DNA of 64,000 bases from Candidatus Omnitrophota bacterium (lineage in GTDB: Bacteria; Omnitrophota; Gorgyraeia; JAZDFF01). The stretch spans positions 101,073 to 165,072 of the forward strand of contig JAZDFF010000031.1 of assembly GCA_043808095.1 (NCBI GenBank), in the 5' to 3' direction. The position numbers and the translations under genes are program-made. Each line of letters starts with the position of its first letter. Position 1 is the stretch's first letter. The notes beneath the pieces were generated by a model, which saw only the letters and a list, made by a program, of their open reading frames with translations, had not been told where the DNA came from and did no database searches. Positions 1 to 64,000 of the stretch are shown in pieces.

Positions 1-1167
1 CTAAATAAAAACCATAAGATTTCTAAAATCTGTGCAATTGGAAAAGGGCTGCGCACCAAAGTAAATGTCAATATCGGCACATCAACTGATAAGTTAGAGT
101 CCGCAGACGAACTTAAAAAACTTCAAATTGCAATTAAATACGGAACTGACACGGTTATGGATTTAAGTATCGGCGGAAATTTGGTTAAAATTCTCAATAA
201 AATCATCGATAATTCCACGGTTCCCGTAGGAACAGTCCCTATCTATGAAGCAGCAGTAAATGCCCGAAGACAATATGGTTCCATACTGAAAATGACCGTT
301 AGCGATATCCTTAATGTAATCAAACGCCAGGCCAGAATTGGCGTGGATTTTTTTACTATCCACTGCGGTATTAATAAAAAAAGCATAAACTCTTTAAAAA
401 ATAATCGGAGAATTTTGGATATCGTAAGTCGGGGAGGCGCAATTTTAGCGGCATGGATGTCTTATAGAAAACGTGAGAATCCCATGTTCGAATATTTCGA
501 TGAGATATTAGAAATCGCCAGAGAATTTGATGTCACCCTTAGCCTTGGCGATGCCTTAAGGCCGGGTTCTATTTTGGATGCCACTGATTATGTCCAGATT
601 GAAGAATTAAAAACTTTGGGTATATTAGCCAAGCGGGCAAAAAATAGAGGAGTACAGGTTATAATCGAAGGCCCGGGCCATGTCCCGTTAAATCAAATCA
701 AAAAGAATATCCAGTTAGAAAAGAAGCTTTGCCATGGAGCGCCTTTTTATGTCTTAGGCCCATTGGTTACTGATATCGCTCCAGGATATGATCATATAAC
801 GGCTTCAATCGGAGGCTCCTTGGCTGCAAGTTTTGGCGCAGATTTTCTCTGTTATGTTACGGCCTCTGAACACCTGAGGCACCCTTCGATAGCAGATGTC
901 AAAGAAGGGCTTATATCAAGCCGTATTGCTGCTCATGCAGCAGATTTGTCGAAAGGCTTGAAACATGCCAAGGACTGGGACAGAAATATCTCTTTAGCCA
1001 GAAAAAAACGCGACTGGAGAAAACAGATTTTACTATCAATTGATCCAGAGAAGGCAAAGTCATTTAGGATGTCTTCGCGTCCCAAAATCGCTGATGTCTG
1101 CACCATGTGTGGACAATATTGTTCAATTAAACTGGCGCAAAACTGTCTCGGCGCGGCAGGAAATTAA
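1..1167 (+). CDS. thiC: phosphomethylpyrimidine synthase ThiC, 5'-partial (runs off window start)
   Basis: Frame 1 is open from nt 1 (…IGKGLRTKVNVNIGTS…) and continuous with the 157..1167 ORF. The C-terminal CTMCGQYCS cluster is typical of ThiC. Confidence 0.85.
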   Translation, partial: LNKNHKISKICAIGKGLRTKVNVNIGTSTDKLESADELKKLQIAIKYGTDTVMDLSIGGNLVKILNKIIDNSTVPVGTVPIYEAAVNARRQYGSILKMTVSDILNVIKRQARIGVDFFTIHCGINKKSINSLKNNRRILDIVSRGGAILAAWMSYRKRENPMFEYFDEILEIAREFDVTLSLGDALRPGSILDATDYVQIEELKTLGILAKRAKNRGVQVIIEGPGHVPLNQIKKNIQLEKKLCHGAPFYVLGPLVTDIAPGYDHITASIGGSLAASFGADFLCYVTASEHLRHPSIADVKEGLISSRIAAHAADLSKGLKHAKDWDRNISLARKKRDWRKQILLSIDPEKAKSFRMSSRPKIADVCTMCGQYCSIKLAQNCLGAAGN

Positions 1168-1199
1168 AGAAATGACTGCGGGCGTGGTTTTAGCGTAAT

Positions 1200-1270
1200 G
1201 CGGGTGTAATTCAATGGTAGAATGGCAGCTTCCCAAGCTGTATACGGCGGTTCGATTCCGCTCACCCGCT
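1200..1270 (+). tRNA. tRNA-Gly (anticodon CCC)
   Basis: Hand-folded cloverleaf: acceptor GCGGGTG/CACCCGC, D-arm ATTC..GAAT, anticodon stem GCAGC/GCTGT with loop TTCCCAA, T-arm GGCGG-TTCGATT-CCGCT, discriminator T. No CCA is encoded. Confidence 0.75.
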
Positions 1271-1320
1271 TGAAGGATATTTTTTGTTAAAAAGTACGCG
1301 AAAAAGTGGATGCGATGGTT

Positions 1321-1410
1321 CCCTGCCGGCCCTTAGGAATTTTACATTGTAAAATTCCAAGGACTAAGTCCCGGAAATTCTTCGAATTTCTCGGGGCAGG
1401 CAGGGATTCC
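1321..1410 (+). repeat. MITE-like structured repeat, family A copy 1 (TIR CCCTGCC(G/T)GCCC … GGGGCAGGCAGGG; internal hairpins GGAATTTTACA-TTG-TAAAATTCC and GGACTAAGTCCC)
   Basis: Near-identical to 23890..23965. The derived copy at 48268..48330 shares only the terminal segments, and the reverse-orientation copy at 52975..53050 shares the central GGACTAAGTCCC and GGGAATTCTCCGAATTCC hairpins. Confidence 0.6.
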
Positions 1411-1439
1411 CCTCGCCCGCTTAACGGAAACTAGATTGT

Positions 1440-3077
1440 ATGTTTAATCAACCGGACTTTTTTGATCGAGCGCAAATTTTAGAAAACTTACAGAAACGTC
1501 TTTTAGGCCTAAAGGACGGATACCGTCAAAATATCGTCCTCATCGGAAATCCGTTAATGGGCAAGACGTCTATCCTAAAAAAATTCCTTTCGGATATCTG
1601 CGATAACCAGATAATTCCATTGTATCTTGAGATAGGCTCTTTAGACTTTAAGACATTTATCCTAAAATTTATAGGTTGCCTTCTTTATAATTTCTTAAAA
1701 AAGGACAGAAATGATTTAAAAGAAGACTTGGACTTTTTGATTGAAGAATCAAAGAAGATCCTACCCAAAACTACGGCCAAGATTTCACAAATACGATTGC
1801 ATTTACAGAGAGGAAGGCGCGTCGAAGTATTTTTTGAGACCCTTGGTTTGCTCGAGTCCTTAAATCAGGAAAGCGGTAAATTTAGTTTGGTGGTCTTTGA
1901 TGAATTTCATCTTTTGGAAGAACTGAATTTCAAGGACATCTTCCGTGAATTAGGAAAAAAAATTATGATCCAGAAAAAATCGATGTATTTATTCTCCAGC
2001 TCTGCTAAATACAAGGCTAAGAAAATACTCTCAAAAGAGCTTTCTCTTTTATTTGGAAATTTCGAGGTAATCGAAGTCGGCCCGTTTAATCTTGGTACAA
2101 GCCGTGAATTTATTCTTGATAAGACCGCCGGCCTAAATCTATATTCAAGTATTATAGACTTTATTATTAATTTTACAGGAGGCTGTCCTTTTTATTTAGA
2201 TCTGATCTGTTCTAAGGCCAAGCAACTCGCCTCGGTAAAACAAGATGATTTAATCTCTCAAGTAACCATAATCAATGTCTTACAAAACCTTCTTTTTAAT
2301 TCTTACGGTGAATTAAATCAACGCTACAGTAGAAGCATTACGCATTTAACTGATGAGTTTAAGGACGGTGCCGAATTAATCAGTATTTTATTATGCCTGG
2401 CCAATAGTTGTAATAAAATAAGGGAGATGAGCTTAAGCCTTCCCAGTAAAAAGAAAAACTTAATTAATAAGATAAACAGGCTACTGGAGCTTGAGATTAT
2501 AGATAAAAGAGGTACATTTTACCAGATTAATGACAGGGTCTTTGAATTTTGGTTAAGATTTGTTTATCAAGCCAAACAGGACGCCTTGGATTATCATTTT
2601 GATCTACAGGCTAGATCTTTTAGAGAGCGAATAGAAAGTTTTATTAATGATTTCATCTTGGTTTCCAAGAAAGACACCATTGAGCGGATTACGGAATTAT
2701 TCAATTTATTCAGCAACGATTCGGTGCAATTGGAAAGGCATAAATTTAAACTAAGCCAATTTAAAGAATTAAAACAATTAAGATTTGATGGTGGACAAAT
2801 CAAGAAAGGCATTGCCGGCATTACCAAAAATAGTCTATGGTTAGCAGGGATAAAAGAAGATAAAATTACGGAAAATGATGTTGCGGAATTTGCTGCTGAA
2901 TGTAAAAAATACAGGAATAAACTTCAAAAGAAAATAATTATAGCATTTAATGATATAGAGGCAAACGCTTCGCTTTTGGCAAAACAAAATAAAATTTTGA
3001 CCTGGGATATTGAGAACTTAAATTCACTTTTCGATTTATACGGCAAGCCTAGAATAGTAGCGACTTCAAAAAAATGA
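1440..3077 (+). CDS. AAA+ ATPase of the 'archaeal ATPase' type (PF01637-like, with C-terminal DUF234-like region)
   Basis: Walker A GNPLMGKTS and Walker B VVFDEFH are present. The 545-aa size and alpha-helical C-terminal domain fit this family. Confidence 0.55.
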   Translation: MFNQPDFFDRAQILENLQKRLLGLKDGYRQNIVLIGNPLMGKTSILKKFLSDICDNQIIPLYLEIGSLDFKTFILKFIGCLLYNFLKKDRNDLKEDLDFLIEESKKILPKTTAKISQIRLHLQRGRRVEVFFETLGLLESLNQESGKFSLVVFDEFHLLEELNFKDIFRELGKKIMIQKKSMYLFSSSAKYKAKKILSKELSLLFGNFEVIEVGPFNLGTSREFILDKTAGLNLYSSIIDFIINFTGGCPFYLDLICSKAKQLASVKQDDLISQVTIINVLQNLLFNSYGELNQRYSRSITHLTDEFKDGAELISILLCLANSCNKIREMSLSLPSKKKNLINKINRLLELEIIDKRGTFYQINDRVFEFWLRFVYQAKQDALDYHFDLQARSFRERIESFINDFILVSKKDTIERITELFNLFSNDSVQLERHKFKLSQFKELKQLRFDGGQIKKGIAGITKNSLWLAGIKEDKITENDVAEFAAECKKYRNKLQKKIIIAFNDIEANASLLAKQNKILTWDIENLNSLFDLYGKPRIVATSKK

Positions 3078-3556
3078 AAATAGGCGTCATATCTGATACA
3101 CATATACCTGATCGGGCAAAAGAATTACCCAGAGAAGTTCTTAATGCCTTATGCGGCGTAGAATTAATTCTTCATGCTGGTGATTTGGTCCAAATATCGG
3201 TTTTAGAGGAATTAAAAAAAATCGCTAAGGTAAAGGCGGTCTGCGGAAATATGGACTTACCCGAAGTCCGTGATGTCTTAGCACGCAAGGAAATTATCGA
3301 AGTCGGGGGATTTAAGATCGGGCTTATTCACGGTTGGGGCCCTGCTGATAAATTGCCCGAAACCATAAAAAATGAATTTTCATCCAAAATGGATATAATT
3401 GTGTTTGGTCATTCTCATAATCCGCTTAATCAGGTTATCAAGGGTACGTTATTCTTTAATCCAGGCAGCCCAACAGACAAGGCATTTTCAGTATATAATT
3501 CCTTTGGAATTATCAATATTAATGATAAAATAATTGGTGAGATAATCAAGATATAA
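3074..3556 (+). CDS. YfcE/MJ0936-family metallophosphoesterase
   Basis: MKIGVISDTHIP…HAGDLV…GHSHNP motifs of the calcineurin-like phosphodiesterase fold. There is a 4-nt overlap with the upstream gene. Confidence 0.75.
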   Translation: MKIGVISDTHIPDRAKELPREVLNALCGVELILHAGDLVQISVLEELKKIAKVKAVCGNMDLPEVRDVLARKEIIEVGGFKIGLIHGWGPADKLPETIKNEFSSKMDIIVFGHSHNPLNQVIKGTLFFNPGSPTDKAFSVYNSFGIININDKIIGEIIKI

Positions 3557-3559
3557 ATA

Positions 3560-4033
3560 ATGGAACAAATCTGGGCGCCCTGGAGAAGTGCATATATAAA
3601 AAATAAACAGCAAAAGGGGTGTTTATTTTGCCGTATAGCTAGATCCAGGCAAGATAAAAAAAATTATGTTTTATCAAGAAGTAATTTTTACTTTTCAGTC
3701 CTGAATATTCATCCTTACAATAATGGCCATGTAATGATTGCTCCTTACAGACACTTAAGGGATTTAGAAGATTTAAGTAGCGACGAAATTCTTGATCTAT
3801 TTAACCATTTTAAAAAAATACGCCTAAAATTAGATAAATGCCTAAAGCCTCAAGCTTATAATGTAGGATTAAATATCGGAAAGATTGCGGGGGCTGGAAT
3901 AGATAAGCATATACATATTCATATTGTACCTCGCTGGCTAGGAGATACAAATTTTATGCCTGTAATAAATATGGTAAAAGTAATTCCTCAGTCCCTGGAT
4001 GAACTTTATAAGAAATTAAAACATGCTCACTAA
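3560..4033 (+). CDS. HIT-family nucleotide hydrolase/transferase
   Basis: CLFCRI N-terminal motif and histidine triad HIHIHIV. Confidence 0.75.
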   Translation: MEQIWAPWRSAYIKNKQQKGCLFCRIARSRQDKKNYVLSRSNFYFSVLNIHPYNNGHVMIAPYRHLRDLEDLSSDEILDLFNHFKKIRLKLDKCLKPQAYNVGLNIGKIAGAGIDKHIHIHIVPRWLGDTNFMPVINMVKVIPQSLDELYKKLKHAH

Positions 4034-5171
4034 AATTGATGATTTAGAAAGCGAACTCCTTGCTCCGTATGCAATGAAGACCAAGTTGAGTAAAGGCAGG
4101 GTTCATCCAGAAAAGGAGCATCCCTATCGGTCTCTCTACCAAAGGGATAAGGATCGAATAATCCATTCTGCTGCATTTAGGAGGTTAGAATACAAGACTC
4201 AGGTGTTTGTTAATCATGAGGGTGATTATTATAGAACAAGGCTTACCCATACCTTAGAGGTAGCCCAGATTGCCCGGACAATTTCAAGGTCGCTAAAATT
4301 AAATGAGGACCTTACTGAATCAATTGCCCTGGCTCATGATTTAGGACACACTCCATTTGGGCACTCGGGTGAAGATGCCCTTTCTGAATTAATGAAAGAT
4401 CGTGGAGGATTTGACCATAATCGCCAAGGATTAAGGGTTGTGGATATATTAGAGGAAAGATACCTTGATTTTAACGGCCTTAATCTAAGCTGGGAGGTAA
4501 GGGAAGGGATAATAAAGCATTCCACTGACTTTGACCACACGAATATTCCGGATGATTTTAACCCCGATGAGTCTCCTTCCATGGAAACCCAAGTTGTAGA
4601 CGTTGCCGATGAAATAGCCTATGACAACCATGATCTCGATGATGGCTTAGCCTCCGGACTAATTATAGAAGAAGATTTGGATATAATACCTTTTTGGAAG
4701 GAGGCGCATATAATAGTTTCAAGAAACATGCGTAACAAAGATAGGCAATTGGAAAGATATCAGATTATTAAGTATTTAATCAATCTTCTGGTTACCGATG
4801 TTATTGAAGAATCCGAGAAGAGAATTCAGGTTTTTAATATAGATTCAATTCAAAAAGTAAGAAAACAGAAAGAAAAGGTTATTTCCTTCGGCAAGAATAT
4901 CGAGTCAAAAAGAAGGCCACTTAAGGCATTTTTGCTTACAAATCTTTATCAACATTATCGTGTGGTGCGCATGTCTGATAAGGCCAAACGTTTTATAAAA
5001 GAATTATTCAATGCATATATTGCGATGCCCAAACAATTACCAACTTCATTTCAGAAAAAAATAGAACAAGGGGATAAATACCGCGTTATCTGCGATTATA
5101 TCGCAGGGATGACCGACAGGTTTGCCTTAGATGAGTATAAAAAATTATTCTATCCTTACGAAAAGGTATAA
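4023..5171 (+). CDS. dgt: dGTP triphosphohydrolase-like HD-domain protein (Dgt family)
   Basis: HTLEVAQIAR…LAHDLGHTPFGHSGE HD motifs, at the usual length (382 aa) of the short Dgt family. Confidence 0.75.
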   Translation: MLTKIDDLESELLAPYAMKTKLSKGRVHPEKEHPYRSLYQRDKDRIIHSAAFRRLEYKTQVFVNHEGDYYRTRLTHTLEVAQIARTISRSLKLNEDLTESIALAHDLGHTPFGHSGEDALSELMKDRGGFDHNRQGLRVVDILEERYLDFNGLNLSWEVREGIIKHSTDFDHTNIPDDFNPDESPSMETQVVDVADEIAYDNHDLDDGLASGLIIEEDLDIIPFWKEAHIIVSRNMRNKDRQLERYQIIKYLINLLVTDVIEESEKRIQVFNIDSIQKVRKQKEKVISFGKNIESKRRPLKAFLLTNLYQHYRVVRMSDKAKRFIKELFNAYIAMPKQLPTSFQKKIEQGDKYRVICDYIAGMTDRFALDEYKKLFYPYEKV

Positions 5172-6195
5172 AACAGTTTTATCGACCATTCATGCTGCAT
5201 ATCGGTTAATAAACTCTAGCATCGATTTAAACAGTTTTTTGGTGAGATTTGTCAAGCTTATCTGCCAATTTCTTAATGCCGATTATTGTTTGATTTCTCT
5301 GATTGACAACACCAAAAAATATATCTTTGTAAAAATCGCCGTAGATTCAAATAAAAAGCATATAATCACCAGACGATCAAGGATCAAACCAGGTATTGAA
5401 GAAAGGGTTATCAGGACATGCTCCTGTGTTAATGCGGGGAAAATTCTGGCAGTGCCTTTGATTGCTGAAGATGTAATTGGCGTGATTATCATAAAAAGAA
5501 ATAAGCCGACAAAGCCGTTTAATCAATATGAACAAGAATTACTCATGGCTTTAAGCGAACAGGCAGTAATGGCAATCAGGAACCTGCGGCTTTACGAAGA
5601 GCAGCAGAAGGTAGTTTTGGGCAGTATTAAATCGCTGGTTATGCTCATGGATACAAAGGTCCCTTCCGCATACACGCATACCCCGTATTTCAGCAAACTC
5701 GTATTGGCAATAGGCCAAAAATTACAACTCTCCGAAGAGCAATTAAGGAGTTTGGAATACGCAAGCCTGCTTCATGATGCCGGAAAAATAAATATTCCGC
5801 TGGAGATCCTTGCTAAAACTACTAAATTAACCGGCAGGGAATACCGGATAATAAAACTGCACCCTTCTAAGGGAGTTGCAATAATCAAGCCCCTGCAGGC
5901 CCTGAGACCGGTAATACCTATAATTTTGCATCATCATGAGAAATATGACGGGACCGGGTATCCCTCAAGATTAAAAAAAGGCCAAATTCCCTTGGGCTCA
6001 AGGATTATGGCAGTTGCAGATGCCTTTGATGCCATGGTATTTGGAAGGCCTTATCGTGATAGAATTTCGTTTTGGGATGCGATTGAAGAGATTAAAAGAA
6101 ATAGTGGAACCCAATTTGACCCTAAGGTTGTGGAGGCTTTCTTAAAATTAATTAAAGAGCCTCGGTTTAAAAAATACTTGCAATTATCAGGCTAA
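5131..6195 (+). CDS. GAF-domain / HD-GYP phosphodiesterase (cyclic-di-GMP)
   Basis: HD…HHHEKYDGTGYP signature. The start is uncertain; the listed ATG overlaps dgt by 41 nt. Confidence 0.7.
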   Translation: MSIKNYSILTKRYKTVLSTIHAAYRLINSSIDLNSFLVRFVKLICQFLNADYCLISLIDNTKKYIFVKIAVDSNKKHIITRRSRIKPGIEERVIRTCSCVNAGKILAVPLIAEDVIGVIIIKRNKPTKPFNQYEQELLMALSEQAVMAIRNLRLYEEQQKVVLGSIKSLVMLMDTKVPSAYTHTPYFSKLVLAIGQKLQLSEEQLRSLEYASLLHDAGKINIPLEILAKTTKLTGREYRIIKLHPSKGVAIIKPLQALRPVIPIILHHHEKYDGTGYPSRLKKGQIPLGSRIMAVADAFDAMVFGRPYRDRISFWDAIEEIKRNSGTQFDPKVVEAFLKLIKEPRFKKYLQLSG

Positions 6196-6211
6196 AGTTT
6201 AATAATATAAT

Positions 6212-6823
6212 TTGGTGAGGCCAAAGATGTATAATAAAACTCCTGCCAAACAGCTGGAATTTTTAGTCGACGGTATTGGAGCGGCTACGCAAAAAGAAGA
6301 GAGTGGTGCCTCCGATAATAAAGGAAGGACTTTTTATCCCCGGAAAGTAATTTTCTACTGTATTAGTTTAATATTATTGTTTACTTTTGTATATGGCCTG
6401 GGTATTAAAAAAGGCAGGATGATGATGCTTAGGGAATTAGTGCAAAAGAAAACAGCGTTAACCCTGCCAATAAATAAAGTAGTCGATATCAAATCCGCAA
6501 CAACTAGGATTGCTACACCTGATTTAAAAAAAGGATTACCCCAAAGTCAGCCTGTTAAAATCGCACCCTATAAAGTTGGAGTGGTAAAATTTAACCAACA
6601 ACCAGTCTTTAAATATACTATTCAAGTAGCAACTTATCGAGGAAAGATTTCTGCACAAAAAGAATTAAGCATCTTAAAACAAAGCGGCTTTGATGCCTTC
6701 TTAATCCATGGAGAAAATTTTATAAAAATATGCGTTGGTAGATTCTTCGAAAAGGAAAAGGCCCAGCTTTTACTGAGTCAGTTAAAAAAAAAGTATAAAG
6801 ATTGTTTTATGAGGAGGATATAA
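6212..6823 (+). CDS. membrane-anchored SPOR-domain (peptidoglycan-binding) protein
   Basis: A single TM helix, and a C-terminal IQVATYRGKISAQKELSILKQSGFDAFLI…FIKICVGRF block typical of SPOR domains. Confidence 0.65.
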   Translation: MVRPKMYNKTPAKQLEFLVDGIGAATQKEESGASDNKGRTFYPRKVIFYCISLILLFTFVYGLGIKKGRMMMLRELVQKKTALTLPINKVVDIKSATTRIATPDLKKGLPQSQPVKIAPYKVGVVKFNQQPVFKYTIQVATYRGKISAQKELSILKQSGFDAFLIHGENFIKICVGRFFEKEKAQLLLSQLKKKYKDCFMRRI

Positions 6824-6824
6824 A

Positions 6825-7118
6825 ATGTCTGTTCATCCGTCGCTTCGAGCAGTTGACAAAACAAAATTACAGAAATCAGTCCTTAAGCTAGTAGAAAAAA
6901 TAAAGGTCCTGATGAAAAAGGGAGTCTGGCAGGAAGGTTCATCTGTGTTCGGTCTGCCCAAGATCAAAACTGTCAGGGTAAAGATCAGGAAGGAGAAAGC
7001 TGCAAAAGAAGCCACACCTGAAGCAGCAGCCGCAGCTCCTGGCGCAACTCCAACTGCTCAAACCGCTGAGACCCCGGCCGCAACCAAGGCCCCATCCGCC
7101 AAGGGTCAGGCTAAATAA
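6825..7118 (+). CDS. small basic protein with Ala/Pro/Thr-rich histone-H1-like tail (hypothetical)
   Basis: 97-aa ORF in operon position. Lys-rich core followed by an AAAAAPGATPTAQTAETPAATKAPSAKGQAK low-complexity tail. Confidence 0.4.
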   Translation: MSVHPSLRAVDKTKLQKSVLKLVEKIKVLMKKGVWQEGSSVFGLPKIKTVRVKIRKEKAAKEATPEAAAAAPGATPTAQTAETPAATKAPSAKGQAK

Positions 7119-7126
7119 AAACCTAA

Positions 7127-7891
7127 ATGAAAAAGATAATTTTTGTTTTTCTCATATTAGGCCTATTTATAACAGCCTCTTTTGCCCAAGAGGAGAGCAA
7201 TTTTACAGGCGTGATTAACGGCAAGGACGTTAACGTCCGAGCGGGGGCAAATATAAATTTCGAGATCATAACCAAATTAAATAAAGGCGATTTTGTTGAG
7301 GTCCTCTCCAAGTCTTTTGATTGGTATAAGATTAAATTGCCCAAAGACTCGAGCTGTTTTGTTAACAAAAGCTATGTTTTAATTGAAAATGATAATTCTG
7401 GCAAGATTAACGCCAATAGGGTAAATATAAGGGCAAAACCAACGGTTAATTCAACTATTTTGGGTCAATTTAATAAAAATGACAATGCAGATATTTTAGC
7501 CAAAGAAGGCAATTGGTATAAAATTGGTGTACCAAATAATTGCTTCGGCTGGGTAAATGTTAAATATATAAGTTACTACATGAAAAAAACAGGGGCGCAA
7601 AATACCGAGAGCGTGGTAAAAACAGGACTCGCTTCTAACGCAAAATCTCCAAAAACCCAAATTGACACTCCAATCGCCACCGGTATTATCAAATCTTGCG
7701 GAAAATTTTTAAAAAGACCTGGAACTTACAAACTAATCAAAGATAGTAAGGTGATTTATTATCTTCAATCCAATGGCAAGATATTGGATAGTTTTCTAAA
7801 TAGTAAAGTCAATATCTGGGGACGAACGCAACAAACATCCCGCCAAAAAATACCAGTAATTGTTGTTGAAAAAATTACCGCCTTAGAATGA
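7127..7891 (+). CDS. secreted protein with two bacterial SH3 (SH3b) domains
   Basis: Signal peptide MKKIIFVFLILGLFITASFA. There are two SH3_3-like blocks, VNVRAGANINFEII…DWYKI and VNIRAKPTVNSTILG…NWYKI. Confidence 0.6.
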   Translation: MKKIIFVFLILGLFITASFAQEESNFTGVINGKDVNVRAGANINFEIITKLNKGDFVEVLSKSFDWYKIKLPKDSSCFVNKSYVLIENDNSGKINANRVNIRAKPTVNSTILGQFNKNDNADILAKEGNWYKIGVPNNCFGWVNVKYISYYMKKTGAQNTESVVKTGLASNAKSPKTQIDTPIATGIIKSCGKFLKRPGTYKLIKDSKVIYYLQSNGKILDSFLNSKVNIWGRTQQTSRQKIPVIVVEKITALE

Positions 7892-8487
7892 GCCTAATCC
7901 TTTCTTTATCAATATTCTTTTTTTCCATTGTCATCCATGAGTACTCTCATGGCTGGGTCGCTTACAAATTAGGAGATCCTACTGCAAAATATGAAGGCAG
8001 ACTTACATTAAATCCTTTAGCGCATATAGACCCCATCGGTACAGTGCTTTTGCCTATAATGTTAGCGATTATCCATGCACCAATCTTCGGTTGGGCAAAA
8101 CCCGTACCCATAAATTTCTGGAATTTAAGAAATCCGCGAAGGGATATGATCTGGGTAGGGTTATCCGGTCCTTGTGCAAACATACTCTTTGCGCTTTTGT
8201 TAAGTTTGGCCCTCAGATTAAACATAAATTACCCTCTATTACTAATAGAAATATTTAAAGCCGCTATTTTGATAAATCTTGTCCTTGCAATATTCAATTT
8301 GCTACCTATACCGCCTTTAGACGGCTCTCGAGTATTGATGGGAATATTGCCTAGAGAACTCGCCATGCAATATATGCAACTAGAGCGATACGGCATCATA
8401 ATCATAATTTTATTTCTTTATTTACGTTTATTTGACTATTTAGTCTGGCCAGTTGTGCAGGCCTTGGCCAGTTTACTCGGAGTTTAA
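7888..8487 (+). CDS. peptidase M50 family (site-2-protease-like) membrane metalloprotease
   Basis: HEYSHG zinc motif inside a TM helix, several further TM segments, and an LDG motif. Confidence 0.7.
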   Translation: MSLILSLSIFFFSIVIHEYSHGWVAYKLGDPTAKYEGRLTLNPLAHIDPIGTVLLPIMLAIIHAPIFGWAKPVPINFWNLRNPRRDMIWVGLSGPCANILFALLLSLALRLNINYPLLLIEIFKAAILINLVLAIFNLLPIPPLDGSRVLMGILPRELAMQYMQLERYGIIIIILFLYLRLFDYLVWPVVQALASLLGV

Positions 8488-8492
8488 CCATA

Positions 8493-9590
8493 ATGAAAAG
8501 GATAAAAATATCTCTAGGCAGCCGCAGTTATAATATCCTCATTGGAAGAGGTGTTTTATCTAGACTTGGTGAGTATTTGAAGGTTTTAAATATTGGGGAA
8601 GATGCCGTTATAATTACAAATCGTACAATTAATAATCTATATGGATTTCGTCTAAAAAGAGTATTAAAAGAAAGTGGGTTCTCAACAAAAATAGACGAGG
8701 TTCCTGACAGCGAAGAAAGCAAGTCTCAAAAAATAGCGCTGTCGCTAATTAACCGTATTGCAAACTATGACCTCAGAAAAAGGTTGTTTATTATTGCCTT
8801 TGGGGGAGGGGTAATAGGGGATTTATCCGGTTTTATTGCCTCAATTTATAAAAGAGGCATCCCTTATATCCAGATACCTACAACGTTACTTGCCCAGGTA
8901 GATTCTGCTATTGGAGGAAAAACTGCGATAGATCTAACTGGTGGGAAAAACTTAGTAGGCGCATTTTATCAACCGCGCCTCGTATTATCGGACATAGACT
9001 TTTTGTCTAGTCTAAGCAGAAGTCAAATGGTTTCAGGTTTAGCAGAGGTCATAAAATACGCCGTTATTAAGGACTCCGTATTATTTCATTATCTAAAGAA
9101 AGAATATAAAAATATACTTTCTTTTAAAAAAGTTCCCTTAGAATATACTGTTTATAAATGCGCCCAGATAAAGGCGAGGATCGTAGAACAAGATGAAAAA
9201 GAAATCAAAGGCAAAAGGACGATTTTAAATTACGGCCATTCTATCGGCCATGCTATTGAGGCCGCCTCCGGGTACAAAGGATATAGCCATGGCCAGGCCA
9301 TAGCTATAGGTATGGTTATTGCAGCCGAAATCTCTTATAAGCTAAATATACTTGATAAAAAATCGTTTCAAGAAATTAAGGAGTTAATTAAGGCATTAGG
9401 GCTTCCAACAAAGGCAAAAAGCGTGAGCTTGTCTTCCATGGTAAAAGCTCTTTATCATGATAAAAAATTTATCCATGGAAAGAATAGATTTGTCTTACCA
9501 AAAAAAATTGGGGAAGTTATTATTTGTGAAGATATACCGACAGAGCTGATTGAAGAGACCTTAAGAGGCAAAAAAAGTATAGGAATTTAG
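8493..9590 (+). CDS. aroB: 3-dehydroquinate synthase
   Basis: GGGVIGDLSGFIAS…DSAIGGKTAIDL…AFYQP signature blocks. Confidence 0.85.
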   Translation: MKRIKISLGSRSYNILIGRGVLSRLGEYLKVLNIGEDAVIITNRTINNLYGFRLKRVLKESGFSTKIDEVPDSEESKSQKIALSLINRIANYDLRKRLFIIAFGGGVIGDLSGFIASIYKRGIPYIQIPTTLLAQVDSAIGGKTAIDLTGGKNLVGAFYQPRLVLSDIDFLSSLSRSQMVSGLAEVIKYAVIKDSVLFHYLKKEYKNILSFKKVPLEYTVYKCAQIKARIVEQDEKEIKGKRTILNYGHSIGHAIEAASGYKGYSHGQAIAIGMVIAAEISYKLNILDKKSFQEIKELIKALGLPTKAKSVSLSSMVKALYHDKKFIHGKNRFVLPKKIGEVIICEDIPTELIEETLRGKKSIGI

Positions 9591-9592
9591 GT

Positions 9593-10132
9593 TTATTTAA
9601 GAGACAGGCTAAAGCTCTCACCTTTAAATAAAAGTATTACCTCATGCGGAAAAATTTCAACAATTTCTGCATCTTGAATTTTATTACCCTTCTTTAATAC
9701 CTGATCATCAATAACTGCCCAGCTATCCGTTTCGGAAGAAAATACCCCTTGAAGGACCAGGGGGGGGAATTTTGAATTTGCCACCGCGTTATTTGACTTT
9801 ATCATTTTGGTTAAAGATGCAGTTATTGATTTGGAAAACGAACTGGGTTTTGCAGTCGTTGAGGCATTGGTCTTTGACTGGACCGGATTCTCAAATTTTG
9901 AGGCAATTTTATCAACTAAACCAGTTTGTTTAACGAGTTCTTTCAAGTTAGGATTAAAATATACTAAAGACCCGGTACTCAAAACCAAAATAACGAGTAT
10001 TAAAAATGGATTAAATTTAATCCTTGCTTTTGGTTTTTTATCTTCCGTCTTTTCCTTTTGAGGATCGCCTGGTTTTATATTTGGAGAAACTTCTCCCTGG
10101 ATTTTTTTTAATGCATCATAAATAATGCTCAT
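9593..10132 (-). CDS. GspB/ExeB-like partner protein of ExeA (membrane-anchored)
   Basis: Overlaps exeA-like gene by 4 nt (ATGA). Single TM helix, and a GspB-like C-terminal tail. Confidence 0.45.
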   Translation of the reverse strand: MSIIYDALKKIQGEVSPNIKPGDPQKEKTEDKKPKARIKFNPFLILVILVLSTGSLVYFNPNLKELVKQTGLVDKIASKFENPVQSKTNASTTAKPSSFSKSITASLTKMIKSNNAVANSKFPPLVLQGVFSSETDSWAVIDDQVLKKGNKIQDAEIVEIFPHEVILLFKGESFSLSLK

Positions 10133-10929
10133 TCCAATTCCTCAATACACTTTTCGACTATCTCAGGAGAGATTTCTTTTGCCTCTTTGACAAAACAAGC
10201 CAGAAGCGCTCGGTCACACAGCATGTTGATTAAACGAGGTACGCCTTTCGAAAAACTAAAAATTGCATCAAATGATTCGGATAAAAATTTAAGCGTGCCG
10301 TTTGCGCCTGCAATTTTTAGGCGGTGGTTAATATAAGTCTCCAATTCATCTCTATCAAGGGGCAATATATGATAACGCACGCTTATTCTTTGTGCGATTT
10401 GTCTTAATTGCGGAAGTTTTAATTTTCCATGTAATTCAGGCTGGCCAACAAGGATTATTTGAAGCAGTTTTTCTTTTTCGGTCTCAAGATTGGAGAGGAG
10501 GCGGATTTGTTCTAATTGATTGGGTTTTAAATTCTGGGCTTCATCAATGATTAAAACAATGTTTCTTCCGGCTTTGGACTCTTCCAATAAAAAAATATTT
10601 AAGGCCTGCACTAAACCTAGGCGGGATTTGGTTTTTGTTGCTATGCCGAAATCTTCCACAACTGCTTGCAGGAATTGAACTTCAGAAAAATTAGGGTTTA
10701 AGATAAAGGCGGTTTTTGTCTTTTTGTCGAGATGGTTTAATAGAGTGCGGCAGAGAGTAGTTTTCCCAGTTCCGATTTCCCCTGTAATCTCGATAATGCC
10801 TTTGCGTTCACTTATTCCATAGACGAGAAAGGAGAAGGCCTCGCGGTGCCTGCGACTTAGGTAGAAAAAACTAGGATCCGAGGTAACATTAAAGGGTTTT
10901 TCGCGTAATCCGAAGAATTTTTCATACAT
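10129..10929 (-). CDS. ExeA/GspA-like AAA ATPase (general secretion pathway protein A family)
   Basis: N-terminal MYEKFFGLREKPF, Walker A GEIGTGKTT, and Walker B LIIDEAQNL. Confidence 0.8.
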   Translation of the reverse strand: MYEKFFGLREKPFNVTSDPSFFYLSRRHREAFSFLVYGISERKGIIEITGEIGTGKTTLCRTLLNHLDKKTKTAFILNPNFSEVQFLQAVVEDFGIATKTKSRLGLVQALNIFLLEESKAGRNIVLIIDEAQNLKPNQLEQIRLLSNLETEKEKLLQIILVGQPELHGKLKLPQLRQIAQRISVRYHILPLDRDELETYINHRLKIAGANGTLKFLSESFDAIFSFSKGVPRLINMLCDRALLACFVKEAKEISPEIVEKCIEELE

Positions 10930-10975
10930 TTGTTTTGATTATATCATAAACTCCCAAAATGTAAAGTTAAAAAAA

Positions 10976-11004
10976 TTGACACTATTTTTGATATATGCTA
11001 TAAT
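10976..11004 (+). promoter_or_regulatory. consensus sigma-70 promoter TTGACA-17-TATAAT driving the first PilZ gene (near-leaderless: ATG 10 nt after -10)
   Basis: Exact TTGACA at 10976..10981, a 17-nt spacer, and exact TATAAT at 10999..11004. The start codon is at 11014. Confidence 0.55.
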
Positions 11005-11013
11005 CCTAACGAA

Positions 11014-11367
11014 ATGAGCGCAAACGAATTTGGAGAAAAAAGGCGATACCAACGTCTTAAAATCAAGGTACCCATCAGTTACTATATTAAGTCCAACAAG
11101 ACTTACGGCGCTGCCCTGACATCTGATTTTAGCCTAGGAGGGCTTAAATTCGCCTCCGACGAATTCATACCTGCGCAAACCGAGTTTATTATCGATATGT
11201 TTTTGGCTGAATTAACTAAAAGCTTGAATGTTACGGGAAAAGTCGTGTGGTCGCAGAGATTTCCTTATTCTAACCGGTATTATTCTGGTGTAAAGTTTAC
11301 GGAAATCTCCCCAGAAAACAAGAATTGCATTTCTGAATACGTATCAAACCATCGATATTTACTCTAA
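11014..11367 (+). CDS. PilZ-domain protein (c-di-GMP receptor)
   Basis: RRYQRLKIK (RxxxR) and DFSLGGLKF (DxSxGG) motifs. Confidence 0.7.
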   Translation: MSANEFGEKRRYQRLKIKVPISYYIKSNKTYGAALTSDFSLGGLKFASDEFIPAQTEFIIDMFLAELTKSLNVTGKVVWSQRFPYSNRYYSGVKFTEISPENKNCISEYVSNHRYLL

Positions 11368-11407
11368 AATATCTTCGTTTTTAATCAATAATCCTTAAGG
11401 AGGCGCA

Positions 11408-11551
11408 ATGGCAGAACAGCAACAGGTTAAACTTAAGAATATAAACTGCAAAGGTTGTAATAAGGCAATAAAAAGAAGAAAAGCATATTATCGAAATGGA
11501 AATTATTACTGCAATAAAAAATGCTTTAAGACCAAAAAAGAGAAGAAATAA
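11408..11551 (+). CDS. 47-aa zinc-ribbon protein (CxxC…CxxxC), not in ORF track
   Basis: Strong SD AAGGAGG 6 nt upstream of ATG. MAEQQQVKLKNINCKGCNKAIKRRKAYYRNGNYYCNKKCFKTKKEKK. The stop overlaps the next start as TAATG. Confidence 0.5.
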   Translation: MAEQQQVKLKNINCKGCNKAIKRRKAYYRNGNYYCNKKCFKTKKEKK

Positions 11552-11946
11552 TGACGCAGAATTTTAAAGAGAAAAGAAGACACCCCAGGATAGAAAAAAA
11601 CGTCCCTCTAAAAATTAAAGACGAGCAGTTTGATATTATAACCGAAACTAAAAACATCAGCTGCTCTGGAGCATATTGCCAGGTTAATAAGTTCTTACCC
11701 GCCATGACAAAAGTAAGGGTAACTCTACTACTGCCTTTGTTATCGGTTAATAACAAGATTATTACCAAAAAGATTAGATGTAAAGGCATAGTGGTACGCT
11801 CTGAACCAGATAAGCCGGTATTGGTTAATGAAAAATACAGCATAGCTATATTTTTCAATGACATATCTGCGAAGGATATGGCTAATATCGCCGAATATGT
11901 AAATTTTCACATTGATAAAACACGCTCAAGGATTACGGCAGGATGA
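11551..11946 (+). CDS. PilZ-domain protein (second copy)
   Basis: RRHPRIEKNVPLKI and NISCSGAYC motifs. Confidence 0.65.
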   Translation: MTQNFKEKRRHPRIEKNVPLKIKDEQFDIITETKNISCSGAYCQVNKFLPAMTKVRVTLLLPLLSVNNKIITKKIRCKGIVVRSEPDKPVLVNEKYSIAIFFNDISAKDMANIAEYVNFHIDKTRSRITAG

Positions 11947-12638
11947 AAAAGTCGGCGGTAACTATTGTCCTATTTTTTAGCATCATATCAGGCATCCCCA
12001 TAATTTCTAGCGCAATGTCCACCGAGATACTCCTTCCTAAGTCAGACACAAAAATAAACGTTTCTTTGCTTGAGGCGCTTCAAAAAAGAAGTTCTTGCCG
12101 AAGATTTAAAAACCAGCCTTTAAACAAGGCTCAAATTTCACAGATCCTCTGGGCAGCAGGGGGCCAAAAACCAGATAATAGTTTGCCAGAGAAGACTAAC
12201 CGCACTATACCTTCTGCCGGGGCAATTTATCCCCTGGAAATATTCATCTTGATCGGAGAAAACTCTGTCCCGGGGATAAAGGCCGGTCTTTATCAATACA
12301 ATGTATCAAAACACAGCCTCATTATCCGTTTGGCTCAAGATTTAAGAAAAGAGTTGGTGCAGGCGTCTTTAAATCAGATGTTCATAAAAGATGCACCTAT
12401 TTCAATAATTATCTCGGCGCAATATAATCGAACTACATCCCGTTACGGAGAAAGAGGGACCCGCTATGTACACATGGAAGCGGGACATTCCTGTCAGAAC
12501 ATATACCTCATAGTTGAAAATTTGGGACTAAAGACTGTTGAAGTTGGTGCATTTAGCAACGAAAAGGTAAAGAAGGTGCTTCAGCTTTCTGACAATTTAG
12601 AGCCACTTGCCATTATGCCTGTCGGTTATTCGGATTAA
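11943..12638 (+). CDS. SagB-type dehydrogenase / nitroreductase-family protein with N-terminal signal/anchor
   Basis: SCRRF…AGAIYPLEIF…GTRYVHMEAGHSCQNIYL blocks of the SagB/ThcOx nitroreductase superfamily. Confidence 0.6.
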   Translation: MKKSAVTIVLFFSIISGIPIISSAMSTEILLPKSDTKINVSLLEALQKRSSCRRFKNQPLNKAQISQILWAAGGQKPDNSLPEKTNRTIPSAGAIYPLEIFILIGENSVPGIKAGLYQYNVSKHSLIIRLAQDLRKELVQASLNQMFIKDAPISIIISAQYNRTTSRYGERGTRYVHMEAGHSCQNIYLIVENLGLKTVEVGAFSNEKVKKVLQLSDNLEPLAIMPVGYSD

Positions 12639-12664
12639 ATTTCTTTCCCCGATTCTAAACATAA

Positions 12665-13192
12665 ATGAAAAAAATAGTATTGGCTTATGCGCAAAAATTG
12701 GTTATCGGACTAATTTTTGCGCAAGATGATTTAGTCTCTGACGTCAAAAAAGATCTGATAGCTAAATTCGGTATGGCAGATTTTGAGAGCGATGATTTAG
12801 TATTTAACTACACGGATTATTATGCTGATGAATTTGGCAACAATCTTAAACGCAAATTCATTAGTTTTAAAAATTTAATAAATCCCCAAAGACTTAAGGA
12901 TATTAAACGCTGGACAATAAAATTAGAACAAAGGTATTCAAAAAATAAGAAACGGAGGGTCAATATTGACCCGGGATACCTTACTCTCTGGAATTTTGTT
13001 CTTTCTACGACTAAGGATTATTATCACCGAATCTATCTAGGAAAAGGAATATTTGGCGAGGTAACATTATGTTTTCAGAATCAATCCTTCCGGGAATTTG
13101 AGTGGACCTATCCCGATTACAAAAGCAAGGCCTATATCGAAATATTTAATAAAATCAGGGGTATTCTGTCGGTTCAATTAAAAGAAAAATGA
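12665..13192 (+). CDS. hypothetical protein (DUF4416-like)
   Basis: 175-aa ORF in operon context. The family assignment is tentative and from memory. Confidence 0.35.
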   Translation: MKKIVLAYAQKLVIGLIFAQDDLVSDVKKDLIAKFGMADFESDDLVFNYTDYYADEFGNNLKRKFISFKNLINPQRLKDIKRWTIKLEQRYSKNKKRRVNIDPGYLTLWNFVLSTTKDYYHRIYLGKGIFGEVTLCFQNQSFREFEWTYPDYKSKAYIEIFNKIRGILSVQLKEK

Positions 13193-13419
13193 GATTCCGG
13201 ATAATTATACTCCGCGGCCTGCCCCGCTCACAGTCTTACACAAAATCAGTGGCGGGATCCCGCCTAAAGCAATACGACAAATGGGCGGGAAAAACCGCGC
13301 CCTTTGGTTCGACTGCGCTCACTATCCCTCTAACCATCCCGAGCGAAGCCAAGGGACAGGCGCGGATAAGATGTGGCCGCTTGAGTATTCCGCCTTTGGA
13401 ACCCCAGGTTTTAATCCGG

Positions 13420-14355
13420 GTGGGCTTCATTATTCTAGGCATTTTGATGGTTAGCGGCTGCGCTACCATCTATAATCCTGCAACAGAAAGAAAGGAATGG
13501 GTCTTTATTGATACAAAGCAAGAGGTATCTATCGGCAAATATATCAGTAATCAGGTTAAAAATGAATTTAAGTTTTCTGATGATAAAGAGGCCACTAAAA
13601 GGGTAGAAGGCATAGGTAAAATAGTAGCCGCCTCCTGCGATAGAAAAGATCTCGATTACCATTTTAACGTGGTTAAGGACAAAGAGCTGAATGCATTTGC
13701 CATACCCGGAGGTTACGTCTATGTCCATAGCGGATTAGTTGAGGCCGCAACCGACTCGGAACTCGCCTGTGTCTTGGGGCACGAGATTGGGCATATCGCA
13801 GCAAGACACCCCGTTAAAAAACTTGAAACAGGACTTGGCTACCAAATCGCCATGAGTTTACTATTAGGCCGGTCAAGCCAAGCTGAGATTGCGCGCGGCA
13901 TAGATATTATGTTTAATCTTATATCACTGGGTTATAGCAGAAGCGACGAAAAATTGGCAGATAAGCTTGGAGTTAAATATGCATATAAATCCGGATTTGA
14001 GCCGAATGGAATGATTAGTTTCTTGGGAAAACTCCAGAAGGAAGTAGATAAACGCGGACCCCAACTAAACATCGAATTTTTAAGGTCGCATCCTAATTTA
14101 GCAGAGAGGATTAATTTAATAAGGGAAGAAATCGATTCTCTTGAAAATGCCTCTAGCTCTTTGGATATTTCTACTTTAACGCCAAAACAAGGCGATAAGG
14201 CAACGGCGGGAGAAAAAAATATCACTCCGAGATCTAATTATTCCGAACAAAGCGACGTTGCCTTAAAACCAAAATTCTGCCGGCTCTGCAAAACTCAATA
14301 CCCCGAAAGATTCAAATTTTGCCCCAAGCACGGCATTCTTCTTACCCCTCAATAG
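13420..14355 (+). CDS. M48-family zinc metallopeptidase lipoprotein with C-terminal zinc ribbon
   Basis: HEIGH (LGHEIGHIAARH) motif. GTG start at 13420 gives lipoprotein signal …LMVSGC. The ORF-track N-terminal extension (13189..13419) is a GC-rich repeat island and unlikely to be coding. The C-terminus carries CRLCKTQY…FCPKHG. Confidence 0.65.
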   Translation: MGFIILGILMVSGCATIYNPATERKEWVFIDTKQEVSIGKYISNQVKNEFKFSDDKEATKRVEGIGKIVAASCDRKDLDYHFNVVKDKELNAFAIPGGYVYVHSGLVEAATDSELACVLGHEIGHIAARHPVKKLETGLGYQIAMSLLLGRSSQAEIARGIDIMFNLISLGYSRSDEKLADKLGVKYAYKSGFEPNGMISFLGKLQKEVDKRGPQLNIEFLRSHPNLAERINLIREEIDSLENASSSLDISTLTPKQGDKATAGEKNITPRSNYSEQSDVALKPKFCRLCKTQYPERFKFCPKHGILLTPQ

Positions 14356-14356
14356 A

Positions 14357-15316
14357 ATGAAACCTGCCTCCTATATCAAGCTATACAAAAGCGGTGAGCT
14401 TAAAAAAAGGATCAATTGTTTATTCAAAAAACTGGAATCATGCAATCTCTGCCCAAGAAATTGCCAGGTAAATCGTCTTAAAGGTCAAAAGGGACTTTGC
14501 CGTACGGCAATGGATGTCAGGGTTTTTAATTACATGGCCCACCTGGGAGAAGAACCGCCTGTCTCCGGAAAAAATGGGTCAGGCGCAATATTCTTTTCAG
14601 GCTGCCCTTTAAGATGCGTCTATTGTCAGAATTACAGGTTCAGCCAGTTACTGCAGGGAAGGACGGTCAAGGCTGACTCTTTAGCTAGGTTTATGCTTAA
14701 ATTACAGGAACAAGGCTGCCATAATATCAACCTGGTTAGCCCGACCCACGTGCTTTATCAAATATTAGAAGCGCTCCAACTGGCAATCGAAGGCGGTTTG
14801 ACTATACCTCTTGTTTACAATACCAGCGGTTATGAATCTCGAGAGACATTAGAATTGCTTAACGAAATAGTGGACGTGTATCTTGCCGATATGCGATATG
14901 GAGATAACGAAAAGGCTGCCAGGTATTCCGGAGTATCGGATTACGTAGAAATTAACCGGATAGCATTAAAAGAGATGTACCGGCAGGTGGGGAATGTGGA
15001 ATTAGATGACTCACAAATCATCGAGCGCGGACTTATTATCAGGCACCTTGTTATGCCGAATGATGTCTCAAATACCGAAAATGTCCTATCATTTATTGCT
15101 AAAGAAATATCTAAAGACGCCTTTATAAGCTTGATGAGTCAATATCTGCCTTGCTACAGGGCAAAAGAATTTAGCCAATTAAATAGAAAAATTACTTCCG
15201 GGGAATACGAAAAGGCAAAAAATTTACTTAACGGGTTTGGACTTTATAACGGTTGGTTCCAGGAGGATTATGGCAAAGAGTCATTAGCAGGCATAAACAT
15301 AGAGCCAAATGCCTGA
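14357..15316 (+). CDS. radical SAM protein (PflA-like activase family)
   Basis: CPLRCVYCQN (Cx3Cx2C), an additional CxxC pair near the N-terminus, and a 319-aa size. Confidence 0.65.
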   Translation: MKPASYIKLYKSGELKKRINCLFKKLESCNLCPRNCQVNRLKGQKGLCRTAMDVRVFNYMAHLGEEPPVSGKNGSGAIFFSGCPLRCVYCQNYRFSQLLQGRTVKADSLARFMLKLQEQGCHNINLVSPTHVLYQILEALQLAIEGGLTIPLVYNTSGYESRETLELLNEIVDVYLADMRYGDNEKAARYSGVSDYVEINRIALKEMYRQVGNVELDDSQIIERGLIIRHLVMPNDVSNTENVLSFIAKEISKDAFISLMSQYLPCYRAKEFSQLNRKITSGEYEKAKNLLNGFGLYNGWFQEDYGKESLAGINIEPNA

Positions 15317-15329
15317 AAATATTCTTAAT

Positions 15330-15358
15330 TTGACAAATCAATCCCATTATGTTAGTAT
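15330..15358 (+). promoter_or_regulatory. sigma-70-like promoter TTGACA-17-TAGTAT upstream of NIL-domain gene
   Basis: TTGACA at 15330..15335, a 17-nt spacer, and TAGTAT at 15353..15358. Confidence 0.4.
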
Positions 15359-15377
15359 GAGCTCGGGGTTATAAGAA

Positions 15378-15605
15378 ATGAAAATTAAGGCAGAATTTAC
15401 TTTTCCCGGGGAATTAAAAAATGAGCCCATCATACACTACATAAGTACGAAGTTTAAGATAGTCCCAATCATTGTAGAGGCCTCATTTTCTACCGATGTT
15501 GGGTGGGCATATTTGATTTTAGACGGAGAAAAAGAAGAGCTGCAAAGATTATTTGATTACTTAAAAAATAAAAATATAAAGACAGAACGAATAGAAGAGA
15601 TATAA
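15378..15605 (+). CDS. stand-alone NIL-domain protein
   Basis: 75-aa protein with a MetN-C-terminal-like NIL fold pattern. Such proteins are often adjacent to Fe-S/radical SAM enzymes. Confidence 0.45.
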   Translation: MKIKAEFTFPGELKNEPIIHYISTKFKIVPIIVEASFSTDVGWAYLILDGEKEELQRLFDYLKNKNIKTERIEEI

Positions 15606-15724
15606 TATTTAATTGGATAAATCAGTTTCTGTTTTATTCAAAAATAAAATATTCAAGCCTACCATCGGTCCATTCTTTAACAGCCCGCTTAAATTTCGGC
15701 AAAAAATTAAAAATATAAAAAACT

Positions 15725-17557
15725 ATGAAGATATCTCATAGGATGTTGGCCCTTTACATCTTTATTGCATTTTTGGCTATAATTGCTTGGTTTAAGTTTG
15801 CATATCCCCAGCTTGCATTTATAGATTTATCTATTGATAAAAAAGATGCATTTACAAAAGCGGGCGACTATCTTACCGGAAAAGGAATAGACATTACTAG
15901 ATATAGAAAGGCCATAGTCTTAGAAATGGACTATTGGGCCGATAGATATTTGCAGAAGGTAATCGGTTTTAAAAAAGAGGAGGAGTTTCTTAAAAAATAC
16001 AGCTATGACTTATTTTATTGGTCAGTAAGGTTTTTTATAGAAAACCAAAAGGAAGAATACATTGTTAAGGTTAGTTCTAAGTCGGGAGAGGTTATATCTT
16101 TCTCGCACTTTATTGAAGATACAGAAAAACGCGCAACCCCGAATAAAGAAGCCTCGAGACTGATGGCAGAAAATTTCTTAAAACAAAATTTTGGAGTAAA
16201 TTTTTTAGAATATGATATTCATGAGGAGCAGGTAAAGAATTTTGACAATCGCACAGACTACCCTTTTGATTGGCAAAGGAAAGACGTAGCTATACCTTCA
16301 AATAGCGATCCTTCTGGCGGCATGGCAAAATTACTTACAGGAGCTACTGTTTCAGGAGGAGAAATCCGGCTATTCTTTAAAAATAGGCTGGATATTCCCG
16401 AGAAATTCAAAAGACATGTCCAAAGGCAAATTGCACTTGGAAATTTATTAAGCAGGATTTCTTTTCTCTGGTTGTTTTCCTGGATCGTCTTGGCGATAGT
16501 AAAAATTATTAACAGAAAAAATGATTTATTGATAAAAAGATCCTGGCGTTTCTATTTAACTATAGGAATAATACTTTTTACATTACAGATATCACACTCT
16601 TTTAATGAGCTAAACCAAATATTATTCCAATATCCAACAAGTTCAATATTAACTTCGTATCTTATAAACGTATCTCTTGCGCTTGTTATTAGTGCCATAT
16701 CTTTAAGCCTTTTTGTAGTAATAATCGGCACTTCTTCAGAGTTATTTCGCTATGAGGTCTATCCTGCTAAAAAAACAATCTCATTTATCCATTATATAAA
16801 TTCGAGCTTCTTCAGTAAACAAGTCTCGGGAGCTATCTTATTCGGGTATCTTTTATTTCTTATATTTCTGGGGCTTCAGGCATTATTATTTCACCTTGGG
16901 CAGAAATTTTTAGGTGTCTGGGTAGATAAGGTGAGGATATCCGGTCTTTCGAGTAGTTATCTACCTTTTTTAAGCGCCTTTATAATTGGAGTACAAGCCA
17001 GTTTCAGCGAAGAGATTGTCTATAGAATCTTTGGCATAAATTGGCTAAAGAAATACATCAAAAACGCCTTCTTGGCCGTCTTGATTGCCGCCTTAGTCTG
17101 GGGATTTGGCCACAGTAACTATACTGTCTTTCCTGTTTGGTTTAGAGGCATAGAGGTGGGTATTTTGGGAATATTTTATGGGCTAATTTTCTTAAGGTAC
17201 GGTATTATTCCTTTGATTGTTGCCCATTATCTTTTCGACGTATACTGGGAATCGTCTGCCTTCATCTTGGGCCACTCTAACTTTCTTTTATTTACAAGCT
17301 CCCTGATCTTACTTATTCTGCCGGCAATATTTTCACTAATCGCTTTCTTAAGGAATAAACCTGATCAAGAGAATGAGATAGAACTACTTTTAAATACGCA
17401 TCAAAGGTATAATCTAGAAATTTTAGTGGATTTCCTTTTAAAGAAGAGGGACCAAGGACAGGCATTTGAAAAGATAAAAGACGAGCTAATATCTTGCGGT
17501 TGGGATCAGATGCTTGTCGAATTAGCCATAAATAAGATTGCCAAGAATGAATATTAA
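15725..17557 (+). CDS. CPBP-family (CAAX protease/Abi-like) intramembrane metalloprotease with large N-terminal extracytoplasmic domain
   Basis: Multi-TM protein. Motif 1 SEEIVYR (EExxxR), and motif 2/3 region …VWGFGHSNY…HYLFD. Confidence 0.65.
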   Translation: MKISHRMLALYIFIAFLAIIAWFKFAYPQLAFIDLSIDKKDAFTKAGDYLTGKGIDITRYRKAIVLEMDYWADRYLQKVIGFKKEEEFLKKYSYDLFYWSVRFFIENQKEEYIVKVSSKSGEVISFSHFIEDTEKRATPNKEASRLMAENFLKQNFGVNFLEYDIHEEQVKNFDNRTDYPFDWQRKDVAIPSNSDPSGGMAKLLTGATVSGGEIRLFFKNRLDIPEKFKRHVQRQIALGNLLSRISFLWLFSWIVLAIVKIINRKNDLLIKRSWRFYLTIGIILFTLQISHSFNELNQILFQYPTSSILTSYLINVSLALVISAISLSLFVVIIGTSSELFRYEVYPAKKTISFIHYINSSFFSKQVSGAILFGYLLFLIFLGLQALLFHLGQKFLGVWVDKVRISGLSSSYLPFLSAFIIGVQASFSEEIVYRIFGINWLKKYIKNAFLAVLIAALVWGFGHSNYTVFPVWFRGIEVGILGIFYGLIFLRYGIIPLIVAHYLFDVYWESSAFILGHSNFLLFTSSLILLILPAIFSLIAFLRNKPDQENEIELLLNTHQRYNLEILVDFLLKKRDQGQAFEKIKDELISCGWDQMLVELAINKIAKNEY

Positions 17558-18659
17558 GAAATTGATTTTAAAGACGTCTATAGTAACCATATTATTGTTG
17601 GCGCTTTTATTAGTCTTAAGCCCGTTGATTGCCTTATTTCTTTCCCCCAAACTGAGCAAACATGTTTATCAGGAACTTTCTTTTCGGGTAATCTCTGGAA
17701 ATGAATTACAAAATCCAAGCTCAAATGAGGTATTAATACAGAAAGCCATTGATTATACCAGGACTAATCTCTGGGCAGTTACGGATATTCCTCCTTATGA
17801 GGGTACGCCATTCGATTGTTTAACCATAGGGATAGGCTGGTGCGACTATCACGCCAGGGTATTTTGCAGGTTACTTAGTATTAAGGGGATACATGCCCGG
17901 TATGATTTTCTTATGGACAAAGATGGGGTTTCTCCTCATACAATAGCAGAGGTATATCTAAAAGGCCGATGGCGTGCCATTGATCCATATTTTAGCCTGA
18001 TTTATTATAAGGATGGTAAAGAATGGGCAAGATTAGAAGAGGTGACTCCCCAGTTAATTTCAAAATTACCCAGGGTTTCAATAATGATGCAGGATAAGGA
18101 TGCTTATAATAACTTTATGGATTTTACGGCAAGGATATTTCCTCTACCGCGCGCTCCTACGCGTTCCGACGATTTTGTGAAAGATAGGCATATCTTTGAT
18201 TTTATGGCAGACGCATATGTTAATGTATTTGGTTTAAATTTTGCCTATTGGTATCAGGATATATTTCTCAAACGCCAAATTCACGAAATAAAAGTTCCTG
18301 TGGAACGCCTTTGGTATGAGGCAAGAAACTATGACCTTTATCAAAGAACGCAAAAGGCAGAAGTTCTTTATAGAGAAATAATCGTCAATTATTCTGACAG
18401 TAATTATTATGATAAAACCGCATTTTTCTTAAGCCTGCTTCTAATGCGGCAGGAAAGATATGAAGAGGCAAGAGAGGTTTTAAATAAACTATTAATAAAA
18501 AAGTCCCATACTGCCTGGCGAGATTATGCGAATTTTTATTTGGCATTATGTTATGAAAAGCTGGGTAATTTCCGCAACGCTATTTATTACTATAAACTAG
18601 CCAGGGAGATAAAAATTTATAGTGATTGCCTTGATCATCTAAGGCAATTGTCCGGTTAA
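17538..18659 (+). CDS. transglutaminase-like cysteine protease domain protein with C-terminal TPR repeats
   Basis: N-terminal TM helix. IGWCDYHARVF…AIDPY is a Cys-His-Asp transglutaminase-core pattern. TPR-like helical repeats at the C-terminus. 20-nt overlap with CPBP gene. Confidence 0.55.
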   Translation: MPRMNIKKLILKTSIVTILLLALLLVLSPLIALFLSPKLSKHVYQELSFRVISGNELQNPSSNEVLIQKAIDYTRTNLWAVTDIPPYEGTPFDCLTIGIGWCDYHARVFCRLLSIKGIHARYDFLMDKDGVSPHTIAEVYLKGRWRAIDPYFSLIYYKDGKEWARLEEVTPQLISKLPRVSIMMQDKDAYNNFMDFTARIFPLPRAPTRSDDFVKDRHIFDFMADAYVNVFGLNFAYWYQDIFLKRQIHEIKVPVERLWYEARNYDLYQRTQKAEVLYREIIVNYSDSNYYDKTAFFLSLLLMRQERYEEAREVLNKLLIKKSHTAWRDYANFYLALCYEKLGNFRNAIYYYKLAREIKIYSDCLDHLRQLSG

Positions 18660-18677
18660 TATTTTTTTGACTTGACA

Positions 18678-18695
18678 ACCACACAAATGAGTGGT
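18678..18695 (+). promoter_or_regulatory. candidate LexA operator ACCACACAAATGAGTGGT in lexA promoter
   Basis: The inverted repeat occupies the 17-nt spacer between TTGACA (18672..18677) and TATTTT (18695..18700). A perfect version recurs upstream of dinB. Confidence 0.5.
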
Positions 18696-18734
18696 ATTTT
18701 AAGAAAAAGGGCGTTGGGTTTTAAAAAATAAGAT

Positions 18735-19328
18735 ATGGAAGAGCTTACTGAAAAACAGAAAAAAATATTAAATTTCATCCAGGATAAAATAAGGCTGGAG
18801 GGGATTCCGCCCACCATAAGAGAAATAGGCATCCATTTTAAATTTTCTTCAACCGGAACAGTCAGAGATTATCTAAAAATCTTAAGCAAAAAGGGATACC
18901 TAAAAATAGCGCCTCGTAAATCCAGGTCAATAGAGTTATTCAGGCGCCTTGGTTATCGTATACCAATCTTGGCTCAGGTAAAGGCTGGCGAACCAAATCT
19001 TGCTTACGAAAACTTAGAAGGATATCTTGATTTAAACGATTTTTGTTATCGAAAAGACCGGGAGGTCTTCGTTTTAAAAGTAAAGGGAGACAGCATGACT
19101 GGCGCAGGTATCTTAGAAGGAGACCTTATCTTGGTAAGAAAACAACGCATGGCAAAAACAGGAGAAATTATTGTAGCCTTATTAGAAAACAATGAAGCCA
19201 CTGTTAAAAGGTTAAAGAGTAAGGCCGGCCGAGTATATCTTGAGTCGGAAAATGCAAATTATCCACCCATCTATAAAGAATTCAACATTATCGGAAAAGT
19301 AATAGCTACAATTAGAAAATACAATTAG
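18735..19328 (+). CDS. lexA: LexA repressor (S24 peptidase)
   Basis: N-terminal wHTH (LTEKQKKILNFIQ…PTIREIG), and catalytic GDSM…K (KVKGDSMTGAGI…VKRL). Confidence 0.85.
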   Translation: MEELTEKQKKILNFIQDKIRLEGIPPTIREIGIHFKFSSTGTVRDYLKILSKKGYLKIAPRKSRSIELFRRLGYRIPILAQVKAGEPNLAYENLEGYLDLNDFCYRKDREVFVLKVKGDSMTGAGILEGDLILVRKQRMAKTGEIIVALLENNEATVKRLKSKAGRVYLESENANYPPIYKEFNIIGKVIATIRKYN

Positions 19329-19335
19329 GATTAAT

Positions 19336-19623
19336 ATGTTTAACCACCAGGCACGTTGGGATAGGCCCATGCCTTATGACCAGGCGGGTTCTTTAAATGA
19401 GAAGATCTGCGTATTGGCGCTATTTAAGAATGGAAAAATTTATCCTAAGGTTTTTTATTGGAAAAGTAAACCATATCGGATAAAAAATATAACTTATAGC
19501 TGGCAGGTAAGACTAGGGGAAGATATTGTTAGTTACTTTTCCGTAGATGCTGAAAGCGGATTATATGAAATATCCTTTAGCAGCAGGAATTTTTCCTGGG
19601 GGTTAAATAAAATAAATTTGTAA
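19336..19623 (+). CDS. hypothetical protein co-transcribed with lexA
   Basis: 95-aa ORF 8 nt downstream of lexA. No recognisable domain. Confidence 0.35.
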   Translation: MFNHQARWDRPMPYDQAGSLNEKICVLALFKNGKIYPKVFYWKSKPYRIKNITYSWQVRLGEDIVSYFSVDAESGLYEISFSSRNFSWGLNKINL

Positions 19624-19685
19624 AAATATTAATTTGAGTTATAATAATTTATAAAAGAAATGAATAATTAAAGGGAGGGCTTTTT

Positions 19686-20531
19686 ATGGACTTCTTAAAA
19701 GCAATCGGAAAACCTGACGCAATGTTTATTTTATATAGCGTCCTTATTATACCGGGGTTTCTCATCATCATAGGTTTATTGATCTCGGTTTTTAGACAAC
19801 AGGCTAAGTTAACAAAGGATAATATTGCAGATTTAGAAAGGTTAAATAAAAATAACCAGGATCTTCTAAATGAAAAACAGAGATACGAGGCCAGGATTAA
19901 AGAGTTTCAGAATAATCTAAACAAGTCTGCGACAGAGGCCAAAGAAAATGAAAGGATAGCCAATAATCTAAATGATAACTACCAAAAGCTAAAATCTGAA
20001 TTTAGTCAGCTGAAGATTGATTTAGAAAAGAGCCAAAAAACTAACACCGAGGAATTCAAGGCAAGGCAGGAATTGCAGAGGACAAAAGAAATTCTCGAAA
20101 AACAAATCCAGGAATTACAGGGTAAATGCCAAGCCAGGCAAGATGAATTAGATAATCTGGCCAAAGAATTATCCCTGGAGAAGGCAGAGTCTAAGAAACT
20201 AAGAGAAAGAAACCAGCAATTAGAGGCTCAGTCTAAGGTTAAAGAAGTCATCCCTGAAAAAAAGATTGAGCCTCCGCCAAAACCGCAGGAAGAGCCCCCT
20301 AAAGAAGCAATAAAACCTCCCGCGCCTAAAATGCCTGAGGAGGTAATTGAAAAAAAGGAGCCTCCTAAAGAAGCTATAACCCCGCCAGCACCGCAGGTCC
20401 CCAAAGAAAAACCTGTTGATAAAGAAACTTCGCCTGGCAAGCCTTCCAAAATACCCGAGGGCAAAACCATGGAAGAGATAGCCAGAGAATTATCCGCAAA
20501 AGAGCACGATAAAGAGAAAGACAATAAATAA
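19686..20531 (+). CDS. membrane-anchored coiled-coil protein with Pro/Lys/Glu-rich repeat tail
   Basis: TM helix, long heptad coiled coil, then PPKPQEEPPKEAIKPPAPK repeats. Confidence 0.45.
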   Translation: MDFLKAIGKPDAMFILYSVLIIPGFLIIIGLLISVFRQQAKLTKDNIADLERLNKNNQDLLNEKQRYEARIKEFQNNLNKSATEAKENERIANNLNDNYQKLKSEFSQLKIDLEKSQKTNTEEFKARQELQRTKEILEKQIQELQGKCQARQDELDNLAKELSLEKAESKKLRERNQQLEAQSKVKEVIPEKKIEPPPKPQEEPPKEAIKPPAPKMPEEVIEKKEPPKEAITPPAPQVPKEKPVDKETSPGKPSKIPEGKTMEEIARELSAKEHDKEKDNK

Positions 20532-20542
20532 GCACCTGACTC

Positions 20543-20896
20543 ATGGAGAAAAAAATAGCAGTACTTATTGTAGATGATGAGAAAGATATCTGTAATAGTT
20601 TCAAAAATTACCTGGAAAAAAGAGAAATTATTGTAGATATTGCCCTTGATGGGGACAGGGCCAAGGACTTAATAACTACAAAGACCTACGACTATATCTT
20701 TTTTGATTTTAACCTTCCCGGCATACCCGGTATAGAACTTCCTGGCATCATCAAAACGCACAATCCTAATGCTAAAAAATTCATGATTACCGGCTATGAC
20801 CTGGTGACGGATAAATTTCCCCAGTACTTAGAGCTCGATGGCATGTTCAGAAAGCCGTTAAGCCTTGAAGATCTGTACAAGGTGATAGAAAAATAG
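20543..20896 (+). CDS. stand-alone response-regulator receiver (CheY-like) domain
   Basis: VLIVDDEKD, a phospho-acceptor Asp in IFFDFNLP, and a …K… pattern. Confidence 0.6.
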   Translation: MEKKIAVLIVDDEKDICNSFKNYLEKREIIVDIALDGDRAKDLITTKTYDYIFFDFNLPGIPGIELPGIIKTHNPNAKKFMITGYDLVTDKFPQYLELDGMFRKPLSLEDLYKVIEK

Positions 20897-20904
20897 ATTA
20901 GATA

Positions 20905-20937
20905 ATAAGGGCCCTTTTGAGACCCTTATTTTTTTAT
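20905..20937 (+). terminator. putative Rho-independent terminator (hairpin TAAGGG…CCCTTA + T8)
   Basis: ataagggcccttttgagacccttattttttt immediately after the receiver gene stop. Confidence 0.4.
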
Positions 20938-20944
20938 CTTTCTA

Positions 20945-20962
20945 ACCACACAAATGTGTGGT
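20945..20962 (+). promoter_or_regulatory. candidate LexA operator ACCACACAAATGTGTGGT upstream of dinB (perfect 7-4-7 palindrome)
   Basis: Perfect inverted repeat ACCACAC-AAAT-GTGTGGT, followed by a TACTAAT -10-like hexamer, ~30 nt before the probable dinB start. Confidence 0.55.
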
Positions 20963-20989
20963 ACTAATCCCAAAAGAAAAAACGCCAAA

Positions 20990-22150
20990 ATGATAATGCA
21001 TATTGATATGGATGCCTTCTTTGCCTCTGTTGAACAGGCAGTCAACCCTAGATTAAAGGGCAGGCCCCTGATAGTAGGGGCCCGTCAGAATAAAAACTAT
21101 ACTGTTGTCTGTGCGGCGAGTTATGAAGCCAAGGCCTATGGTGTTGACTCCGGCATGCCCACAAAAGAGGCCTTCAGGCTATGCCCGCAGGCGCTATTTA
21201 TAGCCGCAGATACCCATAAATACATATATACCTCAGAGCGCATTCTTAGGTTTTTAGAGGACTACGGATTAGCCCTAGAATACGCCTCCGTGGATGAGTT
21301 TAGGATGGATCTTGAGGGCATTGATCAGGCCAGACAAAAGGCCCTGGCCCATGAGATTAAAGAAAGGATAAAAGAGGGCTTTTGGGGGATTACCTGCAGC
21401 ATAGGCATAGCTAAAAACTGTCTCCTGGCAAAGCTGGCCTCTAAGGTCAATAAGCCAAACGGCCTGTCAATTTTAACCGAAGAAAACCTGGCTGATGTCC
21501 TGGTAAATTTACCGGCAGGAAAACTCTGCGGGGTTGGGCCAAGGACCCGGGAAATCTTAGCCTACTTAGGGATAAATACCTGCCTGGATTTATGGCATAC
21601 CCCGGAAGAGATTTTAACCCGTTATCTAGGACAGGCAGGCCTCGATCTTTATACCAATTTACATCGCTTAGAAACCCTGGGGTTTAGCCGGGAAAAATTA
21701 CCGCCAAAATCCATAGGGCATTCCTATACTTTACTAAGAGCAATCCAGGATCCTGAACAAATAAATAGTTGGTTAAGGATTTTGGCGGAAATGGTGGCAT
21801 TTCGCTTAAGAGAGGCTGATTTAGAGGCCAAAACTACCTGTATCTGGCTAAACCTAGTTGATAAAAAGGCCATTTTTAATAGCCAAAAGACCTATAATTT
21901 AGCCACCAATGATGGCTATGAAGTCTGGCTAAGGACCCGGCAAATAATGGCTAAAATCAGGCATCCTAGGCCTAAAATCAGGGCATTGGGAGTGACTTGC
22001 TCAGGCCTAAATACCCCCCAAATAAAGCCCCTTTTTAAGGAGATGCAGAATAGGGAGGACCTGCTTAAAAGCACAGATTTAATTAATAGAAAATATGGGC
22101 AGTGGTCCATTTATCCTGCCAGCCTACAGACTACCAGAAAACACCTGTAA
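20990..22150 (+). CDS. dinB: DNA polymerase IV (Y-family)
   Basis: MIMHIDMDAFFASVEQ N-terminus. The ORF-track start at 20954 lies inside the palindrome; the ATG at 20990 is more plausible. Confidence 0.85.
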   Translation: MIMHIDMDAFFASVEQAVNPRLKGRPLIVGARQNKNYTVVCAASYEAKAYGVDSGMPTKEAFRLCPQALFIAADTHKYIYTSERILRFLEDYGLALEYASVDEFRMDLEGIDQARQKALAHEIKERIKEGFWGITCSIGIAKNCLLAKLASKVNKPNGLSILTEENLADVLVNLPAGKLCGVGPRTREILAYLGINTCLDLWHTPEEILTRYLGQAGLDLYTNLHRLETLGFSREKLPPKSIGHSYTLLRAIQDPEQINSWLRILAEMVAFRLREADLEAKTTCIWLNLVDKKAIFNSQKTYNLATNDGYEVWLRTRQIMAKIRHPRPKIRALGVTCSGLNTPQIKPLFKEMQNREDLLKSTDLINRKYGQWSIYPASLQTTRKHL

Positions 22151-22403
22151 TTCCTGCCTAAAATAAGCCCAAGAGAATAAAAGTAAGTCCAAGTAAGCAC
22201 TAACCGGGTTTTCCACAGCTTATTATTGAATTTACCTAATTACTTATAAAACAAAGGGTTATTCAGGATATCTTAAATATACTGAAGTTAACATAAGATA
22301 TATTATAGGAAGTAAGCATATATTCAAATTCAACCTATTTTGGGTTTATAAAGACTAATTAATTGCGGATTATTCGAGAAATCTACGAGAAAGTTTGGTC
22401 AAT

Positions 22404-22742
22404 TTAACCTTGTTTGATTGGAGATTTTGATGGATTTTGGCGGGAATTCAATATGTATTGGCCTCCCTGAATCTTTATTATTTTACCTGTCACTAGGGCC
22501 TCTGCTGTCAGGCTACGCGCCCTTTTAAGGATCCGGCTGAAGGTCTGCTGTGAGACACCCATTGACTTAGCCGCCTCTTTCTGTTTCTGGCCTAAAAAAT
22601 CAGCCAATCTTAAGGTCTCAAACTCGTCAATTTTAAGCTCAATTTCATCAGGCCTTCCGGGCTTTCCTCTGGGGCTAAAAAGGCTAATTTTGGGGCTGTT
22701 TTTTACTAGTCTATATTTTGTAGGCCGCCCGCGAGGTCGCAT
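22404..22742 (-). CDS. DUF134/UPF0251-family predicted DNA-binding protein
   Basis: MRPRGRPTKYR N-terminus, and a sigma-70-region-4-like HTH (…AAKSMGVSQQTFSRILKRAR). Confidence 0.5.
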   Translation of the reverse strand: MRPRGRPTKYRLVKNSPKISLFSPRGKPGRPDEIELKIDEFETLRLADFLGQKQKEAAKSMGVSQQTFSRILKRARSLTAEALVTGKIIKIQGGQYILNSRQNPSKSPIKQG

Positions 22743-22785
22743 TTAGTAGAAAAAATTTGGTTAGGTACTTAATTAAACCCCGTAT

Positions 22786-22811
22786 TTATTATGAGTGTAT
22801 ACTCATAATAA
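22786..22811 (+). promoter_or_regulatory. perfect 11-bp inverted repeat TTATTATGAGT-GTAT-ACTCATAATAA in DUF134 promoter region
   Basis: The palindrome lies 44 nt upstream of the DUF134 start codon (minus strand). Possible autoregulatory operator. Confidence 0.35.
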
Positions 22812-22819
22812 TCTATACT

Positions 22820-23194
22820 TTAATCCAAGTCAAAATCAGACATCTGGAGTCTTTTCCTCAACTTCTTTTTTTCGGAATGGTGTTTCTTTTCTTCAAAGAT
22901 ATGCTCGCGGATAGCCACTGGCTTAGCTGTGGAAACCCTTTTCTTTGGCCTCTTGTTTAACTGTTTAAGTTTGATTATTAACCTGCGAAAAGCCAGGTCC
23001 AGGTTTTGAGTCTGGAGCCGCATTTCAGTGGCTACAACGGTGAGACCTGAGGGTATATGGTGAAGCCTGACTGCGGTCTCTCTCTTATTCTTGCGCTGGC
23101 CTCCAGGGCCAGAGCTCTTGTAAAAGATGACCTTGGTCTCTTTTTCCAGGCTTTTAAGGTCAGTTTTAAAGATTGGACTAACACCCTGTTTCAT
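22820..23194 (-). CDS. arfB: alternative ribosome-rescue factor ArfB (peptidyl-tRNA hydrolase, RF-1 domain)
   Basis: SGPGGQ (GGQ) motif, a basic C-terminal tail, and a 124-aa length. Confidence 0.75.
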   Translation of the reverse strand: MKQGVSPIFKTDLKSLEKETKVIFYKSSGPGGQRKNKRETAVRLHHIPSGLTVVATEMRLQTQNLDLAFRRLIIKLKQLNKRPKKRVSTAKPVAIREHIFEEKKHHSEKKKLRKRLQMSDFDLD

Positions 23195-23209
23195 AGGTTA
23201 ATTAAGGGC

Positions 23210-23608
23210 CTATTCCAGGGCCTTAATAATGCTGTCGTTATTGTCAGATTTTAAGATAATCGGACAGGCGCAAGGACCTGTGCAGGCAGTGCCGTAGCAA
23301 TAGCTGAGATTGGCGTTTTGGGTTTTGAGTTTATTAGAAATGTTAGCTAAGACCCCTGGCCTATTTTCAATCTCAACCAAAACTACCTCCTCTTCTTTTA
23401 TCGGCCATCCTTTAGCTTGAAGCGCTTGTTTTGCCTTATCATTATCCTGGGTAACTAGGTAAAATATCGCCTCTCCTTTCATCACATAGGCACAAATAGC
23501 CTCAATATTGACTCCCTGGACCGCCAAGACCCCGGTTACTTCTGCCAGCATCCCGGGTTTATCCGGGGTAGTTAAGATTAATTGCCTTAGCTTCTTTACA
23601 TTAGACAT
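23210..23608 (-). CDS. ACT-domain protein
   Basis: MSNVKKLRQLILTTPDKPGMLAEVTGVLA… ACT pattern. AGGAGG sits before the ATG at 23608. The ORF-track extension to 23719 runs into a repeat element. Confidence 0.55.
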   Translation of the reverse strand: MSNVKKLRQLILTTPDKPGMLAEVTGVLAVQGVNIEAICAYVMKGEAIFYLVTQDNDKAKQALQAKGWPIKEEEVVLVEIENRPGVLANISNKLKTQNANLSYCYGTACTGPCACPIILKSDNNDSIIKALE

Positions 23609-23668
23609 AAGCCCTCCTTTTAATGACCCCTGCCGTTTTGCTGCGCTTTTGCTCAGCAAAACGAAGCA

Positions 23669-23865
23669 GCAGGGGGAATTAATCCCGAAGCTTAATCCTA
23701 AAGGATAGACCTTACCCATACCTATTAGGGAAGGGTCTAACCAAAAATTATCGAACCCTCTGGAATTTCACTTCGTGAAATTCCAGAGGACTAAAGTCCC
23801 GGGAATTCTCTGAATTCCTCGGGGGAGAATTTTTGCAAGTTTTAAGCGAGGGATCTTTTAATTAG
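23669..23865 (+). repeat. MITE-like structured repeat, family B copy 1 (TIR ATCCCGAAGCTTAA … TTAAGCGAGGGAT; hairpins GGAATTTCAC-TTCG-TGAAATTCC, GGACTAAAGTCC)
   Basis: Near-identical to 35909..36045 except for a ~40-nt internal insertion. Homologous to family A with compensatory stem changes. Confidence 0.6.
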
Positions 23866-23889
23866 CACGTAACTTACGTTTGCCTCACC

Positions 23890-23965
23890 GGCCCTTAGGA
23901 ATTTTACATTGTAAAATTCCAAGGACTGAGTCCCGGAAATTCTCCGAATTTCTCGGAGCAGGTAG
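23890..23965 (+). repeat. MITE-like structured repeat, family A copy 2 (directly abutting family B copy)
   Basis: ccggcccttaggaattttacattgtaaaattccaaggactgagtcccggaaattctccgaatttctcgg matches 1321..1400 with 4 substitutions. Confidence 0.6.
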
Positions 23966-24057
23966 GTTCGCTAAGTTGCGGTTTCATTTATTCTATCACT
24001 TTAATGAATATATTCAAGAAAGAGTTGATAATTTTTTCTGATTGGGCTTTTCGTATC

Positions 24058-25686
24058 TTACGATTCGGTTTGCAGAATATTGATTAAAGCGGGGATAATA
24101 GCAGGGTCAAATTGTTTTCCGGAGTTTAGTTTAAGTTCCTCAATGGCTTCCCCAAGAGTAAGTTTCCTTATTCTATATGGCCGCTCAGAGGTCATGGCAT
24201 CAAAGGCATCGGCACAGGAGACAATTCTTGCGCATAGAGGTATTTCTGCTTTCTTTAGCCTATCCGGATAACCATTTCCGTCGAATCTCTCATGGTGATG
24301 TTTTACCAAGGGCAGACACGGCTCCAGGAATTTTAGGGGCTCAAGCATCTCTGCGCCTTTTAAAGGATGAAGTTCAATAATTGCCCTTTCGGCTAAAGTT
24401 AATCTGCCGGGTTTATTTAAGATTAAATCAGAGATACCGATTTTACCTACGTCGTGTACTCTGCCGCCAAACTGTAAGACATCAATCTGCTCTTGCGGTA
24501 TCCTTAACTTCGTGGCAATCTTAATGGCATATTGAGTAACCCTTTCGGAATGGCCCCTGTTATAAGGGTCTCTTGCTTCCATGGCTAGGACCAGGGAATG
24601 TATAGTGTTAAAATAATTAATGTGGACATCGCGGTATAGCTGTGCCTCATGGATAGCTACTGCTGCCTGATTAGCAAATGTCATAATCAGCTTTATCTCG
24701 TTTTCATTGAAATGACGCGGCGTCTTAGAATATACCGTGATGACCCCCAGGACATCTTCTTTAAATATGGTAGGCACGGATAGGGCCGAAACTACCCCAA
24801 CTTTACTGGCAAATCCTCCATATCTTGTCCTTGAATCTTTAGTAACATCAAAGACCGAAAGAGGTTTACCAAGCTGGGCAACTTTGCCTGCTATCCCTTC
24901 GCCGACCTTAAGCGGAGTCTCATTCAGATAATTTTTTCCTAAACCAGTGCTATATTCAGGAATGAGGTTCTTGCCATCAATGCTGATGAGTCGTAAAGCA
25001 CAGGCGTCGGCATTCATAATCTTAGCAGTCAGTTTGACTATTAAACACAGGGTATTTTTTAAATTTGAACAGGAGCTAATGTTCTGGCTAATTTTGGCCA
25101 CATCATCTAATTCCCGTTTTGCAAATCCAAATTCTTTGTAAAGATTTTTACACCTTTCCTCTAATCGAGAATTGAGCTTTTTTACATTTGTAGATATTCT
25201 CTTAAGATCATTTATATCGACCTGGAGTATTCTATTGGCTCTGAGGAGGTTAGAGCACATATTCTTTAATTTATTAATAAGCCTGATCCTTCGGGATTCT
25301 TCTGATTTACTTTCGGTAATATCCTGGACTAATTCCAGTGCCTGGCTAACCTTGCCGCCACCGTTTTTGACTGGTACAACCGTAAGAAGATAAGTCCTCT
25401 TCTCATTCTTGGTAGTGAACCCTGGCTGGATTGCCCTTTGCATCTTCCCGGTTTCAAAAACCTTTTTAGTAGGGCATCTTGGGCAGACCTTTTTTCTTTT
25501 TTGATAGACCTCGTAACAGTGACAACCTATTGTTTTTCCGTTTCCGCCAAACCAATCTGTCTGACAAGAATTGGCCCAGACAATACGCATCTTCCGGTCA
25601 ACCAAAGACAAGCCGGCGCCGATAACATTAACCAGTCCGTTAATTACCTTCTTTGAAGGTGTTTTTATTTTTTTTGAGTCCGGCAT
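24058..25686 (-). CDS. PAS/GAF-domain HD-GYP phosphodiesterase
   Basis: N-terminal sensor region with a CxxC…CxxC cluster, a central GAF, and C-terminal HD…HHHERFDGNGYP. Confidence 0.7.
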   Translation of the reverse strand: MPDSKKIKTPSKKVINGLVNVIGAGLSLVDRKMRIVWANSCQTDWFGGNGKTIGCHCYEVYQKRKKVCPRCPTKKVFETGKMQRAIQPGFTTKNEKRTYLLTVVPVKNGGGKVSQALELVQDITESKSEESRRIRLINKLKNMCSNLLRANRILQVDINDLKRISTNVKKLNSRLEERCKNLYKEFGFAKRELDDVAKISQNISSCSNLKNTLCLIVKLTAKIMNADACALRLISIDGKNLIPEYSTGLGKNYLNETPLKVGEGIAGKVAQLGKPLSVFDVTKDSRTRYGGFASKVGVVSALSVPTIFKEDVLGVITVYSKTPRHFNENEIKLIMTFANQAAVAIHEAQLYRDVHINYFNTIHSLVLAMEARDPYNRGHSERVTQYAIKIATKLRIPQEQIDVLQFGGRVHDVGKIGISDLILNKPGRLTLAERAIIELHPLKGAEMLEPLKFLEPCLPLVKHHHERFDGNGYPDRLKKAEIPLCARIVSCADAFDAMTSERPYRIRKLTLGEAIEELKLNSGKQFDPAIIPALINILQTES

Positions 25687-25740
25687 TGGGCTCCTCTAAA
25701 CCCCATTAGATATTTGCTATCTAACGGGGTAAATAAAAAT

Positions 25741-25760
25741 GCCAAGTTTAACAACTTGGC
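25741..25760 (-). terminator. hairpin GCCAAGTT-TAACA-ACTTGGC followed (minus strand) by ATTTTTATTT; terminator or 5'-leader attenuator
   Basis: Perfect 8-bp stem. The T-rich tract is on the minus-strand side. Confidence 0.35.
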
Positions 25761-26002
25761 AATAGGTCACGAATAAAATTAGGCCCGTACTCATGATGGT
25801 CACGTCCTTTTTTTCTTCTGACCCGTGGCTTACTATCCTCTATTACTATAAATATAACCTATAATATGATTGTTTGTCAATCTAAAAGGTAAAATTTTTT
25901 AATTTTTTGCATTTAAGTTATTTAAAATCAGGCAGATAGGCAAAGGATTTGCGTTAAAAGGCTGGATTGATATAACTTATTATCTTGGAAAGAGTTAGAA
26001 GA

Positions 26003-26314
26003 TTAGGCCTTAAAAAACTGTTTAGCCTTGAGGCGGTCTTGGCAGAGTTTGAAGTCCTTTAGTTCGATAAAGGTGACTTGGGGGTTATGTTCAAGAATTT
26101 TTTTTAAAACAAATACTGGCAGGCCATCTTGTCTACGACTGGCAACATACTTAAAATCAGTCCTACAGTTTGGGCAGAATGAACTCTTTAAAAACTCAAT
26201 GCCTATTTGACGGCATTTATTACAATCTCCGGTTAGATCCCCGATAATTAACAAGTGGTTGGCAATTTCCTCTAAATCCAGATTTTGCCAGGTGCGGATA
26301 TAGGCTGTATGCAT
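26003..26314 (-). CDS. hypothetical protein with CxxC…CxxC zinc-ribbon
   Basis: 103-aa ORF containing GDCNKC…FCPNC. Confidence 0.35.
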   Translation of the reverse strand: MHTAYIRTWQNLDLEEIANHLLIIGDLTGDCNKCRQIGIEFLKSSFCPNCRTDFKYVASRRQDGLPVFVLKKILEHNPQVTFIELKDFKLCQDRLKAKQFFKA

Positions 26315-26399
26315 AAATTAAATAAATGCATGATTCCAGTGATTAAAATATAGATTCCAGAGATTATTTATCTCGGATGAATCACTATAATCAAGGTAA

Positions 26400-26645
26400 C
26401 CATTATTTTATCCGCCTTCGCGCAGCCGCCTTTGGCGAGCCTCGCCTTTGGCGGGAAAACCCCAGGTGTGAACCTGGGGATGAATGCGTGCAATTAGCGC
26501 TACGGCGAGATGTCGCCATTACGTGTTGAAGGCCCGCGGCTTCGCCGCGAGGCGAGCGGACCTCGACGAAGCGAAGCGTAGGCGGGTTTTTCAGGTACCA
26601 CGGCTGCTCGCCTCGCTCGACGCGAGTCGAAGCGGGTAAAGCCGT
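26400..26645. repeat. GC-rich hairpin-dense intergenic island (CCCCAGG-TGTGAA-CCTGGGG, GGCGA-GATG-TCGCC, CGCCTTTGGCG x2)
   Basis: ~245 nt of GC-rich sequence, visibly higher than the window background, made almost entirely of short perfect hairpins. It shares the CCGCCTTCGC motif with islands at 32993 and 48423. Confidence 0.5.
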
Positions 26646-26663
26646 GGGGCTCCATTTACGTTG

Positions 26664-27062
26664 CTATACCTTATATACCAGGTCCCTTCTTCTAACCCTT
26701 GAATTTACTAAAAGACCGATTTCATCGCCTTTCTTGGCTTTTTGGATTGGTGCTCGGTTTATCTGCAAGGAGGTAACCGTCTGTTTAAAATCTGTAGTAT
26801 GGCCTTTGATATGCAGGGTATCACCCAGGCCAATCGTTCCTTTAGTAACCTTAATCACGCCGGCCTTTACTTGCGGAAAGTAATGTATTATCTTGCCCAC
26901 TAAGTCCTCGCCAGGTATAGCCAAGCTCGTCTTTTTTATTTGTCTGGCAACCTTCTTCCTGGCCTTAGGTCTAGTCCTTTTAGAGGGACGCTTGGTCTTT
27001 TTAAGTATCCTCTTTTTGACCGCCTTCTTTTTGACTCTTTTTTTAACCTTCTTCTTTCTCAT
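26664..27062 (-). CDS. small protein: Lys-rich N-terminus + EF-Tu domain-II-like beta-barrel (hypothetical)
   Basis: MRKKKVKKRVKKKAVKK… then IGKIIHYFPQVKAGVIKVTKGTIGLGDTLHIKG…GDEIGLLV resembling translation-factor domain 2. Confidence 0.4.
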   Translation of the reverse strand: MRKKKVKKRVKKKAVKKRILKKTKRPSKRTRPKARKKVARQIKKTSLAIPGEDLVGKIIHYFPQVKAGVIKVTKGTIGLGDTLHIKGHTTDFKQTVTSLQINRAPIQKAKKGDEIGLLVNSRVRRRDLVYKV

Positions 27063-27153
27063 CTGCCCATCCCTCCCAGAGATTAATTCTTATAGGGCGT
27101 CACAAAAGTGTCGCCCTTGGCTGGAACGTGTTTTGTGACAGCCTAATTAATTC

Positions 27154-28218
27154 CTAGTCTATTTTAATTACTGAATCAAGCTCACCAAAAGGATTCTTTA
27201 TTTTCTTCGGGTTCTTGGGATCCTCAAGCCAGGTTCCGTCTACGACAAAACGGTAACGATACTCGCCGGGTTTTAAGGCAATATCCTTTTTCCACATGCC
27301 GTCTTTTCTATCAAGGAGACTCGAATTGTCTCTTGCCCAATTGTTGAACTCACCGGCTAGATAAACCGCCTTTGCATCAGGGGCAGTTAAAGCAAATGTT
27401 GCCTTAATAAATTTCTTCATCTCGGGTTTAATTGCTTCATGGATTGTTCTAGAAGACGCTGTTTCCTTTGATATTATTTCGCGGGCCAGGCTGAAATAAT
27501 CCTTGCTACCCCGGCTATATTTATCAAAATCAATGACGGAGCGTCCCTGTGACTGGCATTCTCTCAATTTTACATTGATATGTATCATGGTGCTAAAAAG
27601 CTTATCTTTAAAATTTCGTTTAACCGTATCAAGGATCCTGAAAGAATGTCTAAGGCGGGAGTCAAACATGGTAACCAGTACGCGCAAATCGACTGAGTGG
27701 TTAAGCCTTTCTTTAATTAAATTGATTATCTCAATCAGCCTACTTAGTCCTTCAACAGAAAAATAGCTTGCCTCAACCGGGATAAAAATCTCTTTGGATG
27801 CCCTTATCGCATTTACGGTTAATAGGCCCAGGTTAGGCGGGCAGTCAATAATGATATAATCGTAGGTGGTAGGTAAGGTTAAAAGCGCGTCCCAAAGACG
27901 AGATTCCCGGCTAATCTGGTCAGCAAGCTCCTGTTCAATAGTGCCCAATAGGATATTTGACGGTATCAAATCCAGGTTTTTATCAAGTTTTAATATTGCA
28001 TCTTCAATTTTCATTTTTTTGTTGCTTAAACTGGAAAGGACATCATAAAGGCTTTTATCGGAATTGACATTAAGCCCGATTGTTGCGTGGGCCTGAGGGT
28101 CAAAATCTATTAGAAGGGTCTTTTTGTCATTTGCCGCTAATGCAGCAGATAAATTTATAGCTGTTGTGGTTTTACCGCAACCACCCTTTTGATTGGCTAT
28201 TGCTATAACACGCATCAT
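27154..28218 (-). CDS. ParA/MinD-family P-loop ATPase fused to C-terminal AMPK-beta-type glycogen-binding domain (CBM48)
   Basis: Deviant Walker A KGGCGKTT at the N-terminus. The C-terminal 80 aa (AVYLAGEFNNWARDN…YRYRFVVDGTWLEDPKNP) match the AMPK1_CBM pattern VYLSGSFNNW…YKFFVDGQWTHDP. Confidence 0.7.
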   Translation of the reverse strand: MMRVIAIANQKGGCGKTTTAINLSAALAANDKKTLLIDFDPQAHATIGLNVNSDKSLYDVLSSLSNKKMKIEDAILKLDKNLDLIPSNILLGTIEQELADQISRESRLWDALLTLPTTYDYIIIDCPPNLGLLTVNAIRASKEIFIPVEASYFSVEGLSRLIEIINLIKERLNHSVDLRVLVTMFDSRLRHSFRILDTVKRNFKDKLFSTMIHINVKLRECQSQGRSVIDFDKYSRGSKDYFSLAREIISKETASSRTIHEAIKPEMKKFIKATFALTAPDAKAVYLAGEFNNWARDNSSLLDRKDGMWKKDIALKPGEYRYRFVVDGTWLEDPKNPKKIKNPFGELDSVIKID

Positions 28219-28229
28219 TACACCTCCAA

Positions 28230-28829
28230 TTATTTTGATTTACTGAAAAATCTTAGATTATCCAGTAATAAAACCCCTTCTTCGCTATCCGGATTATTCC
28301 ATGACTCTAAAACAAAAGAGACTCGCTTCAATTGAGTCTTATCAGTCAGGTCTTTAAATTCATCCAAAGGAATTTGATAGTGCTGCCAGTGATTATTTAA
28401 GCCTCTTATATAAAAAAATCCGCTTTCGTTTCTTGAATTTTCTAATGCAATTTTTAAGGTACTGGCCACGCTGCCGCTTTTTGCATCGCACTTTAAAAAT
28501 AATTCCAGCATGTTGTAATTAGAGATATCATTCTGCGGTAATTCTAATTCAAATTCGTTTTTGTCATAAAATGGGGAATTAAAGTTATAATTGATTTTAG
28601 CGGGCATTATATTTGAGGCAATAGAAATGCTGGTCTTCAGCGAATCAACGTTTTTAGTCCCAAATATAGTAACCTTTGTCAGGGCAGCCGCCAGTATTAT
28701 CAAAGAGCAGATTAAAATGACGACTAAAATAATCGCCTTTTTAGGAAAAAATTTATTCGTCTTTGCCTTTGGCCTATCATTACTAAAATAAACCTGGGCC
28801 AACCGGTTTTGCACATAATCTTTTTTCAT
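28230..28829 (-). CDS. membrane-anchored hypothetical protein, probable partner of ParA-CBM48
   Basis: 11-nt gap to the ParA gene. A single TM helix, and a beta-rich C-terminal domain. Confidence 0.4.
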   Translation of the reverse strand: MKKDYVQNRLAQVYFSNDRPKAKTNKFFPKKAIILVVILICSLIILAAALTKVTIFGTKNVDSLKTSISIASNIMPAKINYNFNSPFYDKNEFELELPQNDISNYNMLELFLKCDAKSGSVASTLKIALENSRNESGFFYIRGLNNHWQHYQIPLDEFKDLTDKTQLKRVSFVLESWNNPDSEEGVLLLDNLRFFSKSK

Positions 28830-29139
28830 TTTATATCATAAATGTTGGGGAGTGTCAATAATATTAAAATTTTTTACACCGCAAAGGCGCAAAGAAAAAT
28901 TTTACCCTTTCCCGCTCAATAATCTTTTATCTATCGGGATCCCGCTCTGCGGGAAAAGGCGTATATCAGAACATCAGGAGATCAGTAAGCAGGATATCAG
29001 AATGCCGGGAGAGTTTTGGCTTAAACCTGATACCCTGTTCTTCTGATATTCTACCCACTGATTCCCTGATATGCCGATAACCGTTTTTAGAGAGTTTTAT
29101 ATTTTGCGATTTTGCGGAACTTTTGCGATTTTCCCGCTC

Positions 29140-29200
29140 AGCTATTTAGAAGTTCGGGCGGGATCCCGCTTATTAGCGGGAAGCGGTGTAGTTATGAAGG
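29140..29200 (+). repeat. intergenic repeat family C (TTTAGAAGTTCGGGCGGGATCCCGCTTATTAGCGGGAAGCGGTGTAG)
   Basis: Repeated at 48695..48755 (+) and, diverged and inverted, at 57120..57190. It contains the GGGATCCCGC palindrome also seen at 13240 and 28930. Confidence 0.55.
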
Positions 29201-30751
29201 CCGCTTAATCGGTTTATTCAGATAATCAGGAACCGGCCTCTCTATTAATTTATAAAAATTTGACAAGTGCCTGCGAAATAAAGAATCAAAACTCGGAACA
29301 TCGTCGCCATACCACCAGAACCAGTCGCTGCCCTCGGCAACATAAATCTGTTTCCAGGCTAATTCCATGGACTGTGGACTGTGGACTGTGGACTGAGATA
29401 ACTCTTCCCTCGCCTTGGCCAGGTATTCCCAGGCCAGATTTTTTTCATAGTTACCTATCCATTTGGTAAAATCGGCATTTATCCAGCTCCCGGCAGAGAT
29501 CTTGTTAAGTTTCGGCTCATGGGGGTGCATATTAAGGTATTCGCTTACGGTCACCGTTTTTAATTCGGGGTTTTCGCTTATACGCTTATAAATACCGCTA
29601 AGAAAATCCCAGCCGTCATTAGGATAATATTCCCAGGCATTTTCTCCATCTAAGGCTATGGTTATCAGGCCGTCCTGGCCTTCTAAAAGAAGCATGGCGT
29701 CATCCAATGATTTCATAAAATCATTAATGGCCTCTTCTGTCTTATAGCGGTGATAGACAAATCCAATTTTATTAGAGATGTTACTATCTCTAAAAAGGAT
29801 GTTGAGATGTCCGCTGTCGGCTTCTATGCTGTAGGGCCTATAAAGGATTGATTTTTGAGGCTTAGTCTTTCTTAGAGATTTAAAAAGGATTGCCTCATCC
29901 GTAACTACCCAGTTTATTTTGGCCTCGGCGATAAAAGGCAGGATATGGCTGTTAATTGCCTGTTCTGAAGGCCACATGCCACTACAGGCGCGGTTAAAAA
30001 CCTCTTGGTATAACTTAAGCGCCGCATCGATATGATATTTAATATCTTCAGGGTGGCGGAATAACACCTTGGGAATGACGGTCTTGGGGTTAGCCTCAAT
30101 AGCGGATTTATTATTATATAATAAAGGCAATATCGGATGGTAATACGGAGTTATGGATACTTCAATTTGCCCGGCATCCTGGAATTTCCTATAGGCGGGT
30201 AAAACCTGGCCGATGATTTCGATTTGTTTTTTTAGGACTATATTTTTTTCTTCTTCGCTAAAGAACCTGCCTTTTCTTACGATGGCCGTCAATTGCGTAG
30301 ATTCTTTTCTAAAAAGGGAGTCTATCCAGGCCAGGTTAAACCAGACCTGCAGGTCCAGGAAATCCTGCGGATTAAATTCAAGGTTAGCCTGTTTTTTTAG
30401 ATATAATTCACAGTAGCGAGGGTGTATGGATATTATTCTTTCAGGGTCAGCGCTAAAAAAATTTTCCAGGATGAATTTCTTTTCATCCGTGGAAAGCTCC
30501 CTTGAATTTTTTAGGGAGAGTTCGTAAAACCTCTCTTTAAAATCGCCTTTTGCATAATCCTGGATCTGTTCAATTAATGAGGGAACTAGATTAAAGGTCT
30601 GATGTATTTTAGGAAAACCTTCAAGGATGCGCACCATATCCAGATAGTCTTTTACGGCGTGCAACCTTACCCAGGGAAGGTGAAATTCCCCCGTGAGGAG
30701 GTCTTTATAATAAGGCTGGTGCATGTGCCAGATGAAGGCGACGTATAACAT
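29192..30751 (-). CDS. glycoside hydrolase family 57 enzyme (GH57 glucan branching enzyme/amylase-like)
   Basis: MLYVAFIWHMHQPYYKD N-terminal hallmark of GH57. The 519-aa size matches Thermus-type GH57 branching enzymes. Confidence 0.75.
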   Translation of the reverse strand: MLYVAFIWHMHQPYYKDLLTGEFHLPWVRLHAVKDYLDMVRILEGFPKIHQTFNLVPSLIEQIQDYAKGDFKERFYELSLKNSRELSTDEKKFILENFFSADPERIISIHPRYCELYLKKQANLEFNPQDFLDLQVWFNLAWIDSLFRKESTQLTAIVRKGRFFSEEEKNIVLKKQIEIIGQVLPAYRKFQDAGQIEVSITPYYHPILPLLYNNKSAIEANPKTVIPKVLFRHPEDIKYHIDAALKLYQEVFNRACSGMWPSEQAINSHILPFIAEAKINWVVTDEAILFKSLRKTKPQKSILYRPYSIEADSGHLNILFRDSNISNKIGFVYHRYKTEEAINDFMKSLDDAMLLLEGQDGLITIALDGENAWEYYPNDGWDFLSGIYKRISENPELKTVTVSEYLNMHPHEPKLNKISAGSWINADFTKWIGNYEKNLAWEYLAKAREELSQSTVHSPQSMELAWKQIYVAEGSDWFWWYGDDVPSFDSLFRRHLSNFYKLIERPVPDYLNKPIKRPS

Positions 30752-30759
30752 AATTTAAA

Positions 30760-30821
30760 TCCCAATAATTACCAATAACTACCAAATTCCAATGAAATCC
30801 CAATTTCCAATTTATAGACCA
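30760..30821. repeat. CCAAT-rich arm (left) flanking four-helix-bundle gene; ~10-11-nt phased CCAAT repeats
   Basis: cccaataattaccaataactaccaaattccaatgaaatcccaatttccaattt. Its inverse ATTGG-rich partner lies at 31176..31250, and both arms recur fused at 34783..34910. Confidence 0.55.
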
Positions 30822-31175
30822 TTATTTGGTTTTCTTGGTATTTTCGATAATCGAACTCAAAATGTTTTTAATCTCATTTGCTTCTTGGATATCTCTAGCA
30901 ATTTTTTCTTTATCAATGTATTTTCCAGAAATAAGCCTCAACCAATATCTACTCTCTTTTGCCTCTCTTCTGGCTATGCCCATCTTGTTTATAAAATCCT
31001 TCTTGCTTAAAGCGCCGTCTGCTTCTTCAACATTTGCGCCTACCGAAGTCCCTGCCTCAGTAAGTTGTTTACGAATTACATCGCATTCAACTGCCCGAGG
31101 TAACATAGCCACTATTTCTAAAACCCTTTGTGCAAATTTAAAAGTCCTGTCTTTTATATCATATTCTTTGGCCAT
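30822..31175 (-). CDS. four-helix-bundle protein (TIGR02436 / 23S rRNA intervening-sequence protein family)
   Basis: 117-aa all-helical protein with the family pattern …FAQRVLEIV…LTEAGTSVGANVEEA…FINKMGIARREAKESRYWLRLI. Confidence 0.7.
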   Translation of the reverse strand: MAKEYDIKDRTFKFAQRVLEIVAMLPRAVECDVIRKQLTEAGTSVGANVEEADGALSKKDFINKMGIARREAKESRYWLRLISGKYIDKEKIARDIQEANEIKNILSSIIENTKKTK

Positions 31176-31250
31176 TATTGGTATTTATTGGAGATCGGAC
31201 ATTCATTGGTATTATTGGTATTTATTGGACATTGAAATTCATATGTAACA
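31176..31250. repeat. ATTGG-rich arm (right) flanking four-helix-bundle gene
   Basis: ttggtatttattggagatcggacattcattggtattattggtatttattggacattgaaattcat. It is an inverted counterpart of 30760..30821. Confidence 0.55.
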
Positions 31251-31303
31251 AAAAACCCCCGAGAGTGTTAGCCCCCGGGGGTTTTAAGCTTACATAAGCT
31301 GTC

Positions 31304-32698
31304 TTAGAAAGTTACCTTCATTGAGCCGATGAGTTGTGAGGCAACGGTCTTATTCGCTACCGTCTTATCAAAGGCAGAGCCGCAGAAGAACATACCGCCG
31401 CTGAGGCCTAATTGCACGTCTTCGGTGTAATCATAAACAACTCCAAGGTCAACTTCATCGCCAAGATGTTTTTTACCTCTCATGGTATACGCCTTTGTGC
31501 CGGCAGCACCACTTAACGTAACCGAGCCAGGTAAATATGCTTTATCTAACATCAGACTGTAGTAGTCTAAGATAACCTTTACATCCTGCATCGGTTTCAT
31601 ACTGGCAGATACATTGGTAAAATTGGCATTGGAGTAACCTAAGATGGCATTGAATATGGTTCCACCAGCCTGATCCTCACACACTCCATCCCAGCCCGTA
31701 TAATTATCAGAGATCGAACCATCTTTTTGTCCTGATAAATGGGTGAATGATGCAGTAAAAGAAGGATCATATTTTACGTTCTCAGGTGTATACATAGCGA
31801 TTGCCTGAAGTGCCCAGGCATTTCTTTTGTATTTTGCATCAACAGTTAATTCCTGGTCATTGATATATAAAGTATCATTATCAATAAGCACGCCGCTCTG
31901 ATGAGCGCCTTCTAATTGCAGGACCAGATTTTTAATCCCGGCATAGACACCTCTAGCACCGATTGTTCTCGTGATATCGTCTGTACTACTGTTATTAAGG
32001 GTGCCGCCATCCGGTTGCCTATTTCTCTGAAAATAATAAACCTCAGTGTTTAAGGTATCATTGACTTTATAGGCAGCATTCACGCCGTAAAGTTCAACAT
32101 CATCATGAATGAGGATGGTATTTGTGGTTGAGACACCGGCATCTAACTTAGCATAGAAAAGATCAATGGTGAGGGGATTATAATCTAAGATGGCTTTTAA
32201 CGCATCAAAGCTCTTACGTTTGCTGAAATCCTCTAAACCCGGATTAGTCCCTGACATCGCATCCAGCTGTGATCTTGCAGAGCATTGACCATTGGTTGCT
32301 GGTGCGCCTATAAGAAAACCATTGCCATACCTTAATTCCTGGCGTCCTATAACCACAGTCAGAGGTGAATAAAGCATCTCTTTCAAAGTTACATAAGCCA
32401 AATCTACATCAACTCCGGTTTGGCTACCGGTATCAACTTCAGCACCCCATTCTCTTTCATTCAATAACCTTACAGTGGTAGAGACATTATCAGTTAAGTC
32501 TGCATCGACTCTCACGCGGGTAAATGCAAGGGTTGCTCTTAACGATTCAGCATCTGATACGAACAAGAAGTTGTTTCTTGCCACACCTACTACCTCAATA
32601 TCTCCGCCTACCTTTACATTCTGGACTGCTGCGAATGCAGGAATAGCCAAACCTACGGCTACTACTACAGCCAAGAATATCATTAAGCGTCTACTCAT
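31304..32698 (-). CDS. outer-membrane beta-barrel protein / putative porin
   Basis: Signal peptide MSRRLMIFLAVVVAVGLAIPAFA, alternating beta-strand pattern, and C-terminal …MKVTF ending in Phe. Confidence 0.6.
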   Translation of the reverse strand: MSRRLMIFLAVVVAVGLAIPAFAAVQNVKVGGDIEVVGVARNNFLFVSDAESLRATLAFTRVRVDADLTDNVSTTVRLLNEREWGAEVDTGSQTGVDVDLAYVTLKEMLYSPLTVVIGRQELRYGNGFLIGAPATNGQCSARSQLDAMSGTNPGLEDFSKRKSFDALKAILDYNPLTIDLFYAKLDAGVSTTNTILIHDDVELYGVNAAYKVNDTLNTEVYYFQRNRQPDGGTLNNSSTDDITRTIGARGVYAGIKNLVLQLEGAHQSGVLIDNDTLYINDQELTVDAKYKRNAWALQAIAMYTPENVKYDPSFTASFTHLSGQKDGSISDNYTGWDGVCEDQAGGTIFNAILGYSNANFTNVSASMKPMQDVKVILDYYSLMLDKAYLPGSVTLSGAAGTKAYTMRGKKHLGDEVDLGVVYDYTEDVQLGLSGGMFFCGSAFDKTVANKTVASQLIGSMKVTF

Positions 32699-32930
32699 TT
32701 TGTCTACCTCCTTGGTTAATTTATTTTATTATAATTAACTAGGGCCTTATTTTTTACCTAGGGATTCTAGATTATCGCCAATTACTAATAACCTCCGGCA
32801 ATTTTTATTTCCTCAGCCTCCTTTTCTGCCGTAAATTGAAGTTATCGTTGGCGTTATAATCATTTGTACTAAGTTATCATAGACACGGGTTTTTGTCAAG
32901 AAAAATTTTAAATAAACGCGAATGGTCGCG

Positions 32931-32975
32931 AATCTTCCGCCACAATCCTTTGGCGGACCCGCCAATTTTTGTGGC
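32931..32975. repeat. two tandem CCGCCA-N7/8-TGGCGG palindromes (REP-like)
   Basis: ccgccacaatcctttggcgg and cccgccaatttttgtggcggg. The same palindrome core occurs at 33828..33849 and 48485..48504. Confidence 0.5.
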
Positions 32976-33095
32976 GGGAACGCGAATTCTCGCTAATCCC
33001 CGCCTTCGCTAAAGCTTCGGCGGGCAGGCGCAAAGACGCAAAAAAAAATCCAAAAAATCAAAAATATTTTGGAACCGTCAGCTGGATTAGTGAAA

Positions 33096-33743
33096 TTAGA
33101 CTATTCTAGAAAGCAAGGCCTGGGCGTTTTTAATAAGGGCCTCGGATTGTTTTTTATCAAGGCCTGCGCCTTGAGCGATTAATATCATATCTCTAGGTGA
33201 GAGTATGTCTTCTGGGCTGTGACTATCAGTATTAATGATTAGCTTAGCTTTAAACCTTTTGGCAAGCGTTGCTACATGGCCGTTTGTGAGGCAGTGGCCT
33301 CTGCGGCAGCTGATTTCCAGGTAGATATTTTTCTTGGCCGCAAGTTCTACATCACTGGCTTTTATTAGGCCCGGATGGGCTAAGATGTCTACGCCGGCTA
33401 AAAGCGCGGCGCGATTAGTCCCGGGTATTACCGGCTCAACTAAGGTCTCTCCATGGCCGATGATTAATTTTATGCCCTGGGCTCGGGCATATCTTACCAA
33501 TGGTTTAAACTGAACAAGAGGCAAGTGGGTTAATTCGATTCCCGGGATTATTTTTATCTTTGAAGCCTTGGGAAAGGTGCGGGTAAATTCTAATATTGAG
33601 CTAATTACTGTCTTAATATTTGAGGCATCCGTATGGTCAGTAATGGCAATAGCCCGAAAACCTTTCACCTCGTAATGCCTGGCTAGTTCTGAAGGAAGTA
33701 ACGCGCCGTCACTTAATAAGGAATGCGTATGCAGGTCGAACAT
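33096..33743 (-). CDS. PHP-domain phosphoesterase
   Basis: MFDLHTHSLLSDGA…ITDHTD His-rich PHP motifs. Confidence 0.65.
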   Translation of the reverse strand: MFDLHTHSLLSDGALLPSELARHYEVKGFRAIAITDHTDASNIKTVISSILEFTRTFPKASKIKIIPGIELTHLPLVQFKPLVRYARAQGIKLIIGHGETLVEPVIPGTNRAALLAGVDILAHPGLIKASDVELAAKKNIYLEISCRRGHCLTNGHVATLAKRFKAKLIINTDSHSPEDILSPRDMILIAQGAGLDKKQSEALIKNAQALLSRIV

Positions 33744-33941
33744 TTAATGAGCACTTGACTTAGGAAACGCGAAGCGTGACATAAGTCAATCTCCTATGAA
33801 TAACTACTATGATTGTGCGAATTAAACCCGCCATTAATTAGTGGCGGGTAAATTCGGACAGATAACTTAGCTTCACTATCGTTCGCTAAGTTATGTCCTC
33901 ATTTATTTTCTCTTAGCTCTTAAGTCTTAGTTCTGAATTTA

Positions 33942-34014
33942 TGCCCCTGGCAGGAATCGAACCTGCCCAAGCGGTTTAGGAAACCGCTGCTCTATCCTAA
34001 TGAGCTACAGGGGC
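33942..34014 (-). tRNA. tRNA-Arg (anticodon CCT)
   Basis: The reverse complement folds as acceptor GCCCCTG/CAGGGGC, D-arm GCTC…GAGC, anticodon stem GCGGT/ACCGC with loop TTCCTAA, and T-arm GCAGG-TTCGATT-CCTGC. Confidence 0.75.
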
Positions 34015-34236
34015 GTCGTTCGCTAAAGGTTTACAAACCGTATCAAAAACACCAAGGTCTAGATGTTCGTTAATGGTTGTCGATGCTGGTATCGAAGCTA
34101 GATGTTTGAAGCTGGATGAAAGATTAAACAAATTTCGAGCTTCCAAAACGAGCATCGATACAAGCATCCATACCGTTAGACGAGTTTCGAAACCAAATAA
34201 AGCGTTAACTTGACTTTTGAATAATACAGTTACAAC

Positions 34237-34752
34237 CTAATACTTAATCAACGAATAAGCCGGATAACCTTTTAGTTTCCTGCGGCCGCCTAAATCGGTC
34301 AGCTCAATTAAAAATACGATACCTGCGACTTTAGCTTTAAGTTTCTCGACCAGCCTAACTGTAGCATCAACTGTGCCGCCCGTAGCCAGTAAATCATCCA
34401 CAATCAGAACCCTGGCACCTTTTTTTACGGCATCCTTATGAATTTCCAGGGTATCTTTTCCGTATTCCAGTCCGTAAGTAGCGCTATAAGTCTTAGCGGG
34501 AAGTTTCCCTTTTTTTCTTACCGGAACAAAACCCGCGCCGAGTTTATAAGCGACAGCCGCACCTAAAATAAAACCCCGCGCCTCTACTGCCACCACCGTA
34601 TCAATCTGTTTTCCCACAAATTTTTGGGCCAGGAGGTCTACTGCCAATTCAAAGCCGTCTTTGTCCTTAAGCAGGGTGGTTATGTCGCGAAAAAGAATAC
34701 CTTTTATGGGAAAATCAGGGATACTGCGGATGTAGCTCTTTAAGTCCATCAT
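34237..34752 (-). CDS. apt: adenine phosphoribosyltransferase
   Basis: [14 protein letters not shown]…[17 protein letters not shown]-binding motif, and a 171-aa size. Confidence 0.85.
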
Positions 34753-34782
34753 AATAGGCTCTCCTCATATGATTTGTTTAAT

Positions 34783-34910
34783 GCCCGATTATCCAATAAG
34801 TACCAAATCCCAATTAATTACCAAGTAACCAATTTCCAATTAAAATTGGACATTAGGATTTTGAAATTCATTGGTATTTATTGGATATTGAGAATTGGTC
34901 ATTTTCATAC
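34783..34910. repeat. cargo-less copy of the CCAAT/ATTGG inverted-arm element (imperfect ~125-nt palindrome centred on CCAATT-AAA-ATTGG)
   Basis: The left half ccaataagtaccaaatcccaattaattaccaagtaaccaatttccaatt matches 30765..30815. The right half …gaaattcattggtatttattgga… matches 31195..31245. Confidence 0.5.
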
Positions 34911-34973
34911 TGTCTTTCAACTCCTATTACTTTTAAAAAGACAGTTTCTTTTGCGTTGATAGACAGGTATAAC

Positions 34974-35825
34974 TTATGTCCTCATTTGGCACGATTTGCG
35001 TTTGATTAAGCGAGTGGGCAGAATTATCTTCACCGGGGTCTTTTGTCTTTTTATGACAACTTGGTTTAAATTCTCTAAGGCAAGCCTGCCCATCTCCATC
35101 AATGGCTGGCTTACAGTGGTAAGGGGAACCGGGCTATATACGCTTAGGGGATTATCATCAAACCCGATTATGGAAAGTTGTTCGGGGACTTTTATCTTCA
35201 GGTTTTTGGCTGCCTCCAGGACTTCAAGTGCCATGACGTCGCTTGCGGCGAATATGGCCGTAGGAGGATTTTTGGATTTGAGCAGCTCCTCTGCGGCAAG
35301 CCTTGCCGGCGTCCTCAGGAATTCGCCGTTTTTAACAAGGCTATCCTCTATCTTTAAATTGTGTCTCTTTAAGGCCTCCTTGTAGCCTTCCAGTCTTTTT
35401 TTGGCGGCCTCGGTGCTCATATTTCCGCAAATTGTGGCGATCCTCTTATGGCCTAATTCTATCAGATAATCCAGCGCGGAAATTGCGCCGGATTTATTAT
35501 CAATAGATATGCAATTTATCGGGCCGGTGACAAAATTATTCATTACCAAAAACGGGATGTCTTTATTTGCAAACTTTTTTATAACCTGGATTTGCCCGTT
35601 TATATCCGCGAATATTATCCCGTCTAAATATTTGGGACGGGCCAGCAATGAGGCCACCCAGATATCCGAAGAAAGACTCTCGGTGATATGGATGGTGACA
35701 TCGGCCTTAAGGCGGCTGGCGGCAATAGTCACTCCCCGGATAACCTCGCAGGCATAAAATGAATGAAAGATATCTTCAAAACGGTGGATTATTAATCCGA
35801 AAACTTTATTTGGTCTTTCTACCAT
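34974..35825 (-). CDS. LacI-family sugar-binding (periplasmic-binding-protein type 1) domain protein lacking an N-terminal HTH
   Basis: It aligns to the ligand-binding core of LacI/PurR-type regulators (…IIGFDD…), but the ORF starts directly with the core and no HTH is present upstream in frame. Confidence 0.5.
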   Translation of the reverse strand: MVERPNKVFGLIIHRFEDIFHSFYACEVIRGVTIAASRLKADVTIHITESLSSDIWVASLLARPKYLDGIIFADINGQIQVIKKFANKDIPFLVMNNFVTGPINCISIDNKSGAISALDYLIELGHKRIATICGNMSTEAAKKRLEGYKEALKRHNLKIEDSLVKNGEFLRTPARLAAEELLKSKNPPTAIFAASDVMALEVLEAAKNLKIKVPEQLSIIGFDDNPLSVYSPVPLTTVSQPLMEMGRLALENLNQVVIKRQKTPVKIILPTRLIKRKSCQMRT

Positions 35826-35908
35826 GCCTTCTCCTTTTAATAAGCAGACAATTTACGGAATGTTAGTGACGTAAATTGTAGCCTCTGTTATTTGCGTATC
35901 GGGCGTCT

Positions 35909-36045
35909 GCGAATTAATCCCGAAGCTTAAGTAAAAATTATCGAACCCTCTGGAATTTCACGAAGTGAAATTCCGAGGACTAAAGTCCCGGGAATTCTCT
36001 GAATTCCTCGGGGGAGAATTCTTACTTGTTTAAGCGAGGGATCTA
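35909..36045 (+). repeat. MITE-like structured repeat, family B copy 2
   Basis: gaattaatcccgaagcttaagtaaaaattatcgaaccctctggaatttcacgaagtgaaattccgaggactaaagtcccgggaattctctgaattcctcgggggagaatt…ttaagcgagggatc. Confidence 0.6.
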
Positions 36046-36063
36046 CGGTTAACTCGTCCCCAT

Positions 36064-36882
36064 TTACCATGTTCTATCTTTTTCTTCTTGGCTGATAAAC
36101 TTCCGTAATTTTTTTAATGCATTTTCTTCTATTTGGCGGACACGCTCCCGGGAGATTTCCATATCCTTGGCAACCTCGGCAAGGGTGTAACTCCTTCCGT
36201 TAGTGAGGCCGAATCTTAAATCCAGGACCTGTTTTTCTTTTTCGTTCATCTGGCCCAAGAGATTTGAGACACTATCACGGTTTATAAACTGTGAAATTTC
36301 GTCTTCTGAGGAACCGCTAGACTCATCCTTAATCATATCCATTACCTGGCCGTCTCCGTCTTCGCCGATAGGCGCATCAAGAGAGGCGGTCTTGGTAATC
36401 CATTTTCTGATGTCTCTAACTTTATCAATCGGTAAATGCATTTTTCTGGCAATATCTGAAGTCGAAGGTGCGCGTTTCAATTTTTGGCTCAGCGCCTCTT
36501 TGGTCTTATTCCATTTTGAAATTAGTTCGCTCATATAGACAGGCACACGCACGGTCTTAGACTGTTCAAAAAGTGCGCGGGTAATACTCTGCCTTATCCA
36601 CCAGGCGGCGTAGGTAGAAAACCTGTAGCCTTTTTTGGGATTAAATTTGTCTACTGCCTTCATTAAGCCGAGGTTGCCCTCTTCAATTAAATCTATTAAG
36701 GGGAGGCCGAAATTACCGTAACGTTTGGCAATATTGATGACCAGGCGCAGGTTGGAACGAATCATCTTAAGGCGCGCTTCCTGATCGCCCTTTTTGATGA
36801 GCCTGCTCAGGTCTATTTCATCCTTGGCAGTTAAAAGAGGGATATTTTTGATTTCCTTCAGATATATCTTTATGGCTTCCAT
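36064..36882 (-). CDS. RNA polymerase sigma factor, sigma-70 family (RpoD/RpoS-like group)
   Basis: Region 2 FSTYAAWWIRQSITRAL, region 3, and region 4 YTLAEVAKDMEISRERVRQIEENALKKLR. Confidence 0.8.
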   Translation of the reverse strand: MEAIKIYLKEIKNIPLLTAKDEIDLSRLIKKGDQEARLKMIRSNLRLVINIAKRYGNFGLPLIDLIEEGNLGLMKAVDKFNPKKGYRFSTYAAWWIRQSITRALFEQSKTVRVPVYMSELISKWNKTKEALSQKLKRAPSTSDIARKMHLPIDKVRDIRKWITKTASLDAPIGEDGDGQVMDMIKDESSGSSEDEISQFINRDSVSNLLGQMNEKEKQVLDLRFGLTNGRSYTLAEVAKDMEISRERVRQIEENALKKLRKFISQEEKDRTW

Positions 36883-36962
36883 TTTCTCTCTACTCTCTAT
36901 CCCGAATGAAGTTACTCAAGAATTTATGCTTCGGGATCCCGATGCGTCTCTTCGCAGTAATG

Positions 36963-39704
36963 CTACTTTCGGGACTCTCTACTTTTCAACACTGCCTGGG
37001 CTGCGGCTAAGGTTGCAATGGGAACGCGAAAAGGCGAACAGCTCACATAGTCCATACCTACAGAGTGACAGAATTCTACGGAACGCGGCTCACCGCCATG
37101 TTCGCCGCAAATCCCGACCTCAAGCTTAGGATTGGCCTTTCTTCCCCGTTCGATTCCTATCTTAATTAACTCGCCTATTCCTTCCTGGTCAATGCTCTGG
37201 AAAGGATCCTCAGGTAATATCCCTTTCTTGATATATTCAGGTAAAAAAGAGCCGATATCATCGCGGGAAAAACCGAATCCCATCTGGGTAAGGTCATTGG
37301 TGCCGTAAGAGAAAAATTGGGCGACAGTTGCGATTTTGCCGGCAACCAGGGCTGCGCGCGGAATCTCAATCATCGTGCCGAACATATGCTTGATTTTCTT
37401 TAAATTATATTTTTTGAGTGTCTCTTCATAAACTCTTTTGGCAATTATAAATTGGTCATTTAATTCTTTTACGTCACAGACAACCGGGATCATGATTTCC
37501 GGATATGGGTCTTTGCCTTCTTTGATAAGTTCAGCTGCGGCCTCAAAAATCGACTTGATCTGCATTATGCTAATCTCAGGATAGGTAACTCCAAGGCGCA
37601 CTCCCCGGTGGCCCATCATAGGGTTTGACTCGTGTAAATTCTCGGCACGGGAAGCTAATTCCTCCATGCTGATATTAAGGTCCCTGGCTAACTGTTCGAG
37701 TTTATCCTTATCGCGCGGGACAAATTCATGCAGGGGCGGGTCTAACAGGCGGATTACTACCGGATATCCATCCATTGCCTCAAGCGTGCCCTTGATATCC
37801 TTTTTCACGTGAGGATAAAGTTCATCAATGGCATGCTGCCTTTCATCTTTAGTCTTTGAAATAATCATCTTACGCAGGATAAAAAGCGACTCATCCGCGC
37901 CTTTGCCGTAAAACATATGCTCGGTCCTAAAAAGGCCGATGCCTTCTGCGCCGAACTGCCTGGCCCTTTGGGCATCAGAAGGGGTATCCGCATTGGTACG
38001 CACCCCCAGTTTTTTTACAGTGCGGCAGATCTTTAAAAATCCGTCTAAGACCTCGTTTTCCTCGCCTACATCCATCATAGGAAGCCTTCCTTCATAGACA
38101 TTGCCTTTGGTCCCGTTTAAGGTAACCCAGTCGCCTTCCCTTAAGGTTTTTCCTTCGCCAGACATGGTTTTTTGGTTGGCATCAATGTGCAAACTGCCGC
38201 AGCCGACAATACAACATTTGCCCCAACCGCGTGCCACTAATGCCGCATGCGAAGTCATCCCGCCCCGGGCAGTTAAAATTGCCTGGGCAGCGCGCATACC
38301 CTCGACATCTTCGGGATTGGTTTCTTCGCGCACCAGGATTACTTTTTTGCCCTGTTTATTCCACTCTACGGCTTCATGGGCAGAGAATACGATCTGGCCG
38401 TTAGCGCCGCCTGGTCCGGCAGGCAAACCTTTAGCCAGAGGCTTATGCGTCATTTCAGCCTTTGGGTCAATAACCGGATGCAGTAATTCATCAAGCTGAG
38501 CTGGCGTAACCCGCATTATTGCGGTATCTTTTTTAATCAATTTTTCGCTAATCATATCCATGGCCATGCGTATTGCTGCCGGTCCGTTACGTTTTCCTAC
38601 GCGGCATTGCAGCATAAAGAGCTTGCCTTTTTCAATGGTAAATTCGATATCCTGCATATCATGGTAATGTTTTTCAAGGCGATTCTGGATGTTATAAAGC
38701 GCCTGATAAATCTCGGGCATGGCAATCTCTAAAGTTACCAGGTCCTTATTATGTTCAGACGTCGAATATTTATTTATAGGCGCAGGCGTGCGGATTCCCG
38801 CAACCACGTCTTCTCCCTGGGCATTGATTAAATATTCGCCGTAAAATTCGCTTTCTCCGTTTCCGGGGTTTCGCGTAAAGGCTACACCGGTTGCGGAATC
38901 TGTCCCCATATTACCAAAGACCATGGTCTGGACTGTTACTGCCGTGCCCCATTCATCAGGGATATTTTCTATGCGCCGGTAACTTATGGCACGCCTTCCG
39001 TTCCAGGAGGAAAATACCGCGCCGATCCCGCCCCATAACTGTTCGTTATGTTCGTCGGGAAAATCCTTTTTTAGGACCTCTTTAATCCTGGCCTTAAATT
39101 GAGCGCAGAGTTTCTTTAAATCTTCGACGGTTAAATCGGTGTCGGTTTTATAGCCCTTTTCGTTTTTAGCCTGACGCATAATACGCTCTAATTGTTTACG
39201 TATTCCGGATTCATCATCCTTGGGTTCGATGCCTGAGGCCTTTTCCATGACTACGTCTGAATACATCATAATCAGCCTGCGATAGGCATCATAGACAAAA
39301 CGGGAATTCCCGCCTGACTGCTTTATCAGGCCGGGGATAGTTTTTTCGGTTAATCCGACATTTAAAACCGTCTCCATCATCCCGGGCATTGATTTACGCG
39401 CCCCGGAACGCACTGAAACCAATAGCGGATTGTTCGCGTCGCCAAATTTCCTGGCCATTAATTTTTCTATTCTACCCATGGCATTATCGACTTCATCTTT
39501 GAGGCCCTGGGGATAATGTTTACGGTTTTTATAATAAAATGTACAAACCTCGGTGGTAATAGTAAATCCGGGCGGAACAGGAAGCTGTAAATCTTTATGG
39601 CCGGCCATCTCTGCAAGGTTTGCCCCTTTGCCGCCAAGAAGATTCTTCATGCTCTCATTTCCATCGGCCTTTCCGCCACCAAAGAAGTAGACGAATTTTT
39701 TCAT
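36963..39704 (-). CDS. ppdK: pyruvate, phosphate dikinase
   Basis: 913 aa, N-terminal MKKFVYFFGGGKADG…LLGGKGANLAEM, a GGMTSHAALVARGWGKCCIVGC phospho-His domain, and a C-terminal PEP-utilising TIM barrel. Confidence 0.9.
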   Translation of the reverse strand: MKKFVYFFGGGKADGNESMKNLLGGKGANLAEMAGHKDLQLPVPPGFTITTEVCTFYYKNRKHYPQGLKDEVDNAMGRIEKLMARKFGDANNPLLVSVRSGARKSMPGMMETVLNVGLTEKTIPGLIKQSGGNSRFVYDAYRRLIMMYSDVVMEKASGIEPKDDESGIRKQLERIMRQAKNEKGYKTDTDLTVEDLKKLCAQFKARIKEVLKKDFPDEHNEQLWGGIGAVFSSWNGRRAISYRRIENIPDEWGTAVTVQTMVFGNMGTDSATGVAFTRNPGNGESEFYGEYLINAQGEDVVAGIRTPAPINKYSTSEHNKDLVTLEIAMPEIYQALYNIQNRLEKHYHDMQDIEFTIEKGKLFMLQCRVGKRNGPAAIRMAMDMISEKLIKKDTAIMRVTPAQLDELLHPVIDPKAEMTHKPLAKGLPAGPGGANGQIVFSAHEAVEWNKQGKKVILVREETNPEDVEGMRAAQAILTARGGMTSHAALVARGWGKCCIVGCGSLHIDANQKTMSGEGKTLREGDWVTLNGTKGNVYEGRLPMMDVGEENEVLDGFLKICRTVKKLGVRTNADTPSDAQRARQFGAEGIGLFRTEHMFYGKGADESLFILRKMIISKTKDERQHAIDELYPHVKKDIKGTLEAMDGYPVVIRLLDPPLHEFVPRDKDKLEQLARDLNISMEELASRAENLHESNPMMGHRGVRLGVTYPEISIMQIKSIFEAAAELIKEGKDPYPEIMIPVVCDVKELNDQFIIAKRVYEETLKKYNLKKIKHMFGTMIEIPRAALVAGKIATVAQFFSYGTNDLTQMGFGFSRDDIGSFLPEYIKKGILPEDPFQSIDQEGIGELIKIGIERGRKANPKLEVGICGEHGGEPRSVEFCHSVGMDYVSCSPFRVPIATLAAAQAVLKSRESRK

Positions 39705-39777
39705 TACTAAAAAATCCCCCTTTCTAACTACAGGCTTACGCCTGTAGAATTCCCCATACGTAAGTATGGGGTAAACG

Positions 39778-41136
39778 CTATGCTAATTTCTGCAATAGAT
39801 ACTCTTTTAGTTTATCTACGCTGATGCGCTCCTGCTTCATAGTATCGCGCTCGCGTACGGTCACTTGTTTATCTTCTAAACTCTGCACATCTACCGTCAC
39901 GCAAAAAGGCGTTCCGACCTCATCCTGCCTACGATAAAGTTTTCCAATAGCTGCAGTATCATCATAAACACAGACCAATGATTTTTTTAAATCTTGGGTT
40001 ATCTTTTTGGCTAACTCTACAATCTCTGGACGATTCTTTAAAAGCGGCAGCACAGCCACTTTATTGGGAGCCAGATCTTTATGGAGTTTTAAGACTACGC
40101 GTAAGTCATCTTTGACCCCATTAGAAATATTCGGGTTTTCTTTATCAATAAATTTTCTAACGGGGTGAACTTTTTCCTCGTGGTAGGCATCAACCAAAAA
40201 TGCCAAAAGCGCCCGGTCTACGCCTCCGGATGGCTCAATGATAAAAGGATAATATCTAACTTTGGTTTCTTCATCAAAATAACTTAAGTCTTTGCCGCTG
40301 ATCTGGGCATGTTGTTTTAAATCGAAGTCCGTACGATTGGCAATTCCTTCCAACTCGCTCCATCCGAAGGGAAAATTATATTCAATATCAGTGCAGGCCC
40401 GAGCATAATGGGCAAGTTCGTCTTTTCCGTGAGGGCGTTTTCTTAGGTTTTCTTTTTTCATCCCTAAATTAAGATACCAGTCAAAACGTTCGTTAATCCA
40501 CTCTTCTAATTTATTATCGGCATCTTGGGGCTTAACAAAATATTCAATCTCCATCTGCTCGAATTCGCGGGTGCGGAAGGTAAAATTACCGGGGGTAATT
40601 TCATTTCTGAAGGCCTTGCCGATCTGGGCCAGGCCAAAAGGAAGTTTGGGATGGCGGGAATCAAGGATATTAGCGAAATTTACAAACATGCCTTGGGCGG
40701 TTTCAGGGCGCAGATAAATAAGGTTAGTAGTATCTTCAACCGGGCCCTGATGAGTCTTAAACATCAGGTTAAACGGCCGGCTTTCAGTCAACTCTCCGCC
40801 GCACTCAGGACATTTATTTTTATTCTTTAGGTCTTGAGTCTTAAAACGCTTTTTGCAGGCCTTACAGTCGCTTTTTAAATCAAAAAAATTCTGCACATGA
40901 CCGGATGCCTCCCAAACCTTAGGATGCATAAGGATGGCTGCGTCCATGCCCAGGATGTCATTACGTTCCCAGACAACTGCCCTCCACCAGGCGCGTTTCA
41001 GGTTATTTTTTATTTCCACGCCAAACGGGCCGTAATCCCAGGTATTGGCAAGGCCCCCGTAAATATCGCTGCCCTGAAAGATTATCCCGCGGCGTTTGCA
41101 GAGAGATACTATTTTTTCCATTGAATCTTGACTCAT
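39778..41136 (-). CDS. glyQS: glycine--tRNA ligase (dimeric class II type)
   Basis: Conserved N-terminal block …CKRRGIIFQGSDIYGGLANTWDYGPFGVE…, class-II motifs, and a C-terminal anticodon-binding domain. Confidence 0.85.
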   Translation of the reverse strand: MSQDSMEKIVSLCKRRGIIFQGSDIYGGLANTWDYGPFGVEIKNNLKRAWWRAVVWERNDILGMDAAILMHPKVWEASGHVQNFFDLKSDCKACKKRFKTQDLKNKNKCPECGGELTESRPFNLMFKTHQGPVEDTTNLIYLRPETAQGMFVNFANILDSRHPKLPFGLAQIGKAFRNEITPGNFTFRTREFEQMEIEYFVKPQDADNKLEEWINERFDWYLNLGMKKENLRKRPHGKDELAHYARACTDIEYNFPFGWSELEGIANRTDFDLKQHAQISGKDLSYFDEETKVRYYPFIIEPSGGVDRALLAFLVDAYHEEKVHPVRKFIDKENPNISNGVKDDLRVVLKLHKDLAPNKVAVLPLLKNRPEIVELAKKITQDLKKSLVCVYDDTAAIGKLYRRQDEVGTPFCVTVDVQSLEDKQVTVRERDTMKQERISVDKLKEYLLQKLA

Positions 41137-41137
41137 T

Positions 41138-41980
41138 TTATTTAGTTTTTAATTTAGATAATTCCTCTTCTTTTATGCTAAAACTATGCTCTTTTGTCGG
41201 AAAAGCCCGATCCTCTACTTCTTTCTTGTATTCTTTGATTGCCTCTAAAATAATGCTTGAGGCATTTACGTATTGCTTGACAAACTTAGGCTTAAAACGT
41301 TCAAAGAGGCCGAGCATATCATGAGTAACTAAAACCTGCCCATCGCAATTTATGCCTGCGCCGATTCCGATGGTCGGTATTTTTAATTTTTGGGTTATAA
41401 GCTCAGCAATCTTATCCGGCACACATTCTAAGACGATAGAAAAACATCCCAGGCGCTCTAAATCCTGGGCTTGTTTAATCAGCCTTTGGGCTGCCTCGGC
41501 GTCTTTTCCCTGGACCTTAAAACCGCCCAGCTTATCCGCGGTCTGGGGGGTCAGGCCGATATGGCCCATCACCGGAATTCCCGCTTTAATAATCCTCTCT
41601 GTTACCTCAAGGCATTTATCAAACCATTCTAATTTTATAGCATCGCAATTTGCCTCTTTAATAAACCTCTCGGCATTTTTAACCGAGGCCTCAATATCCA
41701 CCTGATATGACTCATAAGGCATATCACCGACCACCAGGGCAGTCTTTACTGCCCGGGTTACTGCCTTGGCATGATGCAACATCTCAGCCATGCCGACTTT
41801 GGTGGTTGAGTCCAGTCCCAATACCACGTTAGCCAGAGAATCTCCCACCAGAATCATATCAATCCCTGCCTTATCAACTAGGGACGCTAAAGGATAGTCA
41901 TAAGCAGTGAGCATGGTAATGGCCTGGCCGCTTTTTTTCTTTTTTAGGATATCCCCGACAGTAACTTTTTTAATTTCCAT
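41138..41980 (-). CDS. panB: 3-methyl-2-oxobutanoate hydroxymethyltransferase
   Basis: …ITMLTAYDYPLASLVDKAGIDMILVGDSLANVVLG…. Confidence 0.85.
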   Translation of the reverse strand: MEIKKVTVGDILKKKKSGQAITMLTAYDYPLASLVDKAGIDMILVGDSLANVVLGLDSTTKVGMAEMLHHAKAVTRAVKTALVVGDMPYESYQVDIEASVKNAERFIKEANCDAIKLEWFDKCLEVTERIIKAGIPVMGHIGLTPQTADKLGGFKVQGKDAEAAQRLIKQAQDLERLGCFSIVLECVPDKIAELITQKLKIPTIGIGAGINCDGQVLVTHDMLGLFERFKPKFVKQYVNASSIILEAIKEYKKEVEDRAFPTKEHSFSIKEEELSKLKTK

Positions 41981-43365
41981 TAATTATGTGATTTAATGTA
42001 TTTATCGATTTGCACTGCTGCTTTTTTGGCTGCGCCCATTGCAGAGATTACCGTATCCGCACCGGTAACAATATCTCCGGCGGCAAATACCCCGGGAATC
42101 GAGGTCATATAAGTGGCTTTATCAATCCAAACGGTCCCATCTTCGTTGGTCTTTAGTTCTGACGTGGCTTTGGCAATTAAGGGATTAGGACTTTGACCAA
42201 CAGCAACAATCACAGTGTCTACGGAAAGCGTAAATTCAGAGCCTTTTATAGGGATAGGCCTCGGCCTTCCGCTGGCATCAGGCTCGCCTAATTGCATCTT
42301 TAGGCATTTAAGGCCTTTAACCTTGCCATTTTCATCTCTCAAAATTTCTACAGGCTGGGTCAGGAGATTAAAGATTAAGCCTTCATCTTTGGCATTCTCT
42401 ACCTCTTCATGCCTGGCCGGCATTTCACTTTCGGAACGACGGTAAACCAGGTATACTTTTTTACCCAGGCGGATGGAAACTCTCGCGCAGTCAAATGCCA
42501 CGTTTCCTGCGCCGATTACTGCTACGGTATTTCCGATATTTAGGGGCGTGGCGTATTCCGGGAATAGATAGGATTTCATCAGATTATTGCGTGTTAAGAA
42601 TTCATTGGCAGAATATACGCTGATAGAATTTTCACCCGGTATTCCTAAAAATTGGGGCAGGCCTGCGCCAGTTGCCAGCAATATGGCTTCATAGCCTTCA
42701 GCAAAAAGTTCATCTATGATATGGGTCTTTCCGATAAGAATATTGGCCTCTACTCCAACCCCTAACGATTTAATATAATCTACTTCAGAAAGAACAATCT
42801 GTTTAGGAAGCCTAAACTCGGGGATTCCGTACATTAAAACCCCGCCCGGCAGATGCAGGGATTCAAACAAGCTTATAGAGTATCCTATTTTAGCAAGATC
42901 TGCGGCTGCTGTCAAGCCGGCTGGGCCGCTTCCCACCACAGCAACCTTAAAACCACTTGATTTTGGTCGTGTGGTGGGGGTTTTCGATTTTCGATTTTCG
43001 ATTTTCGATTTTCGATCTATTCCACAGTCTGCTGCGTATCTCTCCAGGGCCCCGATATCGATGGGATTACCTTTCTTATTTAAAACGCATTTAAGCTCAC
43101 ATTGATTCTCCTGGGGACAGACCCTGCCGCAGACTGCAGGCAGGTTATTTTTCTCTTTAATTTTTTCCAAGGCCTCTCTGGGCTTACCCTCTGAAATGAG
43201 CTTAATAAATTCGGGAATCTCAATTTCTACCGGGCAACCCTCTACGCAAAAAGGTTTTTTACACTGAAGACAGCGTTTGGCCTCGGCAAGCGCCTCTTCT
43301 TCAGTCATGCCTAAGGCTACTTCAAAGAAATTCCTTATTCTTTCTTGGGGTTTTTGTTTTCGCAT
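41980..43365 (-). CDS. GltD/SudA/NfnB-like NAD(P)H-dependent FAD/Fe-S oxidoreductase subunit
   Basis: N-terminal Cys clusters (CLQC…C…GCP, CGRVCPQENQCELKC) and a VAVVGSGPAGL FAD/NAD Rossmann. It contains the RKSKIENRKSK microsatellite-encoded insert. Confidence 0.75.
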   Translation of the reverse strand: MRKQKPQERIRNFFEVALGMTEEEALAEAKRCLQCKKPFCVEGCPVEIEIPEFIKLISEGKPREALEKIKEKNNLPAVCGRVCPQENQCELKCVLNKKGNPIDIGALERYAADCGIDRKSKIENRKSKTPTTRPKSSGFKVAVVGSGPAGLTAAADLAKIGYSISLFESLHLPGGVLMYGIPEFRLPKQIVLSEVDYIKSLGVGVEANILIGKTHIIDELFAEGYEAILLATGAGLPQFLGIPGENSISVYSANEFLTRNNLMKSYLFPEYATPLNIGNTVAVIGAGNVAFDCARVSIRLGKKVYLVYRRSESEMPARHEEVENAKDEGLIFNLLTQPVEILRDENGKVKGLKCLKMQLGEPDASGRPRPIPIKGSEFTLSVDTVIVAVGQSPNPLIAKATSELKTNEDGTVWIDKATYMTSIPGVFAAGDIVTGADTVISAMGAAKKAAVQIDKYIKSHN

Positions 43366-44174
43366 GTCTTAAAAATCGACTGCTCCTGTTCTTTGAAAGA
43401 ATTGAGTCGCTGCCTTAACTCCTTAAAGTCAACCAAATGGGCATCAAATTCCGGACCATCCACACAACCGAATACGGTTTTACCCGCTACCTTACAGCGG
43501 CAGGCACCGCACATGCCGGTGGCATCGACCATTATGGGATTAAGGCTGACCACGGTCTTTATTTTAAATGGGAGTGTTTCTTTGGCTACGGCCTCCATCA
43601 TCAGTACCGGGCCAATAGCATAGACTAAATTTATAGGTTGCCGGTTTAAAATCTGTCTTAATATTTCGGTAACAAAACCCTTTTGGCCGTATGAGCCGTC
43701 GTCGGTAGTGATATAAAGTTCTTTGGAAACTGATTTCATCTCATCTTCCAGAATAAGCAGATTCTTAGAACGGCTGCCGATTATACCTAAACAAGAGTTT
43801 CCCGCTTCTTTAAAAGCCCTGGCAACAGGAAAGAGTTCTGCCACCCCAACTCCGCCTCCTACGCAAACAACCGTACCAAACTTCGCAATCTCGGTAGGCC
43901 TGCCTAACGGCCCAAGCAGGCTGTAAATTTTATCTCCCTCACTTAATTCGCCTAATTTCCTGGTAGAAAAACCCACCTCCTGGAATATTAAAGTTATTGT
44001 CCCCTTAACAGAATCCCAATCAGCAATAGTCAGAGGTATACGTTCTCCAAAACTATCCACTATAACTACCACAAACTGACCAGGTTTAGCCTTCTGGCTG
44101 ATAATAGGCGCATTGACTTCTAACAGCTTGATACCTTCGGCTAACTCTTTTTTATTAATTATTTTGAACATCAT
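43335..44174 (-). CDS. NfnA/SudB/PyrK-like FAD- and 2Fe-2S-binding electron-transfer subunit
   Basis: FNR-like N-terminal barrel, and a C-terminal CGACRC…C cluster. Overlaps partner gene by 31 nt. Confidence 0.7.
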   Translation of the reverse strand: MMFKIINKKELAEGIKLLEVNAPIISQKAKPGQFVVVIVDSFGERIPLTIADWDSVKGTITLIFQEVGFSTRKLGELSEGDKIYSLLGPLGRPTEIAKFGTVVCVGGGVGVAELFPVARAFKEAGNSCLGIIGSRSKNLLILEDEMKSVSKELYITTDDGSYGQKGFVTEILRQILNRQPINLVYAIGPVLMMEAVAKETLPFKIKTVVSLNPIMVDATGMCGACRCKVAGKTVFGCVDGPEFDAHLVDFKELRQRLNSFKEQEQSIFKTCENKNPKKE

Positions 44175-45129
44175 CTGTGGTTTTTATTTGCACTTCTATG
44201 TCCTTAAATTTTTTAGCCAGTGTTTCGCCTCTAACTTTTCCCAAGACAAAAATAGCGGTAGAAAGAGCATCTGCAGTTGTCCCGTCAGGCGCAATAACCG
44301 TTACCGAGGCAATTTTATTGTCTGCGGGATAGCCTGTTCTGGGATCAATGATATGGCTGTAGTGCCTGTGGTTTAAGATAAAATATTGTTGATAATTCCC
44401 AGAGGTCGCTACGGCTCTATCAACGAGTTTTAAATAACCCAAAATTTTGGATGAGTCTCTTGGATCCTGAATGCCTATATTCCAGGGTCTCCCGTTATTT
44501 GTGCCCAGACAATATATTTGTCCGCCGGCATTAATCAGGGCATCATTTATGCCTGATTTTTTTAGCTCCTCTATCGCCTCATCAACCGCATAGCCTTTGG
44601 CAATAGCACCCAGGTCAATATTTAGGCCTTTTTTTGTAAATTTTATCACGTAATCATTTCTGTCGATACTAATATTATCCATGCCGATTAAATTCTTGGC
44701 CTTATTTATCTGAGATTCAGATGGCAATTCTTTAGTCTTTATGGCGTGTTTCCACAAATCTACCAAGGGGCTTACCGTAATATCAAATGCGCCGTTGCTA
44801 ATTTGATGAAAATATTTTGCTCTCTCTATAATTTTTATGAGTTCATTGCTGACTTTTAAGGCACCGAGTTTATTAAGCCTAGAGACCTCACTTTGGGGAT
44901 CGAATTTATTAAATATAGTCTCAAGTTCTTTTATGTGAGCAAATACTATTCTTGACGCTGACTTGTTACTCGAGGTGACTTCTACAAAAGTGCCTAGGTG
45001 TAATTGCGTTTCTTTGTAAAGAGGCTTGTTTTGACAGCCGTATAGTAAAGTAGCGAGTAGCCCCGAAAGCAGTATTACTGTGAAGACATGCATAGGGATC
45101 CCGAAGATAGACTTCTTGAGTATCTTCAT
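44155..45129 (-). CDS. apbE: FAD:protein FMN transferase ApbE lipoprotein
   Basis: Lipobox …LLYGC after the MKILKK start at 45129, and a GAIAKGYAVDEA motif. Confidence 0.7.
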   Translation of the reverse strand: MKILKKSIFGIPMHVFTVILLSGLLATLLYGCQNKPLYKETQLHLGTFVEVTSSNKSASRIVFAHIKELETIFNKFDPQSEVSRLNKLGALKVSNELIKIIERAKYFHQISNGAFDITVSPLVDLWKHAIKTKELPSESQINKAKNLIGMDNISIDRNDYVIKFTKKGLNIDLGAIAKGYAVDEAIEELKKSGINDALINAGGQIYCLGTNNGRPWNIGIQDPRDSSKILGYLKLVDRAVATSGNYQQYFILNHRHYSHIIDPRTGYPADNKIASVTVIAPDGTTADALSTAIFVLGKVRGETLAKKFKDIEVQIKTTDDVQNN

Positions 45130-45175
45130 TCGGGACAAGTAGCGAGTAAGGCAATCTTTAGCGATGAATGAATTT

Positions 45176-46897
45176 TCATTTTTTAATTGTTTTAAGCAAT
45201 TTTTCGACTGATAAACTATTAAGAACGTCTTCCTTCTCCAGCCATCCGCGCCGAGCAACCGAAAGACCTAAATGCATAGAATAAAGCTGTTCAGCAGTAT
45301 GGCTATCTGTGCCAAGAGAAATCTTAACGCCCCACTCCTTAGCCTGACGGCAGTGCAGGTCATTTAAATCCAGTCGATTGGGAAAGGTATTAATCTCTAA
45401 GGCAGTATTAGTATCTTTAGCCACAGACAAAACCTTTTCAAAATTCAAAGGATAGCCATCGCGGCTGCCCCAGAGCCTTCCGGTGGGATGTGCGATAATA
45501 TGGACGTATTTATTTTTACAGGCCCGGGTAATCCTTTTAGTGAGTTGTTCGCTTGATTGTTTAAATCCCGAATGTATTGCCGCAACCACAATATCAAATT
45601 CCTTTAAAACCTCATCCTTATAATCAAGTTCGCCCTGGGAATTAATATCGACCTCTGTACCGTAAAGAATCCTAAAATTTGAAAGTTTTTTGTTCAGTTT
45701 ATCGATCTCGTTTTTCTTCTTATTTAACTGCCCGATAGTCAGGCCTCTGGCAATCTTAAGGCTCTGTGAGTGGTCAGTTACAGCAATATAACTAAATCCT
45801 ATTTTTTGGGCGGCATTGGCCATCTCTAAAATAGAGCTGCCTCCGTCAGACCAGGTAGAATGCGCATGCAGGTCGCCTTTGATATCGGAAAATTTGATAA
45901 GCTCTGGGAGTTTGTGGGCTAGGGCTAATTCAATCTCTCCGGTATCCTCGCGTAGTTCCGGCTCAATATAATCAAGACCTAAAATCTTAAATATCTCCTC
46001 TTCTGTTTTGCCGCAAACAAAGGTTTCGCGGGCCCCTTTAACCGAAAATACCCCGTACTCATTTATCTTTAATTTCTTTTTTATGGCCAGTTGCCTTAAT
46101 TTGATGTTAAGGTTTTTTGAGCCGGTAAAGTACATTAGCGCAGCACCGAATGATCGCGATTTTACCGCCCTCAAATCTACCTGAATGCCTTCATGCGTAA
46201 GTATTGAGGACTTTGTTTGCCCTTTTGCTAAAACATCCTTTACCCCAGGTATCCTTACAAATACCTCCATGATTTTTTCAGGATGCGCGGAAATTACCAG
46301 GATATCGATATCGCGCACGGTCTCTTTCATCCGCCGCAATGAACCGGCAACGCTGATTTTACTCACTTCTTTTAATTTTTCCAGAGGACTGATAAAGTCG
46401 CTTGATGCTGACATGGCTTTAGCCAAAGGCATACGCTCCCTGCCTTTTTTGATCAGCTCAATACCTTTTAAAATATTCTCGACCGTCTTCTCTTTGATAT
46501 TAGGCAGTCCCAATAATTTTCCGCTTCGGGCAAATTTCTCCAGACTATCAACATCCTGCATTTTTAGTTCATCTAATAATAATTTTGCGGTTTTAGGGCC
46601 TATTCCTGGAATATCCAGGATCTCCAGGAATCCTTTAGGAATTTGTCTTTTTAAGTCTTCATAAAATTTAAGATGTCCGGTCATAATGATTTCTTTTATC
46701 TTTCTTTCCAGGTCTTTTCCTATTCCCGGCAATTCCCTGAGCCTGTCCTGATTGGCGTATTCAATAATATCCTCGGTCATCCCCTCTAGATTCAAAGCGA
46801 CCCGTTCATAGGCGCGTATCCTAAAAGGGTTGTCGCCTTTAATTTCCAAAATCTTGGCAATATTTCTGAAGATTGAGGAGATTTCTAGATTTTTCAT
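45176..46897 (-). CDS. polX: family X DNA polymerase with C-terminal PHP 3'-5' exonuclease domain (PolX)
   Basis: HhH motifs (LPGIGKDLERKI, IPGIGPKTAKLL), Pol-beta nucleotidyltransferase GS…DID, and PHP HAHSTWSDG…TDH. Confidence 0.8.
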   Translation of the reverse strand: MKNLEISSIFRNIAKILEIKGDNPFRIRAYERVALNLEGMTEDIIEYANQDRLRELPGIGKDLERKIKEIIMTGHLKFYEDLKRQIPKGFLEILDIPGIGPKTAKLLLDELKMQDVDSLEKFARSGKLLGLPNIKEKTVENILKGIELIKKGRERMPLAKAMSASSDFISPLEKLKEVSKISVAGSLRRMKETVRDIDILVISAHPEKIMEVFVRIPGVKDVLAKGQTKSSILTHEGIQVDLRAVKSRSFGAALMYFTGSKNLNIKLRQLAIKKKLKINEYGVFSVKGARETFVCGKTEEEIFKILGLDYIEPELREDTGEIELALAHKLPELIKFSDIKGDLHAHSTWSDGGSSILEMANAAQKIGFSYIAVTDHSQSLKIARGLTIGQLNKKKNEIDKLNKKLSNFRILYGTEVDINSQGELDYKDEVLKEFDIVVAAIHSGFKQSSEQLTKRITRACKNKYVHIIAHPTGRLWGSRDGYPLNFEKVLSVAKDTNTALEINTFPNRLDLNDLHCRQAKEWGVKISLGTDSHTAEQLYSMHLGLSVARRGWLEKEDVLNSLSVEKLLKTIKK

Positions 46898-47058
46898 AAT
46901 TTGAGACCGTTGAAGAAGCCTATTTTGAACAGATTAACACCCATACCGAAGAAAATCTGTGTCCATCTGTGTATAATTGAGCTTTTCAATACTCTCAATT
47001 TATAATTTGAAATTATATTATCATCCCTTTGACTCCATCTGTCAACATTTAAGATTAA

Positions 47059-48255
47059 TTAAGGCAACCTAAAAACCTCGGGATTACGTATCCTGATGAC
47101 GATTATTAATACCACGCAAATAATGCCGCCAAAGCTGACAATCAAAGGTGCCTGGATTAAATAAGCAAGCCAGCCTGCTAATAAATTGCCAAAAGGAGAT
47201 AACCCTAAGAATGTCAGGGTAAATACACTAAGCACCCTCCCGCGAAATTCATCTGTAATTGAAATTTGCAATAAAGTATTAATAATGGCCATGCAGATGA
47301 CGCTAAAGTAGCCCATTAGCAATACATAAAATAAGGCCATTTTAAAACTCTTATTTATCCCAAATAATATAAGAATTCCGGAAAACCCCAAGAGCATACT
47401 TAAAAGAATTTTTCCTTTAATTCTAAAACTGCTAAATTTTGCTAAACACAAAGAAGCAAATAATGCACCCAGGCCCATGAAAGACATAAGATATCCTAGA
47501 TAGACCGCGTCTTTCTTAAAGACCTCAATGACAAAAACGGGGAGCAGAATTACATAGGATATACCGAATAAACTTAAAACTCCCATTGTCGTTAGCAATG
47601 CCAAGATTACCCTGTCATGTTTAATAAACAATAATCCTTCTTTTAATTCAAACCAAAACCTTCCCTTGTTATTTTGGTGGCTACTTTTTGTGCGCATCAA
47701 AATAAGCGCAAATATTACTGCAAGAAAACTTACAGCATTTAAATAGAAACAACCTGCCATGCCGATACTTGCGATTAATATCCCGGCCAAGGCCGGGCCA
47801 ATGAACCTGGCAGAATTAAAGGCGGCAGAATTTAAGGCAATGGCATTCAAGAGATTAGGTCTACCTACTACTTCTACAACCATCGCCTGCCTTAGGGGTG
47901 CATCAAAGGCTAAAATTACCCCGTTTAAAAAAGCAATGATGATAATATCCCTTGTGGTGATAATTTTCAACTGGGTCATCGTCCCTAAGATAAAGGCAGA
48001 TACAAGGAACAAGGTCTGGGTAAAAATCAAGACCTTCCTTTTCTGAACCCTGTCAGCAATCACCCCGCCGAATAAGGAAAACATAAAAATCGGTATAGAG
48101 CTAAAAAATCCGACCAGGCCTAAAAGCAGGCTTGAGCCGGTCATTTTAAAGATTAACCAGCTCAAGGCAACCTGCTGGAGCCAGGTTCCGGTTAAAGATA
48201 TAAAACTACCAACCCAGAATAACCTAAAATCTCTGATTTTAAATGAGGAAAACAT
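47059..48255 (-). CDS. MFS transporter (EntS/MFS_3-like)
   Basis: 12 predicted TM helices. The start is moved to MFSSFKIRDF (48255), because the upstream ORF extension lies in a repeat element. Confidence 0.65.
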   Translation of the reverse strand: MFSSFKIRDFRLFWVGSFISLTGTWLQQVALSWLIFKMTGSSLLLGLVGFFSSIPIFMFSLFGGVIADRVQKRKVLIFTQTLFLVSAFILGTMTQLKIITTRDIIIIAFLNGVILAFDAPLRQAMVVEVVGRPNLLNAIALNSAAFNSARFIGPALAGILIASIGMAGCFYLNAVSFLAVIFALILMRTKSSHQNNKGRFWFELKEGLLFIKHDRVILALLTTMGVLSLFGISYVILLPVFVIEVFKKDAVYLGYLMSFMGLGALFASLCLAKFSSFRIKGKILLSMLLGFSGILILFGINKSFKMALFYVLLMGYFSVICMAIINTLLQISITDEFRGRVLSVFTLTFLGLSPFGNLLAGWLAYLIQAPLIVSFGGIICVVLIIVIRIRNPEVFRLP

Positions 48256-48267
48256 TTTTTTGACACC

Positions 48268-48760
48268 CTGCCTGCCTGCCCTTAGGAATTTTACAAATTG
48301 CAGATGGCGAATTTCTCGGGGCAGGCAGGCGTAAAAACGCCCGCCTACGCTAAAGCTTCGGCGGGCAGGCGCTAAAATGCAAAAAAAATCCCTGCCTGAC
48401 GGCAGGCAGGCGCAAAAACGCAAAATCATTTACCCGCCTTCGCAGAAAGCTACGGGCGTAAGCCCGTAGATGAATGCGTACAGTGGTGGGTATCCGCCAA
48501 AGATTTGTGGCGGATATGCTTCGGCGGGTTTCGCCGAAGCATGTGAAGAAGCTACAGCCGTAAGGCTTTAGAGCTTCACTTAGAATTTTTGCGCCTTTGC
48601 GGTAATTTTACGTCCTTCGATAAATGCTTCAACTTCGCTCAGCACTATTCGACGCATCGTGAGCTTGCCGAACGGCTCAGGACACATTTCCCGCTTTGCC
48701 ATTTAGAAGTTCGGGCGGGGATCCCTCTTATTAGCGGAAAGCGGTATAGGCTGGTTGGTT
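48268..48760. repeat. composite GC-rich intergenic repeat region: truncated family-A MITE (48268..48330), mini-palindrome CCCTGCCTGACGGCAGGCAGG (48389..48410), CCGCCA-N8-TGGCGG palindrome (48485..48504), family C repeat (48695..48755)
   Basis: Each sub-element matches copies elsewhere in the window (1321, 32993, 32931, 29140). Confidence 0.55.
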
Positions 48761-49689
48761 TAACTAACCTGCAAATCGTAAGTTGCTTCTATAGTTTTTA
48801 CTAAATCTACTAATATCGAATTTATTGGTGTTGGGATATTTAAACCCTGACCCTGGCGTACAATTACGCCATTGATAAAATCGATCTCTGTGCGTTTTTT
48901 TCTTAAAACATCCTGCAGCATAGAGGAAATGTTTGCGCTAGTTGCCTCGCAGACCGATTCTACTTTTGCAAGCGGGTCGTCATAAATAAGTTTAATCCTC
49001 TTTCTCTTGGCAATCCTTACGGCCTCAGCTACCGCCTCTCTTAAAATTCTGCGCGTACCCTCAAATTCTATAAGCCGGCCGTTATTAAGCCTGGTTATAG
49101 CGGTAAGCGCATTTATCCCCGCATTAATAATTAACTTTGACCAGATAAGGCCTTTTATGTCCCGGGAAATCCTGGCCTCTAGTCCTACCTTGTTAAAAAG
49201 CTCGCGGATGTCCCTTAACTGTACCGGAATCTTGCCATCGAGTTTACCGATAACTGTTTCGCCAGCTCCGGCGTGCCTAATTTTACCGGCCTCCAATAAA
49301 GTAGCGCCATGGTTAGTTATGCCGCCGATAACATTCTCGTCCCCGATGAGTTCGCTGATAATCTCAATATTACCAAGGCCGTTTTGGAGCGTAAGCACTA
49401 GAGTATTTTCACAAATCAATGGCTTGCTGAAATTAACCGCCCCTTTGGTATCATAGGATTTGACGCAGATTATAAGCAGGTCTGCGGGTTTTAATTCTTT
49501 TGGTTGGCAGGATGCCTTTACGACTGCCTGCCACTTACCTTTTATATCTTCAACCACAATTGCCTTTTCTTGGAGTATTCTGACCCGCTCAGGTCTTTTG
49601 TCTAAAAGAATAACCTCCGCGTCAGATTTAGCAAGGAACGCGGCAAATAAACTTCCCAAGGCACCTGGTCCGACAATAACGATACGCAT
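48760..49689 (-). CDS. panE: 2-dehydropantoate 2-reductase
   Basis: MRIVIVGPGALGSLFAAFL Rossmann motif, and a ketopantoate-reductase C-terminal domain. Confidence 0.8.
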   Translation of the reverse strand: MRIVIVGPGALGSLFAAFLAKSDAEVILLDKRPERVRILQEKAIVVEDIKGKWQAVVKASCQPKELKPADLLIICVKSYDTKGAVNFSKPLICENTLVLTLQNGLGNIEIISELIGDENVIGGITNHGATLLEAGKIRHAGAGETVIGKLDGKIPVQLRDIRELFNKVGLEARISRDIKGLIWSKLIINAGINALTAITRLNNGRLIEFEGTRRILREAVAEAVRIAKRKRIKLIYDDPLAKVESVCEATSANISSMLQDVLRKKRTEIDFINGVIVRQGQGLNIPTPINSILVDLVKTIEATYDLQVS

Positions 49690-49811
49690 ATTTAGCCTCG
49701 TAATTTTTTTGAATCGCTATGATTATAATTCTTTTTTTATCACTGGTCAAATAAAATCTATCTTTAAAAATTTATTAAAAATATTTCTCGTATTTAAAAG
49801 TCTTCTGTTAT

Positions 49812-49833
49812 CCCTGCCTGCCGGCAGGCAGGG
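49812..49833. repeat. 22-nt perfect palindrome CCCTGCCTGCCGGCAGGCAGGG = family-A terminal inverted repeats joined with no internal sequence
   Basis: It is identical to the two TIR halves at 1321 and 1395. Similar minimal copies are at 48389 and 53072. Confidence 0.5.
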
Positions 49834-50025
49834 ATACTGGTATCGAAACCGGTCTTCGATATTCGGGGCTCGATTTTTTTCATCATGTCTTCAAGCTTCC
49901 AGATTCCAGCCTCGATACAAGCATTCATAACTTAAAACCAGATTCAAGCATCTTTTGTCATCGGGGTATACGAAGTGTTGACATTATTGACATTAGGCGA
50001 ATTATATGTTAAAACTAAGCCACAT

Positions 50026-52206
50026 ATGGAGATCAAATCTCTTTCTAAAAAGTTTAATCTGCCCGAAGAATTGGTAAAGACCTTAGAGTCAGCCGGCCTC
50101 ACTAGCTTCTATCCACCCCAGGCCATGGCTATTAAAAGAGGCATATTAGACGGCGGAAATTTTGTTCTATCCTGTCCTACGGCTTCAGGAAAAACCCTGG
50201 TAGCAGAATTGTGTATGCTTAAAGACATTCTTCTGCATAAAAATAGGTGTCTTTATGTCGTGCCTCTTAGGGCCCTGGCCAGCGAGAAATACGAAGACTT
50301 TAAACAAAAATACAGCCGCCTGAATATTAAGGTAAATATTTCAACCGGAGAATTTGATACCAGCGGCCGAGACCTCGGAGGTTTTGATATCTTAATCGCC
50401 ACTTGCGAAAAAGTCGATTCGCTACTTAGGCAACGCTGTGAATGGCTTACAAATAATTTAGGGACAGTCGTCTTCGATGAAGTGCATTTTTTGAATGATC
50501 CAAGCCGGGGCCCAACTTTGGAGATATTAATATCCCGCATCAGGCAATTAAATTCCCGGACGCAGATTCTGGCATTAAGTGCTACTATAAGCAACGCCGT
50601 TCAAATCGCTAAGTGGTTAAATGCACAACTTATTGAAACTGACTGGAGGCCGGTGCCCCTAAAAGAAGGCGTTTATTTTGAGGATAAAATAAATTTTGAT
50701 GACGGAACCAGCAGGATTATAAATTTGGATATTAAACATGACATCGCAAAACTTGCCCTCGATACAGTTGGTGACGGGGGACAGGCCCTGGTATTTGTAA
50801 ACACCCGGGTATCTACCCAAACCCAGGCAAGGCTTATTTCAAAAGAGGCCTCAGGTTTTATTAAAGAGAGTGATAAAAAAGCCTTAACACAGATATCAAA
50901 AGAAATCCTCAATACCTTATCTGAACCTACCAAGATCTGTAGAAGGCTTGCTGAAACTGTAGCTGGAGGTATAGCCTTTCACCACGCAGGCCTGCATCCT
51001 AAACAAAGAAAGATAGTCGAGGATTATTTTAAGAAAAATATAATTAAGGTAATCTGCGCGACCCCGACTCTGGCCGCCGGAGTAAACCTGCCCAGCCGAA
51101 GGACCATTATCCGGGATTTTAAAAGATATTCGCCCGGCCTGGGACAGGATTTTATCCCGGTCTTTGAGTACAAGCAGTTTGCAGGGCGCGCCGGCCGGCC
51201 TCAATATGATAAAGTTGGCGAGTCTGTTCTCGTTGCCAAGACCGCGCTTGAGCGCAAGATGCTTTTTAGTGAATATGTCTACAAAGACCCTGAACCGATC
51301 CAATCAAGGCTGAATAATGTTGCAGCACTACGCACCCATGTCTTATCATGCATAGCTTCGGGATTTACGCATACGAGAGATGATTTATCCAGCTTCTTTA
51401 AAACCACCTTCTACGCCTTCCAAAATAATTCCCGGGATTTATCTTATGCCCTAGAATCTATCCTAAACTTTTTAAAAAATGAAGGCCTGATAAAAGAATC
51501 CCCGCATAATCTTAAGGCAACGATATTCGGTATACTCGCAAACAGACTTTATATTAACCCCCTCTCTGCCGTGATTATAAGAAACGGACTAAAAAAAGCC
51601 CGTACAAACACAAAGTATTTTTCCTTACTGCACCTTGCCTGCTGCTGCCCTGAAATCGAAGCCCTTGCCTTAAATAGGAACGATTACGAGGGCCTGAATC
51701 TATACTATGACATGAATGCAGATGAATTACTGCTTTCCTATGATGACCTGTCTGATTTATTTGACTTAGAGGATTATTTGGGTCAACTTAAGACTGCCTT
51801 AATGCTTGAAAAATGGATGGAAGAAGAAAAAGAAGAAATAATCTGCGAAGAATTTAAGGTTGGCCCGGGAGATATCCGAAGAATCATCGAAAGCGCGGAT
51901 TGGCTCGTGTATTGCTGCCATAAATTTGCCAGGCTCCTCGGCCATAAGGAGTTACTTGCCAAGATTGATCAGTTATCCACAAGGATAAACTACGGAATAA
52001 AAGAGGAATTACTGGAATTGGTAGGGCTGCGTGGCGTTGGTAGAGTCAGGGCCCGCAGCCTCTATAACCACGGATTCAACAGTTTGTTTAAAATCAGAAA
52101 CGCTAATATTAAGACTCTGGATAAAATTCCGCATATCGGAAAAAAAATTGCAATTAATATTAAGGAACAGCTCTTGAAGAACTCCTTGAGATTAATGCCT
52201 TATTAG
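50026..52206 (+). CDS. Hel308/Ski2-like superfamily-2 DNA helicase
   Basis: Q-motif FYPPQ, Walker A SCPTASGKT, DEVH box, motif VI QFAGRAGR, and a C-terminal HhH (GLRGVGRVRARSL). The start was chosen at MEIKSL. Confidence 0.8.
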   Translation: MEIKSLSKKFNLPEELVKTLESAGLTSFYPPQAMAIKRGILDGGNFVLSCPTASGKTLVAELCMLKDILLHKNRCLYVVPLRALASEKYEDFKQKYSRLNIKVNISTGEFDTSGRDLGGFDILIATCEKVDSLLRQRCEWLTNNLGTVVFDEVHFLNDPSRGPTLEILISRIRQLNSRTQILALSATISNAVQIAKWLNAQLIETDWRPVPLKEGVYFEDKINFDDGTSRIINLDIKHDIAKLALDTVGDGGQALVFVNTRVSTQTQARLISKEASGFIKESDKKALTQISKEILNTLSEPTKICRRLAETVAGGIAFHHAGLHPKQRKIVEDYFKKNIIKVICATPTLAAGVNLPSRRTIIRDFKRYSPGLGQDFIPVFEYKQFAGRAGRPQYDKVGESVLVAKTALERKMLFSEYVYKDPEPIQSRLNNVAALRTHVLSCIASGFTHTRDDLSSFFKTTFYAFQNNSRDLSYALESILNFLKNEGLIKESPHNLKATIFGILANRLYINPLSAVIIRNGLKKARTNTKYFSLLHLACCCPEIEALALNRNDYEGLNLYYDMNADELLLSYDDLSDLFDLEDYLGQLKTALMLEKWMEEEKEEIICEEFKVGPGDIRRIIESADWLVYCCHKFARLLGHKELLAKIDQLSTRINYGIKEELLELVGLRGVGRVRARSLYNHGFNSLFKIRNANIKTLDKIPHIGKKIAINIKEQLLKNSLRLMPY

Positions 52207-52946
52207 ATTTTTAATAGTCGTGCTGAGTGCGGTCTTTTCTCCAGATGAAAACTCAGGAAATTCGTTAGCAGATTATATAGCTCTCCCCTAATTTTAAGGC
52301 CTATCCCCAACCTTAAGGCCTCCTGCAAGTTGGAATCCTCAATATGGCAAATTGTAGCAATGGTTCCCCTTAAGATATTTTTTGAGGGATAGCGATCGTG
52401 CTGGCCGCATTTTAAACAAACCAATCCTCCTCGATTAAAGTTGAATTTAGCAGCCTCCTGGATCTTCCTGCCGCAGACGAGACACGAATCAAGATGAGGC
52501 CTGAATCCCGATAGCATCAATGCCTTAATCACAAAGATATGGAATATTTTATCCGCATCATCTGTAATGCAGAAATTCTCTAAGGTCCATAAAGTCAGCG
52601 TAAAAACCTCAGGGTTTTTATCATCAAGTGGCATGAGATAATCAATAAGCTCCATAATATAACTACTCAATGTAAATGTTTTTAAATCCTTTTTTAAAGA
52701 AGTGAAGTCATCATGCTTTTCAAAATGCGTAACGAGATTAAGTTCAGTCTTCGTCTTTTTGTAAAAAATCATCTCGCCAAACTTTAAGGGTTCGATGAAC
52801 CCGCCAAATTTTTGGGGCTCGGTCCTTGCGCCTTTAAGAATGCCTTTTATCTTACCAAAGTCGCGGGTAAAAAATACGGCAATCTTACTTGTCTCCCTAA
52901 AATCGTATGTCTTTAAGACTATTGCCTCGGTTTTTTGGATGGCCAT
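52203..52946 (-). CDS. recO: DNA repair protein RecO
   Basis: MAIQKTEAIVLKTYDFRETSKIAVFFTRDFGKIKG OB-fold N-terminus, and zinc motif CLVCG…CLKCG. The start was moved to 52946 to exclude the repeat-derived extension. Confidence 0.8.
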   Translation of the reverse strand: MAIQKTEAIVLKTYDFRETSKIAVFFTRDFGKIKGILKGARTEPQKFGGFIEPLKFGEMIFYKKTKTELNLVTHFEKHDDFTSLKKDLKTFTLSSYIMELIDYLMPLDDKNPEVFTLTLWTLENFCITDDADKIFHIFVIKALMLSGFRPHLDSCLVCGRKIQEAAKFNFNRGGLVCLKCGQHDRYPSKNILRGTIATICHIEDSNLQEALRLGIGLKIRGELYNLLTNFLSFHLEKRPHSARLLKI

Positions 52947-52974
52947 TCTCTTGATAATTATAAAACTAATGGAA

Positions 52975-53050
52975 CACGAATGGACACTGATTACCCCGTG
53001 GAATTCGGAGAATTCCCGGGACTTAGTCCCTGAAATTGCAATTAAAATTG
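52975..53050 (-). repeat. MITE-like structured repeat, family A/B in reverse orientation (hairpin variant GAAATTGCAATT-TTAA-TTGCAATTTC)
   Basis: The reverse complement reads …ggaaattgcaattttaattgcaatttcagggactaagtcccgggaattctccgaattcc…. Confidence 0.5.
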
Positions 53051-53159
53051 CAATTTCTAGGGGCACGCATCTGCCTGGCCGGCAGGCAGGAATAAACACG
53101 AATTTGTCTTCGGAATTTATTCGTGAGAATTCGTGTATCAGTTATGTAAAGATTAATAA

Positions 53160-53594
53160 TTATTTTTGCAAATGCTTAAGATAATAACTTTGGCGCCTTT
53201 TCATAAGTAGTTTTTCACTTTTAGTAATATCACCATAACCCAATAAATGAAGAAGCCCGTGAATAATATAAAGCATTAATTCATCCCGTGGTGAATTCTT
53301 ATAGAGCTTAGAATTTCTTAGTGCAGTTTGAGTAGATATTGCTATGTCGCCTAAAAGACGGGGTTTGGTTTTTAGGGGTTTTGTTTGGTCTATTGGAAAT
53401 GCTAAAACATCGGTGGGATAATCGCGGCCAAGAAAATGCTTGTTTAATTTTCTAATCTTGAAATCATCAACAAGAAGAATAGATACCTCAAAATCTAGAT
53501 CACCCTCCTTAAGAAGTATGAATTGAATTAGGTCGGTGATTCTCTTCGCGTTTATGCGAATTCTTCTTTGCCGATTCTTTATCTTGACTTCCAT
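53160..53594 (-). CDS. ybeY: rRNA maturation endoribonuclease YbeY
   Basis: C-terminal H…HGLLHLLGYGD zinc motif. The start is uncertain and overlaps the pgpH 3' end. Confidence 0.75.
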   Translation of the reverse strand: MEVKIKNRQRRIRINAKRITDLIQFILLKEGDLDFEVSILLVDDFKIRKLNKHFLGRDYPTDVLAFPIDQTKPLKTKPRLLGDIAISTQTALRNSKLYKNSPRDELMLYIIHGLLHLLGYGDITKSEKLLMKRRQSYYLKHLQK

Positions 53595-55644
53595 CTTCCT
53601 GGTCTGGATACTTAATCCTGGCGTGGCAAGTGGCACTTAAAATATGGATAAATGTCTTGGCGATCTTTTCAAGGTCTTTTAAGGTCAAATCGCATTCATC
53701 AAGCTGACCGTCAATAAATTTGTTATTAATAATTTTGTGAACGACATTCTCAATCTTCTGAGGAGTCGGTTCCTCAATACTGCGGCTTGCCGCCTCGACA
53801 GAATCGGCCAATAATACTATGGCTATTTCCTTGGTCTGGGGCCTTGGCCCAGGATAACGGAATCCCTCTTCCCTTACCTCTTCGTCCTGTTCAAGTTCCT
53901 CGAGGGCCCGGCGGTAAAAATAATAAACCAGGCTTGTGCCGTGATGCTGCTCAACAAAATCTCGGATCGTATTCCTTAATTTGAACTTCTGGCCTAATTC
54001 TAGCCCGTTTTTGACATGATTTACAATAATTAATTTACTCATTGAAGGGCTCAAATTATCATGTTTACTCTCATCGTCAGTCTGATTCTCGCTAAAATAT
54101 TCTGGTTTTTCGATTTTTCCGATGTCATGATAATAAGCACCGACCCTAGCCAAAAGGGCATTCGCCCCTATTGCCTCAGCTGCTGCCTCAGAGATATTGC
54201 CTACGATTAAGCTGTGGTGATATGTACCAGGGGCCTTTAAAATCATCTCCCGTAATAATGGTTGGTTAAAATCGGATAGTTCTAATAGACTAATATTAGT
54301 GATAAAACCGAATATCCACTCAAAAATTGGCAGGATTACCATAAGCATTACTGCACAAAGCAGGCCATTTAATATACCAATAAGCCCGTCATTTAAGAAA
54401 ACTTCTACATTCAAATTATTATATAAACCTAATCCCACAACGCTAAAGAAATTAACCAGACTTACCATCAAACCGGCTTGTAAAATCTGAGCTCTTCTCC
54501 TGATCCCTAAAACCGAAACTATCCCCACGATACTGCCTAATAAGAAAATTATCGACATGCTTAGGTTAAAACCGAGACCTAACCCTAAGAATAAGCTCAG
54601 AAAAACGGAAAACAAAATTGCAACCCGGTTATTGTTTAAAAGCAGCATGATTGCCATAGGAAAAGCAGCAGCTGGAATAATCATGCTTGGAAGAGAAGAA
54701 AGGTTAATTATTTTACCTAATCCTTGGGCAAGCAAAGAAAGAAGGCCCAAAAGAAGTAAATTCCTGTTAAATAACAAGAATTCCTTTTCATAGAGTTTAA
54801 GAAATGTGAGGAATGTAATAATAAAAATCAATAGTATGAGGCCTATACCGCAGATAGAAATGATTGCTTCTTTTTTAATCCTCGCTTCTTTAGAAATTTC
54901 GTTAATCTTATTTAATTTGGCGATATAAGTTTTGGTGATTCGTCCGCCTTTCCCAATGATTAACTCTCCTCTTTTGACCTCAACCTGTTTATATTGTAGA
55001 GGCACTCTTTTTGCGGCTTCTATTTTTCTTAATTCTGTTGCTTCTCGATCAAACTTGAGATTGGGCTGGATCTTGGGAAGAAGCAAATCCACAACCTGAT
55101 TTCTCATTTTACTTGATTCAAAAATCTTGGCCGCTTCTGTCTCAAGTATTTTGGGTATATCCTTCTGTATTAATAAATCGGATAACAAGACCAGCCTCTC
55201 CGTGCCTTTAGTCTTGCCTATAATAGTAATCTTGTCCTTTTTCTCTTTTAAAAGGCTCGCCTCGTCGTCATTTGATAAAATAGCTTTAGCGGCTAATATC
55301 TCGTATAGGGGATAAATTTTAGGGAGTGAGTCTTTCAGTTCTTCGGGAATTGCCTCAGGAGCTAGAGTAAGCGCCGGCTGGCCATTCATAATATAAGTCT
55401 CTGGAACTGCCCGTATCGCCTCCGTCTGAAACTTTTTAGTCTTTTCTTCATCGACATCACCCTGATAAATAAAATCAAATGGCGAATAGATTGATATTAG
55501 CGAAACGTCTCCTTCAGGAAGCTCTTCGATGTATATCTTTTTTCCTAGGCCAAAAATTAATAATAGACCAAGGAATGTGGCGATTAATATAAATGCCCTG
55601 AATGCAATGTGGCCGAATTTTTTATTTTTCATTATTTCTTTCAT
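53509..55644 (-). CDS. pgpH: 7TM receptor with intracellular HD hydrolase (PgpH/YqfF-type cyclic-di-AMP phosphodiesterase)
   Basis: Large extracytoplasmic N-domain, 7 TM helices, and C-terminal HD (HHSLIVGNI…YYHDIGK). Conserved phoH-pgpH-ybeY order. Confidence 0.8.
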   Translation of the reverse strand: MKEIMKNKKFGHIAFRAFILIATFLGLLLIFGLGKKIYIEELPEGDVSLISIYSPFDFIYQGDVDEEKTKKFQTEAIRAVPETYIMNGQPALTLAPEAIPEELKDSLPKIYPLYEILAAKAILSNDDEASLLKEKKDKITIIGKTKGTERLVLLSDLLIQKDIPKILETEAAKIFESSKMRNQVVDLLLPKIQPNLKFDREATELRKIEAAKRVPLQYKQVEVKRGELIIGKGGRITKTYIAKLNKINEISKEARIKKEAIISICGIGLILLIFIITFLTFLKLYEKEFLLFNRNLLLLGLLSLLAQGLGKIINLSSLPSMIIPAAAFPMAIMLLLNNNRVAILFSVFLSLFLGLGLGFNLSMSIIFLLGSIVGIVSVLGIRRRAQILQAGLMVSLVNFFSVVGLGLYNNLNVEVFLNDGLIGILNGLLCAVMLMVILPIFEWIFGFITNISLLELSDFNQPLLREMILKAPGTYHHSLIVGNISEAAAEAIGANALLARVGAYYHDIGKIEKPEYFSENQTDDESKHDNLSPSMSKLIIVNHVKNGLELGQKFKLRNTIRDFVEQHHGTSLVYYFYRRALEELEQDEEVREEGFRYPGPRPQTKEIAIVLLADSVEAASRSIEEPTPQKIENVVHKIINNKFIDGQLDECDLTLKDLEKIAKTFIHILSATCHARIKYPDQEDGSQDKESAKKNSHKREENHRPNSIHTS

Positions 55645-56572
55645 AGGCCTGGATAATCTTTTGTACTAATTCGTGCCTTACAATATCTTCACCGGAGAAA
55701 AATATAAATTTAATCCCTTCGATATTACTAAGTATCTCTTTGGCCTCAAGTAAGCCTTGAGGTTTGCCTCCCGGTAAATCGCTTTGCGTAATGTCTCCGG
55801 TTATGACGGTCTTGGAATCAAAACCAAGGCGCGTCAAGAACATCTTCATTTGTTCGCCGGTACAGTTCTGAGCCTCGTCAAGAATAACAAATGCATCATT
55901 AAGTGTCCTTCCCCGCATATAGGCAAGAGGCGCAACTTCGATTATACCCATCTCCAAAAACTTCTCAATTTTTTCAGCATCAATCATATCATATAAGGCA
56001 TCGTATAATGGTCTCAGATAAGGGGATATCTTATCATACATATCACCCGGTAAATACCCGAGGCTCTCTCCTGCCTCAATTGCCGGACGGGTAAGGATTA
56101 TGCGCCTGACATCTGCCTTTTTTAAGGCCGAAACTGCCATGGCCATGGCTAAATAAGTTTTACCGGTACCGGCGGGGCCAATCCCAAAGACGATATCATA
56201 ATCCCTCATTGCCTCAACATATTCACTCTGGCCTTTGGTCTTTGGTCCGATGCGCCTGCCTTTTATAGTAACATCAATAAATTCCTCTCCCTTGGCGGAT
56301 AAATTCATAGGGCTTCCCTTTTTGATTGCATCAAGGTATAAAGAAATATCTCTTTGGGCGAGGTCATGGCCGCTTCTAATAACTTCTAAAAAATGCTGAA
56401 AAATCTTCTTGGTATTTTCAATGGCCTCTTGACCGCCAGAAATCTTAAGACCGTTCTCCTTGACCGCGATATTTACTTGTAATCTATCCTCAATGAGTTT
56501 AAGGTTTTCATCGCGATTTCCGAAAAGAAGCTTTAGATCGCCGGGTTTCGGAAGATTGATTGTTTCTTGCAT
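55622..56572 (-). CDS. phoH: PhoH-like ATPase
   Basis: Walker A GPAGTGKTYLAMA, a KH-like N-terminus, and a Walker B …ILDEAQN. Confidence 0.85.
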   Translation of the reverse strand: MQETINLPKPGDLKLLFGNRDENLKLIEDRLQVNIAVKENGLKISGGQEAIENTKKIFQHFLEVIRSGHDLAQRDISLYLDAIKKGSPMNLSAKGEEFIDVTIKGRRIGPKTKGQSEYVEAMRDYDIVFGIGPAGTGKTYLAMAMAVSALKKADVRRIILTRPAIEAGESLGYLPGDMYDKISPYLRPLYDALYDMIDAEKIEKFLEMGIIEVAPLAYMRGRTLNDAFVILDEAQNCTGEQMKMFLTRLGFDSKTVITGDITQSDLPGGKPQGLLEAKEILSNIEGIKFIFFSGEDIVRHELVQKIIQAYERNNEK

Positions 56573-56579
56573 TAGTGAG

Positions 56580-57071
56580 TTAATCCTTGGGTATTATTAA
56601 AACCTGTCCTGGATAAATCTTTGAAGGATTGCTAAGCTTATCGCGATTAGCATTATAAATTTTGGTCCATTTTTTGGTGGTACCAAATAATTTCTGGGAT
56701 ATCTTTTGCAATGTGTCATTCTTTTGTACTTTGTAGGTACGGACTGCTTTAGAAACAACTGCTGGTGCCTCTTCTGTGACTGCCTCTATTCCCATGGTCT
56801 CTATTGGCGTTATGGCTGGACTTACAGTTGTAGGTTTATTTTTGTCGAACTTTAAAGGCGAATGCAATTCTATTTCGACTACCCTGGTAGTACGGGTTGT
56901 TGGTCTTTGAGCTGTCGTTTCTTGTGCAGGAACTTTTCCCTGAATATAACCCTGGTTGCCGCTTAAATCTTGATCAATTCTGTCTCTTACCTGGTTATAA
57001 GTACGCACAACGCAGCCGCTCAGCACGAAAAGCAAAAAACTTAGGGCACAAATTAGTCTCAACGTTTTCAT
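56580..57071 (-). CDS. LysM-domain lipoprotein
   Basis: Lipobox LLFVLSGC, and a C-terminal LysM (YKVQKNDTLQKISQKLFG…IYPGQVLIIP). Confidence 0.65.
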   Translation of the reverse strand: MKTLRLICALSFLLFVLSGCVVRTYNQVRDRIDQDLSGNQGYIQGKVPAQETTAQRPTTRTTRVVEIELHSPLKFDKNKPTTVSPAITPIETMGIEAVTEEAPAVVSKAVRTYKVQKNDTLQKISQKLFGTTKKWTKIYNANRDKLSNPSKIYPGQVLIIPKD

Positions 57072-57256
57072 CTGTCTGCCTCCTTTTTAATCGCAAAACC
57101 GCAAAATCAGCCTTTAGATACTCACACCGCTTCCCGCCGTAGCGGGATCCCGTCTCGGTGTAAAATGCAGAACGGGAAAACCGCCAAAATTATTCTTTGT
57201 GACCTTTGCGGTGTCTTTAACAATTATCTTACTTTGCGTTCTTTGCGGTTCTCCTT

Positions 57257-58626
57257 TTAGATTTTTTTAATCCCTAATTCTTTTAATTGTTTATCACTGA
57301 CCGTAGATGGCGCATCAGTTAAAGGACAACTCGCCTTCTGGGTTTTGGGAAAGGCGATCACCTCTCGAATCGAATTTACGCCGCTTAAGATTGCAATCAA
57401 TCTGTCTAAACCAAAGGCGATTCCGCCGTGAGGCGGGGCGCCGTATTTAAATGCCTCTAACAAAAAACCAAATCTTTCTTTTGACTCTTCTTGACCCAGG
57501 CCGATTGTCTTAAATATTTTCTCCTGGATTTTACTATCGTGAATTCTGATCGAGCCGCTTGCAATCTCGTTTCCGTTTAAGACTAAATCATAAGACCTTG
57601 ACCTTACTTTTCCGGGGTCGGTTTCAAGAAACGGAAAGTCATCGCTATTAGGTGCAGTAAAAGGATGATGTTCGCTCTCCCAGCGCTTCTCTTCTTCGTT
57701 GTATTTAAAAAGAGGGAATTCATTTACCCAAACAAAATAAAATTCTGCCTTTCCTACATTAGGCTTGTCGCTGTTATATTTTCCATCGCCTCTTTGTAGG
57801 ATATCCTCTTAAAAGGAATTTTAAGCTCGATATCTTTTGCAATCCTGAATATATTATACATCAATTTTTCAGAAATTCGAAAAATATCTTCCTCATCCAC
57901 AAACGACATCTCTAAATCAAGTTGAGTAAACTCTGGCTGGCGGTCAGCGCGCAGGTCTTCATCGCGAAAACACTTGGCAATCTGAAAATATTTATCCAGG
58001 CCCGCTACCATAAGTATCTGCTTAAAAAGCTGGGGCGATTGGGGAAGGGCAAAAAACTTTCCCGGGCTAAGCCTTGAAGGAACAAGATAGTCTCTTGCGC
58101 CTTCAGGCGTAGATTTAGTGAGAATTGGGGTTTCGACCTCAACAAATCCCTCTTCATTCAAGGTCTGGCGTATTGCCTTGTATATGTTATGGCGCAACAG
58201 GAGATTATTTAACATCCTAGGTCTTCTCAGATCCAGGTAGCGATAGGCGAGCCTGACTTCTTCAGAGACGTCGCTGTCGTCTTCTATTTCAAAAGGCAGG
58301 TCCTGACAAGGATTTAATACGGACAGCTCTTGGGCGTAAAGCTCAATTTTTCCGGTAGGGATCTTCGGATTTTCGGTTTTTTCAGGCCGGCTCTCGATTT
58401 TTCCTTTTACTAAGATGACGTATTCATTGCGTAATTCGTTTGCCTTTTCATGAATTGAATGCGACTCTTTTGGATTGAAAACTACTTGAATTAAACCAGT
58501 CCTATCCCTTAGATCAATAAAAATAAGTTTTCCGTGGTCGCGCCTGCGATGGACCCAACCCACTAAGACAACATTCTGACCGATATCTTTTTCTCTTATT
58601 TCTGCGCAATAATGCGTTCTCGTCAT
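57257..58626 (-). pseudogene. aspS: aspartyl-tRNA synthetase (short, archaeal/type-2 length ~455 aa) interrupted by a single 1-nt frameshift near 57775..57783
   Basis: The first 290 aa (anticodon-binding OB plus the class-II motif region) end at …ISYKEAMEN. Re-reading 57257..57776 in the adjacent frame gives a continuous …[25 protein letters not shown]…[25 protein letters not shown]… C-terminus ending at the 57257 stop. The shift lies in an A/T-rich run. Confidence 0.7.
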
Positions 58627-59882
58627 CGTTTTTCTAACTTCTTATACAATTCTTCGAGACTAATTTTTGATTGCTCTCCAAAGCGCATATCCTTCAGAGT
58701 AACTAGATTTTGACTAACCTCTTCGTCTCCCAACAGGATTACAAAATCTGTCTTCAGTTTATCCGCAGCGCGCATCTGGGCCTTTAATGACTTTGCCTCA
58801 TAATCAATCTCTGCAGAAATTCCGCGCCTTCTTAAATTATTTAGAATCACAAAGGCCTGATTATAACAATTCTGACCGATCGAGACAATATAGGTATCCA
58901 GTTTATCTGGCCTTGAGATCTTTTTCTTTTTATCTGCGCCAAGACTTAAAATTAATCTCTCAAGGCCAATGGCGAACCCTACTGCGGGCACGCAAATTCC
59001 GCCTAGTTCCTCTGCCAGATTATCGTAACGGCCACCAGCAGCAACGGCATCTTGACTGCCTAAATTATGGTGAGTAATTTCAAAAACTGTGCGGGTGTAA
59101 TAATCAAGGCCTCTTACAAGATGAGGCGATATCAAATATTGGATTTTTTGTAATTGTAAGGCCTCTTTTACTTTTTCAAAATGCGTTTTACAATCCTGGC
59201 AGAGATACTCGGGGCCTAAATCTAACTCACCGATAATTTCCCGGCAGGACTTGTTTTTACAATCCAAGATTCTTAAGACATTGCGTTTAAATCTATCTTT
59301 ACAAAGTGCACATAAATGGTTTAGTCTGGGTTTTAGCTTTTCTCTTAAAACCTCAGAAAAATTTTTCGTATCATTTTTGCAACCGAGATTATTTATAAAT
59401 AATTTGTAGTCATTTATACCCAAACCTTCTAAGATATTTAGACAAAGAGAAATAACTTCGCTATCTAAGTAAGGGCTGGTTGAACCGAGTGCCTCACAAC
59501 CGATATGGTTAAATTGGCGCAGTCTTCCTTTTTGCGGTCTTTCTGCCCTAAACATCGGTCCGATATAATAAAATTTGTTAAACCCTGATTTTTGATACAA
59601 ACCGTGTTCTAAATAGGCCCGTATAATCGAAGCGGTTGCTTCAGGCCGTAATACCAAAGAGGCGTCTCCTTTAGAAACTACTGAAAACATCTGCTTCTGA
59701 ACTACTTCACTGGCCTTGCCTAAAGAACGCACAAAAAGCTGAGCTTCCTCAAACAAGGGAGTACGGATCTCTTTGTATGCGTAAAGGTTAAAGATACGAG
59801 AAACTGATCCTTCAATTTCCTGGTATAATCCAACCTCTTCAGGCAGGATATCTTTTGTACCGCGGGGAGATTTGATTATCAT
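58623..59882 (-). CDS. hisS: histidine--tRNA ligase
   Basis: [17 protein letters not shown]…, class II motifs, and a 4-nt overlap with aspS. Confidence 0.85.
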
Positions 59883-59888
59883 TTGGCA

Positions 59889-59929
59889 AACGAGGGCGGT
59901 GAGAAAACCTCTAAATAACCGCCCTCGTT
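59889..59929 (-). terminator. 12-bp perfect hairpin AACGAGGGCGGT…ACCGCCCTCGTT downstream of HU gene
   Basis: A strong GC stem between the HU stop and the hisS start. The T-tract is weak. Confidence 0.35.
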
Positions 59930-59963
59930 AATTGACTTTTATTGGTTATGTCTATAACTTAAA

Positions 59964-60236
59964 TTATCTTACTTTCTTTTTCATTTCCAGACCAGGTTTA
60001 AATACCGCTACTTTCCTGGGAGGAACAGGAACAACCTGACCTGTACGTGGGTTTCTACCGGTTCGGCTACGTCTTTCTTTTACCTTAAAGATGCCAAAAT
60101 TACGCAGTTCTACCTTCTCGCCTCGACTTAAGGCCTCGACAATACAATCAAAGGTCTTCTGAACAATTGCCTTAACCTCAATCTGCTTTATCCCGGTATT
60201 ATCAGAAACTTTCAAAACAATATCTTTCTTGGTCAT
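59964..60236 (-). CDS. hup: HU/IHF-family nucleoid-associated DNA-binding protein
   Basis: …RNFGIFKVKERRSRTGRNPRTGQ… beta-arm signature. GGAGG sits 8 nt before the ATG at 60236. Confidence 0.8.
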   Translation of the reverse strand: MTKKDIVLKVSDNTGIKQIEVKAIVQKTFDCIVEALSRGEKVELRNFGIFKVKERRSRTGRNPRTGQVVPVPPRKVAVFKPGLEMKKKVR

Positions 60237-60419
60237 CAAAAACACCTCCTTTGAAATATGTAACTATAGTATCAACAAAAACTTACGAAGTCAAGGAAAA
60301 TCGTTTTCGGGAAAGATTCTTGCGATTTTCCTTGATCCTGAGGATCTTTAATTTGTTTTAAAATCATCGCAATTTTAGTATATCTTGAGCCTAAAAAGGC
60401 CGATATAATTTCTTATTTC

Positions 60420-60615
60420 AGTTTGAAGTTATAAGCTACGACGGGATCTAGCTTGTCCCCCTTCGGGGGATGTCGCTAAATGGGCAAGTTGCTTATTTAG
60501 TAGGGGGATAACCCGCCGAAGCTGAAGACGAAAGTTCTTCAGCGAAGGAGGGTAAATTTAGGTACCACGCCTGCGTGCCGTAACGCCGCACTTCGGCGTG
60601 CAGGCGTGGGATATT
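60420..60615. ncRNA. GC-rich, highly structured ~195-nt element (possible small RNA or REP-like element), strand unknown
   Basis: Nested perfect stems with UUCG/GAAA tetraloops: GTCCCCC-TTCG-GGGGAT; GAAGAC-GAAAGT-TCTTC; CACGCCTGC[GTGCCGTA ACGCCG-CACTT-CGGCGT]GCAGGCGTG. No ORF. Confidence 0.3.
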
Positions 60616-60618
60616 CCA

Positions 60619-63600
60619 TCACCATTTAAAAGTAAGGACGCTTCCCCCCAGCAAATCTTCTAAGCTGGTGATAAGCTCTTTGGTTGGCTGGATATAAAAA
60701 TCCTCTCCCACAATGATTTGAATTCTACGGCTAGTCGCCGAAGGGATATGCAGATACACCGGGACCTTGCCCGGCGAGGTAAGAAGTTTATCCTTGAGCA
60801 TCATCAGCAGGCTGTCTTTAGGATTAGGCATATCTATATATATGGAAGATATAGACTTAAATGCATATTCGATGGGCAAAAGATTATTGCTGATGATTTT
60901 AGGGCTTTCTTCTTTTAGGCTCAGTTTTCCTTTAATCAAAACTACACTATGTGGCTTTAGATAATGCGAGACCTTCTGAAAAACCTTGGGAAAAACTAAG
61001 ACCTCTGTCGATCCGCCAAGATCCTCGAGTTTTAAAATGGCCATGCGTTCATTTTTATCACGGGTGGTTACTTGTTTTATTGCACTTAGTAGACCTCCGA
61101 TACTTATTTCTTCTCCTTCTTTATGGTTAACCAAATCCACTACCGAAGCATTGGTAAATCTCTTAATTTCAACCTCGTAGCGCGCCAAGGGATGTCCAGT
61201 AACATAAAAACCAAGAATCTCTTTTTCAAAACTTAATACCTGTAGCTTTGGCCATTCGTTAATCTTAGGGATTTCCTGTAGCCGATTCACAAATGTTTGA
61301 TTGGCTCCTCGCTGGTCGAAAAAGGAAAGCTGGCCACTGCTTCTTTCCTTCTGGATACTCGCGGCCATATCTAGGGCACTATCTAAGATAGACATTAATT
61401 GTGCCCGATATAAGCCAAAACTATCAAAGGCCCCGCATTTAATTAAACTTTCGAGCACCTTGTGGTTTACTAACCTTAAATCAACTCTTTCGCAGAAATC
61501 ATAAAGCGACTTAAACTTTTCCGAAGCCCTCTCCTTCAAAATTGATTCAATAGCGCCCCTGCCCACATTTTTAATAGCAATCAATCCAAAACGAATGACC
61601 TTATCTTTGACAATCGAGAAATTCGCCATGCTCTCATTTATGTCCGGAGGAAGTATCTTTATCCCCATGCGGTTTGCTTCATTGACATATTCCACGATTT
61701 TATCGGTATTATCTTTTTCGCTGGTGAGTAATGCGCTCATAAATTCAGTGGGATAGTTTGCCTTTAAGTAGGCAGTCCGATACGATATCACCGCATAGGC
61801 GGCAGAATGAGACTTGTTAAATCCGTAGCCAGAGAAAAACTCTACTAAAGCAAAGATTTTCTCAGCGATCCTGCGGTCGATCTTTTTATTAAGACACCCG
61901 ATTATAAACTCTTTTCTCTGGGTCTCCATAACTTCAGGAGTCTTTTTGCTCATCGCCCGTCTTAATAAATCAGCCTGGGAGAGCGAAAAACCCGCAAGTT
62001 CCGAGGCAATCCTCATGACTTGCTCCTGAAAAACAAGGATTCCGTAGGTCTCTTTTAAAATTGGCTCTAAACTTGGATGGTCATAGATAATCGGCACCTG
62101 TGCGTGCTTTCGTTTCATAAAATCATCAAGCATGCCGCTACCTATGGGGCCAGGACGGTAAAGCGCTAATAATGCAATCAGATCCTCAAATTTTGAAGGC
62201 ACCAGTTTTTTCAATAAATCGCGCATTCCCGAACTCTCAAGCTGAAACACCCCCATTGTCTCTGCCTTGGCAAGGAGTTTATAAGTCTTGGCGTCATCAA
62301 GAGGGATATTTCTGATATCTAAATCCACACCGTGTATTTTTTTTATTAGTTTGACGGTCTCACTGATAACCGTGAGAGTCCTTAGACCCAAAAAATCCAT
62401 TTTCAATAAACCGATTTTCTCCAAGGCCTCCATAGGATAACCGGTAGTAATCTGCCCCTCTCCTACCTTACACAGTGGCACATAATTTGTCAGAGGTATA
62501 TCTGCAATAACGACACCTGCGGCATGGACCGAGGCATGGCGGGTCAAACCTTCCAGACTTAAGGCGGTGTCAATAAGTTCTTTTATCCTTTCGTCGTTAT
62601 CATAAAGGTTGCGTAATTCCGATTCACTGCGCAGCGCATCCCTAAGCCGGATATTGGAATCAAAAGGAACGAGTTTGGCAATCCTGTCTACCTCAGGATA
62701 ACTAATACCCATAACCCTACCCACATCCCTTATTGCCGCCCGGGCCTGCATCGTCCCAAAGGTAATAATTTGGGCAACGCTGTCTTTGCCGTATTTTTCT
62801 GTTACATATTCAATGACCTCTGGCCGGCGTTCATAGCAAAAATCAATATCAATATCAGGCATACTAATTCGCTCGGGATTAAGAAATCTTTCAAAGATTA
62901 AATTATATCTTAGGGGGTCAATATCAGTTATGCCTAAGATATAGCTTACCAGGCTCCCTGCAGCCGAGCCTCTTCCCGGACCAACGGGAATAGAATTTTC
63001 CTTGGCATAACGGATAAAATCCCAGACAATCAAAAAATAACTGCTAAAACCGGTTTTCTCGATAATCTTTAATTCATGATTAAGCCTACTTTCTATTAAA
63101 GGTGTCACCTCTTTATATCTTTTGGTTATTCCTAGAAGACAGAGCTTTTTTAAATATTCCTCTTTGGACAGATTGTCAGGCGGATCATAACGCGGCAAAT
63201 GCGATTTGGTAAAATCTAATTCCAGGTTACATTTTTTGGCAATCTCAAGGGTATTAGTTATGGCCTGGGGCACATCTTTAAAGAGATGCTTCATTTCCTC
63301 GGGGCTTTTAAAATAAAATTCATCGGTCTGAAAACGCATATGGTTGGGATCATCAAGCGTAGACTGGGTCTGGATACACAGAAGCGCTTCATGGGCCTTG
63401 GCCTCATTTTTGTATAAATAATGGATGTCATTAGTGGCAACCAGAGGAAGATTCAAATCCTTGGAAGCCTTAATCAAGGCCTCATTGACTAATTTTTGTT
63501 CCGGGATCATATTTTCCTGTAGTTCAAGATAAAAATTGCCTTTTCCTAAAGTCTTAGAAAACTCATCAGCGACTTTGTACGCCTCTTTAATCTGGTTTTG

Positions 63601-64000
63601 TTGAATCAGACAAGGGATCTCGCCCTTTAAACAGGAGGATAAACCAATAAGCCCTTTTGAATATGCAGCTAATATTTCTTTATCAATCCTGGGCCGGTAA
63701 TAAAATCCCTCTAGATAACCAAATGAAACCAATTTCATCAAATTACCGTATCCTTCTTCGTTTTTAGCTAAAAGTATAAAATGGTGAGATGCCTCCTGGA
63801 TACTGATTGAAGTCTTTTTAAATCTGCTTTCAGGGGCAATATAGACTTCGCATCCGATTATCGGTTTTATGCCTTGGTTTAAGGCCTCGTTGTAAAACTC
63901 TACGGCACCAAAAAGATTGCCATGGTCGGTAATGGACAATGCGTCCATCCCATTTTTTTTAGCAAGTGAGACGATGTCGCTGATTTTACAGGCGCCGTCA
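60619..64000 (-). CDS. dnaE: DNA polymerase III alpha subunit, 5'-partial (start beyond window end)
   Basis: PHP N-terminal …ITDHGNLFGAVEFY…, a polymerase core, and an OB-fold. The reading frame continues open to nt 64000. Confidence 0.9.
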   Translation of the reverse strand, partial: DGACKISDIVSLAKKNGMDALSITDHGNLFGAVEFYNEALNQGIKPIIGCEVYIAPESRFKKTSISIQEASHHFILLAKNEEGYGNLMKLVSFGYLEGFYYRPRIDKEILAAYSKGLIGLSSCLKGEIPCLIQQNQIKEAYKVADEFSKTLGKGNFYLELQENMIPEQKLVNEALIKASKDLNLPLVATNDIHYLYKNEAKAHEALLCIQTQSTLDDPNHMRFQTDEFYFKSPEEMKHLFKDVPQAITNTLEIAKKCNLELDFTKSHLPRYDPPDNLSKEEYLKKLCLLGITKRYKEVTPLIESRLNHELKIIEKTGFSSYFLIVWDFIRYAKENSIPVGPGRGSAAGSLVSYILGITDIDPLRYNLIFERFLNPERISMPDIDIDFCYERRPEVIEYVTEKYGKDSVAQIITFGTMQARAAIRDVGRVMGISYPEVDRIAKLVPFDSNIRLRDALRSESELRNLYDNDERIKELIDTALSLEGLTRHASVHAAGVVIADIPLTNYVPLCKVGEGQITTGYPMEALEKIGLLKMDFLGLRTLTVISETVKLIKKIHGVDLDIRNIPLDDAKTYKLLAKAETMGVFQLESSGMRDLLKKLVPSKFEDLIALLALYRPGPIGSGMLDDFMKRKHAQVPIIYDHPSLEPILKETYGILVFQEQVMRIASELAGFSLSQADLLRRAMSKKTPEVMETQRKEFIIGCLNKKIDRRIAEKIFALVEFFSGYGFNKSHSAAYAVISYRTAYLKANYPTEFMSALLTSEKDNTDKIVEYVNEANRMGIKILPPDINESMANFSIVKDKVIRFGLIAIKNVGRGAIESILKERASEKFKSLYDFCERVDLRLVNHKVLESLIKCGAFDSFGLYRAQLMSILDSALDMAASIQKERSSGQLSFFDQRGANQTFVNRLQEIPKINEWPKLQVLSFEKEILGFYVTGHPLARYEVEIKRFTNASVVDLVNHKEGEEISIGGLLSAIKQVTTRDKNERMAILKLEDLGGSTEVLVFPKVFQKVSHYLKPHSVVLIKGKLSLKEESPKIISNNLLPIEYAFKSISSIYIDMPNPKDSLLMMLKDKLLTSPGKVPVYLHIPSATSRRIQIIVGEDFYIQPTKELITSLEDLLGGSVLTFKW

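Follow-up and report, generated by a model that had tools for sequence, protein, structure and literature searches.

Among described systems, those closest to the repeat reported here are the REP/BIME/REPIN-RAYT (TnpA-REP) systems of E. coli and Pseudomonas (Quentin et al. 2018, PMC6006769; Bertels and Rainey 2011, PMC3116915). The conserved unit of our repeat, hereafter the core, spans 62-78 nt from CCC to GGGG. Like REPs it is extragenic and multi-copy (hundreds of core copies are implied), devoid of ORF, located between housekeeping genes and formed by an inverted pair of bulged hairpins of ~30 nt with G/C feet. The foot of REP hairpins bears a conserved 5' GT[AG]G or CGTC tetranucleotide (PMC6006769 section 12; PMC3733652), and some cyanobacterial REPs (GTAGTGAGGACTTTAGTCCTC, PMC6006769 Table S1) have 14 nt in common with the centre of the core. 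By contrast, neither GTAG nor CGTC stands at the foot of the core hairpins, where the 5' bases are nAGT on the spacer side, or variable flanks. For REPIN-RAYT systems, inheritance is described as mainly vertical, whereas the core is near-identical across phyla, and no core-flanked RAYT gene was found either in the window—the whole 64-kb stretch of DNA analysed here—or in about 1.5 Mb of core-bearing loci. Besides, hairpin 1 of the core varies freely while hairpin 3 is fixed, and other repeats serve as its insertion sites.

Bacterial MITEs (Correia/NEMIS, ERIC, RUP, Nezha) make target-site duplications, e.g. TA for Correia, derive from an identifiable IS family and have a narrow host range. The core resembles them in being small, palindromic, intergenic, multi-copy and non-coding with terminal inverted repeats, but it displays no duplication, its range covers several phyla, and a search of about 1.5 Mb yielded no parent IS. 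With its 4-bp G/C foot, the bulged sub-terminal hairpin of the core resembles that of IS608. More generally the core shares with IS200/IS605 ends and PATEs the absence of target duplication and, as a likely substrate, the folded single strand (mechanism in PMC6006769). However, the IS hairpins have the same orientation on one strand and those of the core are mirror images; moreover the core has no constant tetranucleotide 5' of its left end, and no associated TnpA or TnpB gene. Integron attC sites are also imperfect palindromes (60-140 nt), whose recognised form is a folded single strand with extrahelical bases, and one locus, L107, has four cores in a single orientation between small genes. 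But the core lacks the RYYYAAC/GTTRRRY boxes and ends in CCC/GGGG, no integrase is present in the window, and the copies there are dispersed amid housekeeping genes, not in cassette arrays. IS1397 and ISKpn1 likewise target loops of palindromic repeats, namely those of REPs, IS1397 being a full IS3-family element that makes duplications. Very small repeats that nest in each other and in further repeats recall the small dispersed repeats (SDR) of Nostoc, which Elhai et al. are said to have reported in 2008 as 21-27 nt units found in cyanobacteria only. We found no published description of the core, either by its sequence or in the literature on repeats, palindromes and MITEs of Omnitrophota and on REP/RAYT.

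A covariance model trained on 70 copies and applied to the whole window, filters off, detects five intact cores and one decayed copy, with no further match above noise. All six places listed by the sequence-only reading that preceded this work do hold the repeat; its places were right, but the limits of the two B copies had to be revised to those given here. The copies and the related palindromes are the following.

1321..1405, plus strand: copy A1; core at 1330-1396 (82.6 bits), enclosed by a short G/C palindrome with carrier arms CCCTGCCGG at 1321-1329 and CAGGCAGGG at 1397-1405.
23676..23864, plus strand: copy B1; core at 23756-23824 (73.8 bits), in the apical loop of the long B carrier hairpin.
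23884..23966, plus strand: copy A2; core at 23892-23958 (75.5 bits), with a decayed A-type palindrome CTCACCGG / CAGGTAGG.
35911..36054, plus strand: copy B2; core at 35946-36013 (79.9 bits), in the apical loop of a B carrier.
48266..48331, plus strand: degenerate copy; remnant at 48279-48321 (14.8 bits, E = 0.046), within A-type palindrome arms.
48388..48410, no strand: second core-free A-type palindrome, ATCCCTGCCTGACGGCAGGCAGG.
49813..49835, no strand: core-free A-type palindrome, an empty carrier CCTGCCTGCCGG^CAGGCAGGGAT.
52994..53063, minus strand: copy C (78.9 bits), with a third hairpin-1 sequence and without enclosing carrier.
53069..53090, no strand: A-type palindrome that adjoins copy C and is not around it.

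Copy A1, whose DNA fold has a z-score of -7.5, is flanked by tRNA-Gly(CCC) (1200-1270) on one side and by an ORF (1440-3077) on the other; A2 is 95% identical to it across a 79-nt overlap. B1 is laid out as GAATTAATCCCGAAGCTTAA ... AAAAATTATCGAA[core]GAGAATTTTTG ... TTAAGCGAGGGATCT..TTAATT, and its 5' arm contains an additional 47-nt hairpin insert (23696-23742) absent from B2. The latter (fold z-score -4.3) starts 10 nt from the stop codon of a sigma-70 gene (36064-36882, minus strand). The degenerate copy has kept the first 17 and the last 13 core bases, separated by 13 unrelated nt (AATTGCAGATGGC). Copy C lies beside a CTGCCTGGCCGGCAGGCAG palindrome, between recO and ybeY and upstream of the likely true start of recO. 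As already stated from the sequence, all copies are between co-directional genes, one of them adjoining the tRNA-Gly gene; they are strictly intergenic, amid housekeeping genes. Both GC skew and gene strand switch near 22 kb, and the orientation of the cores tracks neither. The RpoD nearest to that of the window genome is 76% identical: the collections contain no close relative.

The layout of the core is CCC-[hairpin 1]-ACTnAGT-[hairpin 3]-GGGG. In each hairpin, ~30 nt long, a 4-bp G/C foot carries an A/T-rich stem based on GGAAT/ATTCC, and a single base is bulged; GGAAT/ATTCC half-sites are found four times per core, the loops have 3 nt only and the conserved bases are located inside the stems. 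The two hairpins are mirror images, the bulge of hairpin 1 lying on its 5' arm and that of hairpin 3 on its 3' arm, and the reverse strand of the cores also scores 42-56 bits with the covariance model. This mirror symmetry makes the module resemble an inverted pair of REP sequences, i.e. a BIME- or REPIN-like doublet. The feet match; the upper stems differ, so that the two hairpins cannot pair with each other in the manner of REPIN arms. The ends form imperfect terminal inverted repeats of 11-12 bp, CCCyyyGGAAT / ATTCCnnGGGG. As our search patterns fixed the sequences of the spacer and of hairpin 3, their conservation is partly ascertainment; only ~20 copies are free of this bias.

The sequence-only reading had pictured three hairpins, with a central GGACTAAGTCCC hairpin. 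The central sequence is indeed conserved, but its stem has no covariation support and the folds favour another structure: two bulged hairpins separated by a conserved unpaired spacer. This two-hairpin fold is the RNAalifold consensus, and DNA-parameter folding prefers it over the three-hairpin one by ~5 kcal/mol in 69 of 70 cores. We therefore did not retain the four-way junction that three hairpins would form; it is compatible with the sequence, but disfavoured by the DNA-parameter and consensus folds, and its central stem does not covary.

In the 70 genome copies, 98.9% of the cells are paired, with 158 double-change cells versus 49 in shuffles, and the covariation score drops from 0.248 to 0.134 or less once the partners are slid. 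The analysis was replicated on an independent set of 99 metagenome copies: 98.8% paired, double changes at 188 versus 52, and 13 covarying pairs. Among 1785 pairs we counted 1757 Watson-Crick, 9 G-U, 13 A-C and 6 other. Covariation is thus strong and almost purely Watson-Crick, and supports two mirror-image bulged hairpins flanking the conserved ACTnAGT. The paired substitutions first noticed in hairpin 1 (TTTTACA/TGTAAAA versus TTTCAC/GTGAAA versus TTGCAATT/AATTGCAA) are real and belong to this massive covariation of the 70 and 99 copies; that compensatory changes maintain the stems, as had been claimed from a few copies, is what the alignment of many copies recovers.

The division of the repeat into two families, A and B, does not stand: the same core is found within two unrelated outer palindromes, which we call carriers, and each of them also exists without the core (window 49813-49835; L010, L042, L064). 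The outer inverted repeats are CCCTGCCGG/CAGGCAGGG for A and (GAATTA)ATCCCGAAGCTTAA/TTAAGCGAGGGAT(CT..TTAAyT) for B. Terminal inverted repeats are therefore present, as proposed, but since these palindromes occur core-free they mostly represent the carrier and not the ends of the mobile unit. B carriers are ~90 nt long, and several of them start at most about 10 nt away from a stop codon. Roughly one copy in two stands at the tip of another palindrome, either a short G/C palindrome, a B carrier or the hairpin 1 of a second core; other copies are in T-rich stretches with a 7-nt period. When the flanks are joined, 12 or more cross pairs are found for 45% of copies versus 23% of controls (p = 7e-5).

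Empty and filled sites can be compared in several contexts. Within one genome, B carriers are empty at L010 5288 and in L042, and filled at L010 6074, at L042 3427 and in L066; a second carrier subfamily is empty in L042, and filled at L042 4075 and in L055. In two different carriers, the cores differ by at most one inserted base. The A-type palindrome empty at 49813-49835 is the one that encloses cores in L018, L070 and L077, and, in a shortened or variant form, those of A1 and of the degenerate copy; in L089 the core is on the other side of the CCGG loop of an A-type palindrome. A 5'UTR is filled in L159 and empty in L233. In a relative, an orthologous intergenic region has no core. Nested copies are equally clean: in L076, once the 64-nt inner core is deleted, the outer core becomes 100% identical to that of L039, and in L092 a 62-nt core is nested in the hairpin-1 loop of another core. 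The target-site duplication is of zero bases in L076, in L092, in the pairs of B carriers and of A-type palindromes, and between L159 and L233. The left flanks differ among cores (TCGAA, GCCGG, CCTG, CTTGA, GGTC, T-rich runs) with no constant tetranucleotide. What inserts is hence a discrete unit, bounded exactly by CCC...GGGG, that has no fixed target sequence, and the mobility initially argued from the inverted repeats is borne out by empty and filled sites and by clean nested insertions. Some of the "empty" sites could nevertheless stem from the precise loss of a hairpin by replication slippage, without true excision.

The core is found in 49 genome assemblies, mostly of Omnitrophota, and also of Planctomycetota, Elusimicrobia, Ratteibacteria and Auribacterota, at least five phyla as labelled by MAG taxonomy, with only one contig, of Planctomycetota, checked by protein similarity. 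The first 100 genome loci contain about 85 cores, with 8 more in L101-L106; on the metagenome side, the first 100 of 120 loci fetched contain 99 cores, and about 100 contigs carry the core. Several copies are situated at contig ends. The distribution is patchy: relatives of a core-bearing genome have no core in the 52 kb covered. Near-identical cores across phyla point to a probable horizontal spread of a selfish unit. BLAST of B2 against plasmid and phage collections gave no match; two viral contigs matched the search patterns, L107, which has cores and corresponds to the same region as a Planctomycetota MAG contig, and L108, which has none.

The window contains no transposase or recombinase: against Pfam, its 57 sizeable ORFs are housekeeping or without assigned role, and phmmer detects there no match to Y1 or HNH-AP2 seeds. 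In about 1.5 Mb of core-bearing loci, jackhmmer finds two Y1_Tnp genes, at L066 4982-5971 (which also has a DnaA_C domain) and at L134 401-1101. We rejected both as cognate: they are bordered by their own GGGG[AT][CG]A[CG]-type inverted repeats and not by cores, a pattern described for the "TIRYT" subclass 2.1 (PMC6006769). In L134, copies of this Y1-flanking repeat abut two degenerate cores. An HNH_3+AP2 endonuclease family adjoins cores in 11 loci, three of them with the core 30-43 nt upstream of the start codon; it was discarded as part of the element, as the four homologues chosen independently of the core all lack a core within 3 kb. About 1.5 Mb of flanking DNA revealed neither a recurrent transposase-like family near the cores nor a longer element with the ends of the core and an ORF, and no orphan half-core (left or right end) was found to border an ORF. 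The suggested link with an IS200/IS605 TnpA finds no support: no such gene is in the window, the nearby Y1 genes elsewhere have different terminal repeats, the hairpins are mirror images and the target sequence is not fixed.

We favour, with a probability of roughly 0.6, the reading of the core as a REP/BIME-like non-autonomous mobile DNA element, in which the selected structure operates at the DNA level and not in a transcript; its substrate is most likely the folded single strand. A protein encoded elsewhere in the genome would recognise the two bulged hairpins together with the ACTnAGT spacer, and would then cut and rejoin single-stranded DNA. At a guess, this mobilising enzyme might be of the HUH/Y1 type or another structure-specific nuclease.

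A bolder proposal, which we put forward as tentative and rather doubtful, joins two elements. The core might be ultra-small mobile DNA (about 63 nt) of a class not described so far, which invades the apical loops of other hairpin-forming repeats without duplication, crosses phyla and depends on an enzyme type not yet linked to REP/MITE biology; and alternative pairing (CCC/GGG with GGAC/GTCC versus the extended hairpins) might switch it between the two-hairpin form and a perfect four-way junction, the possible recognised intermediate. The core has no GTAG tag, and neither an adjacent RAYT nor a parent IS was found in the loci covered.

Alternatively, the core might be a structural DNA site kept by the host: the module and its carriers would form cruciforms bound by a nucleoid or topology protein, and would be spread and homogenised via recombination or gene conversion with no dedicated transposase, in the way gyrase and IHF binding has been proposed for BIMEs. 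A complementarity that is Watson-Crick only and equal on both strands, the four GGAAT/ATTCC half-sites per core, the strictly intergenic positions amid housekeeping genes and the lack of a transposase attributable to the core in the window and the loci searched would all suit such a site. Exact, duplication-free insertion in many unrelated contexts, including other copies, is however hard to obtain by recombination alone; the distribution is also patchy (none in 52 kb from relatives of the core-bearing genome), and near-identical cores in different phyla point to a selfish unit spreading horizontally. We consider this explanation unlikely.

The possibility of a structured RNA, raised by the sequence-only reading, is disfavoured and appears to us distinctly unlikely. 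The core or the B composite would be transcribed in 3' or 5' UTRs and act as a cluster of RNA hairpins—mRNA stabiliser, processing site, terminator helper or protein-binding RNA for instance—its multiplication being secondary. In REP elements, the nearest analogue, effects at the RNA level are established, and a 2026 preprint argues for them as well. The fold is strongly stabilised (z-scores above) and heavily covarying, but in Rfam 15 the window matches two tRNAs only at the gathering score, and the region 23640-23990 has no meaningful match on either strand at E up to 10. Relative to tandem flanking genes, 20 cores are co-oriented and 30 anti-oriented, and outside B carriers the ratio is about 16 to 14: overall the cores do not follow transcription. 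The B carriers, by contrast, are biased, 13-16 anti-oriented and 2-4 co-oriented (13 to 2 gives p = 0.007), and several lie close to a stop codon as noted above; the bias could reflect an RNA-level role of the composite or a strand-specific insertion process. Furthermore G-U pairs amount to 0.5% of core pairs and are not commoner than A-C mismatches, which differs from real RNA families, the conserved bases are in the stems and the loops have only 3 nt, and the precise nesting of cores in cores and in other repeats is the behaviour of DNA. Finally, a conventional MITE derived from a DDE-type IS, with CCCyyyGGAAT / ATTCCnnGGGG as the terminal inverted repeats bound by the parent transposase, would fit the imperfect 11-12 bp repeats of an intergenic, multi-copy unit below 100 bp without ORF, but is very improbable given zero target-site duplication in every empty/filled or nested pair examined, no longer same-end element with an ORF in about 1.5 Mb of flanking DNA, and a spacer and stems conserved beyond what is expected of a deletion-derived interior.

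If the core is indeed a REP/BIME-like mobile DNA element, Omnitrophota, Sedimentisphaerales, Elusimicrobia, Ratteibacteria and Auribacterota, phyla for which nearly all knowledge comes from metagenomes, would gain a widespread family of miniature mobile palindromes. For assemblies, contigs often break at core repeats, and the covariance model could help to mark such places. Unit and targets alike are well delimited, and empty and filled sites are one event apart, which makes the movement of a small repeat without adjacent transposase testable. The layered nesting of core, carrier and intergenic hairpin would record successive invasions, and may serve as a marker of strain history.

A covariance model (R1) built from 70 non-identical copies of the core, and run over the whole window with filters off, gave five full matches of 74-83 bits and one remnant:

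1330-1396, plus strand, full core (copy A1)
23756-23824, plus strand, full core (copy B1)
23892-23958, plus strand, full core (copy A2)
35946-36013, plus strand, full core (copy B2)
52994-53063, minus strand, full core (inverted copy C)
48279-48321, core remnant, 14.8 bits

The remaining matches were below 10 bits, i.e. noise, and no further core was found in the 64 kb. The six repeat places named by the sequence-only reading are present as described on reading the sequence; simple repeat finding in the window also recovered A1 and A2 (79 nt, 95% identical), B1, B2 and the inverted copy. The flanking genes, claimed to be co-directional, are so for each copy: A1 follows tRNA-Gly(CCC), B1 and A2 are flanked by an ACT-domain and a PAS-GAF-HD gene, B2 by a LacI-type and a sigma-70 gene, the remnant by an MFS gene and panE, and copy C by recO and ybeY. 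The window (38-45% G+C) encodes housekeeping functions, save a few ORFs without Pfam match: ThiC, LexA, a DinB-type polymerase, sigma-70, PPDK, a ProRS or ThrS-type synthetase, PanB, PanE, PolX, a Hel308-like helicase, RecO, YbeY, PhoH, HisRS and DnaE.

Some features of these surroundings deserve mention in their own right. An aspartyl/asparaginyl-tRNA synthetase ORF of only 290 residues (57754-58626, minus) matches the 308-position class II core profile over positions 1-168, so that a split or a frameshift in the gene is possible around 57.1-57.7 kb. At ~22 kb the gene strand switches and both GC and AT skew change sign, which could reflect a replication terminus or coding-strand composition alone. 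An ORF assigned to PF05635, the "23S rRNA intervening sequence protein" family (30822-31175, minus), stands amid genes for carbohydrate and outer-membrane functions, and no rRNA lies near it.

All copies share a core of 62-78 nt starting with CCC and ending with GGGG, while the outside sequence differs by family. In the 70-sequence alignment 98.9% of the proposed pairs are standard, double-changed cells number 158 versus 49 in shuffles, and ten pairs covary; when the 3' partners are slid by 1-3 columns the pairing collapses and the covariation score falls from 0.248 to ≤0.134. An independent metagenome set gives comparable values (98.8% paired, 188 double-change cells versus 52, 13 covarying pairs, score 0.256 versus ≤0.142). 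Alignment A3, having been made by fitting to the model, is biased towards the modelled structure. The two bases after CCC covary with their pairing partners, the two bases before GGAC; in copies found free of pattern bias, the corresponding mirror-image pair around hairpin 3 does so too. The stem-keeping compensatory changes previously claimed are hence borne out by strong covariation in both sets.

The invariant blocks CCC, GG(AC), (GT)CC and GGG allow two pairings. The first is a perfect four-way junction made of an outer stem and a central GGAC/GTCC hairpin, the three-hairpin picture of the sequence-only reading; the second lengthens hairpins 1 and 3 by 4-bp feet and leaves ACTnAGT single-stranded. 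The sequence is compatible with the former, but RNAalifold picks the latter, which is also better in 69/70 cores with DNA parameters (median ~5 kcal/mol) and which A1 and B2 adopt at minimum energy with their carriers included. As the central GGAC/GTCC stem is invariant in all copies, covariation speaks neither for nor against it. The anatomy with the best support is therefore two mirror-image hairpins joined by a conserved palindromic spacer; each stands on a 4-bp G/C foot and has a single bulged base (5' arm in hairpin 1, 3' arm in hairpin 3), a GGAAT/ATTCC-based stem and a loop of 3-5 nt. In hairpin 1 both sequence and length are free to vary; hairpin 3 is almost constant, GGRAATTC nnn GAATTYC, where R and Y covary.

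The mobility claimed for the repeats is supported by nested copies, by filled and empty carriers (the outer palindromes with and without a core) and by two comparisons of homologous regions; L numbers designate the fetched loci. In L076 a 64-nt core splits another between GGTC and CCGG, and taking it out recreates, over 61 nt, the exact core of L039, from the same genome; in L092 a 62-nt core sits within the hairpin-1 loop of another, and its removal gives a normal 63-nt core. The core inserted in L065 is identical to two further copies in the same genome. The B carrier is a ~90-nt hairpin, GAATTRAYCCCG ... AAAATTRTCGAA^GAGAAYTTT ... CGGGGY, where ^ marks the core; filled carriers hold it exactly there in the same genomes that have empty ones, and two subfamilies with quite unlike stems hold cores differing by at most one inserted base. 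The family-A "terminal repeats" are real inverted repeats, but they belong to a 22-nt palindrome that also exists without core. The carriers without core and the palindrome variants are:

L010, 5288-5370, empty B carrier
L042, minus strand, ~4165-4250 and 3520-3605, empty B carriers (two subfamilies)
L032, 4205, empty B carrier
L085, 7873, empty B carrier
L064, L101 and L031, empty B carriers
Window 49813-49835, empty A-type palindrome, CCTGCCTGCCGG^CAGGCAGGGAT
Window 48388-48410 and 53069-53090, A-type palindrome variants

The A-type palindrome is filled in L018, L070 and L077, and shortened or variant forms of it enclose A1 and the degenerate copy. In L089 the core lies on the opposite side of the central CCGG, so two different positions of this palindrome have received a core. 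In L159, moreover, an HNH-AP2 gene has a core in its 5' leader, whereas the homologous leader of L233 has none; the isochorismatase/WYL-regulator intergenic region contains one in L099 and none in L110 (flanking proteins 88-92% identical), this spacer being too diverged to place breakpoints. No duplicated target bases were seen in any empty/filled or nested case examined, nor a common motif in the bases flanking the core. Joined flanks form at least 12 cross pairs in 45% of cases versus 23% for mismatched flanks (p = 7e-5), with mean cross-junction energies of -9.2 and -5.3 kcal/mol; because of this excess, about half of all copies are placed at a palindrome apex. Many non-palindrome copies are embedded in T-rich DNA that repeats every 7 nt.

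Such short 7-nt-period flanks occur in L107 (1-3480, equal to the L005 region), L001, L043, L046, L062, L076, L083, L099 and L104, with units such as TTTTGAT, GCGATTG, CAAAATG and TTCTGTC, and 12 CGnnnnn units in a row in L107; a short core form there has CCGGCTTCCGG in place of hairpin 3. "Hollowed" cores, keeping the first 13-17 and last 13-14 bases, appear in two unrelated genomes (window 48279-48321; L065 146-236), both with ATTGCAGAT at the join, exactly where the full core of L065 is inserted. In its own right the B carrier is a conserved palindromic repeat: its ends (GAATTRAYCCCG / CGGGGY) and apical loop (AAAATTRTCGAAGAGAAYTTT) are fixed, and its stems covary. The 5' arm of B1 bears an extra 47-nt hairpin insert, TCCTAAAGGATAGACCTTACCC...GGGAAGGGTCTAACC (23696-23742), absent from B2, and the motif TCCTAAAGGA is also inserted within cores of two Planctomycetia contigs (L014 ~3990-4020, L060 ~60-110); these may represent a third level of nesting among mini-elements. 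A hairpin with compensated stem (CCCCAGGTGTGAACCTGGGG versus CTACGGGCGTAAGCCCGTAG) followed by conserved GATGAATGCGTrCA (window 26455-26492, 48445-48482) looks like an additional module of the same repeat ecosystem; the same motif, as GGGGATGAATGCGyG, stands 5' of B carriers in L007 and L064. Another small family, CCCGCCTwCGCTAAAGCTTCGGCGGGCAGGCGCwAAranGCAAAAAAAA (window 32999-33047, 48340-48388, 48400-48425), is 92% identical between 33.0 and 48.3 kb and partly reiterated, its 48.3-kb copy adjoining the degenerate core. Finally, a 62-nt repeat with two G/C hairpins (TTTCCCGC...GGGCGGGATCCCGC..TTATTAGCGGGAAGCGGTGTAG; 29130-29191 and 48687-48749, ~91% identical) closely follows, in both cases, the stop codon at the 3' end of a gene on the minus strand (a GH57 gene and panE).

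A scan of one genome per species with the pattern GGACTN{2,3}GTCCCGGRAATTC returned at least 106 loci; ~20 of the 106 are chance matches within unrelated high-G+C genes and the others hold the entire element. By record titles, the matches listed place the core in at least 49 assemblies, many with several contigs: 24 labelled Omnitrophota (Candidatus Saelkia among them), 6 Planctomycetota (Sedimentisphaerales, Phycisphaerales, "Planctomycetia"), 2 Elusimicrobia, one each Ratteibacteria, Auribacterota, Thermodesulfovibrionia and Spirochaetes, and 13 unclassified. These labels are the depositors'; protein similarity was used to check one non-Omnitrophota contig, L099, whose PurF has named relatives solely in Sedimentisphaerales or Planctomycetota. 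Among metagenome contigs the pattern GTCCCGGRAATTCNNNGAATTYC gave at least 120 loci, the first 100 of which contain 99 cores of 66-89 bits by the covariance model. Both scans searched for constant words within hairpin 3 and the spacer, which inflates the apparent invariance of these parts; ~20 copies found by the model alone show that both do vary, with compensation in hairpin 3.

The IS200/IS605-type transposase suggested as partner did not materialise: the ORFs scanned in the window encode no transposase, integrase or HUH protein, and clustering all ORFs near cores against each other (called by a longest-ORF heuristic) yields chiefly large housekeeping families. Two Y1 HUH genes lie near cores (L066 4982-5971, Y1_Tnp plus a DnaA C-terminal domain; L134 401-1101), but are bracketed by their own GGGG-starting inverted repeats (GGGGTCAAGTC..., GGGGACAGCTACC...), not by cores, an arrangement matching the "TIRYT" subclass 2.1 of Quentin et al. 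2018 (PMC6006769). Solo terminal repeats of the L134 gene (GGGACAGCwACCGTTTAAATCCGCAATCTACAA; 1941-2260) abut two degenerate cores, the sole physical link seen between an HUH element and the core. Proteins of 200 residues with HNH_3+AP2 domains adjoin cores in 11 loci; the family comprises 2711 clusters, and four members picked regardless of cores have none within 3 kb, so that they were rejected as part of the element. Many of these genes carry, 20-70 nt 5' of the start codon, a conserved hairpin leader, GGATCCCCkrCTGC ... CTCGGGGATC (L189, L218, L237, L165, L240, L185), whose ends resemble B-carrier ends.

Does the core act as DNA or as RNA? In true RNA families A-C, which is G-U on the opposite strand, is tolerated far less than G-U. 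In the cores both are equal and rare: the 1785 scored pairs comprise 1757 Watson-Crick, 9 G-U, 13 A-C and 6 other, as selection for complementarity on both strands, i.e. on DNA, predicts. Relative to tandem flanking genes 20 cores are co-oriented and 30 anti-oriented (8 more are convergent, 5 divergent), this comparison found no favoured distance from stop or start codons, and Rfam has no match to the element. The B carrier, filled or empty, is anti-oriented in 13/15 cases (p = 0.007, several of them from a shared locus); a wider hand count gives 16 anti-oriented versus 4 co-oriented. Non-B cores are split almost evenly, ~16 co-oriented to 14 anti-oriented. The B carrier is thus subject to something strand-specific, either a transcript role or strand-specific insertion.

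The nearest analogues of the core are REP/BIME/REPIN elements. These extragenic hairpins, 20-40 nt long with a bulge and a G/C foot, frequently occur as inverted pairs, and a single-copy Y1 transposase mobilises them in trans. To be canonical, REPs must also carry a GT[AG]G (or CGTC) tag at the foot and themselves flank a RAYT gene (PMC6006769). The core has no such tag, and no core-flanked RAYT gene was found in the ~1.5 Mb of core-bearing loci searched; still, the cyanobacterial subclass 2.8 REPs (GTAGTGAGGACTT[CT]AGTCCTC; PMC6006769) have 14 bases in common with its centre. Ordinary MITEs differ by their target duplications and parent IS, IS200/IS605 ends by their other hairpin polarity and fixed target, and attC sites by their conserved boxes and array context. 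We file the element as a previously undescribed variant of the REP/BIME/MITE kind, a member of none of these families.

Follow-up and report, generated by a model that had tools for sequence, protein, structure and literature searches.

The two palindromes in the promoters of lexA and dinB in the window, the 64-kb stretch of Omnitrophota DNA analysed here, are very probably operators of the organism's own LexA. This reading is preferred because the dyad is conserved in lexA promoters across the phylum, 19 perfect sites are found in related DNA, dyad and LexA recognition helix vary together, and in outgroups the corresponding promoter slot is occupied by different boxes. The first-pass annotation had proposed a lineage-specific SOS operator common to lexA and a Y-family polymerase gene, and the conserved position of the dyad (28 of 32 loci), together with the perfect sites and the helix co-variation, strongly supports that proposal. 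A literature search found no published LexA motif for Omnitrophota.

LexA is unusual among bacterial regulators in that its binding motif has changed repeatedly in evolution. Each newly defined motif is an extra point in this evolutionary series and makes SOS regulons predictable for a group. For Omnitrophota, a large and uncultured phylum, the dyad CCACACA-N2-TGTGTGG and its matching helix would make damage-inducible genes predictable from metagenomes. The general understanding of the SOS response is unchanged by these findings.

Dyads, promoters and genes in the window

All genes, promoter hexamers and the hairpin described below lie on the + strand; the dyads are given without strand. The lexA gene (18735..19328) encodes a protein with a LexA_DNA_bind winged helix (PF01726) and a Peptidase_S24 autopeptidase domain (PF00717), which scores 182.5 bits against the NCBIfam LexA equivalog TIGR00498 (cut-off 110.95). 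This cognate LexA is intact. Its recognition helix reads STGTVRDYL, and the Ala-Gly cleavage site (Ala84–Gly85) and the Ser/Lys dyad (Ser120 and Lys158) are present and occupy invariant alignment columns.

The lexA promoter consists of a −35 hexamer TTGACA (18672..18677), seen in the sequence and by promoter scan and preceded by an overlapping TTGACT (18667–18672), and a −10 hexamer TATTTT (18695..18700). The scan independently calls TTGACA-17-TATTTT with 10 of 12 matches and a TG ahead of the −10. The 18-mer delineated in the first-pass annotation, ACCACACAAATGAGTGGT (18678–18695; core CCACACAAATGAGTGG, 18679..18694), abuts the −35 hexamer, and its last base is the first T of the −10. It carries one mismatch, a T→A change at 18690, where 26 of 29 relatives have T.

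The second 18-mer, ACCACACAAATGTGTGGT (20945–20962; core CCACACAAATGTGTGG, 20946..20961), is a perfect 7-4-7 palindrome located 27 nt 5′ of the dinB ATG. The dinB gene (20990..22150) encodes a DNA polymerase IV-like Y-family polymerase that matches Pfam IMS and IMS_C and the NCBIfam Pol IV models. The start at 20990 (MIMHIDMDAFF) suits the family; the ATG chosen by the ORF caller (20954) would fall inside the box. Weak hexamers, TTTCTA (−35-like, 20939..20944) and TACTAA (−10-like, 20962..20967), flank the dyad in the same register as at lexA and form a putative dinB promoter that a consensus promoter scan does not call. Immediately upstream is a terminator-like hairpin, AUAAGGGC...CCCUUAU followed by U7 (20905..20935; fold −9.7 kcal/mol, z = −2.4), which is predicted to separate dinB from upstream transcription. 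The window thus contains what had been described earlier, namely a near-palindrome filling the spacer upstream of lexA (with its single mismatch, and a TTGACA/TATTTT spacer of exactly 17 nt) and a perfect 7-4-7 palindrome about 30 nt upstream of dinB, and the Pfam and NCBIfam profiles bear out the earlier identification of lexA and the Y-family polymerase gene.

These are the only two dyads in the 64-kb window with two or fewer mismatches. The number expected is 0.01, and two copies occurred in 0 of 100 shuffles. The spacers of both copies are identical (AAAT). Weaker copies, with up to three mismatches over the 12 core bases, number 10 versus 6.7 expected. The two intergenic ones among them were considered as operators and rejected: the copy at 39754–39769 is a hairpin right behind an aminoacyl-tRNA synthetase gene and ahead of a pyruvate phosphate dikinase gene, and that at 27098–27113 is an imperfect GC-rich hairpin downstream of a ParA-like gene.

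Conservation of the dyad and its relation to known LexA boxes

Among 32 lexA loci from species representatives of the Omnitrophota clade, which were fetched by protein and not chosen by motif, 28 carry the dyad in the −35/−10 spacer of the promoter of lexA or of a lexA-containing operon. The conserved core over 29 compiled sites is the 16-bp CCACACA-N2-TGTGTGG, with 1.3–2.0 bits per core position and variable central two bases and flanks. The half-sites ACAC and GTGT are found in 27–28 of the 29 sites, the inner A in 25 and the inner T in 24. The outer 5′ A of the 7-mer defined in the first-pass annotation is weakly conserved (15/29). Its 3′ counterpart, the outer T, is conserved, yet it doubles as the first base of the −10. 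The promoter frame is equally constant, with TTGACA 1–2 nt 5′ of the core in 29/29 sites and TA at the first two −10 positions in 28–29 of 29 relatives.

Perfect sites number 19 in 456 kb of Omnitrophota-clade DNA versus 0.03 expected, and 741 kb of outgroup loci contain neither perfect nor one-off sites. Each locus in 882 kb of Omnitrophota-type DNA has exactly one promoter-embedded site, which is invariably in the promoter of the lexA–dinB cassette described below, and no copy lies outside promoters. An exact 18-mer scan of metagenomes returned 120 loci, and in at least 72 of them the site heads a lexA operon, mostly with a full TTGACA; selected by the perfect 18-mer, these loci are uninformative on weaker sites. 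No exact 18-mer match was found in viral contigs.

The dyad varies together with the LexA helix. A helix of the STGTVRDY type is present in 66 of 72 LexAs from the metagenome lexA operons bearing the 18-mer. The STGTVRDYL helix pairs with the CCACAC box, whereas outgroups have different dyads in the same promoter slot and different helices: a GTGCAC box is paired with ST[FY]GVKRHL, a TGCNC box with STNGVRSIL, a GAAC box with S[PT]STVH.HL and a CTGT-N8-ACAG box with SPNAVQDHL. The last pairing is seen in a divergent locus labelled Omnitrophota (L035), which carries the E. coli-like CTGTATAAATATACAG and that helix. In a low-GC outgroup locus (L203), cTTGACAg-CTGAACAAATGTTCAG-TATATT occupies the identical promoter slot at the head of an ORF95-like–dinB–lexA operon. 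GTGCAC-type dyads occur in lexA promoters of Ignavibacteria and Fibrobacter, and intermediate half-sites are found at the same slot in outgroup lexA promoters.

The Gram-positive SOS (Cheo) box, CGAAC-N4-GTTCG, is the site of LexA/DinR of Bacillus subtilis and its relatives. Its spacing and inner bases are the same as those of the Omnitrophota dyad: CGAACA-N2-TGTTCG and C(C)ACACA-N2-TGTGTG(G) agree in 4 of 6 bases per half-site, both have a 4-nt gap between xxAC and GTxx arms, and the register equals that of the GAAC box in L203. Both systems have a site in the lexA promoter and a canonical winged-helix and S24 LexA, the binding being presumed in Omnitrophota. The Omnitrophota dyad differs in two bases per half-site (GA → AC), is conserved one base farther out (CC/GG), lacks the GAAC/GTTC half-site, and goes with STGTVRDYL rather than S[PT]STVH.HL. 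Compared base by base, it keeps the Gram-positive CGAACA-N2-TGTTCG geometry and departs from that box at two bases in each half-site. The earlier statement that the motif does not resemble the Gram-positive box was wrong, given this agreement in bases and geometry and the intermediates in outgroups. Such a near-minimal step, with natural intermediates in sister lineages, may offer a handy system for studying specificity shifts of winged-helix repressors.

The Fibrobacter-type LexA box is TGCNC-N4-GTGCA. This box and the GTGCAC dyads share with the Omnitrophota dyad a CAC-N4-GTG core, the spacing and the place inside a TTGACA/TATAAT promoter, but they differ in the outer bases (TG/GT versus CA/CC) and in the helices, STNGVRSIL or ST[FY]GVKRHL. 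The similarity to E. coli, where the box is CTGT-N8-ACAG and the regulon comprises more than 40 genes (PMC8565304), is one of organization: an autoregulated LexA, a promoter-overlapping operator, and dinB among the controlled genes, joined in a related lineage by a ydjM homolog. Unlike the E. coli box, the Omnitrophota dyad has a different half-site and spacing, with no CTGT/ACAG arms 8 nt apart, and the visible regulon is cassette-sized. The Balneolaeota LexA motif TTACACATATTTTWTACATA was established by motif discovery in lexA promoters, comparative genomics and EMSA (PMC7739468). It is likewise phylum-specific and was found by the same discovery approach, its half-site is similar (TTACACA versus CCACACA, 5/7), and its regulon is centred on translesion polymerases; however, it is an EMSA-verified direct repeat, whereas the Omnitrophota motif is a palindrome recognized by sequence comparison.

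Proposed regulation and alternative explanations

In the proposed mechanism, a LexA dimer would bind the 16-bp dyad through the STGTVRDYL helix. At both promoters the dyad spans the −35/−10 spacer and overlaps the start of the (at dinB, putative) −10 hexamer, so that bound LexA would block RNA polymerase. Upon DNA damage, LexA would undergo RecA-stimulated self-cleavage at Ala84–Gly85 by means of Ser120 and Lys158. Since no RecA gene was found in the window, this part of the scheme is modelled on how LexA behaves in general. Cleavage would free both promoters and raise the production of LexA, of the small ImuB-C-like protein encoded by ORF95 and of the translesion polymerase DinB. LexA would probably grip the lexA site, which deviates at a conserved base, less tightly than the perfect site at dinB.

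It is unlikely that the dyad instead serves another DNA-binding protein in control of lexA and dinB, for example a repressor encoded elsewhere. Autoregulation by way of the lexA promoter is a hallmark of LexA, and the observed site has this placement. The dyad also tracks lexA across the phylum and shifts when the LexA recognition helix shifts, and no other regulator gene is conserved beside it: the ORF95 product is all-beta and ImuB-C-like, and a nearby response regulator, which consists of a receiver domain only, is missing from relatives. What favours a different regulator is that the dyad is not known to match any experimentally verified LexA box, the motifs listed in PMC8565304 and PMC7739468 included.

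The chance that the palindrome works in RNA, as a transcript hairpin with a part in termination, attenuation or transcript stability, appears very small. In its favour, the perfect copy has a folding energy of −10.5 kcal/mol (z = −4.2), and the hairpin would survive in symmetric variants, for instance CCGCAC...GTGCGG (L036). In 28 loci, however, the lexA dyad lies between −35 and −10, ahead of the point where a transcript could start; in the window, the copy at lexA has a stem-breaking mismatch, neither copy is followed by a U-tract, and a genuine terminator-like hairpin stands just 5′ of the dinB box. We give practically no credence to the copies being repeated by chance or belonging to a repetitive or mobile palindrome that is scattered through the genome and regulates nothing. 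That the window has just two copies, sharing the spacer AAAT, might hint at a recent duplication. Yet their number far exceeds the chance expectation given above, and dozens of species keep the site at the orthologous promoter although the sequence around it has diverged. Its absence from outgroups, from non-promoter DNA in the 882 kb and from viral contigs also argues against such an element.

The lexA–ORF95–dinB cassette and the extent of the regulon

ORF95 (19336..19623) begins 8 nt after lexA and encodes a small all-beta protein. It has no Pfam match at default thresholds, none in NCBIfam and none by sequence in the PDB. PF20114 (DUF6504) is matched weakly by 19 of 23 family members (best E 2e-6), the window protein falling below the gathering score; a literature search on DUF6504 found nothing. 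The AF2 model (pLDDT 82, above 90 in the core) has six strands over residues 22–94, and a comparison of it with PDB folds gave nothing significant (best E 0.7). W88 is invariant across the 23 family sequences. A beta-rich stand-alone ImuB-C protein, ~80 residues long, bearing a conserved C-terminal Trp and encoded beside dinB and often lexA, was described by Aravind, Anand and Iyer in 2013 (PMC3765255). The size, fold class, invariant W88 and gene neighbours of ORF95 agree with that description, which covers proteins and not operators, and the window protein reaches DUF6504 only below threshold. ORF95 thus matches the 2013 description and can be regarded as a putative stand-alone ImuB-C-like protein and conserved partner of dinB. 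It sits between lexA and dinB in 21 Omnitrophota-clade relatives, and distant family members lie directly 5′ of Y-family polymerase genes in all three informative cases. A candidate ImuB in locus L011 was rejected, its weak Y-family match being merely a 107-aa dinB remnant.

Further boxes are found upstream of ORF95 and of Y-family polymerase genes including dinB. In a GC-rich lineage the box abuts the ATG of a divergent Y-family polymerase adjoining a YdjM-family gene (PF04307), and in another case it heads a lexA–DinG-like operon. The PolX, Hel308-like helicase, RecO and DnaE genes in the 64-kb window have no box. When all fetched DNA was searched by tblastn with E. coli RecA, the sole recA match was in L038, an outgroup locus from Elusimicrobia. 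No box was seen at recA or uvrA, and the enrichment upstream of recA, uvrA, imuAB and ruvAB expected in the first-pass annotation did not show in the loci covered, which include no Omnitrophota recA. The regulon visible here appears small and cassette-centred, and for this reason the absence of further genome-wide copies is no sound test of the LexA reading. We offer only tentatively, and with some doubt, the idea that the Omnitrophota SOS response has shrunk to a mutagenesis cassette, in which an undescribed operator would govern little beyond lexA, the ImuB-C-like protein and Pol IV, with recA and excision repair outside its reach, and in which selection would retain a new operator-bearing promoter for dinB whenever insertions split the operon.

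The usual layout in Omnitrophota is a single box heading a lexA–ORF95–dinB operon. Judged by gene order, lexA and dinB in the window are the two ends of this ancestral operon, split in the window's lineage. The first-pass annotation had counted them as two members of a regulon, but they are not independent. In the window, as in its closest relatives, ORF95 and dinB are kept apart by inserted cargo and the terminator, and dinB has its own box. The cargo in the window comprises ORF281 (19686..20531), with an N-terminal hydrophobic segment, a coiled coil and a Pro/Lys-rich tail, and a receiver-only response regulator of 117 aa (20543..20896; PF00072). ORF281 belongs to no Pfam family, and NCBIfam gives only coiled-coil-type noise. 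Neither gene has a tblastn match in loci L001–L080, and both are missing from the relatives' cassettes. A promoter-like site, TTGTAA-16-TATAAT (19618..19645), was found by promoter scan ahead of the two genes and carries no box. The intervening genes would thus have their own promoter and terminator, and dinB would stay under LexA control through the second box in its own promoter, so that regulation of the split operon is kept by a second operator. The same box lies immediately 5′ of dinB in L093, L101, L108, L113, L116 and L175, and in L108 and L113 an equivalent hairpin and T-run likewise precede it.

Candidate operators at the lexA and dinB promoters

Two genes of the window, lexA (18735–19328) and dinB (20990–22150), carry copies of one palindrome in their promoter regions. 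The product of the former has LexA DNA-binding and S24 peptidase domains and lies above the NCBI LexA equivalog cut-off, and the latter encodes a Pol IV-type Y-family polymerase. At lexA, the copy ACCACACAAATGAGTGGT (18678–18695) directly follows TTGACA (18672–18677), and its final T is the first base of TATTTT (18695–18700), so the palindrome fills the 17-nt spacer and overlaps the −10 hexamer. This is the arrangement proposed in the first-pass annotation, and a consensus promoter scan calls the same promoter independently (10 of 12 matches, with a TG before the −10). A second −35 copy overlaps the 5′ side of the lexA −35 hexamer (18667–18677; TTGACTTGACA), which gives two possible registers 5 nt apart. 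The dinB copy, ACCACACAAATGTGTGGT (20945–20962), is perfect and lies 27 nt upstream of the ATG at 20990, in agreement with the ~30 nt noted earlier. Relative to weak −35-like and −10-like hexamers, TTTCTA and TACTAA, it has the same register as at lexA. In the lexA copy one T, shared by 26 of 29 relatives, is replaced by A. Set against the perfect dinB copy, and by analogy with E. coli, this change suggests that lexA would be repressed less tightly than dinB.

No box is found at the window genes for PolX (PHP domain; 45176–46897), a Hel308-like helicase (archaeal-type domain 4; 49975–52206), RecO (52203–53099) or DnaE (60619–63948). Two near-matches were rejected as operators: CCCCATAC-TTAC-GTATGGGG (39754–39769) is a hairpin after an aminoacyl-tRNA synthetase gene, GGCGACAC-TTTT-GTGACGCC (27098–27113) is one after a ParA-CBM48 gene, and both are probably terminator or stability elements. 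Both the Ala-Gly cleavage site and the Ser/Lys dyad are intact in the window LexA, so its RecA-dependent inactivation is plausible from the sequence; RecA was not found within the 64-kb window.

Conservation of the dyad and its relation to the LexA recognition helix

The nearest relatives of the window LexA are 53–86% identical to it and almost all are labelled Omnitrophota or Omnitrophica. One relative (P0069, 54% identity) is annotated as 'Thermoproteota archaeon' and several others are labelled Planctomycetales or Clostridia; such labels probably reflect binning or labelling errors in the MAG records. On the basis of an alignment of 48 LexA relatives, 80 LexA loci were retrieved from species-representative genomes; some 31 belong to the Omnitrophota clade and the rest to Fibrobacterota, Ignavibacteria, Myxococcota, Elusimicrobia, Firmicutes and others. 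Because these loci were picked by protein and not by DNA motif, they provide an unbiased test of the motif. The dyad is present (up to three mismatches, mostly perfect) in 28 of 32 Omnitrophota-clade lexA loci, where it lies 1–2 nt downstream of a TTGACA-like hexamer, runs into the TA that starts the −10, and either directly precedes lexA or heads a short lexA-containing operon. The upstream region contains a run of N in one of the four exceptions and is just 165 nt long in another. The logo of 29 sites reads TTGACA-N1–2-CCACACA-N2-TGTGTGG-TA, with six nearly invariant outer core positions per arm, an inner A at 25 and an inner T at 24 of the sites, and two free central bases. The dyad first written as ACCACAC-N4-GTGTGGT is thus conserved, but its core is CCACACA-N2-TGTGTGG, and the outer 5′ A is weak (15 of 29 sites).

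Outgroup lexA promoters share the design, with a dyad in the −35/−10 spacer, but differ in both the half-site and the recognition helix. The CCACAC dyad of the Omnitrophota clade goes with the helix STGTVRDYL, the GTGCAC-type dyad of Ignavibacteria with ST[FY]GVKRHL, the TGCNC-type dyad of Fibrobacter with STNGVRSIL, and the GAAC dyad of Firmicutes with S[PT]STVH.HL. Small changes in the box accompany small changes in the helix: L036 combines a CCGCAC box with STGSVRDHL, and L021 and L023 combine the boxes CCATAC/AGCGG and CCACTC/GGCGG with STATVRDHL. Among the matches listed in a metagenomic scan for the exact site, 66 of the 72 LexAs behind it have STGTVRDY-type helices; a GC-rich lineage with the identical box has STGTARDHL. 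A locus labelled Omnitrophota (L035, isolate DeMMO3_15; LexA 46% identity) carries an E. coli-like CTGTATAAATATACAG in the usual promoter slot upstream of lexA (at 411), together with an E. coli-like helix, SPNAVQDHL. Either the phylum contains a second type of LexA or this contig was mis-binned.

The Omnitrophota dyad does not fit the E. coli SOS box CTGT-N8-ACAG, as the first-pass annotation stated. The further claim there, that it does not resemble the Gram-positive box, is incorrect; the dyad is a close variant of that box: it lacks the GAAC consensus, but CACACA-N2-TGTGTG and CGAACA-N2-TGTTCG have equal spacing and four of six bases per half-site in common. It also shares CAC-N4-GTG with the Fibrobacter/Ignavibacteria type. 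In a low-GC (33%) lineage (L203, 2973–2988; helix STNGVREHL), genes in the order ORF95-like (a relative of the window gene between lexA and dinB), dinB, lexA stand behind cTTGACAg-CTGAACAAATGTTCAG-TATATT, and this GAAC box occupies exactly the same promoter slot as the Omnitrophota dyad. The cassette and its promoter design therefore predate the CCACAC variant. The dyad is absent from the LexA motifs listed in PMC8565304 and PMC7739468 (Erill group), and a literature search found no paper linking Omnitrophota with LexA; the operator sequence is apparently undescribed for the phylum.

A chance or dispersed repeat is excluded as the source of the palindromes. At up to two mismatches, the lexA and dinB copies are the sole matches within the 64-kb window, where 0.01 are expected by chance, and none of 100 shuffles of the window gave two. 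Perfect CCACAC-N4-GTGTGG sites number 19 in 456 kb of Omnitrophota-clade DNA against 0.03 expected, while 741 kb of outgroup loci hold no perfect and no one-mismatch sites, and promoter-embedded sites occur exactly once per locus across 882 kb of Omnitrophota-type DNA. A palindrome could also act as an RNA hairpin, but this is unlikely here: the lexA site lies upstream of the transcript start and has a mismatch that breaks the stem, and neither copy is followed by a U-tract. Binding by a different regulator is likewise unlikely, since the dyad co-varies with the LexA helix and no other conserved regulator gene is nearby. The evidence supports the palindromes as predicted LexA operators, and with them the proposal of a lineage-specific operator common to lexA and a Y-family polymerase gene.

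The lexA–ORF95–dinB cassette

In 21 relatives, tblastn with the window's neighbouring proteins finds lexA, an ORF95 homolog and dinB head to tail, mostly with gaps of tens of nucleotides or overlaps and with a few inserts of 0.3–1.5 kb. None of the 21 has a second box before dinB, so the ancestral unit is one box driving lexA–ORF95–dinB. Clustered at 90% identity, the ORF95 family (window gene at 19336–19623) forms at least 510 groups, without exception annotated hypothetical; at 50% identity it has 731 representatives. Almost all are stand-alone proteins of 80–105 residues. AlphaFold predicts with confidence that ORF95 is an all-beta domain of six strands, and no solved structure matches the model significantly; 19 of 23 family members have weak matches to Pfam DUF6504, and W88 is invariant. 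Downstream sequence is available for three distant members, and in each case a Y-family polymerase gene follows directly, once with a 4-nt overlap. One distant member belongs to an ORF95-like–dinB–lexA operon with a GAAC-type box, and another is preceded by a partial ORF with a LexA-like-looking C-terminus. Stand-alone ImuB-C domain proteins have been described as ~80 residues long and mainly beta-strand, with a conserved C-terminal tryptophan; their genes most often accompany dinB, and lexA is frequently part of the operon as well (Aravind, Anand and Iyer, PMC3765255). ORF95 fits this description as a putative stand-alone ImuB-C domain protein, and the lexA–ImuB-C–dinB cassette type would thus already be described.

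An exact scan of a metagenome collection for CCACACAAATGTGTGGTA, which returns perfect sites only, gives at least 120 loci. Among the matches listed, lexA operons account for at least 72; a full TTGACA is present in most of these, and they typically encode LexA–ORF95–DinB. The box lies immediately upstream of dinB in six more loci (L093, L101, L108, L113, L116, L175) and upstream of ORF95 in four (L110, L119, L140, L184). In about 19 GC-rich contigs (53–64% GC) among these matches, the identical 18-mer abuts the ATG of a divergent Y-family polymerase gene (e.g. L087 8750–8767 and L143 1509–1526, within L086–L199), suggesting a leaderless transcript. This polymerase is ~28–34% identical to the window DinB over longer alignments. 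The 18-mer and TTGACA are 12 nt apart, and a gene for a YdjM-family membrane protein (PF04307) starts ~80 nt away on the opposite side and strand. E. coli ydjM is a member of the LexA regulon. No box was seen at recA, uvrA or ruvAB, in a scan restricted to perfect sites and in DNA that contained no Omnitrophota recA. Box-headed operons also include genes of the kind found in mobile elements or defence systems (NYN, RhuM/Fic, MEDS, C5 methyltransferase), and a DinG/Rad3-type helicase gene follows lexA in L181. Extra genes stand directly behind the box in L082, L142/L174, L147, L091 and L181; NYN-domain proteins or a RhuM/Fic protein precede lexA in some loci, and the C5 cytosine methyltransferase is found in L091.

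The split cassette of the window

In the window, two genes stand between ORF95 and dinB: ORF281 (19686–20531), whose product is a coiled-coil protein with a hydrophobic segment at its N-terminus, and the gene of a receiver-only response regulator. The pair is preceded by a promoter of its own, TTGTAA-16-TATAAT (19618–19645), and followed by a terminator-like hairpin with U7 (20905–20935; −9.7 kcal/mol, z = −2.4), which would stop transcription from the lexA promoter before it reaches dinB. The dinB box comes immediately after this hairpin. Rather than independent members of a broad regulon, lexA and dinB are the two ends of a split lexA–ImuB-C–dinB cassette.

The same order recurs in L108 and L113, the metagenomic loci whose DinB is closest among the matches listed (63–69% identity): ORF95 is followed by an insert, a terminator hairpin plus T-run, a promoter-embedded box and dinB. 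An independent dinB promoter that includes an operator is thus a conserved trait of this sub-lineage, and the gap before it accumulates cargo. The inserts differ: ORF281 and the response regulator in the window (19618–20935), a 57-residue ORF in L108 (321–720), and a 146-residue protein with a signal-peptide-like N-terminus in L113 (806–1411). The ORF95–dinB gap looks like an insertion hot spot. L098 and L192 also have a receiver-only response regulator, located between lexA and ORF95 and unrelated in sequence to that of the window, so receiver domains entered the cassette twice. Some of the window's downstream genes recur in L011 (DUF134 and, on visual inspection, ParA-CBM48-like and GH57-like ORFs). 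Here ORF95 is absent, dinB is reduced to a 107-residue C-terminal remnant (13856–14179), and glycosyltransferase-like and TPR genes come after lexA; this is a case of cassette decay in which the lexA box is retained.

Follow-up and report, generated by a model that had tools for sequence, protein, structure and literature searches.

Thousands of PF05635-type proteins bear the annotation "four helix bundle protein". To our knowledge they have had no known function since 1993, when members of the family were reportedly found in intervening sequences (IVSs) of Leptospira rRNA, and Avd is the only relative of theirs that is understood. What, then, is a gene of this family doing between two protein-coding genes of a Candidatus Omnitrophota bacterium, enclosed by two arrays of short repeats that are inverted copies of each other? 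The locus lies in a stretch of 64,000 nucleotides (GCA_043808095.1 JAZDFF010000031.1:101073-165072), which was analyzed as a whole and is referred to here as the window. All genes around the cassette are on the minus strand, and the parts that matter to the argument are the following.

31176..31245, minus strand: 5′ arm of the cassette, with six CCAAT/CCGAT units (sequence, cluster statistics and alignment to relatives).
30822..31175, minus strand: four-helix-bundle (4HB) gene, 117 aa, PF05635 / TIGR02436 (HMM and structure model).
30752..30821, minus strand: 3′ arm, inverse to the 5′ arm, its ATTGG/TTTGG units lying at 30757-30813 (conserved across cassettes).
34783..34910, unstranded: gene-less hairpin, a 5′-arm-type half fused to a 3′-arm-type half (homology to both cassette arms).
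~31251..31290, minus strand: intrinsic-terminator-like hairpin of the porin gene, a G+C-rich hairpin followed by a T-run (read from sequence).
29192..30751, minus strand: GH57 glycoside hydrolase gene, the downstream host gene (Pfam PF03065 and synteny).
32698-31304, minus strand: Alginate_exp-type porin gene, upstream of the cassette.
34974-35825: LacI-like gene, one flank of the gene-less hairpin.
34237-34752: apt, the other flank of the gene-less hairpin.

In the direction of transcription, the porin gene is followed by its terminator-like hairpin, the 5′ arm, the 4HB ORF, the 3′ arm and the GH57 gene. The 5′ arm opens with CATATG (31245-31240) and directly abuts the 4HB start codon, with no Shine-Dalgarno sequence; the GH57 start codon (30751-30749) is 5 nt past the end of the 3′ arm. 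The porin terminator-like hairpin forms the outer 5′ boundary of the cassette and is present at empty sites too, the same hairpin standing before GH57 in loci L173 and L174 and before the cassette in L094-L096; a scan for consensus terminators omitted it because its loop exceeds 8 nt. Within the arms, the promoter and terminator scan gave no signal over background. No rRNA match was obtained in the 64-kb window, which contains two tRNAs only, and the cassette is bordered by the porin and GH57 genes, not inserted in an rRNA gene. Rfam searches at permissive E-values returned no family for the arms or the hairpin of the window, nor for 12 other cassette loci. Neither a reverse transcriptase nor template/variable repeats were detected beside the 4HB gene, whose neighbors are porin, GH57, PHP, apt and other genes, and a search for a long direct repeat pair near it found none. 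Terminal inverted repeats of the kind that define MITEs are present at the cassette, and the window holds two arm-bearing copies, the cassette and the bare hairpin, 3.6 kb apart.

The repeat clusters are easily delimited. On the plus strand, CCAAT occurs five times at 30762-30811 and ATTGG five times at 31177-31228; at 34793-34898, four CCAAT copies are followed by four ATTGG copies about a CCAATTAAAATTGG center. The sole other cluster in the 64 kb is a three-copy one within the porin gene. CCAAT is under-represented in the window (150 observed vs 194 expected), yet it forms three clusters of four to five same-strand copies; in 300 first-order Markov simulations the maximum same-strand count per 55 nt was 2-3 and once 4, against an observed 5. 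Aligned with the cassette arms, the two halves of the gene-less hairpin are identical at 52/61 and 47/56 positions (z 6.4 and 7.3), and none of 1000 shuffles was as good. The original prediction of a four-helix-bundle gene set between a CCAAT arm and its inverse ATTGG arm is thus borne out, motif clusters and HMM scores agreeing, as is that of a gene-less, fused pair of the same arms between apt and the LacI-like gene; the alignment that it proposed of arms against hairpin proved significant. The objection that it raised against itself, chance AT-rich similarity with no other copies, fails on the simulations and shuffles and on the copies found in other genomes. On the other hand, a uniform CCAAT phasing of ~10-11 nt was not recovered. 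Unit spacing in the window is 10, 17 (that is, 10 + 7 via a CCAAA unit), 11 and 7, and across the clade CCAA/TTGG spacing is bimodal, at 6-7 and 10-11 nt; helical phasing of the array, as had been proposed, is accordingly dropped as a uniform property, there being no constant helical repeat.

The encoded protein is a clear member of its family, and its sequence is 100% identical to that of a protein from a Candidatus Omnitrophota MAG. The ORF scores 88 bits against TIGR02436 (cut-off 24) and 73.1 bits against PF05635 (cut-off 33.8), the latter being its only domain, and carries no nuclease motif. A phmmer comparison with the Bacteroides structure PDB 2RLD gives E 3e-21, and the AlphaFold model (pLDDT 94.7, four helices) superimposes with TM 0.82-0.88 on 2RLD and 0.71-0.86 on 2GSC from Xanthomonas; it also resembles the Avd of diversity-generating retroelements (DGRs), including the Avd in the RT-RNA particle 8UB7. 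There are five chains in 2RLD, and the Xanthomonas homologue is a homopentamer (PMC4990558); from these homologues we infer that the protein of the window is probably pentameric as well. The ORF is intact and under purifying selection (dN/dS 0.06-0.15 vs orthologues). An origin in a phage or a defense system was considered and set aside: PADLOC gave no match, PHROG a weak match to Avd only, and a single relative was present among 2.9 million viral contigs.

Comparison with related genomes indicates how the cassette came to its present site. In five related genomes (L001/L093 and L094-L096), a 4HB protein 79-86% identical to that of the window is encoded at the same site upstream of GH57, between arms of the same sequence but with other unit numbers, 2-7 on the 5′ side and 6-12 on the 3′ side; among these 3′ arms, one has a duplicated 31-nt block and another an inserted 70-nt hairpin. 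A copy 75% identical (L003) is situated at the junction of two ABC-transporter permease genes and has five upstream CCAAT units and five downstream ATTGG units, and further copies (55-73% identical) occupy a DegT/epimerase junction, a DivIC/MgsA junction and other places, with CCAAA/TTTGG variants of the units. By contrast, L173 and L174 share the gene order of the window (PPDK, sigma factor, (LacI-like), apt, tRNA, PHP, porin, GH57 and the genes beyond it), their GH57 being 59% identical, and lack the insert: the porin-GH57 spacer is 91-98 nt long and consists of the terminator hairpin and ~40 nt; arms and 4HB gene are both missing from it, and no 4HB gene occurs elsewhere in these 21-kb loci. 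In L174, the one of the two that retains the LacI-like gene, the LacI-apt and GH57-next gene spacers measure 2 and 15 nt, respectively, and the bare hairpin is absent from the LacI-apt junction. L175 is also without the cassette even though its GH57 is 68% identical, that is, as near to the window as those of the cassette-bearing relatives. Presence at the GH57 site is hence sporadic: window, L001/L093 and L094-L096, not L173, L174 and L175.

The cassette and its flanks also differ in apparent age. Between the window and L001, dS is 0.455 for the 4HB gene (third-position identity 79%) vs ~3.0 for GH57 (49.5%) and 2.7 for the next gene, and protein identity is 86% for 4HB vs 68% for GH57. Because of the empty sites, the copies at unrelated loci and a dS of 0.46 vs ~3 in the flanks, the conclusion that the cassette is an insertion relative to related Omnitrophota genomes, and a horizontally exchanged unit, is well supported by these sequence comparisons. 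The low dS of the 4HB gene would reflect either a late exchange between lineages into the same site or strong constraint on synonymous sites; either cause is unusual in a gene of 117 codons, and part of the effect could come from such constraint and not from recent transfer. The original prediction of a small mobile cassette with a solo copy therefore stands as regards an inserted and exchanged unit; as for a mechanism of mobility, no transposase was found in or beside any examined cassette, and there is no clear target-site duplication. TATG stands at each outer end of the cassette in the window, L094 and L113, and L003 has ATATGA there; however, an ATG at the 5′ end is conserved in 12/19 cassettes and TATG is palindromic with the stem base. 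A target-site duplication is suggested but not established, since the palindromic stem base and the intrinsic 5′ ATG also explain TATG; the empty sites are too diverged for placing the insertion junction.

The arms have not drifted with the rest of the sequence. In cassettes at different loci, the aligned arms are homologous over ~55 nt, the 5′ arm reading ...CCAAATACTACCAAATCCCAAATAAATCCAAAATCCCAAATCCAAAA and the 3′ arm TTTGGGATTTGGAAATTGGGATTTATTTGGTAGTATTGGTA.TTATTGGGATTT. Against shuffles, the 5′ arm of the window matches those of L094, L095, L096 and L003 with z 6-15, and its 3′ arm is conserved in cassettes of different loci with z 11-15. Relative to L094 and L095, the synonymous sites of the ORF are saturated (dS 1.5-1.7, third-position identity 57%) while the arms are ~90% identical, and the conservation extends to L003, which is a different locus. 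Judged from these alignments, selection acts on the arms: their conservation is well in excess of the neutral rate, and their sequence is kept far beyond what pairing requires. In one of the sub-clades, an SD+ATG stands before the 5′ arm, which is open and in frame, with no start codon near the conserved core; as far as the reading frame tells, the 5′ arm of this sub-clade must be translated, as an N-terminal tail of ~25 residues.

The architecture is a general one. Eighty homologues were collected, with one genome per species, from Omnitrophota, Bacteroidota, Chloroflexota, Cyanobacteriota, Patescibacteria, Planctomycetota, Desulfobacterota, Ignavibacteria, Margulisbacteria and other groups, and 75 loci entered a test for a 5-mer with two or more copies in the 90 nt upstream of the gene and two or more copies of its reverse complement in the 90 nt downstream. 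This inverted pattern was found at 51/75 homologues vs 47/1639 random-position controls (3%), and with at least three copies at 25/75 vs 1/1639; a 5-mer in direct orientation at two or more copies was found at 13/75. The plan is the same and the motifs are lineage-specific: CTAAAT/ATTTAG, TTCGAAAT, CAGAATG/CATTCTG, AATTAAC/GTTAATT, CAATGGT and GAAGGGT, with TAACTCC in Nostocales. Arm k-mer similarity rises with protein identity within and between phyla alike (rho 0.27, p 1e-42 across phyla), and in MAGs of Desulfobacterota and Chloroflexota the proteins reach 80% identity and lie between similar arms. Across these loci, the arm motif tracks the protein and not the host phylum, and since arm similarity follows protein identity from phylum to phylum, the gene and its arms travel together. 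Both neighboring genes have the orientation of the 4HB gene at 45/60 loci and the opposite one at 1/60. None of the collected loci has a cassette inside an rRNA gene; a lone 23S-like 16-mer in L089 has no Rfam support. Neither this family-wide generality nor the IVS-like pairing of the arms figured in the original prediction.

Gene-less relatives of the arms also occur in other genomes. Close to the cassettes of L029, L036, L039, L042, L049, L061, L005/L103 and L105/L111 there are hairpins made up of the same motif as the cassette there, and in L099, L125, L127 and L169 a full hairpin lies directly 3′ of the gene. The hairpin of L105/L111 retains the ribosome-binding region along with the 5′ arm and then passes straight to the 3′ arm, which gives it the appearance of a cassette whose ORF was lost by internal deletion. 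Inverted repeats about a gene, with gene-less doublets of the same repeat elsewhere, are also the layout of REPIN-RAYT systems.

At the RNA level, the arms of the window can pair. A fold of the whole cassette brings them together (z -4.15) in helices of 17, 7, 6, 8, 6 and 6 bp with small bulges between them, so that, as in an IVS, complementary termini enclose the insert; the joined arms fold at -49.8 kcal/mol (z -7.8), and in 13/13 cassettes the joined arms form a long hairpin with z -3 to -9. The bare hairpin folds at -31.2 kcal/mol (z -2.1) on the minus strand and -34.1 kcal/mol (z -3.1) on the plus strand. The two arms of a cassette suit each other better than those of other cassettes, with mean duplex energies of -39.3 kcal/mol for own pairs vs -28.3 kcal/mol for cross pairs and a median DNA alignment score of 40 vs 20, 27/76 own pairs lying beyond the cross-pair 95th percentile. 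At the base of the window stem, ACAUA (31246-31242) is predicted to pair with UAUGU, which holds the GH57 start codon.

As to the strand on which the arms act, RNAduplex weakly favors the sense strand (48:27, p 0.035), in the window with -59.5 vs -46.3 kcal/mol for antisense and 11 vs 2 G·U pairs. However, an unbiased count of arm mismatches gives no sense-strand excess of G·U-compatible changes (67 vs 58, p 0.47), clade-wide folds are equally good for sense and antisense with no strand bias, and RNAalifold applied to 13 joined-arm sequences returns no in-register consensus stem (-0.73 kcal/mol). The stem is broken every 6-17 bp. Arm mismatches are mostly transversions, and CCAAA units often stand opposite ATTGG units, so that many opposed units fail to match at their fifth position; perfect pairing is therefore not the conserved property. 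Given the null mismatch count and the unbiased per-cassette folds, no claim of RNA-level selection is made from sequence alone, and as regards a role at the RNA or at the DNA level, the null mismatch test and the like folding of the strands appear to favor neither decisively.

The reading that we prefer, tentatively and at somewhat less than an even chance, is that of an IVS-type cassette in an mRNA operon junction, in which the 4HB gene lies within inverted CCAA(T/A) arms of ~60-70 nt and is accompanied by an ORF-less hairpin 3.6 kb away. A cassette with no evident promoter of its own would be read through from the host operon and co-transcribed, and the arms would pair in the transcript as a long, imperfect stem of ~50 bp from which the 4HB mRNA is looped out. 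This picture is drawn from the folds, the orientation bias, the tight operon positions and the precedent of rRNA IVSs. By analogy with the rRNA IVSs of the same family, the stem would be a probable substrate of RNase III, and its processing may be what renders the element tolerable both in rRNA helices and between closely spaced genes. As the stem base covers the GH57 start codon, GH57 translation would be affected when the stem is processed or opened. The stem alone leaves the short repeats, the conservation of their sequence and their co-variation with the protein unexplained; for this reason a second inference is added, namely that the CCAA/TTGG units may be recognition sites of the encoded pentamer, whose relatives, the Avd proteins of DGRs, bind RNA as pentamers. 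The binding platform for the carried protein that the original prediction proposed is plausible in view of arm sequences kept far beyond the needs of pairing and of arm motifs that co-vary with the protein across phyla. Several observations weigh against an IVS-type reading, namely the null G·U test, the equal strand folds, the lack of a consensus stem, the translated 5′ arm and the interrupted stem.

An unlikely alternative is that the arms act at the DNA level only, as the repeats of a non-autonomous transposon (a cargo MITE) whose transposase is encoded elsewhere, the hairpin being an internal deletion and the RNA stem a by-product. Presence and absence at syntenic sites, inverted termini conserved at unrelated loci, the ORF-less copies of L105/L111 that retain both arms and even the ribosome-binding region, wobble-type mismatches without strand bias, a cassette younger than its flanks, and TATG at both ends in the window, L094, L003 (as ATATGA) and L113 would all be expected of such an element. 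However, no examined cassette contains or adjoins a transposase, and TATG is also accounted for by the palindromic stem base and the 5′ ATG of 12/19 cassettes. Nor does this alternative predict the 45:1 bias toward co-orientation, the conservation of arms at a fixed locus where synonymous sites are saturated, or the strong purifying selection on what would be mere cargo. Improbable too, as judged from the sequences, is that the arrays are primarily a protein-binding platform, on which a pentamer would occupy five to seven RNA or DNA units and regulate its own gene and those adjacent to hairpins, complementarity being secondary; TRAP and HutP, which bind repeated triplets, are the model for such a platform. 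It would account for the sequence-level conservation of the arms, a motif that follows the protein instead of the host phylum, the five to seven units per arm in the window lineage, a 5′ arm that abuts or overlaps the start codon, a fold family that is pentameric and binds RNA in the DGR particle, and bare hairpins that share the motif of the local cassette in several genomes. It sits poorly with the irregular spacing (6-7 and 10-11 nt) and with unit numbers that range from 2 to 12 among orthologues, and on its own it leaves the reverse-complement second arm unexplained, the inverted pattern being found at 51/75 loci vs 13/75 for the direct one.

It is also tempting to speculate, though we rate this as distinctly improbable, that protein and arms together form a two-component replicator resembling RAYT and REPIN, without a recognizable nuclease, in which the protein specifically binds the repeated units of its own arms and of the bare hairpins, these being either RNA or DNA extruded as hairpins. 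Binding would then drive excision, protection or re-insertion at transcribed junctions near start codons, perhaps with the aid of host RNase III or a reverse transcriptase, and rRNA IVSs would be the subset that landed in rRNA helices. Two simpler accounts carry far less weight. One-sided C/A-rich arrays do occur just before GH57 where there is no cassette (CCTAA three to four times in L173, CTCAATA three times in L175), as would be expected if the arms were ordinary Omnitrophota leader or intergenic sequence, for example C/A-rich translation-enhancing leaders, that flank the gene by accident; but at unrelated loci and in other phyla the arms accompany the 4HB gene, and they are missing from empty sites and are inverted copies of each other, which makes this very unlikely. 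It is scarcely credible that the arms resemble each other by chance, through AT-rich low complexity: short motifs and an AT-rich region speak for it, but the Markov simulations never reached the observed clustering, no shuffle attained the arm-arm or arm-hairpin alignment scores, and the arms are conserved in other genomes.

The 4HB gene is normally one part of a package that includes two matched inverted repeat arrays and that moves among genomes and phyla, leaving gene-less hairpins behind, and an orphan annotation thereby becomes a defined genetic element. The rRNA IVSs may be, we suggest, a special case of broader elements that ride in host transcripts; in that event, some of the short intergenic repeat hairpins of uncultured phyla would be cassette derivatives. 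There is also a practical warning for annotation, as N-terminally extended 4HB gene calls often take in the 5′ arm. In the literature, as far as our incomplete coverage of it extends, we found no description of repeat-flanked 4HB cassettes in operon junctions, and no account of lineage-specific arm arrays that co-vary with the protein or of matched gene-less hairpins.

The rRNA IVS with an ORF and a terminal stem is already known. In Coxiella, an ORF of the same family lies within a 28-bp terminal stem that is cut by RNase III; excision by this enzyme is known for the IVSs of Coxiella, Leptospira and Salmonella, and ORF-less IVSs are common (PMC4990558). In CPR bacteria, the same ORF is found in 16S and 23S rRNA insertions (PMC11270868). 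The cassette resembles the rRNA IVSs of Leptospira, Coxiella burnetii and CPR bacteria in its PF05635 ORF, its enclosing, stem-forming termini, its sporadic occurrence and horizontal acquisition, and the existence of ORF-less versions. Unlike them, it is located between protein-coding genes of an operon-like string and not in an rRNA gene, and its arms are 60-70 nt of 5-nt units, whereas the IVS stem is a near-perfect 28 bp; excision by RNase III has been demonstrated for IVSs, whereas processing of the cassette is a prediction by analogy. The Avd protein of DGRs has the same fold and belongs to the same superfamily, and forms a pentamer that holds RNA together with the reverse transcriptase (PDB 4DWL, 8UB7); by contrast, the 4HB gene has no adjacent reverse transcriptase or template/variable repeats, and its product is ~17% identical to Avd.

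Two further systems combine inverted repeats with neighboring genes. The Correia elements of Neisseria are co-transcribed intergenic inverted repeats; RNase III binds or cuts them, and they change the expression of adjacent genes (PMC2649163). The bare hairpin at 34783-34910 resembles such short, MITE-like inverted-repeat elements beside genes; Correia elements, however, have a TA target duplication and no associated protein gene, whereas the full form of the cassette carries a conserved gene. In REPIN-RAYT systems, a gene lies between inverted repeat copies, gene-less inverted doublets occur, and each gene has its matching type of repeat (PMC3116915, PMC3337134). The cassette shares with them the flanking inverted repeat, the gene-less doublets elsewhere and the matching of repeat and gene. 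By contrast, RAYT is an HUH (Y1) tyrosine transposase and the cassette protein a four-helix bundle of 117 aa, and the 4HB cassettes, unlike REPIN-RAYT, cross phyla.

Between the window and L001, a relative that also carries the cassette upstream of the GH57 glycoside hydrolase gene, the four-helix-bundle (4HB) gene is far more conserved than the neighboring enzyme gene: identity is 86% for the 4HB protein (30822-31175) and 68% for GH57 (29192-30751), and dS is 0.46 for the 4HB gene versus about 3 for the adjoining GH57 gene. In L001, the truncated 5′ arm is adjoined by a GCCGGCAGGCAGG string related to another palindromic element, CCCTGCC(TGCC)...CCCTTAGGAATTTTACA...GAATTTCTCGGGGCAGGCAGG, which is present in two copies in the window (1320-1406 and 48265-48330).

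The other flank of GH57 in the window carries a paired array of a different sequence.

28955-29088: array hairpin of a second kind in the 363-nt spacer downstream of GH57, with four ATCAG units set opposite four CTGAT units

As RNA, this hairpin folds at -67.9 kcal/mol (z -6.6), and the spacer that holds it is only 15 nt long in the syntenic L174, an Omnitrophota locus without the cassette. A closely similar array hairpin is found on the Pirellulales contig L085 (about 8955-9056), and no 4HB gene bearing ATCAG/CTGAT arms was seen. Small repeated hairpins with CGGGATCCCG lie on both sides of the ATCAG hairpin (29165-29195 and 28935-28960), and in L001 a similar one is inserted into the cassette's 3′ arm (545-620).

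In two further Omnitrophota loci without the cassette, a short, one-sided, C/A-rich array abuts the GH57 start codon from upstream, consisting of CCTAA/CCAAA repeated four times in L173 (9960-10000) and CTCAATA repeated three times in L175 (690-727); these arrays may serve as leader elements or be what is left of arms. In L173, GH57 is followed by a 470-nt spacer (11560-12020) with long paired segments rich in G+C (GGGTGG...GACAGGACCC). Such segments recur before the porin gene, and they may represent a structured RNA that lacks annotation or a further family of repeats.

In one sub-clade of 4HB loci (L099, L104, L105, L110, and L116), the 5′ arm is free of stop codons and in the same frame as the 4HB gene, a Shine-Dalgarno sequence and an ATG precede the arm at its outer end, and a start codon near the conserved core is absent. 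With this arrangement, translation must include the arm, giving the protein a P/N/K/S/Q-rich tail about 25 residues long (e.g., MKNPNVKYYQIPSKSQ...), which accounts for the 139-152-aa versions of the protein in databases.

In other phyla, tRNA genes, one of them tRNA-Sec, directly adjoin several cassettes. Some genomes contain two 4HB genes, either in tandem or no more than a few kb apart.

L033, 4299-4392: cassette and tRNA gene side by side
L056, 3799-3885: cassette and tRNA gene side by side
L079, just downstream of the gene: cassette and tRNA gene side by side
L028, 10360-10480: paired 4HB genes
L086, 10470-10715: paired 4HB genes
L019, L027, and L043: paired 4HB genes

The same AATTTTG array stands between the two genes of L028. 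In four Nostocales loci (L063, L066, L080, and L088), no clear inverse array was found upstream of the 4HB gene; downstream of it are long runs of TAACTCC or similar heptamers, similar to the short tandemly repeated heptamers of heterocystous cyanobacteria.
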